DNA from: a virus
Taxonomy: Duplodnaviria; Caudoviricetes
IMG/VR virus record: IMGVR_UViG_3300031757_000376
Location: 1 to 28,580 of that record
DNA: 28,580 nucleotides
Direction: 5' to 3' (one strand)
This document shows positions 1 through 28,580 of the stretch, piece after piece. The notes under the pieces were generated by a model that was given only the letters and a program-made list of their open reading frames with translations, did not search any database and had not been told where the DNA came from. Each line of letters starts with the position of its first letter. Position 1 is the stretch's first letter. The position numbers and the translations under genes were made by a program.

Positions 1-1773
1 ATTCTCGCTATAGTCATTGTAGTATCTTCTGTGATCCCAACCACATTTGATAACTGTTAAATACTTCATTGCATTTAAGTATTCATTCTTTGAACATAGT
101 GAGGACAACATGTGGACCAAGCAAAAACTGCTGTTGTCAACTATCATTTGTCCGTCTTCAGCAGTCTTAATTGCTTCTCTTTGCTTAGTGTACCAGTGGT
201 TAGCTTTTTCTTCATCACTGTAACGATCATTAATTCCGCTTGTACTAAAACCATATACATCAAATGGAATGTTGACCTTCCTACAAAATGCTGCCACTGT
301 CATCATTTGATCTACTGTTCCTGACATGTTCTTGTACATACTTCCTGATAAGTCTACGAACATTAGGATGCCATGGTTTTTACCGTTGGGTACTAATAAA
401 GCTCTTTGGAATAAATCTTCTGTTACTTTATAAGCCCAAAGTTTATCCTCATTCAACTTGCCTGTCTTGGCTTCTGAGGTTTTCTGATAAGCAGTTGCTG
501 CTTTTCTAAGCTCAAATTGTTGTGCCATACTATTAATAATTGGAGTCTGTGTTCTGTTCCACGTCTCATAAGACTTAGTAGCTACGTCATACACTTCATT
601 AACAGGTATTGTACGCTCTTGCCAACGACCGTCTTTGTCTCTGTAACCTTGTTGTAAGTCAATTGATTCCGCCCAATCATATAATTCGTTCATTGGGACT
701 ATAAAATCTTCTGGATTTAAATTTGGTGCCTTAACATATACAAGAGTGGATGCGTCCTGATCAACTAATTCTTTTTCGTTGGCTCTAAAACTGTTATCAC
801 TAAATGATTCTCCAGTTTCCAATGCCTCTTGAAGCTTATCTAATTTTTCTTTAAGTTCTTTGTCCTTTTTTAATTGTTCAGCTGCTTCTTTTTTAGCATC
901 TTCTTCAGCTTGTCTCTCTTCGGGAGTCATCGCTAACCATCTTTCGTATTCTTCGTCTCTTTTCTTTTGTTTTTCTTCACGCTCAGCTTCAAGTCTAGCG
1001 TCTTCCTCTTCTTCAGTTTCATTTTCATACTCATCTGGATCTACTGGAGTACCATAACTATCTGATTCTACTTCATTGATGTCTGGTTTTTCTTCTGTTT
1101 GTTCTTGTGATTGCTGGCTTTCACCTTGTTCCATCTGTTCGCCATCATCATCTTGTTGGAATCTATCAGGCATCATTTGATCAATCATTGATTCAAGTTC
1201 GTCTTTTTTCTCTTCCAAGTCTTTCTGATTGGCTTCAAACAATTCATTTGCCAAACGTTCAACGTCTTCCCAAGTTTCAGTATTATAAATTCTGTCTACT
1301 AAATCTTTTTCCTCATCACTAAATACGACACCCATCATGTGGCCTACTTTATAATGTAAGTTCACTCTATCAATTAATGGGAGTTTGTTGATGTCTAAAT
1401 CTTTTATTCCAAAAAAGTCTCCATCAACTAATTCTTTATAGCCTTTGAAAAAGCTACTAACCAATCCAGGATATCTTTCTTTAACCTTACGTTCAATCCT
1501 TACATCTTCAACCACGTTAAGGAAGTTTTTCATAGCCTTGTTATCACATACTGCGTCATGCCATCCTTCTGCAGGTGTTTCATGAGCATGTCCTACTTCA
1601 TGGCCAATGAATAAGTCATAAAGTGGTGAAGACATCTTCTTCCAAAGTGGAAGGTATAAAGTCCTAGCTTTAACATCAAATGCCGCAGTTGGCATTTTAG
1701 GATCATGTACTATTGAAATGTCTTCTGTTGCTAAACATTTTGCTAGTATTGATTTGGATTGTATTTGGTTCAA
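1..1773 (-). CDS. CobT-like HEXXH metallopeptidase / VWA-domain protein (3' end lies outside the window)
   Basis: Absent from the ORF track, apparently because its stop is outside the window. Manual translation from TTG at 1773 (GAGGA SD upstream) gives MNQIQSKSILAKCLATEDI...LFIGHEVGHAHET...FLNVVEDVRIE, then an acidic linker, then NHGILMFVDLSGSM (MIDAS DxSxS) and AAFCRKVNIPFDVYGFS. The segments I translated are all in one frame. This family normally partners a CobS/MoxR-like AAA ATPase in T4-like aquatic phages. Confidence 0.85.
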   Translation of the reverse strand, partial: MNQIQSKSILAKCLATEDISIVHDPKMPTAAFDVKARTLYLPLWKKMSSPLYDLFIGHEVGHAHETPAEGWHDAVCDNKAMKNFLNVVEDVRIERKVKERYPGLVSSFFKGYKELVDGDFFGIKDLDINKLPLIDRVNLHYKVGHMMGVVFSDEEKDLVDRIYNTETWEDVERLANELFEANQKDLEEKKDELESMIDQMMPDRFQQDDDGEQMEQGESQQSQEQTEEKPDINEVESDSYGTPVDPDEYENETEEEEDARLEAEREEKQKKRDEEYERWLAMTPEERQAEEDAKKEAAEQLKKDKELKEKLDKLQEALETGESFSDNSFRANEKELVDQDASTLVYVKAPNLNPEDFIVPMNELYDWAESIDLQQGYRDKDGRWQERTIPVNEVYDVATKSYETWNRTQTPIINSMAQQFELRKAATAYQKTSEAKTGKLNEDKLWAYKVTEDLFQRALLVPNGKNHGILMFVDLSGSMYKNMSGTVDQMMTVAAFCRKVNIPFDVYGFSTSGINDRYSDEEKANHWYTKQREAIKTAEDGQMIVDNSSFCLVHMLSSLCSKNEYLNAMKYLTVIKCGWDHRRYYNDYSEN

Positions 1774-1807
1774 TTAAAAGTCCTCACTTTTTATTTAATA
1801 TACATGT

Positions 1808-1836
1808 ATTATGCACTCTTACGAACCAAGAGTCAA
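1808..1836 (-). promoter_or_regulatory. sigma70-like (early/middle) promoter
   Basis: Minus strand reads TTGACT-17 nt-CATAAT, upstream of the CobT-like gene. Confidence 0.7.
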
Positions 1837-1846
1837 GCGATATTAC

Positions 1847-1866
1847 AAAAGAGTGATCACTCTTTT
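1847..1866 (-). terminator. Perfect 20-bp palindrome, probable intrinsic terminator after the TonB receptor gene (or an operator)
   Basis: AAAAGAGT-GATC-ACTCTTTT, 16 nt downstream of the receptor stop codon and 10 nt upstream of the -35 box. Confidence 0.5.
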
Positions 1867-1882
1867 TGCTAAAATCAAGGAC

Positions 1883-3451
1883 TTACATGCTTAAGTCAAA
1901 AGATATGAGGAATTCTCGTCCACCAGCACTATATTCTGGCAATATTTCGAACCGTTTGTTGAAAACGTCTCTGACTTGTAACCCTACCCTGTATCTGGGT
2001 CCTAAATAGTAACCCAGGGTTAGGTCTAATGTTGATACATTATCTATAGGACGGCCCGCCCAATCCAATCCTTTATCAAACTCACCTATATATGATAGGC
2101 CATAGTCTAATTTTCCAAACATGTTTGAGTAGGTTAATCTAGTCTTATACTTGGCTGCTTGGATCTTATCTGTATCTGTGTACTTCAACATCATTTTAAA
2201 GTTCTGGAATGACTTGGTGAAATTAATGCCTTGGGATTTATATTTGCCTGTGTTGATGTATTGATAATCACTGAAATTAAAATCTATTCCATCACTAAAA
2301 TCATAATGCCAAATTGTAATGTCTTTCCAACCAACTTCTAGTCCCACTCCTTTCTCAGCATTTAAAAGTGGATTAGGTTTTACTAATGCATCACCATAAC
2401 GTTCGTATAAATTTGGAATCCTATAACTATTTCCTAATGAAACTCTAAAATCTTTTACTTCTATACCTACTCTACCTGTTTGAACATCATCTTCAAAACG
2501 ATATCCTACTCCAAGTTTATATGGAATTACAGAAGATCTTTCTAGTGCCTTCTGTTCTGTGTGCCAATTAAAATAGACTCCTGATCTCCAGGCGTTATAT
2601 CTTACAGGGATAGGAGATCTAAAGTAGTAGTCGTAATCTGATTGTTGGGCTGTCACACCTGCTAAGAAATTCTTATATTTGTACTTCGCATCTGCAAATA
2701 GTCTAGAACTTTTAGCTCCCCAGCCTGTATTATGTTGAGCGCTGTTTAAATTATAGCCTACTGTAAGCCAATCATTTCTAATAGATATATCTGTTTTATA
2801 TCCAGATTGATTACAATCATTATATTCAATAGGACTAGGTAGACAATCATCATAATCGTAAGAGTAATCTTGAGACACCATAACAACATCGAAGCCAGCA
2901 TAATTTGCTTTGGTTTTAAGTGTTGTATTATCATACCAATCTTCTTCTGTGTTTGTTGTTTTAACAGAGCCTATTGATCCTTTATACCTTGCTATTTGAA
3001 ACCACTCGTTGCCACCTGTTATGAACTGTGAGCTATCACTCCCTTTATAAAAGACATGTTTTTCAAATGTATCTTCTATAAGAATTGTTCCTGCCATTGA
3101 GGAGCTTCCAAACAATACACCATTAGGTCCTGTGATTTTCTTATAGTCTTGCCATGTAGGTAAGTCTATTCCGAAATCATACCACCCTGAAGCTGGATCG
3201 TTAACGGGTATCCCGTTTCTATATACTGCTGTATGTTTTGAGTCTGTGCCGTTTAAACCTACTGCTGCAAAGCCCCCTGGGCCGCCAGGAGTATATACTT
3301 TTGTTGATTCAACTGCCTCTATTGCTGAGTTGTCGTGTGCTGGATCTGAATATCCCTCAGAAACCTTTGCTCCTACTACTATTGTTTCTTCTACTTCTGC
3401 TAATGCTATAGTAGGAAATAGCACTAACAACATTATAATAAACTTCCTCAT
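1883..3451 (-). CDS. TonB-dependent outer-membrane receptor (BtuB-like, compact)
   Basis: Signal peptide (MRKFIIMLLVLFPTIALA), TonB-box-like EETIVVGA, plug motifs (GLNGTDSKHTAVYRNGIPVND; GPNGVLFGSSSMAGTILI), barrel motifs (SYRIPNLYERYG; NPLLNAEKG) and a typical C-terminus (VRDVFNKRFE...YSAGGREFLISFDLSM). Confidence 0.88.
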   Translation of the reverse strand: MRKFIIMLLVLFPTIALAEVEETIVVGAKVSEGYSDPAHDNSAIEAVESTKVYTPGGPGGFAAVGLNGTDSKHTAVYRNGIPVNDPASGWYDFGIDLPTWQDYKKITGPNGVLFGSSSMAGTILIEDTFEKHVFYKGSDSSQFITGGNEWFQIARYKGSIGSVKTTNTEEDWYDNTTLKTKANYAGFDVVMVSQDYSYDYDDCLPSPIEYNDCNQSGYKTDISIRNDWLTVGYNLNSAQHNTGWGAKSSRLFADAKYKYKNFLAGVTAQQSDYDYYFRSPIPVRYNAWRSGVYFNWHTEQKALERSSVIPYKLGVGYRFEDDVQTGRVGIEVKDFRVSLGNSYRIPNLYERYGDALVKPNPLLNAEKGVGLEVGWKDITIWHYDFSDGIDFNFSDYQYINTGKYKSQGINFTKSFQNFKMMLKYTDTDKIQAAKYKTRLTYSNMFGKLDYGLSYIGEFDKGLDWAGRPIDNVSTLDLTLGYYLGPRYRVGLQVRDVFNKRFEILPEYSAGGREFLISFDLSM

Positions 3452-3573
3452 AACGACTCTTTACATATAGCTCCTTCTGCATACCAACATATATCGGCTC
3501 CTGCAGACTGTGAGAATGCTACCAAAGCAATAGCTATTAAGACTATTGCTATCCATTTACTTTTTTTGTTCAC
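3448..3573 (-). CDS. 41-aa secreted micropeptide (signal peptide plus 15-aa two-Cys mature peptide)
   Basis: Manual translation from GTG at 3573 (AGAGG upstream): MNKKSKWIAIVLIAIALVAFSQSAGA|DICWYAEGAICKESL*. Its TGA overlaps the receptor ATG (ATGA) and it fills the gap between the neighbouring genes. Confidence 0.7.
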   Translation of the reverse strand: MNKKSKWIAIVLIAIALVAFSQSAGADICWYAEGAICKESL

Positions 3574-4174
3574 TCTTGCCTCTTAATAACGTTTTTGGTT
3601 TCTTTGATCTTATTTTCTTGGCCACTTTATTTCTTTTATCTAATCTTTTCTTAACTTCTGTTGGGTCCATCCAAAAGTCTTTCCCATCTATCATGTCATT
3701 TATTTCTTGTTTGTCTAAGAATCCTTTGTAAACTGAATTAAATAAATGTCTAGCCCATTTATCATCTGCAATAACTGAGGCTAATTGTTCGTTTCCTTTG
3801 CCCCAGTTACCTGAACTGTAAGTATGGAACATGAAGTGACTATGTTCTGAGACTTCACATACATCAGCACATAAAAATATTAGAGTAGCTGCTGACATAC
3901 ACATACCTTCTACGGATGCTATAATAGTTGCTGGGCTATCAGATATTGTTCTCATCAACTGAATAGCTGTAAATATATCTCCTCCATTAGAATTTATATG
4001 TATAATGACTGCATCATTCTCAGTTGAATTCCTCATCAACTGATTCCAATCTTGATAGTCTTTTGCCTGTGTTATGTCGCCTGATATATAAAAATCAAAT
4101 ATACGAGCAACTGGCTTTTCATAAGCGTTGCTCGCGTTTGGTGGTGGGGTTTGTATTGGTTTAGATTCGCTCAT
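3557..4174 (-). CDS. clpP: ClpP-like serine protease
   Basis: IHINSNGGDIFTAIQL, GMCMSAATLIFL (catalytic Ser) and SHFMFH (catalytic His), plus DFWMDPTE. Confidence 0.8.
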   Translation of the reverse strand: MSESKPIQTPPPNASNAYEKPVARIFDFYISGDITQAKDYQDWNQLMRNSTENDAVIIHINSNGGDIFTAIQLMRTISDSPATIIASVEGMCMSAATLIFLCADVCEVSEHSHFMFHTYSSGNWGKGNEQLASVIADDKWARHLFNSVYKGFLDKQEINDMIDGKDFWMDPTEVKKRLDKRNKVAKKIRSKKPKTLLRGKSEQKK

Positions 4175-4514
4175 AATATCTTGTTATTGCCTTTATCCTT
4201 TCAATTTGTTTGTCAATGATTGCCGTTCTATTTGGCCAATGTATATATTCCTTTTCAGGATTCTTTTGCAAATTGTAAAGTAGAGGAAGTACAAGATCTT
4301 CTACATCACGAAGTTTGGTAGCCACATCACTTTCGATTAACGATCTATGTTCGTTGACCATACCAGAATTATCTGCATTTAAAATTTTAGCTTCTAGTTG
4401 TTGAAGCTTATCCATTATTTTATCTTCGTCAATGGAAGGAGCAGTTGGTTGTGCAGGTGCCTCGGAAGGTACCTCATCAACGGCGGTAAAACCAAAATCA
4501 AATTCGTTTGCCAT
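4161..4514 (-). CDS. Conserved hypothetical phage protein
   Basis: 117-aa ORF with an AGGAG SD. FDFGF N-terminus and LPLLYNLQKNPEKEYIHWPNR C-terminal motif, which I recall from T4-like aquatic phages. Confidence 0.75.
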   Translation of the reverse strand: MANEFDFGFTAVDEVPSEAPAQPTAPSIDEDKIMDKLQQLEAKILNADNSGMVNEHRSLIESDVATKLRDVEDLVLPLLYNLQKNPEKEYIHWPNRTAIIDKQIERIKAITRYYERI

Positions 4515-4532
4515 AATTGTCTCCTTTATACT

Positions 4533-4540
4533 TATTTATG
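4533..4540 (-). promoter_or_regulatory. T4-type late promoter variant (CATAAATA)
   Basis: One mismatch to TATAAATA, intergenic, just upstream of the SD and ATG of 4161..4514. Confidence 0.5.
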
Positions 4541-4550
4541 TAAGAAAAAA

Positions 4551-5159
4551 CTAGGTGTTCTTCCTTTGGTGTTTCTTAACCTTCTTCTGCAAGGCTTTAA
4601 GGGCACGTTCTAATTTAACTCTAGTAACTCTCATAGTAAAGTTCTGACCTAGCATGTGGTCAAACTCATGTAATATTACACGAGCGGAGACACCTGAATA
4701 CTCTTCTGCTATCTCTTCTCCTTCTTCATCAAAGTATTGTATGGCACAAGAGGTTGGTCTTTTAACCATTAAGTAAAGTCCTGGAAAAGATAGACAGCCT
4801 TCTCTAATAGACTCTTGTTCAGGGCCGACACCTATTATTTTAGGGTTAATAAAAATCTTTTCAAAGTCTCCTTTGCCGTTTCCTAATACGAAACAAGCAG
4901 CATTAATGCCTACTTGATTAGCAGACAAACCAACACCACCATCGCGGTACATAACCTCGAGTAGTCTTGATTTAATTTCTTTAGGATCTAACCCACCATG
5001 TTCATCCATATCTTCAAAACGAAATGGTGCTGGAACTCTACTTAAGAAAGGATCATTAAACTTTAATAACTCTAACTCATCAGCAGATTTAATTTCCGGA
5101 GACTTATATCTCTCGATTCCATTTCCATCTAAAAGAATGGGTTCTAATTCATCCTGCAT
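4551..5159 (-). CDS. def: Peptide deformylase
   Basis: All three PDF motifs are present: GVGLSANQVG, EGCLS, HEFDH. Start set at the ATG at 5159 (MQDELEP) to minimise overlap; the ORF extends to 5192. Confidence 0.93.
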   Translation of the reverse strand: MQDELEPILLDGNGIERYKSPEIKSADELELLKFNDPFLSRVPAPFRFEDMDEHGGLDPKEIKSRLLEVMYRDGGVGLSANQVGINAACFVLGNGKGDFEKIFINPKIIGVGPEQESIREGCLSFPGLYLMVKRPTSCAIQYFDEEGEEIAEEYSGVSARVILHEFDHMLGQNFTMRVTRVKLERALKALQKKVKKHQRKNT

Positions 5160-5535
5160 CTTTTCCGAGATGCTTGTAGGTGTCTTTTTCATATTTAATA
5201 AATAACTCCTCTCCTGCTTTTATATTTTCAGTGGTAAAGAAATGCGCTTTAGGACCTTCGATCTCTGCAAATATATTTGGTGTCTCACTATGATTTATAA
5301 ATCCTCCTAGTGGAGTACGTTCCCAATATTTATCGCCCCATTTCTCTCCGTCCCAATCGTGCATGACAAACACATGAGATAAACCTAAGTCTGTCCCTTG
5401 TTTTATGTCTTCTTTCGCGAACAATCCTTGTCCATGGACATCACTGTCCCCAATTCGTAAACTCGGTGGTAAAGGCATGTAAGAGTCTTCATCAAACTCC
5501 ACTGACTTTGACGCAAGTGTTACCATTTCTTCCAT
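5149..5535 (-). CDS. Minimal SET-domain protein (putative lysine methyltransferase)
   Basis: SDVHGQGLFAKEDIKQG, GGFINHSETPN and IKAGEELFIKY match the SET signature motifs. Confidence 0.88.
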   Translation of the reverse strand: MEEMVTLASKSVEFDEDSYMPLPPSLRIGDSDVHGQGLFAKEDIKQGTDLGLSHVFVMHDWDGEKWGDKYWERTPLGGFINHSETPNIFAEIEGPKAHFFTTENIKAGEELFIKYEKDTYKHLGKDAG

Positions 5536-5765
5536 TATCCTGCTCCTTGTTGCAGTATGTTTTTAAGTTCAACAAACCCACCAATGGGCTTGCCGTCTAT
5601 GAATACCTGAGGAAATGTTCTTGCCTCTGGTACCAATTTAAATAATTCTTCTGCTGTGTAGTCTGCATCTAGTAACTTGTATTCATATTCTAAATTCAAA
5701 CGTTCACATAATGATATAGCGTTCTTACAAAAACTACATCTCGGTTTTCCATATATTGTTATCAT
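5535..5765 (-). CDS. Glutaredoxin (NrdC-like)
   Basis: CSFC active site, RTFPQVFIDGKPIGGF, 76 aa. Confidence 0.92.
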   Translation of the reverse strand: MITIYGKPRCSFCKNAISLCERLNLEYEYKLLDADYTAEELFKLVPEARTFPQVFIDGKPIGGFVELKNILQQGAG

Positions 5766-7432
5766 ACTATTATGCTATAATTTTGTTTCTTTTCAAACTT
5801 AACTACCGATCTAAATTTATCGAATAGTTGGTCTCCCTTGTGAGATATTACGAATACATTGGTATCGTTACCAATAGTTTCTAATAGTTGCATAACATAT
5901 TGGGTTCCATCTGTGTCCAACGAACTATCAAACACTTCATCTAATAATAAAATGTTTGTACTAGCGCTGTTTTTCATCTTGGCTATTGTTCTCCAAGTAA
6001 ATACTAACGCTAAGTCTATTCTTTGTTTCTCTCCTTCACTAAACGATGCGTAACTAAATTTATCTCTAAACCTGGATTTAATTGTTTCTTTGAACGTCTC
6101 ATCTAAATCAAACTGAACAAAAAAGTCCATGGCTGCTAGGTATTTATTAACTAATTTGTTTATGATTGGCAAATAGGCTTTAATTATCTTAGTTTTAATA
6201 CCAGAATCTTTTAAAAGGGACTGTGCTACTTCATAATAGTGTCCTTCCTCTGTCATTTTTATCTTGTCTTGTTGTTTTGACATAGCATCCTTAGCTAAGG
6301 TTTTTAATTTTGTTCTCTCCTTAGTTATATCACCTACTTTATTTTGTGTGTCAGCAAGTTCTAACTGTAATCGTTGTAATATTCTTTGTTGTGTAATACT
6401 TTCGTTATTGTGTTCCATTATCTTTTGATCTAATTCAAATACCTTTTCAACCAAGGCTTCTACTTCAACATACTTTTCTTCTAATTCATCTAAAGCTATT
6501 TGTAATTCATTAATCTTTTCTTCATCTCTAGCTGTCATCACTTCCTTGTGATCATGAGCTATCCCTTGCTGACACGTGGGGCATTCGTCATTGTCATGAA
6601 AGAAGTTTAAGTCTGTTCTGCAGTTACTAATTTGGAGGGTAAATTTTCTTTTGTATTCTTCGAGTCTGCTCTTTTTCTCAAGTACATCACCCATTGCCTT
6701 CTTCTCGATTGTTGTGCTCTTCGCAAAGCCACTCGCCGTCTCGATCGCATCTTCTGCCTCCCTAATTGCTAATGCTATTGTTTCTACTTTAGACTTTTTA
6801 TCGTCTTCTAATGTCTTTATATATGATTCTTGGAGAGTCGCCTTTTGTTTAGCTACATCTACTTGACCTTCTAGTATTCTAATTTGATTTTCTAAAGTCG
6901 TTATCTTATTTTTAAGAACTTTATTCATGGAAGTAAATATAGTAATATCTAATATGTCTTCTATGATCTCTCGCCTAGCTCCTAAATGTAGTTGCATAAA
7001 AGGAGTGAACGATGCACTCCCTAACATTACAATCTGTGTGAATGATTTGTAATTTAATTTTAAAATATTCTCTTCTAGATATTTTTGAAAGTCTCTTATG
7101 TTGGCATCTTTATCCAACTTAATACCGTTTACTTCTATCTCAAATACTTTAGGCAATTCACCTCGTCGTATTAAATAGTTTCTTTTACCAATGTCAAAAT
7201 TAATTTCAACCATTAATTTTTTTCCGTTGATTGAATTAACTAACTGAGGTTTGGATACGTTTCTGAATGGCTTATTGAATAAGGCAAAGGTTAAAGCATC
7301 TAACATTGTAGATTTTCCACTACCATTCTCACCAACAATTAATGTGCTGGGAGATTTATCAAACTGTATTTCTGTCCATGCGTTGCCTGTAGACAGAAAA
7401 TTTTTCCATCTTATATTCTTAAATGTTATCAT
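5762..7432 (-). CDS. gp46: Recombination endonuclease subunit gp46 (Rad50/SbcC-like)
   Basis: Walker A GENGSGKS, CPTC zinc hook, FSEGEKQRID signature, LLDEVFD Walker B. Confidence 0.96.
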   Translation of the reverse strand: MITFKNIRWKNFLSTGNAWTEIQFDKSPSTLIVGENGSGKSTMLDALTFALFNKPFRNVSKPQLVNSINGKKLMVEINFDIGKRNYLIRRGELPKVFEIEVNGIKLDKDANIRDFQKYLEENILKLNYKSFTQIVMLGSASFTPFMQLHLGARREIIEDILDITIFTSMNKVLKNKITTLENQIRILEGQVDVAKQKATLQESYIKTLEDDKKSKVETIALAIREAEDAIETASGFAKSTTIEKKAMGDVLEKKSRLEEYKRKFTLQISNCRTDLNFFHDNDECPTCQQGIAHDHKEVMTARDEEKINELQIALDELEEKYVEVEALVEKVFELDQKIMEHNNESITQQRILQRLQLELADTQNKVGDITKERTKLKTLAKDAMSKQQDKIKMTEEGHYYEVAQSLLKDSGIKTKIIKAYLPIINKLVNKYLAAMDFFVQFDLDETFKETIKSRFRDKFSYASFSEGEKQRIDLALVFTWRTIAKMKNSASTNILLLDEVFDSSLDTDGTQYVMQLLETIGNDTNVFVISHKGDQLFDKFRSVVKFEKKQNYSIIV

Positions 7433-8490
7433 ATAGTATCTTGAGCCTCTATATAAAGGCTCTGCAACAGATTTTTGATCCTTTGTTTTGATAGATCTGT
7501 TTCAACAACGTCAACGTATTCTTTTAATAGTGTCATTGTATCTTCTAAGTTTACATCTTCACCTATAGCTTCGTCCTCAAACTCTGAGAAGTCTTCTATA
7601 ATTTTTAAGTCAATTAAGTTACATTGATATAGCTTATCTACAAAATGATCAAACCTTTTGAAGTCTGTCTTCTTACTTACTATTAGCTTAACACTACCAC
7701 CAGTGACAGTATCGAAATCAAAATTGCTGATGTCATTAACACCTTCAAAATGGGAGTCGTCGTAATAGATTTTGTGGAAGAGTCTAAATGGGTTATTGTA
7801 ATATACCAAAGATCTTTTACCCGTGTCATAAATAGCGAAGCCTCTGGGGTCGTTGTAGTCAGACCAAGTAATTTCGTAAGGGTTTCCCATATAAGTAACG
7901 TTCCCTCGACTATGGCGGTGATGAAAGTGGCCGCTAACAACAAGGTCAAATTGACTAAAAATACTAGCGTCCATGCCGTGAAGGTTAGGCATTCCAGGAA
8001 CCAGGAGAAAGCCTGTGAGTTCCAAATGCGAGAAGCATGTCGTTGCGTCTGTTGTTTTAATTGTTTCCATTGTGTGTTCATAATTATCTGTGCATATCCA
8101 TGGTAAGAACAATACCTTTTCCCTATCAAGTTGTACCTCGGTAGGGTCTTCGTATATTGTTATATTATTGTATTCTCCTAACAATAAACTAGGAGAGTTT
8201 ACTTCATTTGTATTCTTAAAATAAGTATCATGGTTGCCAGGTATCATATGTATTTCAATACCTAAATCACGTGCCTTGTCAAAGAAATACCTTTTACAAG
8301 ACTGGAGTATATTATAATTAATATATTTCCGTCTATCAAATACGTCACCTAAATGACATATAGTTTTTATCCCTTGCTCTTCTAAGTGAGGGAAGAAATA
8401 ATCGTCGTAGAACTTAGCAAAGAAATTATCAAAAGATAAATTGTCTGATCTGGCACCAAAGTGGGTGTCTGTAACTAGAGCTACTTTCAT
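7429..8490 (-). CDS. gp47: Recombination endonuclease subunit gp47 (Mre11/SbcD-like)
   Basis: DTHFG, GDVFDRR, GNHD and SGHFH phosphoesterase motifs; adjacent to gp46. Confidence 0.96.
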   Translation of the reverse strand: MKVALVTDTHFGARSDNLSFDNFFAKFYDDYFFPHLEEQGIKTICHLGDVFDRRKYINYNILQSCKRYFFDKARDLGIEIHMIPGNHDTYFKNTNEVNSPSLLLGEYNNITIYEDPTEVQLDREKVLFLPWICTDNYEHTMETIKTTDATTCFSHLELTGFLLVPGMPNLHGMDASIFSQFDLVVSGHFHHRHSRGNVTYMGNPYEITWSDYNDPRGFAIYDTGKRSLVYYNNPFRLFHKIYYDDSHFEGVNDISNFDFDTVTGGSVKLIVSKKTDFKRFDHFVDKLYQCNLIDLKIIEDFSEFEDEAIGEDVNLEDTMTLLKEYVDVVETDLSKQRIKNLLQSLYIEAQDTI

Positions 8491-8492
8491 AT

Positions 8493-8966
8493 TTAGCCCT
8501 CGTATATTGCTGAATTAGCCCCATGTTCCCTTACTTCACAAGCGACACAATAGCATCGCCCTCCTGTTAATTCTTTTACCAAGTCATTAGCAAAATGGAA
8601 TGCTTGCTCTGCAAACTTCTCACAGCCAACACCATTCATAACTACTACTTCTGTTAATCCTTTTTCTTCTAGCTTTAAAAAATCTTGTAATGCAGGATCG
8701 TCTTTATCAACTGCATGTTTATGATCAAAGTTATTTTTTAACCATGCTTTTAAGTCCTTCAAGCCTCCAAAATCCACTACCCAATTCTTATTATCTAAAC
8801 GATCACAACCAAATTTAAAACTAAACGACAAAGCGTAACCATGTAGTAAACTACAATGACTGTGCGTTGCTGCATGTTGTCTAAAAACTGCTGATAAGCC
8901 TTCTTCGTGGCCATATGTTTTTGTTGAATAGTGTTTATAATCTATATACGGATCTGGTCTGTTCAT
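8493..8966 (-). CDS. queD: 6-carboxy-5,6,7,8-tetrahydropterin synthase
   Basis: HCSLLHGY (CxxxHGx), WVVDFGGLK, FDH and GCEKFAE motifs; clustered with folE and queE. Confidence 0.9.
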   Translation of the reverse strand: MNRPDPYIDYKHYSTKTYGHEEGLSAVFRQHAATHSHCSLLHGYALSFSFKFGCDRLDNKNWVVDFGGLKDLKAWLKNNFDHKHAVDKDDPALQDFLKLEEKGLTEVVVMNGVGCEKFAEQAFHFANDLVKELTGGRCYCVACEVREHGANSAIYEG

Positions 8967-10030
8967 ATTAACTCCTGATATAAGTTTGTTGCCGAGAAGT
9001 AATGCTTCTCAAGTTTTTCTCTATTAGTATTTAATGCGCCTTGTATCTCAGGCAAGTTATAATTTTCCATTAAATATTTAATTCTATTTTTTAAACCAAA
9101 CTTGTTGGCTTGATACTGTTCCCAATTCTCTGTCCAGTCTGAAGGATATTTAAACACATCATCATACATTTCCATATAGGAAAGTCTGTTTGGAACAAAA
9201 GGTATGCCGCCTGTTATCATAATTTCATAACAAGATATGCCTAATGTCTCCTGTAAGTTAGCACTGAATACCATCTTTGCTTGTCCTAATAACAAGTGAT
9301 AGTCTTCTTTCTTTAAATTAAACTCCGAACAATTCATAAAATCATATTCAGGAAGTGCAACTTCTAAGTCTTTAAATATTTCTAACTGTTTCTCTGGTGC
9401 ATTTCTGTGTGGAAACAATATTAGATCTTGTTTCTCTACACCCATTGTATCTCTATCAATGGTTGGTTTTAAATATTCCATTGGCCAGCCTGTTCTAACC
9501 ATTTTACTTTGTAAATATTCTTGTTGTGAAGGATCAGGTGCCATAACACTAGCAAACATTCCTATATGGAATTGACTAGCGAAATAATTTTTATCAAACG
9601 CATCGAACATTGCTAACTCTGCATACCTTACCCAAGGTACTGGTCCTATGTTTCTACCTAAGAAATCATTAGCATCATAACTTCCTGCATGCCAAAGTCC
9701 ATGTGTTGTAACATCATAACCCAATAAAGATATCATATATTTTAAATTTAAGATACCTGGATGCCAAGCGTCAGCAAATACAAAATGATCTCCATCTTTT
9801 ATCTTGCCTTCTGCAAAGAATTGTGCTAAAAGTTTTGTTTGTTCTGACTTGTATATGTTAGTGGTGGCAAAATCTAAAAAAGATCCTGAGGAAACATCAG
9901 ACTCTATAACAGGTCCTTCTATAACTGTTATGTCTTGTCCTGTTTGGTCCGCTATTGATTGTGGAAATTCTGTTTTCCATTGTGATGTATATCTTGTCTC
10001 GACATACTCAAGATCAATTAAATAAATCAT
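8963..10030 (-). CDS. Putative glycosyltransferase (GT-B fold, GT4-like)
   Basis: C-terminal donor-binding motifs ILFPHRNAPEKQ and SANLQETLGISCYE (Ex7E), then VPNRLSYMEM. Likely start is MIYLIDLE at 10030; the ORF extends to 10063. Confidence 0.72.
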   Translation of the reverse strand: MIYLIDLEYVETRYTSQWKTEFPQSIADQTGQDITVIEGPVIESDVSSGSFLDFATTNIYKSEQTKLLAQFFAEGKIKDGDHFVFADAWHPGILNLKYMISLLGYDVTTHGLWHAGSYDANDFLGRNIGPVPWVRYAELAMFDAFDKNYFASQFHIGMFASVMAPDPSQQEYLQSKMVRTGWPMEYLKPTIDRDTMGVEKQDLILFPHRNAPEKQLEIFKDLEVALPEYDFMNCSEFNLKKEDYHLLLGQAKMVFSANLQETLGISCYEIMITGGIPFVPNRLSYMEMYDDVFKYPSDWTENWEQYQANKFGLKNRIKYLMENYNLPEIQGALNTNREKLEKHYFSATNLYQELI

Positions 10031-10376
10031 TTTGTACGATTGCCCCGTTTTCATTATCCTCATACACTTCTACTTGAGTAGCTCTATTAGGATAATATTC
10101 TTCTATATAATTTATAAGACTTTCAGCCATCATCTCACATGACTGGTAGTCTAGTTCTAGGAAGCCTGCTTCGTATAAACCTTCTATTTCTCTTTTAAAT
10201 AAAATGAATTCTACTTCCCTATTGTCGTGCATAACTTCTAACGTAACATAGAAGTGAAAGATATGTCTGTGTGGATATTGTAAAAACTCTACACCAGGAA
10301 CATCCTTTGCATCAGGCCATTTGTGTATGCCTTCTTTCTGAAAACTAACTTTAATAAACTTTTTTCTAACTGACAT
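10014..10376 (-). CDS. dpdL: QueD-like T-fold protein, DpdL-type (putative 7-carboxy-7-deazaguanine decarboxylase)
   Basis: LQYPHRHIF matches the LxxxHRHxF motif I recall for DpdL. SCEMMAE and VEVYEDNENGA resemble T-fold elements. It sits directly downstream of the DpdA-like gene. Confidence 0.62.
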   Translation of the reverse strand: MSVRKKFIKVSFQKEGIHKWPDAKDVPGVEFLQYPHRHIFHFYVTLEVMHDNREVEFILFKREIEGLYEAGFLELDYQSCEMMAESLINYIEEYYPNRATQVEVYEDNENGAIVQNDLFN

Positions 10377-10433
10377 ATAAAATAGTCTCCATTATTATAA
10401 AGGTAAACATTACTATAAAAACTAACCACTCGT

Positions 10434-11702
10434 TCATTCAAACATCTCCTCTAGACTTACTGGCATTTCTTTAGCTACTGCCATGGACTTCATAGCTCCA
10501 CCTAAATATTGATTTGTTTCCCACGCCATATAATCATCTTTATTTTTTACATTATATAGGTTCCTAAACTGTCCATCAAGTTTCATCTTACGAGTAAACT
10601 TTAAAAGGGCATCCTTATCTAACAACATCTGTTCTAAGTGTTGCATGAAGTTTCTAATAGACATTAGTATAAAAGCTGTCCTCACATACAACCACGTATT
10701 CAAGTTGCCGTATTCTTCTTTAGCTTTCATACTCGGGGTGTTTAATAATTTATGAAATTCGTCTATTTCTACACCCAAATTGATCGTTTCCATACAGTTT
10801 TGATACATTTCGCGATACAAATTGGACATCTGTCTATTAAACTTAGTTGTGCCTTGTCCCATGTAGAATAACCCTGTCTCAACCGCCCTGCTGTGTGTAG
10901 TAGAGTCATAAGATATCTCTACGTTATCATATAAACCGTTCTGACAAAAGACTAAGTAAGGAACAATACGTCTTATTGAACCTACTCCTAATATATGTAA
11001 GTGCATCTTATCTCTTGGCCATGTCTTTGCTACTTCTGATGCTATAAATGATCTTTTAACATCTTCTAGTGGTCCTGTTCCAAGAGCAGCTGCTCCCATT
11101 GCCACACCACCAATCCTAGTGTGCCATTCACTTGGTATCTCTTCCATTAAACATTCATACCATCTCAAATAAGTCTCTACATCATTACCTTGTAAGATAA
11201 TATATGGTTCACAGCTGCTACCTTCTTCTTCAAAAATTTCTAATTGTCTTTTAACATTGCGTCCAGTTTTTCTTGCTAGCTCTTCATAGTTTTCGTGATC
11301 AAAGAACCTTTGTTTAACATCGTTCCTATCTGAGCGTTCTCCTGTTAGTATAACAGGTATCTCATCAAAGCACATACCAACATTAGCTCCTTTAGCCTGG
11401 TTCCTATATACTTTTTCTTTTAATTCGTCTGTAATTGTCATTCCTTGTGTAACAATTTGTAGTCCACCTGAGTCTGCATGTATGCTATGTGCTGCGTCAT
11501 GATATGGTTTGAATCTATCACCGAAAGAATGTTCTGTGTGTGCATTATAAAGTAATGAAAACTTATGACTGAATTGATCTTGTACTAATTTTTTTATTAG
11601 CATAGACACAATGCTTGTATTGGTTTCATCAAAAGCAATATTAGGATTACTCAAACGCATGTATGAGGTTCCTGATACTACATAATCTAAGGTGTGTTTC
11701 AT
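10434..11702 (-). CDS. dpdA: TGT-fold guanine transglycosylase, DpdA-like
   Basis: ADSGGLQ, FDEIP, ILQG, GGVAMG, HLHILGVG and SYDSTT follow the TGT catalytic motif order. It lacks the CxCxxC zinc site of tRNA Tgt and lies inside the que cluster. Confidence 0.78.
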   Translation of the reverse strand: MKHTLDYVVSGTSYMRLSNPNIAFDETNTSIVSMLIKKLVQDQFSHKFSLLYNAHTEHSFGDRFKPYHDAAHSIHADSGGLQIVTQGMTITDELKEKVYRNQAKGANVGMCFDEIPVILTGERSDRNDVKQRFFDHENYEELARKTGRNVKRQLEIFEEEGSSCEPYIILQGNDVETYLRWYECLMEEIPSEWHTRIGGVAMGAAALGTGPLEDVKRSFIASEVAKTWPRDKMHLHILGVGSIRRIVPYLVFCQNGLYDNVEISYDSTTHSRAVETGLFYMGQGTTKFNRQMSNLYREMYQNCMETINLGVEIDEFHKLLNTPSMKAKEEYGNLNTWLYVRTAFILMSIRNFMQHLEQMLLDKDALLKFTRKMKLDGQFRNLYNVKNKDDYMAWETNQYLGGAMKSMAVAKEMPVSLEEMFE

Positions 11703-12229
11703 GTCTTTAAAATTTCTATAAGCATATCTGCCTCAGCTTTTGCATCATCTAAAGCATTATGGTTGTTGGCTTTTGGTAAACGTTTATCTAATACATTCAT
11801 TAAAGTTCTTAGACAATAAATATCCCAGAACTTCCAAGGGTATTTTTCTCTGGCATCTCTATTAGAATTCCAACCTGATAATGTCATAGCGTTTTCCATT
11901 ATAACAACATCAAAATTGGCACCCATACCCCAAATGTTTCCTTCTTTAAAAAACGTAACGAATTTATCTATTGCTTCATCTAAAGGCAAAGGATCTACTG
12001 TTAGTGCCTGTCTTGCTTCCATGTCTTGTTGAGCCCACCACTCTACTGTTAGTGGATCTATATGTAAGCCTGCCTCTTTACAAGTCTTGGCATCTACATT
12101 TACATAAAATTCATCTACTATTTCTAAATTCTCAATTGCTACTGCTCCTATTGAAACAATAGCTGCATTAGATCTAGTTGATAATGTTTCTAAATCTAAT
12201 ACTACTTGTCTACTATGCGTGTCCACCAT
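11699..12229 (-). CDS. DEDDh 3'-5' exonuclease (DexA / RNase AS-like)
   Basis: LDLETLST..AAIVSIGAV, WGMGANFD, HNALDDA. Confidence 0.88.
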   Translation of the reverse strand: MVDTHSRQVVLDLETLSTRSNAAIVSIGAVAIENLEIVDEFYVNVDAKTCKEAGLHIDPLTVEWWAQQDMEARQALTVDPLPLDEAIDKFVTFFKEGNIWGMGANFDVVIMENAMTLSGWNSNRDAREKYPWKFWDIYCLRTLMNVLDKRLPKANNHNALDDAKAEADMLIEILKT

Positions 12230-12896
12230 TCATTTCCTGTAATTTTATATTGTCCATAAACTCTTCTTTTAGTGAAGGGTTCGTCTTTAGTTCACCTTTT
12301 AGAACTGTTGTTTGTGTGCTACTATTACTAGCTCTAATGCCTCTGTTCTCACAACACCCATGTCTTGCTTTAATATAAACACCTACTGCCTTAGACTTTG
12401 TAAGTTTCTCAATTCTATAAGCTATCATTTCACAAAGCTCTTCTTGTAAGTGGCCACGTGATGCTAAATGCTGTGCCACTCTAGTATATTTAGACAGTCC
12501 AATAACTTCTTCTCCTGGCATACATGCTACATAACATACACCATTCACTGGTTGGTGATGATGTGAACACATACTTTTTAAATCCATTCTAACTGTAATC
12601 AATTGATCATACTTTCCATCATTAGGAAATGCTGTTATTCTAGGATCGTCGTCATATCTTCCACCCATTATTTCTAGTATATACATTTTTGCTAAACGTC
12701 TAGCTGTGTCTATACTGTTAGGATCGTTGTGCCTGTCTATAATTAATGCATCTAAAACACCTTCGAACTTTTCTGTTAGTTCATCGATTAGATCTGATTT
12801 TTCAACTGCACTTATATATTTTGATATGTTATCTGCTGCATAGTAACGCTTACCATCTACTTCTAAACGTTGCTTAATCTTATCACTTACACTCAT
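12213..12896 (-). CDS. folE: GTP cyclohydrolase I
   Basis: SMCSHHHQPV, IGLSKYTRV, LQEEL and HGCCENRG. Likely start at 12896 (TAATG overlap with the PRTase stop); the ORF extends to 12926. Confidence 0.94.
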   Translation of the reverse strand: MSVSDKIKQRLEVDGKRYYAADNISKYISAVEKSDLIDELTEKFEGVLDALIIDRHNDPNSIDTARRLAKMYILEIMGGRYDDDPRITAFPNDGKYDQLITVRMDLKSMCSHHHQPVNGVCYVACMPGEEVIGLSKYTRVAQHLASRGHLQEELCEMIAYRIEKLTKSKAVGVYIKARHGCCENRGIRASNSSTQTTVLKGELKTNPSLKEEFMDNIKLQEMNGGHA

Positions 12897-13318
12897 TATT
12901 TTTTCTCCCAAGGAAATACTATCCATTGTTTATTATTATAGAGCCTTTCACCTTCAAAGTCAATACCCATGTTACCCTTTTTGGAGTAAAGTACAGCCCA
13001 TTGACTTTCTGGAAAAATGTTCCTAATTGATCCTATTGTTAATCCACTATCACATATATCGTCTACAAATAATATATCGTTTGGATCTTCTGTTGATTTT
13101 AATGCAACTGAAAGTGTATCTTTTTTGTTGCCATCTCTAGTTTGCCATTGTAAAGGTTCAAAAGGAATGTCTAATGCGTGGGATAGAATAACTCCTGGAA
13201 CAAGACCTCCCCTACTAACACCTACAATTTTTTTATAATTTCTTTCACCTATTTGTAGAGCCATAAGAAGACATATATTATACATCTCCTTCCAACCTAC
13301 ATATATATTGTCTGTCAT
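12896..13318 (-). CDS. Type I purine phosphoribosyltransferase (xanthine/guanine PRT-like)
   Basis: VGVSRGGLVPG, PRPP-binding loop LFVDDICDSGLT and C-terminal WIVFPWE. Likely start at 13318 (ATGA overlap); the ORF extends to 13330. Confidence 0.88.
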   Translation of the reverse strand: MTDNIYVGWKEMYNICLLMALQIGERNYKKIVGVSRGGLVPGVILSHALDIPFEPLQWQTRDGNKKDTLSVALKSTEDPNDILFVDDICDSGLTIGSIRNIFPESQWAVLYSKKGNMGIDFEGERLYNNKQWIVFPWEKK

Positions 13319-13527
13319 TTTGTAAACCACATTCTAATAGCGAAAACTCTAACGATTGCAATACATGTAAAACACCCTGTTAATAATATTGATATTGTAA
13401 AGGTTGATAATTCTAATACATCTATGAACAAGTACAAAAGGCCCACACTTATAGGCCAATTAATTATTAGGCCGGTAAATACTGTAACCAACGATTCTTT
13501 AAGTGCTTGCTTCTGTCTTTTGTTCAT
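13315..13527 (-). CDS. Small membrane protein with two predicted TM helices
   Basis: 70 aa with two hydrophobic segments and ATGA overlaps at both ends. Confidence 0.75.
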   Translation of the reverse strand: MNKRQKQALKESLVTVFTGLIINWPISVGLLYLFIDVLELSTFTISILLTGCFTCIAIVRVFAIRMWFTK

Positions 13528-13691
13528 AACTTAATTGCTAGAAGTAAAAATATTGCAAGCAATATAATATTAGTAAAAAATATTTCAAAAGCTAATATAG
13601 TATGATACCACACCCATCTGCTTTGATAAATTTCACTCTCCGTTACTCCTCCTGCTTTTTTATCCATCCAATCTAATAATTTATTCTTCAT
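13524..13691 (-). CDS. 55-aa membrane microprotein
   Basis: Manual translation: MKNKLLDWMDKKAGGVTESEIYQSRWVWYHTILAFEIFFTNIILLAIFLLLAIKL*. It abuts the queE stop and its TGA overlaps the next ATG. Confidence 0.75.
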   Translation of the reverse strand: MKNKLLDWMDKKAGGVTESEIYQSRWVWYHTILAFEIFFTNIILLAIFLLLAIKL

Positions 13692-14570
13692 TTATGTACC
13701 CCATGCGTTGCCAAATAATGTTATATGTAGTCGAGGGCTAAACTTATACCCTGTCTGCATACAAGCCTCTGCTACATCTTTTTCTGTTAGAGTTTGTTGT
13801 TCTAATGTAGCGCCTTCAGGCATACAATAAACAGCATCTAACTTAACTCCTGCTTCTGTGTATGCTTCTACAAATTCATCTACTTCTTTGAAGTCTGACA
13901 TATCTCTCACCACAAATTTGTTATATAAGTGACTATTTTCTACCTTGTTCATTCCCTCTAATACCTCTGGGACTAGTGCGTCAAACTGTTCTTCGCCTGA
14001 TAAACTTAACTTAGGAGAAGTGCTCCAAGTTATATGTAAATCTTTACCTTCATTATTAAAATAGTCTATCAACTGTTGTTGTAAATCTTGTGTCCCATTA
14101 GTTTCGTAAGTAACATTCTGTAAACCAACTTCTCTACACATATCCAAGAGGGCTGGCCAACACCTTTGCCAACCCAATAGAGGTTCACCACCTGTTATGA
14201 CTAAATGGATATCGTTCTTCTCATCAAACCTACCATTAGGTAATAGTTTAACAATACGATCGAAAACTTCTTCTAATGTTTCTGTTAATTGTAAATGTTT
14301 ATATTTCATAGCCCAACTGGCAGAACTATCACACCCTACCGGTGTAACAGGCAATTCTGCTATGGATTTATATGCTTCGGGATGTGTTTTATCTGCTTTA
14401 GGATCTGTAAAGTAAGGCATTTCCTCGACAGGAATTATATTATCTCTCTCCTGTCCAAAACCTCTACACTCAAAGTTGCAACCAAAAACTCGTAAGAATA
14501 TACTAGGAACACCTACGAATCTTCCTTCACCCTGTACGCTATAAAATACTTCGCTATATCTTATTTTCAT
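13692..14570 (-). CDS. queE: 7-carboxy-7-deazaguanine synthase (radical SAM)
   Basis: SEVFYSVQGEG, FLRVFGCNFEC...CDS, VITGGEPLL, ETNGT, SPKL and FSPRLH. Confidence 0.93.
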   Translation of the reverse strand: MKIRYSEVFYSVQGEGRFVGVPSIFLRVFGCNFECRGFGQERDNIIPVEEMPYFTDPKADKTHPEAYKSIAELPVTPVGCDSSASWAMKYKHLQLTETLEEVFDRIVKLLPNGRFDEKNDIHLVITGGEPLLGWQRCWPALLDMCREVGLQNVTYETNGTQDLQQQLIDYFNNEGKDLHITWSTSPKLSLSGEEQFDALVPEVLEGMNKVENSHLYNKFVVRDMSDFKEVDEFVEAYTEAGVKLDAVYCMPEGATLEQQTLTEKDVAEACMQTGYKFSPRLHITLFGNAWGT

Positions 14571-14578
14571 TATGTAAC

Positions 14579-14607
14579 ATTATATGATCTAAATAACCTC
14601 GAGTCAA
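14579..14607 (-). promoter_or_regulatory. sigma70-like promoter of the deazaguanine operon
   Basis: TTGACT-17 nt-TATAAT, ending 8 nt before the queE ATG. Confidence 0.8.
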
Positions 14608-14611
14608 CTAC

Positions 14612-15220
14612 CTACTTACCCTTTTGGGCTGCTGCTTTTGCTTCTGCTGCTTCTTTTGCTTTAATTTTCTTGTCTAAATATAGTGGTCTACGTTTAACTT
14701 CTTTCTTACCTTCATTAGCCTTATCAGCTTTCTCATTGTCTGCTTCAAGTTGCTCAATGATGTTTCTCATATAACTAAGGTACTCATTGGAATGGTCTGA
14801 ACCATCAGCACTTGATTGTAAAATTTGTTCTATATCTAAGCTCTTAATATATTTAAATTTGGTTTCCATTTGACGTTTCTCTTTTTGGATACGTCTAATA
14901 AAAGCGTAGTATGTAATCTGTGTAAAGTATGCAAAAGGATTTTTAGATTTTGCTGGATCAAAGTTGTCCATATATGTAAGACAGTTTTCAATACCATCTA
15001 AAATCATTTCATCTCTAAATGTGTAGTTTACAAAATTTGATTTGAAGGCCAAGTGGTTTGCTATTTTAACAAAGCACTCTCCTAAGTAATTAGTTACACG
15101 TGGTTTTGGTTCACCACATTCTTCTGCTTCTATTCTTCTCTCTCTATACTCACTTATCTTGACAAGCATTTCTTTGTTGTCTATGTAGTGAGCTGAGTTT
15201 GGGTCTCTCCTTTTTGCCAT
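14612..15220 (-). CDS. gp55: Late-transcription sigma factor gp55
   Basis: HYIDNKE, YLGECFVKIANHL, NYTFRDEMILDGIENC and NPFAYFTQITYYAFIRRIQKEK. Confidence 0.95.
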   Translation of the reverse strand: MAKRRDPNSAHYIDNKEMLVKISEYRERRIEAEECGEPKPRVTNYLGECFVKIANHLAFKSNFVNYTFRDEMILDGIENCLTYMDNFDPAKSKNPFAYFTQITYYAFIRRIQKEKRQMETKFKYIKSLDIEQILQSSADGSDHSNEYLSYMRNIIEQLEADNEKADKANEGKKEVKRRPLYLDKKIKAKEAAEAKAAAQKGK

Positions 15221-15229
15221 AATATACTC

Positions 15230-15649
15230 CTAATGTATTTGTTTTTTCATTACTGCTTCAGCTAATTCAGTTAGCGTTTCAATGTCTAATTCTTCTGGTA
15301 GTTCTTCAAGGTCCATTTCAGGAAGTTCTTCTATAAAGTCGCCACGCCATTCAGGCCTGCCAAAATATATTGACTTAACCATTCTATGATATCCTGAAAT
15401 AAAATTTTCTTGTAATGCTGCCACCGTGATAACGTTCTTCCTATCTATAGAAAAGATTTGTTCTTCTGCCACTGCTACCCATGGTCTTAAATTTATAGAT
15501 TCTCCTAATACACCTTGTGGTGTGGGCATAATTTGAGGTACTAACTCAATAGGGTGTTCTATATTTACTACGTCGTCTCCATAACTAACTTTGCCGACTA
15601 GCGTTGAGCCGTCCATCAATTTTACTATACTAATTTCTTGTTTAGACAT
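15230..15649 (-). CDS. Conserved hypothetical protein (uvsW-gp55 position, possibly Sm-like fold)
   Basis: 139-aa ORF with IVKLMDGSTLVG and LRPW; occupies the position of a conserved small gene in T4-like aquatic phages. Confidence 0.7.
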   Translation of the reverse strand: MSKQEISIVKLMDGSTLVGKVSYGDDVVNIEHPIELVPQIMPTPQGVLGESINLRPWVAVAEEQIFSIDRKNVITVAALQENFISGYHRMVKSIYFGRPEWRGDFIEELPEMDLEELPEELDIETLTELAEAVMKKQIH

Positions 15650-17099
15650 TTATTTTTACCAATTTATAGTTAAACCCCTCTTCGTTATAGAGTTTAATAC
15701 GTTCTATTAAATGATTCAATGTATAATTCTTGTGTGATTTCCACGATAAGTCATCACCAATATCAAACAAGTTACATACAACCTTTTTGTCTCCTTTACG
15801 AAGTCCTCTTCCTATTGATTGTAAGTTTCTTATTCTGCTCTTACTAGGAGAGGCAAAGACAATATTATGTAAGTTCCTTATATTTATACCCGTAGAAAAT
15901 GTGCCGTACGAAGCAACAATAATAGCATTACTTTCTTTTTCTGTTAATGCTCTTATTTCTTCTCTTGTTTCTGTATCTGTTCCACCATGTACAAAGAACA
16001 CAGAACGATCTTCGCCTTTAAGCATGTCATATAATACCCTTCCATGCTTTTCTACGAACTGAAATAGTAATAATGTGTTGCCCTCTTGTGCTATCGTTAA
16101 GTTTTTAATGATCTCATTTCGCTGAGGGTTAGTAACAATCCAATCTATTTCCTCTTGATATGTTTTCTTTTTCATATCTTTCTTTTCAGCATCTTTATAA
16201 TTTAAAGTGCAACATATAATTTTTAAATTTGCCAGTTGTTTGTCGTCCATTAATTTTTTAGTTGTAGTAACCTTATGCACAGGTCCAAACGTGCCTTCTA
16301 ATACTAATTTATGAGTCTTAGTACCGTCTAGTGTACCCGTAGTCCCGATCCTATAGGGTGTGTTAGTACATTTATTCATTAAACTTGTAAGGGATTTAGC
16401 CTTAAATAAATGAGCCTCATCGCCATAGAATACATCAAAGTCTTTGAACCATGCCTTCGGATACTTGTATATTGATTGCCATGTACTGATAGTTATTGGC
16501 CATTCATTAGTCTTATCTTTGCCACCATATATTCTATGACAGTTTTCTGAAACCTTCCACGGGTCTGCACTAGCATAGTCCTCAAAGTCACCATACATCT
16601 GTTCTACTAATGATGTTGTTGGTACTACAATGAGTTGCTTGCGTCCTCTCGCTTGGTGATACCTTACCAGAGAATATATAATGAGAGACTTACCACTAGC
16701 AGTGGGAGAAAGAAGTAAAGATCTACCTTCTCTAATACAATGATCAACTGCGTCCCTTTGATAGTCCCTAATTTGAATTTCTTTGCCATTTGCTTGTAAC
16801 CTTAATGAGTCTGTTAATAATTTTACATCTGTTTGTTCACTAATATCATCTACGTCTACTTCCATTTCGTATTCTAATGTATTAGCAAAGTCCTTTAAGT
16901 AAGGCAGTAACCCTACATATAATTCTTTCGTGTACATACTATATAGTCTAGCTTTACCGTCCCACATTCTATTTCTGTATAGTGGCATGAACTTAGCTCC
17001 TGGAACATCAAAAGTAAAGAAGTCACATATCTCTTGATCAGTGCTCAAGTCTGTATCTATTTTAAGATATACAGAATCTTTTTGTTTTACTTTTATCAA
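15642..17099 (-). CDS. uvsW: UvsW RNA-DNA/DNA helicase (SF2)
   Basis: RDYQ, SPTASGKS, DEAH, GTTGT, YGTFSTGINI and QSIGRGLR; TTG start. Confidence 0.95.
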   Translation of the reverse strand: MIKVKQKDSVYLKIDTDLSTDQEICDFFTFDVPGAKFMPLYRNRMWDGKARLYSMYTKELYVGLLPYLKDFANTLEYEMEVDVDDISEQTDVKLLTDSLRLQANGKEIQIRDYQRDAVDHCIREGRSLLLSPTASGKSLIIYSLVRYHQARGRKQLIVVPTTSLVEQMYGDFEDYASADPWKVSENCHRIYGGKDKTNEWPITISTWQSIYKYPKAWFKDFDVFYGDEAHLFKAKSLTSLMNKCTNTPYRIGTTGTLDGTKTHKLVLEGTFGPVHKVTTTKKLMDDKQLANLKIICCTLNYKDAEKKDMKKKTYQEEIDWIVTNPQRNEIIKNLTIAQEGNTLLLFQFVEKHGRVLYDMLKGEDRSVFFVHGGTDTETREEIRALTEKESNAIIVASYGTFSTGINIRNLHNIVFASPSKSRIRNLQSIGRGLRKGDKKVVCNLFDIGDDLSWKSHKNYTLNHLIERIKLYNEEGFNYKLVKINV

Positions 17100-17138
17100 A
17101 ACTTTTTTTGCTCCAAAAAGGTCGTCATTTTTTTCTCA

Positions 17139-17582
17139 CTATAAAAGGCCGTTAGTAAACTTGGTCCACTCAATAGCGTTTTTGATATCGAAAGAACGGC
17201 TATTTAAACTCCTCATAACACCCTCTATAAGGGTTATACAAGTGTCTATATACTCGACTTTATCAGTTAGTTTAATAATATCTGGGTCTGTATCTAAGAA
17301 GTCATTCATCTGATTATTCAAAGGAGCGTTACCTAGGTACTGATCCCAGCCAAACTCATTAAGCTCTTGTTGTGTTAATTCCCCTCGATAATACTTCCAC
17401 TTGATACGTCGTAGGGATAGTAAGTTGGATTTATTTTTGCGCAACTGTAATTTAAACGTAGACAACATGTTTAAATACTTGGCATGAAGTTCTGGTGTTT
17501 TTGTAGACTCAGGACCTAAATTTAAGTCGTCAATTTTACAATCTTCAACCCACATGTCCTGCAGTTCATTTAATGTAATCAT
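17139..17582 (-). CDS. uvsY: UvsY recombination mediator
   Basis: WKYYRGE, FLDTDPD and RSFDIKNAIEW; lies next to uvsW. Likely start is MITLNELQ at 17582, downstream of the promoter. Confidence 0.9.
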   Translation of the reverse strand: MITLNELQDMWVEDCKIDDLNLGPESTKTPELHAKYLNMLSTFKLQLRKNKSNLLSLRRIKWKYYRGELTQQELNEFGWDQYLGNAPLNNQMNDFLDTDPDIIKLTDKVEYIDTCITLIEGVMRSLNSRSFDIKNAIEWTKFTNGLL

Positions 17583-17588
17583 AGTATA

Positions 17589-17617
17589 ATTATAGTTGAT
17601 ACCTAACCAAGGATCAA
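17589..17617 (-). promoter_or_regulatory. sigma70-like promoter of uvsY-uvsW-gp55
   Basis: TTGATC-17 nt-TATAAT, ending 6 nt before the uvsY ATG. Confidence 0.72.
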
Positions 17618-17633
17618 GTAACAAGAGTACCGT

Positions 17634-18518
17634 TTAATCGGCTTCGTCAGTGATTGTAATAATAAGATTTTGTTTTACTGTTGTTGTACCGTCTGTAACG
17701 CTAACTGTCGTTGTATAACGGTCCTTGACTTCATAATTTGGTGCAGTACCGAATGTTAATACTCCAGTTGATGAGACTATACTCATAGAACTTGCATCAC
17801 CACCTGCTATACTGTAAGTCAATGTATTATTCTCAGGATCAGTAGCTACAATGGTACCAATTGCTGTTTGGTTCTCTGCTGCCCAGAAGAACCCTGATGA
17901 AGTAATAGTTGGTCCAACATTAGTAGGTACAAACGAAACAGGCTGTGTTGTTGTTTCAATTATATAATCTCTGTATCTAAACATAGCCACACCAACCATA
18001 TAGTCTGTTTGGCCTGATGATATTTCAAAGTCTAACCCTTGTAAACTAACAGGGAAAGCATCTCTAAATATAAATTGAGTTTGTGGATTATTGTTTGAGT
18101 CTAATAGAAACAAGCTGGCATCTGATGAAGTAAATGCTTTGGGTTCAACATCTGGAAACCTATATGTTTGTGTGTCTTTAAATGTTTGGTGTTGTTTGTG
18201 ATCCTCTGGAAAGCCTAGTCCGATAAGCCAGTCATATAACTCTTTATAGTTTTTCATGTCCTCTTGAATCAAGAACCGTATCATTAACACACCAAAGTCT
18301 AATTTGTCTCCTGCATGTGGTATATCAACAAGTGGTGTGGGAAATACTGCCGGTGGTAGATTCATTTCCGGAATGTTTGCTGCTTGACAGAAGTAAGACA
18401 CGTTAGGAATATTATGTATCTGAAATTTAAAGGCATTGGGTCGTAAATAATCCAGTTCATTAGGATTATTACTGCTCCAACTTGCCTCCGTTACATTAGC
18501 AATATTTGTTGTTGTCAT
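17634..18518 (-). CDS. gp3: Tail completion / sheath stabiliser gp3 with C-terminal cadherin-like domain
   Basis: YLRPNAFKF, YFCQAANIP, FLIQEDMKNYKELYDW and FRDAFPVSL match gp3. The last ~95 aa are cadherin-like (AENQTAIGTIVATDPE..LTYSI..TGVLTF..PNYE..VSVTDG). Confidence 0.88.
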   Translation of the reverse strand: MTTTNIANVTEASWSSNNPNELDYLRPNAFKFQIHNIPNVSYFCQAANIPEMNLPPAVFPTPLVDIPHAGDKLDFGVLMIRFLIQEDMKNYKELYDWLIGLGFPEDHKQHQTFKDTQTYRFPDVEPKAFTSSDASLFLLDSNNNPQTQFIFRDAFPVSLQGLDFEISSGQTDYMVGVAMFRYRDYIIETTTQPVSFVPTNVGPTITSSGFFWAAENQTAIGTIVATDPENNTLTYSIAGGDASSMSIVSSTGVLTFGTAPNYEVKDRYTTTVSVTDGTTTVKQNLIITITDEAD

Positions 18519-18670
18519 CTACCTTGTCCTCTGTATTTCTTGTGACTCTTTCTTTTGTTTTTGTTCATTGTACTTGTAGAAATTTTAACTCTTCTTCCAC
18601 GTCCGCCTTGTCCTTGGCTTGAACACTTTTTTGTTGGTGTCAACCCTTTAAACTTTCCTATATATGCCAT
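18515..18670 (-). CDS. 51-aa highly basic peptide
   Basis: Manual translation: MAYIGKFKGLTPTKKCSSQGQGGRGRRVKISTSTMNKNKRKSHKKYRGQGR*. ATGA overlap with gp3. The KKYRGQG ending is a motif I recall from T4-like aquatic phages. Confidence 0.78.
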   Translation of the reverse strand: MAYIGKFKGLTPTKKCSSQGQGGRGRRVKISTSTMNKNKRKSHKKYRGQGR

Positions 18671-18683
18671 AATAATTTATAAT

Positions 18684-19007
18684 TTAAAACTGTACCGATA
18701 CTCCACACCCACACGCTGATGACTGTTGAGGATTATTAAATTGAAACCCTTCGTTTAATCCGTCCCTCATCCAACTAATAGTAGTACCATCTAAATAATT
18801 TTCTGATAAGGAGCATACCCACATCTTAAATTTTCCAAAATCTATTTCGATATCACTCTCTTCTAGTGGTGCGTCAGCATAATCAAATTCATATTCGAAT
18901 CCTGCACACCCTCCGCCTATTAAGGCAAACCGTATGCCTTGTCTTTTATTACTCTCTACCTTTTCGATAGCATGTAGTAAGGCATCATCAGTAAAATCTA
19001 TATTCAT
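18684..19007 (-). CDS. iscA: A-type Fe-S carrier (IscA/HesB family)
   Basis: GGGCAGFEY, YLDGTTISW and FNNPQQSSACGCGVS. Confidence 0.93.
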   Translation of the reverse strand: MNIDFTDDALLHAIEKVESNKRQGIRFALIGGGCAGFEYEFDYADAPLEESDIEIDFGKFKMWVCSLSENYLDGTTISWMRDGLNEGFQFNNPQQSSACGCGVSVQF

Positions 19008-19432
19008 TCAGGTCCTCTATTATGTTTACGATCCGTTTTCTTCTGTTCCCAATGCACAATTGCTTGATTAATGCTAGCCTCTGCTAATACAGAACAATGT
19101 AACTTAATAGGCGGTAACTCTAATGCTTTTGCTATATCTCTATCTTTAATAAGTTTAGCCTCTTCAATCGTCCTACCCTTAAGCATGTCCACAAACAATG
19201 TTGAACTCGCTATTGCTGAGCCACAACCATAAGTCTTAAATTTCACATCTAAAATTGTATCCGTTTCCGGATCTAATTTGAGATCTAACTTCATGACATC
19301 TCCACAAGCTGGTGCTCCTGTCATTCCAGTGGCAACATCTGGATCATTAGGATCAAATCTGCCTACTGCATGTTTCTCTGGGTTTTTTAATACTGATTCA
19401 AATCTTTCTACTACCTGTTTACTGTACGCCAT
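19004..19432 (-). CDS. iscU: Fe-S scaffold IscU
   Basis: MAYSKQV, GAPACGDVMKL, FKTYGCGSAIASS and LPPIKLHCSVLAE (LPPVK-type motif). Confidence 0.95.
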   Translation of the reverse strand: MAYSKQVVERFESVLKNPEKHAVGRFDPNDPDVATGMTGAPACGDVMKLDLKLDPETDTILDVKFKTYGCGSAIASSTLFVDMLKGRTIEEAKLIKDRDIAKALELPPIKLHCSVLAEASINQAIVHWEQKKTDRKHNRGPE

Positions 19433-19454
19433 GCGGCCTCCGTTAATGTAATAG

Positions 19455-19462
19455 TATTTATA
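19455..19462 (-). promoter_or_regulatory. T4 late promoter TATAAATA
   Basis: Exact consensus, upstream of the iscU SD (GGAGG). Confidence 0.75.
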
Positions 19463-19522
19463 ATACTTTCATTGTAACCAGAAGTAAAGAAGGTTGAATA
19501 CCAATTTAATAAATACTGTAAT

Positions 19523-20050
19523 ATGTTTTACTATAACGATAATAAACTATGTGTTGTTTGCCTTGAAAGGTGTGGCCATACCAGCATGTTTGATTATTTT
19601 AACATACCTCCTTGGACCCAACAAAACCTTTTTGATTTTGAGACTGATCAACCCTTTTGGGTAAGGGACTTCAAACTGACAAAAACAAAAGAAAAAATTG
19701 TTGTTGTGCGGAACCCCTACGATAGACTTTTATCTGCAATCAAGAGTTCAAAATATATTTCTCACTTATCACCTTGGCGGAAAACAGATTGGATAAGAAG
19801 TCATTCTGTCCACTACCTGTTTAGATTAACTGATACTAAATTTAATATCATAGACTTTAATAAATTAAAAAACTATATTGGTCAACCCCACCAGGCACTG
19901 AAGACAAATTCTGTTGCGTTTGGGCATAAAGAAATTTTTAATGAGTTTTGGAGTGAGGAAGAGATGGAACGTGAATTCGTAGCATACAATAAAATAATGG
20001 AAGAGAGGACACCTATTACTGTAACTCATTGGAAAGACCTTTATAAATAA
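19523..20050 (+). CDS. Sulfotransferase-family-like protein
   Basis: ERCGHTSM resembles the 5'-PSB (PKxGxTS) motif and VVRNPYDRLLS the 3'-PB motif. Confidence 0.6.
   Translation: MFYYNDNKLCVVCLERCGHTSMFDYFNIPPWTQQNLFDFETDQPFWVRDFKLTKTKEKIVVVRNPYDRLLSAIKSSKYISHLSPWRKTDWIRSHSVHYLFRLTDTKFNIIDFNKLKNYIGQPHQALKTNSVAFGHKEIFNEFWSEEEMEREFVAYNKIMEERTPITVTHWKDLYK
20042..20049 (+). promoter_or_regulatory. T4 late promoter TATAAATA
   Basis: Exact consensus overlapping the previous stop codon, upstream of 20096. Confidence 0.65.
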
Positions 20051-20095
20051 TTGTGTCCATTAAGGACATGACACAAACACACACAGGAGAATATT

Positions 20096-20311
20096 ATGTC
20101 AGATAATAAATCAGGGTTCGAAATCAGAGCCGACTTACTTTCACAAGCACAAGGTATCCTACAGGATAACCATCAAAGAAAAGTTGATGCCGTTTTTATG
20201 CACAACGATTCATTTCCTAACGATAAAAAGCCTATGCCTACAACCAGCATCTCAGCAAGTGATGTTATTGCAGTGGCACAAGAGCTTAACGAATTCGTTA
20301 ATCAAAAGTAA
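20096..20311 (+). CDS. Conserved small hypothetical phage protein
   Basis: AGGAGA SD; GFEIRADLL and DVIAVAQELNEFV motifs; followed by a terminator. Confidence 0.8.
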   Translation: MSDNKSGFEIRADLLSQAQGILQDNHQRKVDAVFMHNDSFPNDKKPMPTTSISASDVIAVAQELNEFVNQK

Positions 20312-20322
20312 ATCTTTTAGAT

Positions 20323-20351
20323 AAAAAAACACCCGCGATCGCGGGTGTTTT
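20323..20351. terminator. Bidirectional intrinsic terminator between convergent genes
   Basis: AAAACACCCGC-GATC-GCGGGTGTTTT, a perfect 26-bp palindrome at 20326-20351 with T-runs on both strands, downstream of gp23. Confidence 0.88.
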
Positions 20352-20382
20352 CAGTTTAACCTTATAAAGGTTACGACTTAAT

Positions 20383-21648
20383 TTACATTAAGTTTGTAAC
20401 TTTTACTGATCTATAATACTGGTTACGATCTGCTGTAAATGTGTCAGCATCTGTAGTTCCGTCAGCCTTCATTACAAATGGGTTAGCAATCATGCCATAC
20501 CTAGTCTTGAAACCAATCTTAGGTTGGAATGTGCTAGGGTCTATGGCCCTAACCATTTGAAGTGGGACGTATGGACAGTAGAAAAGACCTGCGTCATAAG
20601 GGCTAGTGCCTTTATAACCTGCTACATAGAACTGACTAGCAGCTCCTGTGTTAGCAGAATATGGATCTATGTAAACTCTGTAACGACCGTTTAGAACTCC
20701 GGCAAATGTATTACCTGTGTCATCAACGTTTAAATTTGTTGATAATGCTGGAGCATAGTCTAAAACACCAGCCATTGCAAGAGCAGAAGCCACGTCTGAA
20801 GAACAGATAATAAAATTACCTTTTCCACGTCTTGTGTCTTGTGCAATTACGTTAGCATCGCGTTCAATGTTAAACAATAGACCTTTAAATCTTTCTACAG
20901 ACCACCTACCGTTACTGTCGACATCTAAGTCAAAAGTTCCAGCCGTAGCAGTTGAGGCTGAGCCTGTTTTTGCTACTTTGTAAATAGTTCTGATTACCTC
21001 ACGGTTAATTTCAGCAAGTATTTCCTGTGAAAGGATGTTACTTAGCTCGGATTCTGCATCTAAACCATGAACAGCTTTTAAATCTTGTGCAAGTTCAACT
21101 GTGTATTCTGCTTTCAATGCTCTTGATTTAGCAGTAACAGTTGTCTTCTCGATTGAAAACGCCATTTCATTAAGTGTAGTTGAGTCTCCGAAGCCTTCAG
21201 CTGTGCTTGTAGATACACCAGCGCCAGTTGTGTAGGTACCATCTACTGGATTAGCTCCAGCATGTGTTCCTGCACCCGAAAAGTCTGTATCAGCTTCGTT
21301 AAATAAAGCCTCTGTACCAGCCATTGTGGTATAGTGTGACTTCATTGCGAAGATAAGACCTGTTGGGCCTGACATAGGTTGTACGCCACAAACGTCATAA
21401 GCCATAAGGTTAGGCAAAGCACGTCTAACTAACGATATTAATATCGGATCGTAGTTGTCAACGCCTGCACCTGTTTGGTTTGTGTGTGTAGCCTCGAAAA
21501 GAGCTTCCTTCTCCTCACGGAGAGCCTTCTCCTGATTTTCGAGCACTACTGTCGTAACCGCACGCTTGTAAGGATCCGAGATCTCTTGTAGATCAGGATG
21601 CTGCAATACGGGCTGCCACTTTTTCTGTAGTTCTTCTGAAAGATACAT
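20383..21648 (-). CDS. gp23: Major capsid protein gp23
   Basis: LISLVRR, CGVQPMSGPTGLIFAM, KSRALKAEYTVELAQDLKAVHGLDAE and FQPKIGFKTRYG. Confidence 0.98.
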   Translation of the reverse strand: MYLSEELQKKWQPVLQHPDLQEISDPYKRAVTTVVLENQEKALREEKEALFEATHTNQTGAGVDNYDPILISLVRRALPNLMAYDVCGVQPMSGPTGLIFAMKSHYTTMAGTEALFNEADTDFSGAGTHAGANPVDGTYTTGAGVSTSTAEGFGDSTTLNEMAFSIEKTTVTAKSRALKAEYTVELAQDLKAVHGLDAESELSNILSQEILAEINREVIRTIYKVAKTGSASTATAGTFDLDVDSNGRWSVERFKGLLFNIERDANVIAQDTRRGKGNFIICSSDVASALAMAGVLDYAPALSTNLNVDDTGNTFAGVLNGRYRVYIDPYSANTGAASQFYVAGYKGTSPYDAGLFYCPYVPLQMVRAIDPSTFQPKIGFKTRYGMIANPFVMKADGTTDADTFTADRNQYYRSVKVTNLM

Positions 21649-21691
21649 CAGTTTCTCCTTGTTTTACGTTTGTTATTTATTATAACCTAAT

Positions 21692-21699
21692 TATTTATA
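21692..21699 (-). promoter_or_regulatory. T4 late promoter TATAAATA
   Basis: Exact consensus upstream of gp23. Confidence 0.8.
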
Positions 21700-21705
21700 A
21701 TAATT

Positions 21706-23043
21706 TTAATTTTTAACATCGGAAAACTTGACCGCTTGAGAAATACCTTGTACATATTTACTCATCACAGTTCCGTCTTCTAATGTTCCCTGATCAACGC
21801 TATCTTCTAGCTTATCGCTATCATCTGCTTTCGCTTTAGGAAAATAATTTTCCTTGATAACATTTAGTTTAGAAGTGTACATCTCTTCGTTGTCGTAAGT
21901 TACGTCAGCGATTAGAGTTGCAAACTTTTCAACCTCTGTTTCAGCTAGATCGTCAACCACGGAACGGAATACTCTTTCCTTTTGCAGTTGTTCCCTGTCT
22001 TCGCTGATTTCAACGGACTTGTTAATCTCTTCGTCTAACTTAGATTTTAACTCGTCTATTTCTTTTTGTTGAGTTGTTAGTACATCGAATTTTTCTTCAG
22101 GAACATCGATGTAATGGTTTTGGAATGTCTCTTTAAGATCTTTAATAAAGCTCTCAGTGATTTCATTCTTAAGACCATTCTCAACAGCTAGTTCATTCTC
22201 TGACATCCATTGCTCAGTTACATAACTGAGATATTTGTCAATGTTTTCTACTAGCTTTGCTTTAGCTTCTTCGAAAGCCTTGTTGGCTTCCTCAACAAGT
22301 TCGTCTTCAATAGAATCGATTTGTTGATTGACTCGAGCTACAACGACAGTCTCAAATAATGAGGCTGCTTTTGTTTTGAATTCTTCTGAAAGATGCTCTT
22401 CGTCGGCAAATAAGTTAGCAATGTCTTCTTCAAAAAGTGTTTCGGAAGATTCTTCCTCTTCTTCATCAGTTTCTTCAGCGACGACTTCTTCTTCTGCCTC
22501 TGCTGTTACTTCTTCTTCCTTTGGTGCTTCCTCAACAGTATCTTCTTCTGCTACGACTTCATCTTCAGTCTCAATAACTTCTTCTAAAGTTTCTTCGCCT
22601 TCGCTACCTTCTTCACTCTCGCCAACAGGTCCTCTGTTGCCTGCTGAGCTAGGTTGGTTAACTACTGTACGAGCGTCCGTAGTATCTGTGTAGTTAGGTG
22701 CTTTACCAGCACCGTCACCTTCTAGTCCAGGAGCCTTAGATGCTTTATCTGAAGCTGCCTTTCCTACTGGGCTTGTTAATCCACCTTCTGGGTTGCTAGT
22801 ACCACTAAGGTCTTGCTGCTCAGGATTAGGATTGGAATTACCTTGTAAAGGATTAGTTTTGTCACCAGCTGTTTTGTCCAACGGACGGTGTGGGTCCGCG
22901 GAAGATGTAGGTAAGTTAGCTCTTGAACTACCGCCTTGCATAGGTGGTTGTCGATCGCCAGCTTCCTGTTCATCTATAACTGCTACGGTATCGTCTTGCA
23001 ACTTACCTTCAAGCAGTTCTCTGATTTTGGATTCTACTCCCAT
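21706..23043 (-). CDS. gp22: Prohead core scaffold gp22
   Basis: Acidic coiled-coil; LSEEFKTKAASLFE, YLSYVTEQWMSENELA and IKENYF; lies between gp21 and gp23. Confidence 0.93.
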   Translation of the reverse strand: MGVESKIRELLEGKLQDDTVAVIDEQEAGDRQPPMQGGSSRANLPTSSADPHRPLDKTAGDKTNPLQGNSNPNPEQQDLSGTSNPEGGLTSPVGKAASDKASKAPGLEGDGAGKAPNYTDTTDARTVVNQPSSAGNRGPVGESEEGSEGEETLEEVIETEDEVVAEEDTVEEAPKEEEVTAEAEEEVVAEETDEEEEESSETLFEEDIANLFADEEHLSEEFKTKAASLFETVVVARVNQQIDSIEDELVEEANKAFEEAKAKLVENIDKYLSYVTEQWMSENELAVENGLKNEITESFIKDLKETFQNHYIDVPEEKFDVLTTQQKEIDELKSKLDEEINKSVEISEDREQLQKERVFRSVVDDLAETEVEKFATLIADVTYDNEEMYTSKLNVIKENYFPKAKADDSDKLEDSVDQGTLEDGTVMSKYVQGISQAVKFSDVKN

Positions 23044-23094
23044 TTCTTCTCTCCTTATTTTCGGATTATCTAGTTTTTATATAATCTAATAAAC

Positions 23095-23108
23095 TATTTA
23101 TATTTATA
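23095..23108 (-). promoter_or_regulatory. Two overlapping T4 late promoters
   Basis: TATAAATATAAATA upstream of gp22. Confidence 0.75.
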
Positions 23109-23118
23109 CAGATTTCTA

Positions 23119-23778
23119 TTAGATTTTGGACAGTTTTTCTAAGAAATTGTTAAAGACTTGGAGCTTTTCTTCTTCTAAATGTGCTGAATTTGCACCAGAA
23201 ATAGTGGCTCTAGCCTCTTCAATATCTTGTTCTGTCCATTTACCATTAACAAAAATCCATTCCTTACCCTCCATAATGCCGCTTACAAAAGCGTCTGGGG
23301 CGCTAGGATCTGCAACAATATCTGCTGCTGTCGCTAACATAAAGTCATCTTGTACTTCGTTAATGCCGTTCCTCTCTTTGAGGGAGCCTAAACCACGTGA
23401 ACTAACACCTAGTTGAGCACCTTCGCTAATGAGTTCTTTTACAATCTTACCCATAGGCGTGTCCATGACTTTCGCTCTACCGATATAATTGTTGCCGTCT
23501 TCCTTAAGAGATACTATCATGTGCGAGACACGGTCTAAATTAACCGTTGGTCCGTCAGGATGTCCTAACTCTCCATAAGCTCGTTTTGTTAAAACATTCT
23601 CTTTAACATAACGATTTACTTCTCGCTGCATAATCTCTCTAGGATATATACGACCGTTTTTGTTCTTTAAATCTGATTGTAAGAACACACCTTCGATAAA
23701 CACGTTAGGTTTCTTCGGGTCCTTACTCTCTTCTGTGAGGTATGATATGCTCTCGTTAAATTCTTTAATTAATCTCAT
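23119..23778 (-). CDS. gp21: Prohead protease gp21
   Basis: NKNGRIYP, GELGHP, VSHMI, GVSSRGLGS and DIVADPSAPDAFV. Confidence 0.97.
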   Translation of the reverse strand: MRLIKEFNESISYLTEESKDPKKPNVFIEGVFLQSDLKNKNGRIYPREIMQREVNRYVKENVLTKRAYGELGHPDGPTVNLDRVSHMIVSLKEDGNNYIGRAKVMDTPMGKIVKELISEGAQLGVSSRGLGSLKERNGINEVQDDFMLATAADIVADPSAPDAFVSGIMEGKEWIFVNGKWTEQDIEEARATISGANSAHLEEEKLQVFNNFLEKLSKI

Positions 23779-23781
23779 GGC

Positions 23782-24207
23782 CTATCCTAATGATCCGCCG
23801 TCATACACACTTCCTGCATCGTCAGTGTCTAATGGTGCGTCTTGATGTTGTTGTGAACCATATCCGGATACTTTAGCACAATCTATTATGACTGTACCGC
23901 CTGCTCCGCCTGCTATTACGACTTCAATGTTTGATGTGTTTTCTGAATTGTCGCTAAAGCCGTAGAAATCTTGTGATCCACTCTCATGTAGTTCATATAA
24001 AACAACGGAGTTTCTTTGCACTTTGGCACTTGCTCCGCTTGATAAGGTCCAATGAAGTCCTTTAATGTTTACTGCTGGGGAGCTTTGCGTTTCAGTTGAC
24101 TTCTTTAACGTTGTCGCTAAAGCAATTGTTCCTGTCGCTGCAGTCCCCCTAACACTAACCACGCCCTGGACTTGGGTTAATTTTAAGTTGTTTACTGTGA
24201 CTGCCAT
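23782..24207 (-). CDS. Hypothetical protein, probably virion-associated
   Basis: 141 aa, G/S/T/A-rich and beta-strand-like, located in the head operon. Confidence 0.65.
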   Translation of the reverse strand: MAVTVNNLKLTQVQGVVSVRGTAATGTIALATTLKKSTETQSSPAVNIKGLHWTLSSGASAKVQRNSVVLYELHESGSQDFYGFSDNSENTSNIEVVIAGGAGGTVIIDCAKVSGYGSQQHQDAPLDTDDAGSVYDGGSLG

Positions 24208-24215
24208 TTGTTTTC

Positions 24216-24524
24216 CTATGTTGGTAAGTTATATTTCTTTTTATTCGTGTGGTTAATATGTTTATTCTCTTCAAGAACCTTTACGTTCTTGTCATCCACT
24301 TCAACTTTTTCTATACCGTGTTCAAACATAACTCTATACCAGGATATATTTCCATATGCATCTGGTTCTGCATGTTCACCTATAATAGTTTTGCCTTCTT
24401 TCCACTCTTTGTGGAAAATTTTACTAGCGCACATGTGCTTATCGCCTTCAAGTGAGCCTTTGGCAACACCATCGGTAGGAGCCTCGGTAATAACCCCTTC
24501 CCTGTAATCTTTAAACGTTCTCAT
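24216..24524 (-). CDS. Hypothetical head-operon protein (gp68 position)
   Basis: Likely start MRTFKDYRE at 24524; HMCASKIFH...WYRVMFEHGIE. Assigned by position only. Confidence 0.6.
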   Translation of the reverse strand: MRTFKDYREGVITEAPTDGVAKGSLEGDKHMCASKIFHKEWKEGKTIIGEHAEPDAYGNISWYRVMFEHGIEKVEVDDKNVKVLEENKHINHTNKKKYNLPT

Positions 24525-24786
24525 CGTTTGTCTCAACAGGCATACCTGTTGTTGTATCAATATCAACCAATTCTAATGGTTCACCTTCTACAGGAATGCC
24601 TTCGGGCGCTACGCTTTGTGGGTGAAACATCTGTTTTGCTGTTTCAACCTTTGCTGCATCCATTGCATTGTTTGTCCTGTCTTGCATTAAATCATTAAAG
24701 TTTGTTTGAACTTCTGACGCTTTACCAGCGATCATGTTGTCTAACATGTCTTTAATTTCTTTACTTTGATCTAAATCTTCTGCCAT
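24511..24786 (-). CDS. Prohead core protein, gp67-like
   Basis: Small acidic protein immediately downstream of the portal gene, with a GGAGG SD. Confidence 0.65.
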   Translation of the reverse strand: MAEDLDQSKEIKDMLDNMIAGKASEVQTNFNDLMQDRTNNAMDAAKVETAKQMFHPQSVAPEGIPVEGEPLELVDIDTTTGMPVETNDENV

Positions 24787-24788
24787 TT

Positions 24789-26381
24789 TTACATTCCTCC
24801 ATTAGGTCCTACGGGATTTCCTTCCCCTGGAACCTCATCTTCTATATTACCAGCTCCATTAGGGGCTGCTTGATCAACTGCTGCCAGTGGACTCCATTGA
24901 TACTGTCGTTGATATGTTGGTTCATTCATCAACTCTGTTTCTATCTCATCAATGTCATCATCTGTTAGCATTAAAACGTTCTTTTGTATGTAACGCTTAC
25001 TAAAAAATGTTCCGATATAAGCTGCTAATCCGTTTAATACTTCTACTCTACTTCTCAAAATCTCTTGTTCTTTAGACTCTGTATAGTAAGCATCAGTCGA
25101 AAACTCAAACTCTATATCATCTTTTATCATGTTCCAATCGTCTTCGGTTAGAACACCTTTTAGTAAACATTGCGTCTTTAATAGATCGCTTAACATAACA
25201 GCAAATTTCCTTCTTAACTTGATGATGAATTTTGTAAACTTCATTTCATCTCTGTTAATCTCAGCTGCTCTTCCAAAGTTCATACCAGCTTGTTGTTCCA
25301 AACGTGAGATAGGAATGTTCAACGATTGATATAGTTTACGTTGAAAGTATTCTACGTCTTCTATTTGCCCCAAGTTTTGACCTGCTGGCAATGTATCAAT
25401 CTGTGTTCCTGTCCCGCCTTCTCTTCTGGGTAACCAGAAGTCTTCCAACATTGACATAAACTTCTTGTCATCACGGATCTCGCCTGTATTAGCATCGTAA
25501 ACTAACTTGTTACGATAACGATCCATAATGTCTTTTAGATATTGTTCTGCCTTCATCTTCGGCAAGTTACCAACATCTACATAAAATATTCGTCTTTCAG
25601 GAGCCCTTGTAATTCTATAAATTACTACTGCGTTCTCCATCATACGAAGTTGATTTGCAGGCCTAATAGCCTTATGCAAATACGATAAAGGTATTCCTTT
25701 ATCACTATCAGTTAACCCACTAGGGGCATATGTTATAGCATCCTTTGTTATCTTCAACCCTTGTTGATTTTCAGGTGCTACATAAGCTCCAGGTTTTTGA
25801 GTTACGCCTTTATCATTATATATAAAAAACTCATTAACATCTTTAACGAACATGACTCCAGTAGGATTCTTTTCCTTACTGACTTCACGTACCTTTCTAA
25901 TCTTCCTAGGGTCTATGTATCTAATATCTACTATACCCTGTTTAGGTTTGTCAAGATCTATTACCTTATGGAAATAAATCCTACCATCTACATACCATCT
26001 TCTAAAATAATCCTGGGCTCTATCCTTAAAGTCCAGGATGTTTTTAATTTCATCAAATTCTGCAGACATCCTTTTCCTAACACTTGCTGAAAGTTGTACT
26101 TCATCAAGGTTAATTTCAACTGGAGATTCGTTCTCCAGCTGTGCCACTGACTCGTTGATTATATCTTCAACGGCGGTATCTACATCTGCCATTAAGGCTA
26201 TATCACGATACCGTTTAATCAGTTCTGCTTCAGTTTGGGCAATGCCTTCTAAGTCCATGTAGGTACCGTAGTACCCACCTGCTCGAATTGACTCTACTGC
26301 ACCATCGTCTGAAGGAGCCACGAAGCTTTTTTCGCCAAGTGGCTTCTCCTTACGTTTTATCTCAAACCCAAATAAATCCAT
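24789..26381 (-). CDS. gp20: Portal vertex protein gp20
   Basis: LFGFEI, WYVDGR, YRITRAPERRIFYVDVGNLPK and EDFWLPRREGG. Confidence 0.98.
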   Translation of the reverse strand: MDLFGFEIKRKEKPLGEKSFVAPSDDGAVESIRAGGYYGTYMDLEGIAQTEAELIKRYRDIALMADVDTAVEDIINESVAQLENESPVEINLDEVQLSASVRKRMSAEFDEIKNILDFKDRAQDYFRRWYVDGRIYFHKVIDLDKPKQGIVDIRYIDPRKIRKVREVSKEKNPTGVMFVKDVNEFFIYNDKGVTQKPGAYVAPENQQGLKITKDAITYAPSGLTDSDKGIPLSYLHKAIRPANQLRMMENAVVIYRITRAPERRIFYVDVGNLPKMKAEQYLKDIMDRYRNKLVYDANTGEIRDDKKFMSMLEDFWLPRREGGTGTQIDTLPAGQNLGQIEDVEYFQRKLYQSLNIPISRLEQQAGMNFGRAAEINRDEMKFTKFIIKLRRKFAVMLSDLLKTQCLLKGVLTEDDWNMIKDDIEFEFSTDAYYTESKEQEILRSRVEVLNGLAAYIGTFFSKRYIQKNVLMLTDDDIDEIETELMNEPTYQRQYQWSPLAAVDQAAPNGAGNIEDEVPGEGNPVGPNGGM

Positions 26382-26401
26382 ATTTTAACCCTATCCAGAG
26401 A

Positions 26402-26935
26402 CTAGCTAACTGTATACCATTGATACTGAAATGTAACAGTAAATTCCTCAATGATGTCGTTTTGTGCATATTGTAATGCAATTTCTGACATGTTTATTGG
26501 AAATGCGTCATGCAATGTGTATGTCATTAGGTTTTCATCATTTCTATCTAAATGTGTGACCTTCATCTCTGCTGAATACTGTTCAGGACTTAACCATTCT
26601 GCCTCATTGGCACCAACGCCTCCTGATAAACCTTTAGAGTTCATGTTATCCATCCACTGCTCAAAAGGTGTACGTAGACTGAATTGACTATCATTAGCTA
26701 TTGTAATGGTCCAAGGATCAAATATCCTTTCGCCTGCTAGCTTAACTTCTCTTCCACGATACTGTATGATCGCAGGGTTAACAGTTGAAGCCGGTAGGGC
26801 TGCTCCTGTAACTAAGAGTTGCTTGTCCGCATTTGGTGTACCATTCAATCCTGATGGCCAAAGTAATTCTACTTTGAATTGGTTGGGTCTCGCGCCGCCT
26901 GAACCTAGCTGTTCTTTAAATTGTGTAATATTCAT
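26402..26935 (-). CDS. gp19: Tail tube protein gp19
   Basis: GGARPNQFKV, YRGREVKLAGER.FDPWTITI and IEEFTVTFQYQW. Confidence 0.96.
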   Translation of the reverse strand: MNITQFKEQLGSGGARPNQFKVELLWPSGLNGTPNADKQLLVTGAALPASTVNPAIIQYRGREVKLAGERIFDPWTITIANDSQFSLRTPFEQWMDNMNSKGLSGGVGANEAEWLSPEQYSAEMKVTHLDRNDENLMTYTLHDAFPINMSEIALQYAQNDIIEEFTVTFQYQWYTVS

Positions 26936-26954
26936 TCTTTTCTCCTATTACTCT

Positions 26955-26962
26955 TATTTATA
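26955..26962 (-). promoter_or_regulatory. T4 late promoter TATAAATA
   Basis: Exact consensus upstream of the gp19 SD (AGGAG). Confidence 0.8.
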
Positions 26963-26964
26963 CA

Positions 26965-28580
26965 TTAACCGCCAATTTCAGAAAAGTCTACACCTGAACG
27001 GGTAGCAATAAAGTTAAGCTGTATAAAGTTGATAGCCTTCGCAGGTTTAATGAATATGTCTGCGACAAATTCGTTTCTATCAATTACTTCGCCTGTGTTA
27101 TTGCTGCTGTTACATATAACTTGGAAGTCATATATTCCTCTGCGTCCTTGAACGCCTCTTAGGAATGGTGTAAGCAAACTTGAAAACTGTGCTCTTGTAA
27201 ATGCGTCGTTAAATTCAAACAATTGGTACTTAGCTGCTGTTGACACTGCTTTTTCGATAACAATGAATAGCCTTCTAACATTAATTCTATTAAATGCTGA
27301 AGGTGCTGCTAGTAATGTTTTGTCCCCCAATAATACGATTCCGTTACCTGGATTGTTGACAACAGGGTTGACACCATCTTGGTACATATCATCTCTGTTT
27401 GCCTTTGTAGGATTAAACGCTAATTTTACTGCGTTCTTGATATGTCCTCTGTTGTATCCTGCTGGTGAGTACCACGGATCTCTAGTGCTGTCTGCGTTTA
27501 CACATAGACCTGCAATGTCTCCGTTTAATGGAACCCATCTATATACATCATTGTATCTGTCGTATTGATATTTCCAGTTCCCGTCCATTACACTATATGA
27601 TGTGGCGGATAAAGCTCCTTTATCTGCTAAAATATTTGTAACTTCTGAACCGGCGTTGTTTACACACGATGTCTGTTGTGGTGAAACAAATGCTATACAG
27701 TCTTTTCTGACTTTAGCAATATTGTCTTGTACCCACTTCGAATCAGTGTTGCCCCATGCTGCTGTCATCACTAGATTTATATCTTGTGATTCTGCGTCTG
27801 CAAATAGTGCGTAAGATGTTTGTACATCTCCGCTGTCTGGGCTGTCAGAAACTCCACCTGCCAGGCTGTCAGTAGACTCTGCTGCTGTAAATCCTGATGT
27901 GTATGCTGTTCCTGCTAAAGCTGTACCCCAAGTAGACTCTGCTGCTGGTTGATCTGTCCAACGGATATACTTAGACTGTGCATTAATCACATTCTTGTAG
28001 TAATTTGATCCGCCTTCAAGGGTCTTCGCATCAGAACCTTTGGAAACTGCTTCATATTTTTCTAATATAGTACCTACTGCTCCTGAAAATAATCCATCTT
28101 CATCAATAACAACAACGTGTAGCTCATCATTTGAGCCTGACACGATTGCAGCTGATGTGGATGTTAAAGGTGCACGGGTAAAGTTGTCTTTATAAGACCA
28201 ATCTGTTGCTAAAACGGCTGTCGCTGCTGCGCCAGTTCCGCCTCCGCCACTGAATGTAATTGCTGGTGCGCTAGAATATCCATTACCTGGATTCGTTATT
28301 ACAAGTGCTGTAACTGCTCCGCCACTTATTGTAGCTGTAGCTGTTGCTGTAATACCTGAACCTCCTGGTGCTGCAATAGCAACTGTAGGGGCTGAGCTGT
28401 AGCTCGAACCACCTGCACTAACTGTAGCCGATGCTACTGAATTAGTGTCATAGTTACTTGAATCAGCGAATGAAACTTTAAGTGAATTACCTAAAGCTCC
28501 TGGATGTTTAGCTGCCCACATACCATTAGTGCCTTGTCCTGAGCTATGGTTGTTTTCATAATCGGAATCATTAGAGATCA
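26965..28580 (-). CDS. gp18: Tail sheath protein gp18 (5' end lies outside the window)
   Basis: YDRYND.YRWVP.NGDIAGL, PWYSPAGYNRG, FNRINVRRLF and FEFND. The frame stays open from 28521 to the window edge. Confidence 0.97.
   Translation of the reverse strand, partial: ISNDSDYENNHSSGQGTNGMWAAKHPGALGNSLKVSFADSSNYDTNSVASATVSAGGSSYSSAPTVAIAAPGGSGITATATATISGGAVTALVITNPGNGYSSAPAITFSGGGGTGAAATAVLATDWSYKDNFTRAPLTSTSAAIVSGSNDELHVVVIDEDGLFSGAVGTILEKYEAVSKGSDAKTLEGGSNYYKNVINAQSKYIRWTDQPAAESTWGTALAGTAYTSGFTAAESTDSLAGGVSDSPDSGDVQTSYALFADAESQDINLVMTAAWGNTDSKWVQDNIAKVRKDCIAFVSPQQTSCVNNAGSEVTNILADKGALSATSYSVMDGNWKYQYDRYNDVYRWVPLNGDIAGLCVNADSTRDPWYSPAGYNRGHIKNAVKLAFNPTKANRDDMYQDGVNPVVNNPGNGIVLLGDKTLLAAPSAFNRINVRRLFIVIEKAVSTAAKYQLFEFNDAFTRAQFSSLLTPFLRGVQGRRGIYDFQVICNSSNNTGEVIDRNEFVADIFIKPAKAINFIQLNFIATRSGVDFSEIGG

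Follow-up and report, generated by a model that had tools for sequence, protein, structure and literature searches.

One branch of the 7-deazaguanine DNA-modification systems has a predicted glycosyltransferase (hereafter GT) as a constant component that has yet to be named. Taking its sequence, modelled fold and genomic company together, we consider it probable, at about 60%, that the transglycosylase DpdA2 inserts 7-deazaguanine into DNA and that GT then glycosylates the base there. The gene comes from a 28.6-kb fragment of a T4-like phage (28,580 nucleotides; hereafter the window), which is the entire IMG/VR record IMGVR_UViG_3300031757_000376 and represents a partial genome; family searches recognized in it genes for sheath, portal, protease, scaffold, major capsid, UvsY and gp46/47.

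GT sits in a cassette with the order queE-PRTase-folE-exonuclease-dpdA2-dpdL-GT-queD, all on the minus strand, with two small genes between queE and the PRTase gene. QueE (CDG synthase, radical SAM; 13692..14570) was identified by phrog_2076 (E 2e-51), FolE (GTP cyclohydrolase I; 12213..12926) by PF01227 (E 2e-38), and QueD (CPH4 synthase; 8493..8966), so labelled already in the preliminary description, by PF01242 (E 9e-13) and phrog_2389. The xanthine/guanine-type phosphoribosyltransferase (PRTase; 12896..13330; PF00156, with NF006613 below cut-off) would likely recycle guanine released by the transglycosylase, and its cluster is a frequent cassette member, present in 70 of the 159 GT loci compiled below. 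The DEDD 3'-5' exonuclease inside the cassette (11699..12229; PF16473) belongs to a cluster found in 37 of the 159 loci and is not a constant partner. At its right border the cassette meets the gp47 nuclease gene (7429..8490, minus strand; family match and position), and at the other a gene at 14612-15220, presumably gp55-like by position and likeness, with no family match; the a-gt gene of T4 occupies the same slot. QueC was not found within the 28.6-kb window, nor was any tRNA or Rfam match, and the window ORFs scanned, covering 28.6 kb of a partial genome, include no gene for hydroxymethyl-pyrimidine (hmC) synthesis.

Several other genes of the window are recorded here as separate observations. 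IscA-like and NifU-like Fe-S assembly genes (18684-19432, minus strand) could supply the radical-SAM QueE. A TonB-dependent receptor-like protein with a plug domain (PF07715; 1883-3451, minus strand) is encoded in this phage genome, and in 20 loci a similarly sized cluster is found close to the cassette. Downstream of gp46, ClpP-like protease, peptide deformylase and SET-domain genes occupy 3557-5535 on the minus strand. The sole long plus-strand ORF outside other genes (19523-20050) has a weak sulfotransferase match (PF03567, E 0.003), and an open-ended minus-strand ORF at 1-1773 carries HExxH and DLSGS motifs, which we take to suggest a metallopeptidase plus vWA protein.

The GT reading frame runs on the minus strand from an ATG at 10030 to a TGA at 8963 (8963..10030; 355 aa); an alternative in-frame ATG at 10063 would give 366 aa, and homologues align from 10030. 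It overlaps both neighbours, as claimed earlier, by 17 nt with dpdL (10014-10376) and by 4 nt (ATGA) with queD (8493-8966), and its GC and GC3 (0.336 and 0.256) match the neighbours' 0.328-0.371 and 0.227-0.342. The window GT has no family in Pfam, PHROG, NCBIfam or PADLOC. The PF00534 and PF13439 profiles do not match it; its homologues from BCSR5, BUDD and Synechococcus phage BUCT-ZZ01 pass PF00534, the distant BCSR5 and BUDD proteins comfortably. In the ESM Atlas only unnamed viral clusters matched, one with PF00534 on 29% of its members. The family is large, taking in 7,999 of 8,000 scored candidates, 1,065 representatives at 50% identity and an estimated ~2,800 stretches of IMG/VR. None of 4,619 longer candidates fuses GT to DpdL or TGT, which is weak evidence.

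The predicted structure (pLDDT 97, pTM 0.93; built on 141 sequences) matches GT-B enzymes over its whole length, with two Rossmann-like domains and a C-terminal crossover helix. The top fold matches are GT4/GT5/GT20-type enzymes, led by sucrose-phosphate synthase 6kih (VIA Z 25.3, rmsd 3.2, 314 aligned) and including BshA 6n1x (Z 24.2) and glycogen synthase (22.9), and lower matches include pterin glucosyltransferase 5zer (19.7), phage HY126 GT (18.7) and T4 AGT (17.4). Retaining enzymes of GT4 have an EX7E motif, a His after strand 4, and an Arg/Lys pair for the donor pyrophosphate. E261-x7-E269 (EX7E), H114, R209, E213 and K214 are conserved in at least 90% of the 141 GT sequences, and E261/E269, H114 and R209/K214 align with solved GT4-type proteins. 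According to this model, GT is a protein of GT-B fold whose GT4-type catalytic residues are intact, and we infer that GT would transfer sugar with retention. The N-terminal, acceptor domain carries a family-specific and nearly invariant set of its own, acidic and aromatic in character (E8, R13, Y14, W18, F51, K61, D87, W89, D119, D122, W133 and E138). A GT-B fold put to use without sugar transfer, as a scaffold, NDP-sugar hydrolase or base-binding helper, could account for the missing Pfam GT match of the window protein and for an identity of only 10-14% to the top-ranked solved GTs, but we regard it as highly improbable given the nearly invariant donor-binding residues and the recurrence of NDP-sugar tailoring genes beside GT.

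These tailoring genes vary from locus to locus. Of the 159 GT loci, 27 contain a UDP-glucose dehydrogenase-like gene, and GFO oxidoreductase, alcohol dehydrogenase and DegT-like genes are each present in 14. Genes for tailoring sugar nucleotides, or an additional GT, accompany 23 of 80 GT clusters, a set that takes in loci reached through DpdL or TGT, and cultured GT-bearing phages carry PIG-L-like deacetylases, an epimerase fragment and second GTs. Such accessory genes would fit a real, variable sugar donor. The window has none, and its GT would depend on an NDP-sugar made by the host. In Stenotrophomonas phage Moby, a gene annotated as inositol-3-phosphate synthase lies between folE and queC-dpdA2 (L244:2520-3770).

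The preliminary description had read GT as a sugar transferase and likened it to the T4 enzymes AGT and BGT. The first reading is partly supported, by the GT-B fold, by the intact catalytic residues and by a family almost never found outside deazaguanine loci; the analogy survives as a proposed functional likeness and a common GT-B fold, but not as kinship, since sequence homology to AGT is absent (hhalign probability 1.4%, 21 columns). In the structure comparison proposed at that time AGT ranked only 39th of the 50 fold matches listed (Z 17.4, rmsd 4.3, 304 aligned). GT is acidic (pI 4.8, net charge -20), compared with a family median pI of 5.7 and values of 6.1 for AGT and 9.05 for BGT, and a clamp motif was found on none of 196 GT sequences. 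Both properties leave DNA binding by GT a prediction, and we count them against DNA as the acceptor. A complex prediction of GT with DpdA2 scored 0.00, which we count neither for nor against binding.

The argument for DNA comes from the company that GT keeps. The 159 GT loci were drawn from cultured phages, the closest 32 and the best 80 of 582 in IMG/VR (overlapping sets), 43 in GTDB, and the window; 95 of them have long flanks (at least 5 kb upstream and at least 3 kb downstream). A DpdA-type TGT is present in 93 of these 95 and DpdL in 85, QueC in 1 of the 95 and in 1 of all 159, and DpdA3 in 0 of the 95, where statements on absent DpdA3 here and below refer to the phiST type only. The 64 short-flank loci have a TGT in 47 cases and DpdL in 52. 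The two long-flank loci without a nearby TGT, in Phosso and PhiXhv-15, have one elsewhere in the genome. These counts are redundant, as the same contigs recur; after clustering of the GTs at 60% identity, both partners are present in 38 of 45 clusters, a set that includes loci fetched through DpdL or TGT. Three TGT subfamilies accompany GT (DpdA2, a long PA5oct-type and a shorter DpdA1-like one), gene order is shuffled, and the linkage spans T4-like, jumbo and integrated elements. The linkage of GT with deazaguanine genes is far beyond chance. Occurrence of the family independently of such genes had been named as evidence that would speak against the original proposal; GT is almost never found away from them. 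In 63 of the 159 loci, including ACP17, an unnamed protein of ~175 aa is encoded near TGT and dpdL (L078:7483-8010; L003:6320-6718); it has no match in Pfam or NCBIfam and is absent from the window.

Searches that started from the partners gave the same picture. Among the best 80 of 552 DpdL loci, 43 have GT, 32 have phiST-type DpdA3 without GT, none has both and 5 show neither. Four of these five end at a contig edge, and the fifth, in a complete 328-kb genome, has GT ~28 kb away beside folE, so that the linkage survives a split of the cassette. Among the best 80 of 313 DpdA2 loci, 58 extend at least 3 kb downstream, and these comprise 52 with GT and DpdL and 6 with QueC and no GT; the 22 short ones comprise 12 with both GT and DpdL, 1 with DpdL only and 9 with neither. 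When the search began with the PA5oct-type TGT (best 80 of 598, all of them close relatives), GT and DpdL were both present in 30 of the 30 loci with at least 5 kb downstream, and QueC in none of the 80. GT is absent from the whole records of phiST, D479, RHph_I1_18, Ahp1 and Bakedbeans (the last with a TGT of unassigned type) and from five DpdA3-type IMG/VR records that, being only 14-74% complete, say little; of 36 DpdA3-type loci, only 20 are flanked by 3 kb on either side. Some phiST-type DpdA3 genes lie beside nucleotide kinase, MazG or dUTPase-like genes (L043:5424-7586; L042:6692-8581; L038:8065-9849), a hint that full replacement of G may be achieved at the nucleotide level.

These observations also bear on whether GT has anything to do with deazaguanine. 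It might act on another DNA base (such as hmC or hmU), on LPS of the host or on a protein of the virion, and be found here simply because the operon serves early DNA metabolism: the cassette is bracketed by gp55 and gp47, in the place of T4 a-gt, and the window is a partial genome that could have queC or hydroxymethyl-pyrimidine genes elsewhere. We find this very unlikely. The linkage holds over T4-like, jumbo and integrated elements, over TGT subfamilies and gene orders, and outlasts the splitting of a cassette, and no hydroxymethylase or TET enzyme was recognized among the 70 commonest neighbour clusters, some of which were run against Pfam.

The gene upstream of GT, called DpdL-like at first, encodes a true DpdL, the proposed T-fold CDG decarboxylase (10014..10376, minus strand). 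It is 39% identical to CGPG_00067 of phiST, has the LxxxHRHxF motif (LQYPHRHIF) and H18, H36, H38, R53 and E56, and retains the residues that Cui et al. 2023 (PMC10516641) name in their supplement. It is also 62-67% identical to DpdLs of GT-less cassettes, which argues that GT follows the kind of TGT and not a special DpdL. On a poorly resolved tree, GT-linked and GT-less DpdLs interleave and have their catalytic residues in common; this quick tree of 73 rows implies 13 changes, of which the starred branches force only 2, so that independent switches are uncountable. DpdL ends in QNDLFN across the GT start (10014-10034, minus strand), presumably a likeness to the bacterial beta-clamp motif; the Gln is not constant in relatives.

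The transglycosylase gene (10434..11702, minus strand) encodes a DpdA2-type DNA guanine transglycosylase, 31.8% identical to DpdA2 of VH7D (E 6e-45), with DSGGLQ, D113, QG, HxLG and D266. It matches TIGR00449 below the cut-off (E 1e-4), and the DpdA2 profile finds solved TGTs only weakly (E 0.68 and 0.87). Its C-terminus, SLEEMFE, is a gp45-clamp-like motif similar to the T4 polymerase tail SLDFLFG, which has a clamp role, and a clamp-like motif occurs in 47 of 65 distinct DpdA2 C-termini. The motif favours DNA over tRNA as the probable target. A longer C-terminus in GT-linked DpdA2 was considered and rejected, QueC-linked DpdA2 being equally long, and a distinct pocket in GT-linked DpdA2 or DpdL was looked for and not found. 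The long PA5oct-type TGT (median 519 aa; L002:6373-7995, L082:2278-3828) is distinct from phiST DpdA3 and nearer DpdA2 (E 3e-11 on the DpdA2 profile, 0.3 on the phiST-type DpdA3 profile); Cui et al. 2023 (PMC10516641) file the PA5oct TGT under DpdA3.

The order of events that we propose draws on both partners. DpdL has been modelled to take only the free base (PMC10516641 supplement). The DpdA2 pocket loop is alike in GT-linked and QueC-linked enzymes, suggesting that insertion of a small base comes first. Conserved aspartates of TGTs recognize the N1/N2/O6 edge. With a DpdL confined to the free base, this edge reading and an unenlarged pocket loop, the simplest order would be to decarboxylate, insert and then glycosylate. 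FolE, QueD and QueE, whose genes are present and whose chemistry is established, would make CDG from GTP. DpdL would remove the carboxyl from the free base, as proposed by Cui et al., and DpdA2, probably clamp-tethered by its C-terminal motif, would swap some guanines for this base, by analogy with the VH7D enzyme. GT would then transfer a sugar, with retention, from a host or phage NDP-sugar. The likely purpose is a larger mark against restriction in DNA that has exchanged only part of its guanine; phiST-type DpdA3 phages replace all G and keep no GT.

Alternatively, GT could act before or during insertion, supplying DpdA2 with a base that is already glycosylated or activated (for example as CDG acyl glycoside or as C7 glycoside) or helping it to use a poor substrate. 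That GT follows the TGT type and not DpdL agrees with this, yet the pocket loop of DpdA2 is not enlarged relative to QueC-linked enzymes, the TGT aspartates would exclude an N2 glycoside, and a CDG ester would leave DpdL without a role; we consider such a sequence of steps quite unlikely. Two published experiments are relevant to it. In Cui et al. (PMC10516641), VH7D DpdA2 inserts deazaguanines into DNA and CDG at low efficiency (Table 2), and ACP17 dpdA2 and dpdL alone gave no dDG in E. coli, for which the authors allow for missing enzymes; both results would suit action of GT before insertion, and the second would suit our preferred order as well. GT is the gene between dpdA2 and dpdL in ACP17. 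The ACP17 failure does not point to GT, however, since even the unglycosylated base was absent and the phiST pair also gave no product in the same kind of experiment (PMC10516641). That DpdL decarboxylase activity and GT activity are both predicted likewise counts against a firm reading. For PA5oct, whose DNA resists five enzymes with G-containing sites, a modified G was deduced from this resistance, and the base is not named in the section consulted (PMC12191111); this agrees with our preferred reading.

If DNA is the acceptor, we would place the sugar on C7 with slightly less than even odds, on N2 with a distinctly lower chance, and on some other link with a chance a little lower again. C7, a major-groove position left free by DpdL, is favoured because GT goes with DpdL and is missing from cassettes with QueC, in which that atom is occupied; in addition, polymerases tolerate major-groove substituents and bulky N2 adducts tend to stall them. 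Against C7, we know of no C-glycosylation by a retaining GT4-type enzyme. The case for N2 comes from HuiG, which uses the 2-amino group of a 7-deazapurine, and from the existence of DpdL-less loci.

HuiG is also a precedent for GT working on a free pathway molecule (7-deazaguanine base or nucleotide, CDG or a pterin) as a sink, store or secreted product, with the DNA carrying plain dDG. It transfers GlcNAc to the 2-amino group of a 7-deazapurine that is free (PMC7439116), and its family carries PF13439. GT is acidic, the closest folds act on small acceptors, with the pterin enzyme 5zer (Z 19.7) outranking T4 AGT (Z 17.4), and bacterial islands encode a Vut/YhhQ-like transporter, all of which would suit a free acceptor. 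Even so, the tightest partner of GT is a TGT (93/95), not FolE, QueD or QueE, and phiST-type cassettes, with the same precursors and the same DpdL, never keep GT. A free acceptor is in our estimation unlikely, and glycosylation of the base inserted in DNA remains the preferred reading.

Two sets of loci depart from the usual cassette. Alphaproteobacterial islands, often with an integrase, combine a PA5oct-type TGT, a Vut/YhhQ-like transporter and GT, sometimes with DpdL or a second GT (L129-L157, e.g. L142:4897-11062 and L150:9489-14315). In the 14 alphaproteobacterial loci whose maps show TGT, transporter and GT there is no folE or queE, and the island proteins scanned gave no PADLOC match. 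Nine long-flank bacterial islands have TGT, transporter and GT without DpdL nearby; of five genomes with such islands that were searched, four lack DpdL altogether and in one it lies just beyond the flank, and two of the four DpdL-free genomes, but not the other two, have a full QueC. The island GT keeps the same acceptor-domain residues. The island is possibly a bacterial DNA-modification element that scavenges its base. In Xanthomonas phage PhiXhv-15 (L044:612-9869), a divergent member of the GT family lies beside Gat-QueC, without DpdL, in a candidate cluster for a further elaborated deazaguanine; a PIG-L deacetylase, an oxidoreductase, a GNAT and a Leu/Phe-transferase-like gene are found there as well. 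DpdL-less islands and PhiXhv-15 together make it less likely that a free carbon 7 is strictly required, unless these systems import their base. A bolder version of our proposal, in which a widespread phage family writes a C7-glycosylated purine, with DpdL freeing C7, DpdA inserting the base, a GT4-like enzyme adding the sugar in the major groove and accessory genes varying that sugar, and in which the alphaproteobacterial islands do likewise with an imported base, is offered tentatively and seems to us doubtful as a whole.

To our knowledge, DNA glycosylation has so far been known only on pyrimidines. For GT-bearing cassettes, the product that we consider most likely is a purine in DNA with a sugar attached. 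A glycosylated deazaguanine in DNA was not described in the literature searched, which consisted mostly of titles and abstract starts, with subscription journals largely outside it, or in passages of PMC7824862, PMC6884629, PMC13282480, PMC7439116 and 10.64898/2026.04.15.718813; the earlier statement that no characterized example was known in phage DNA accords with this. Of the eight 7-deazaguanine derivatives of phage DNA listed by Cui et al. 2023 (PMC10516641), none has a sugar, and in that work "glycosyltransferase" has 0 matches in the supplement and "glycos" begins one word in the main text. If our reading is true, a glycosylated purine would be added to DNA chemistry, the G modification of PA5oct-like phages would get a name, DpdL systems would split into two products, and a possible tool for site-specific DNA labelling would be at hand. 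The GT family is very common and present in cultured phages, which makes the proposal directly testable.

Among characterized systems the nearest is the dDG system of Cellulophaga phage phiST (Cui et al. 2023, PMC10516641), which shares FolE, QueD, QueE and DpdL with the window and has no QueC in its cassette, and in which plain dDG stands at all G. It differs in its short DpdA3, where the window has DpdA2, GT and PRTase, and its whole genome encodes no GT of the window family. Phages ACP17 (Acidovorax), BUDD (Xanthomonas), BCSR5 (Burkholderia) and PA5oct (Pseudomonas), listed as DpdL phages in Data S1 (PMC10516641), carry GT next to the listed dpdA (YP_009609724, USV40851, QRE00063 and QCG76198, respectively), and in ACP17 and PA5oct the dpdA and dpdL accessions given by Cui et al. 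2023 flank that of GT. Several of the four also encode PIG-L, PAPS-reductase-like or epimerase-like proteins, which are absent from the window. The huimycin enzyme HuiG (PMC7439116) is likewise a glycosyltransferase within a FolE/QueD/QueE cluster that acts on a 7-deazapurine; it differs in its substrate, a free preQ0 carrying an O-methyl group, which it modifies on the 2-amino nitrogen, and in a pathway that includes QueC and no TGT, and is likened to GT by function and context only. BshA, MshA and sucrose-phosphate synthase (GT4), the best structural matches, share the EX7E, His and Arg/Lys donor residues with GT and differ in identity (10%), acceptor-domain residues and context. T4 AGT and BGT share the GT-B fold and, as proposed here, the post-replicative glycosylation of DNA, and a-gt sits in the genomic slot taken by the window cassette; the acceptor of the T4 enzymes is the hydroxyl of hmC, a group that 7-deazaguanine lacks.
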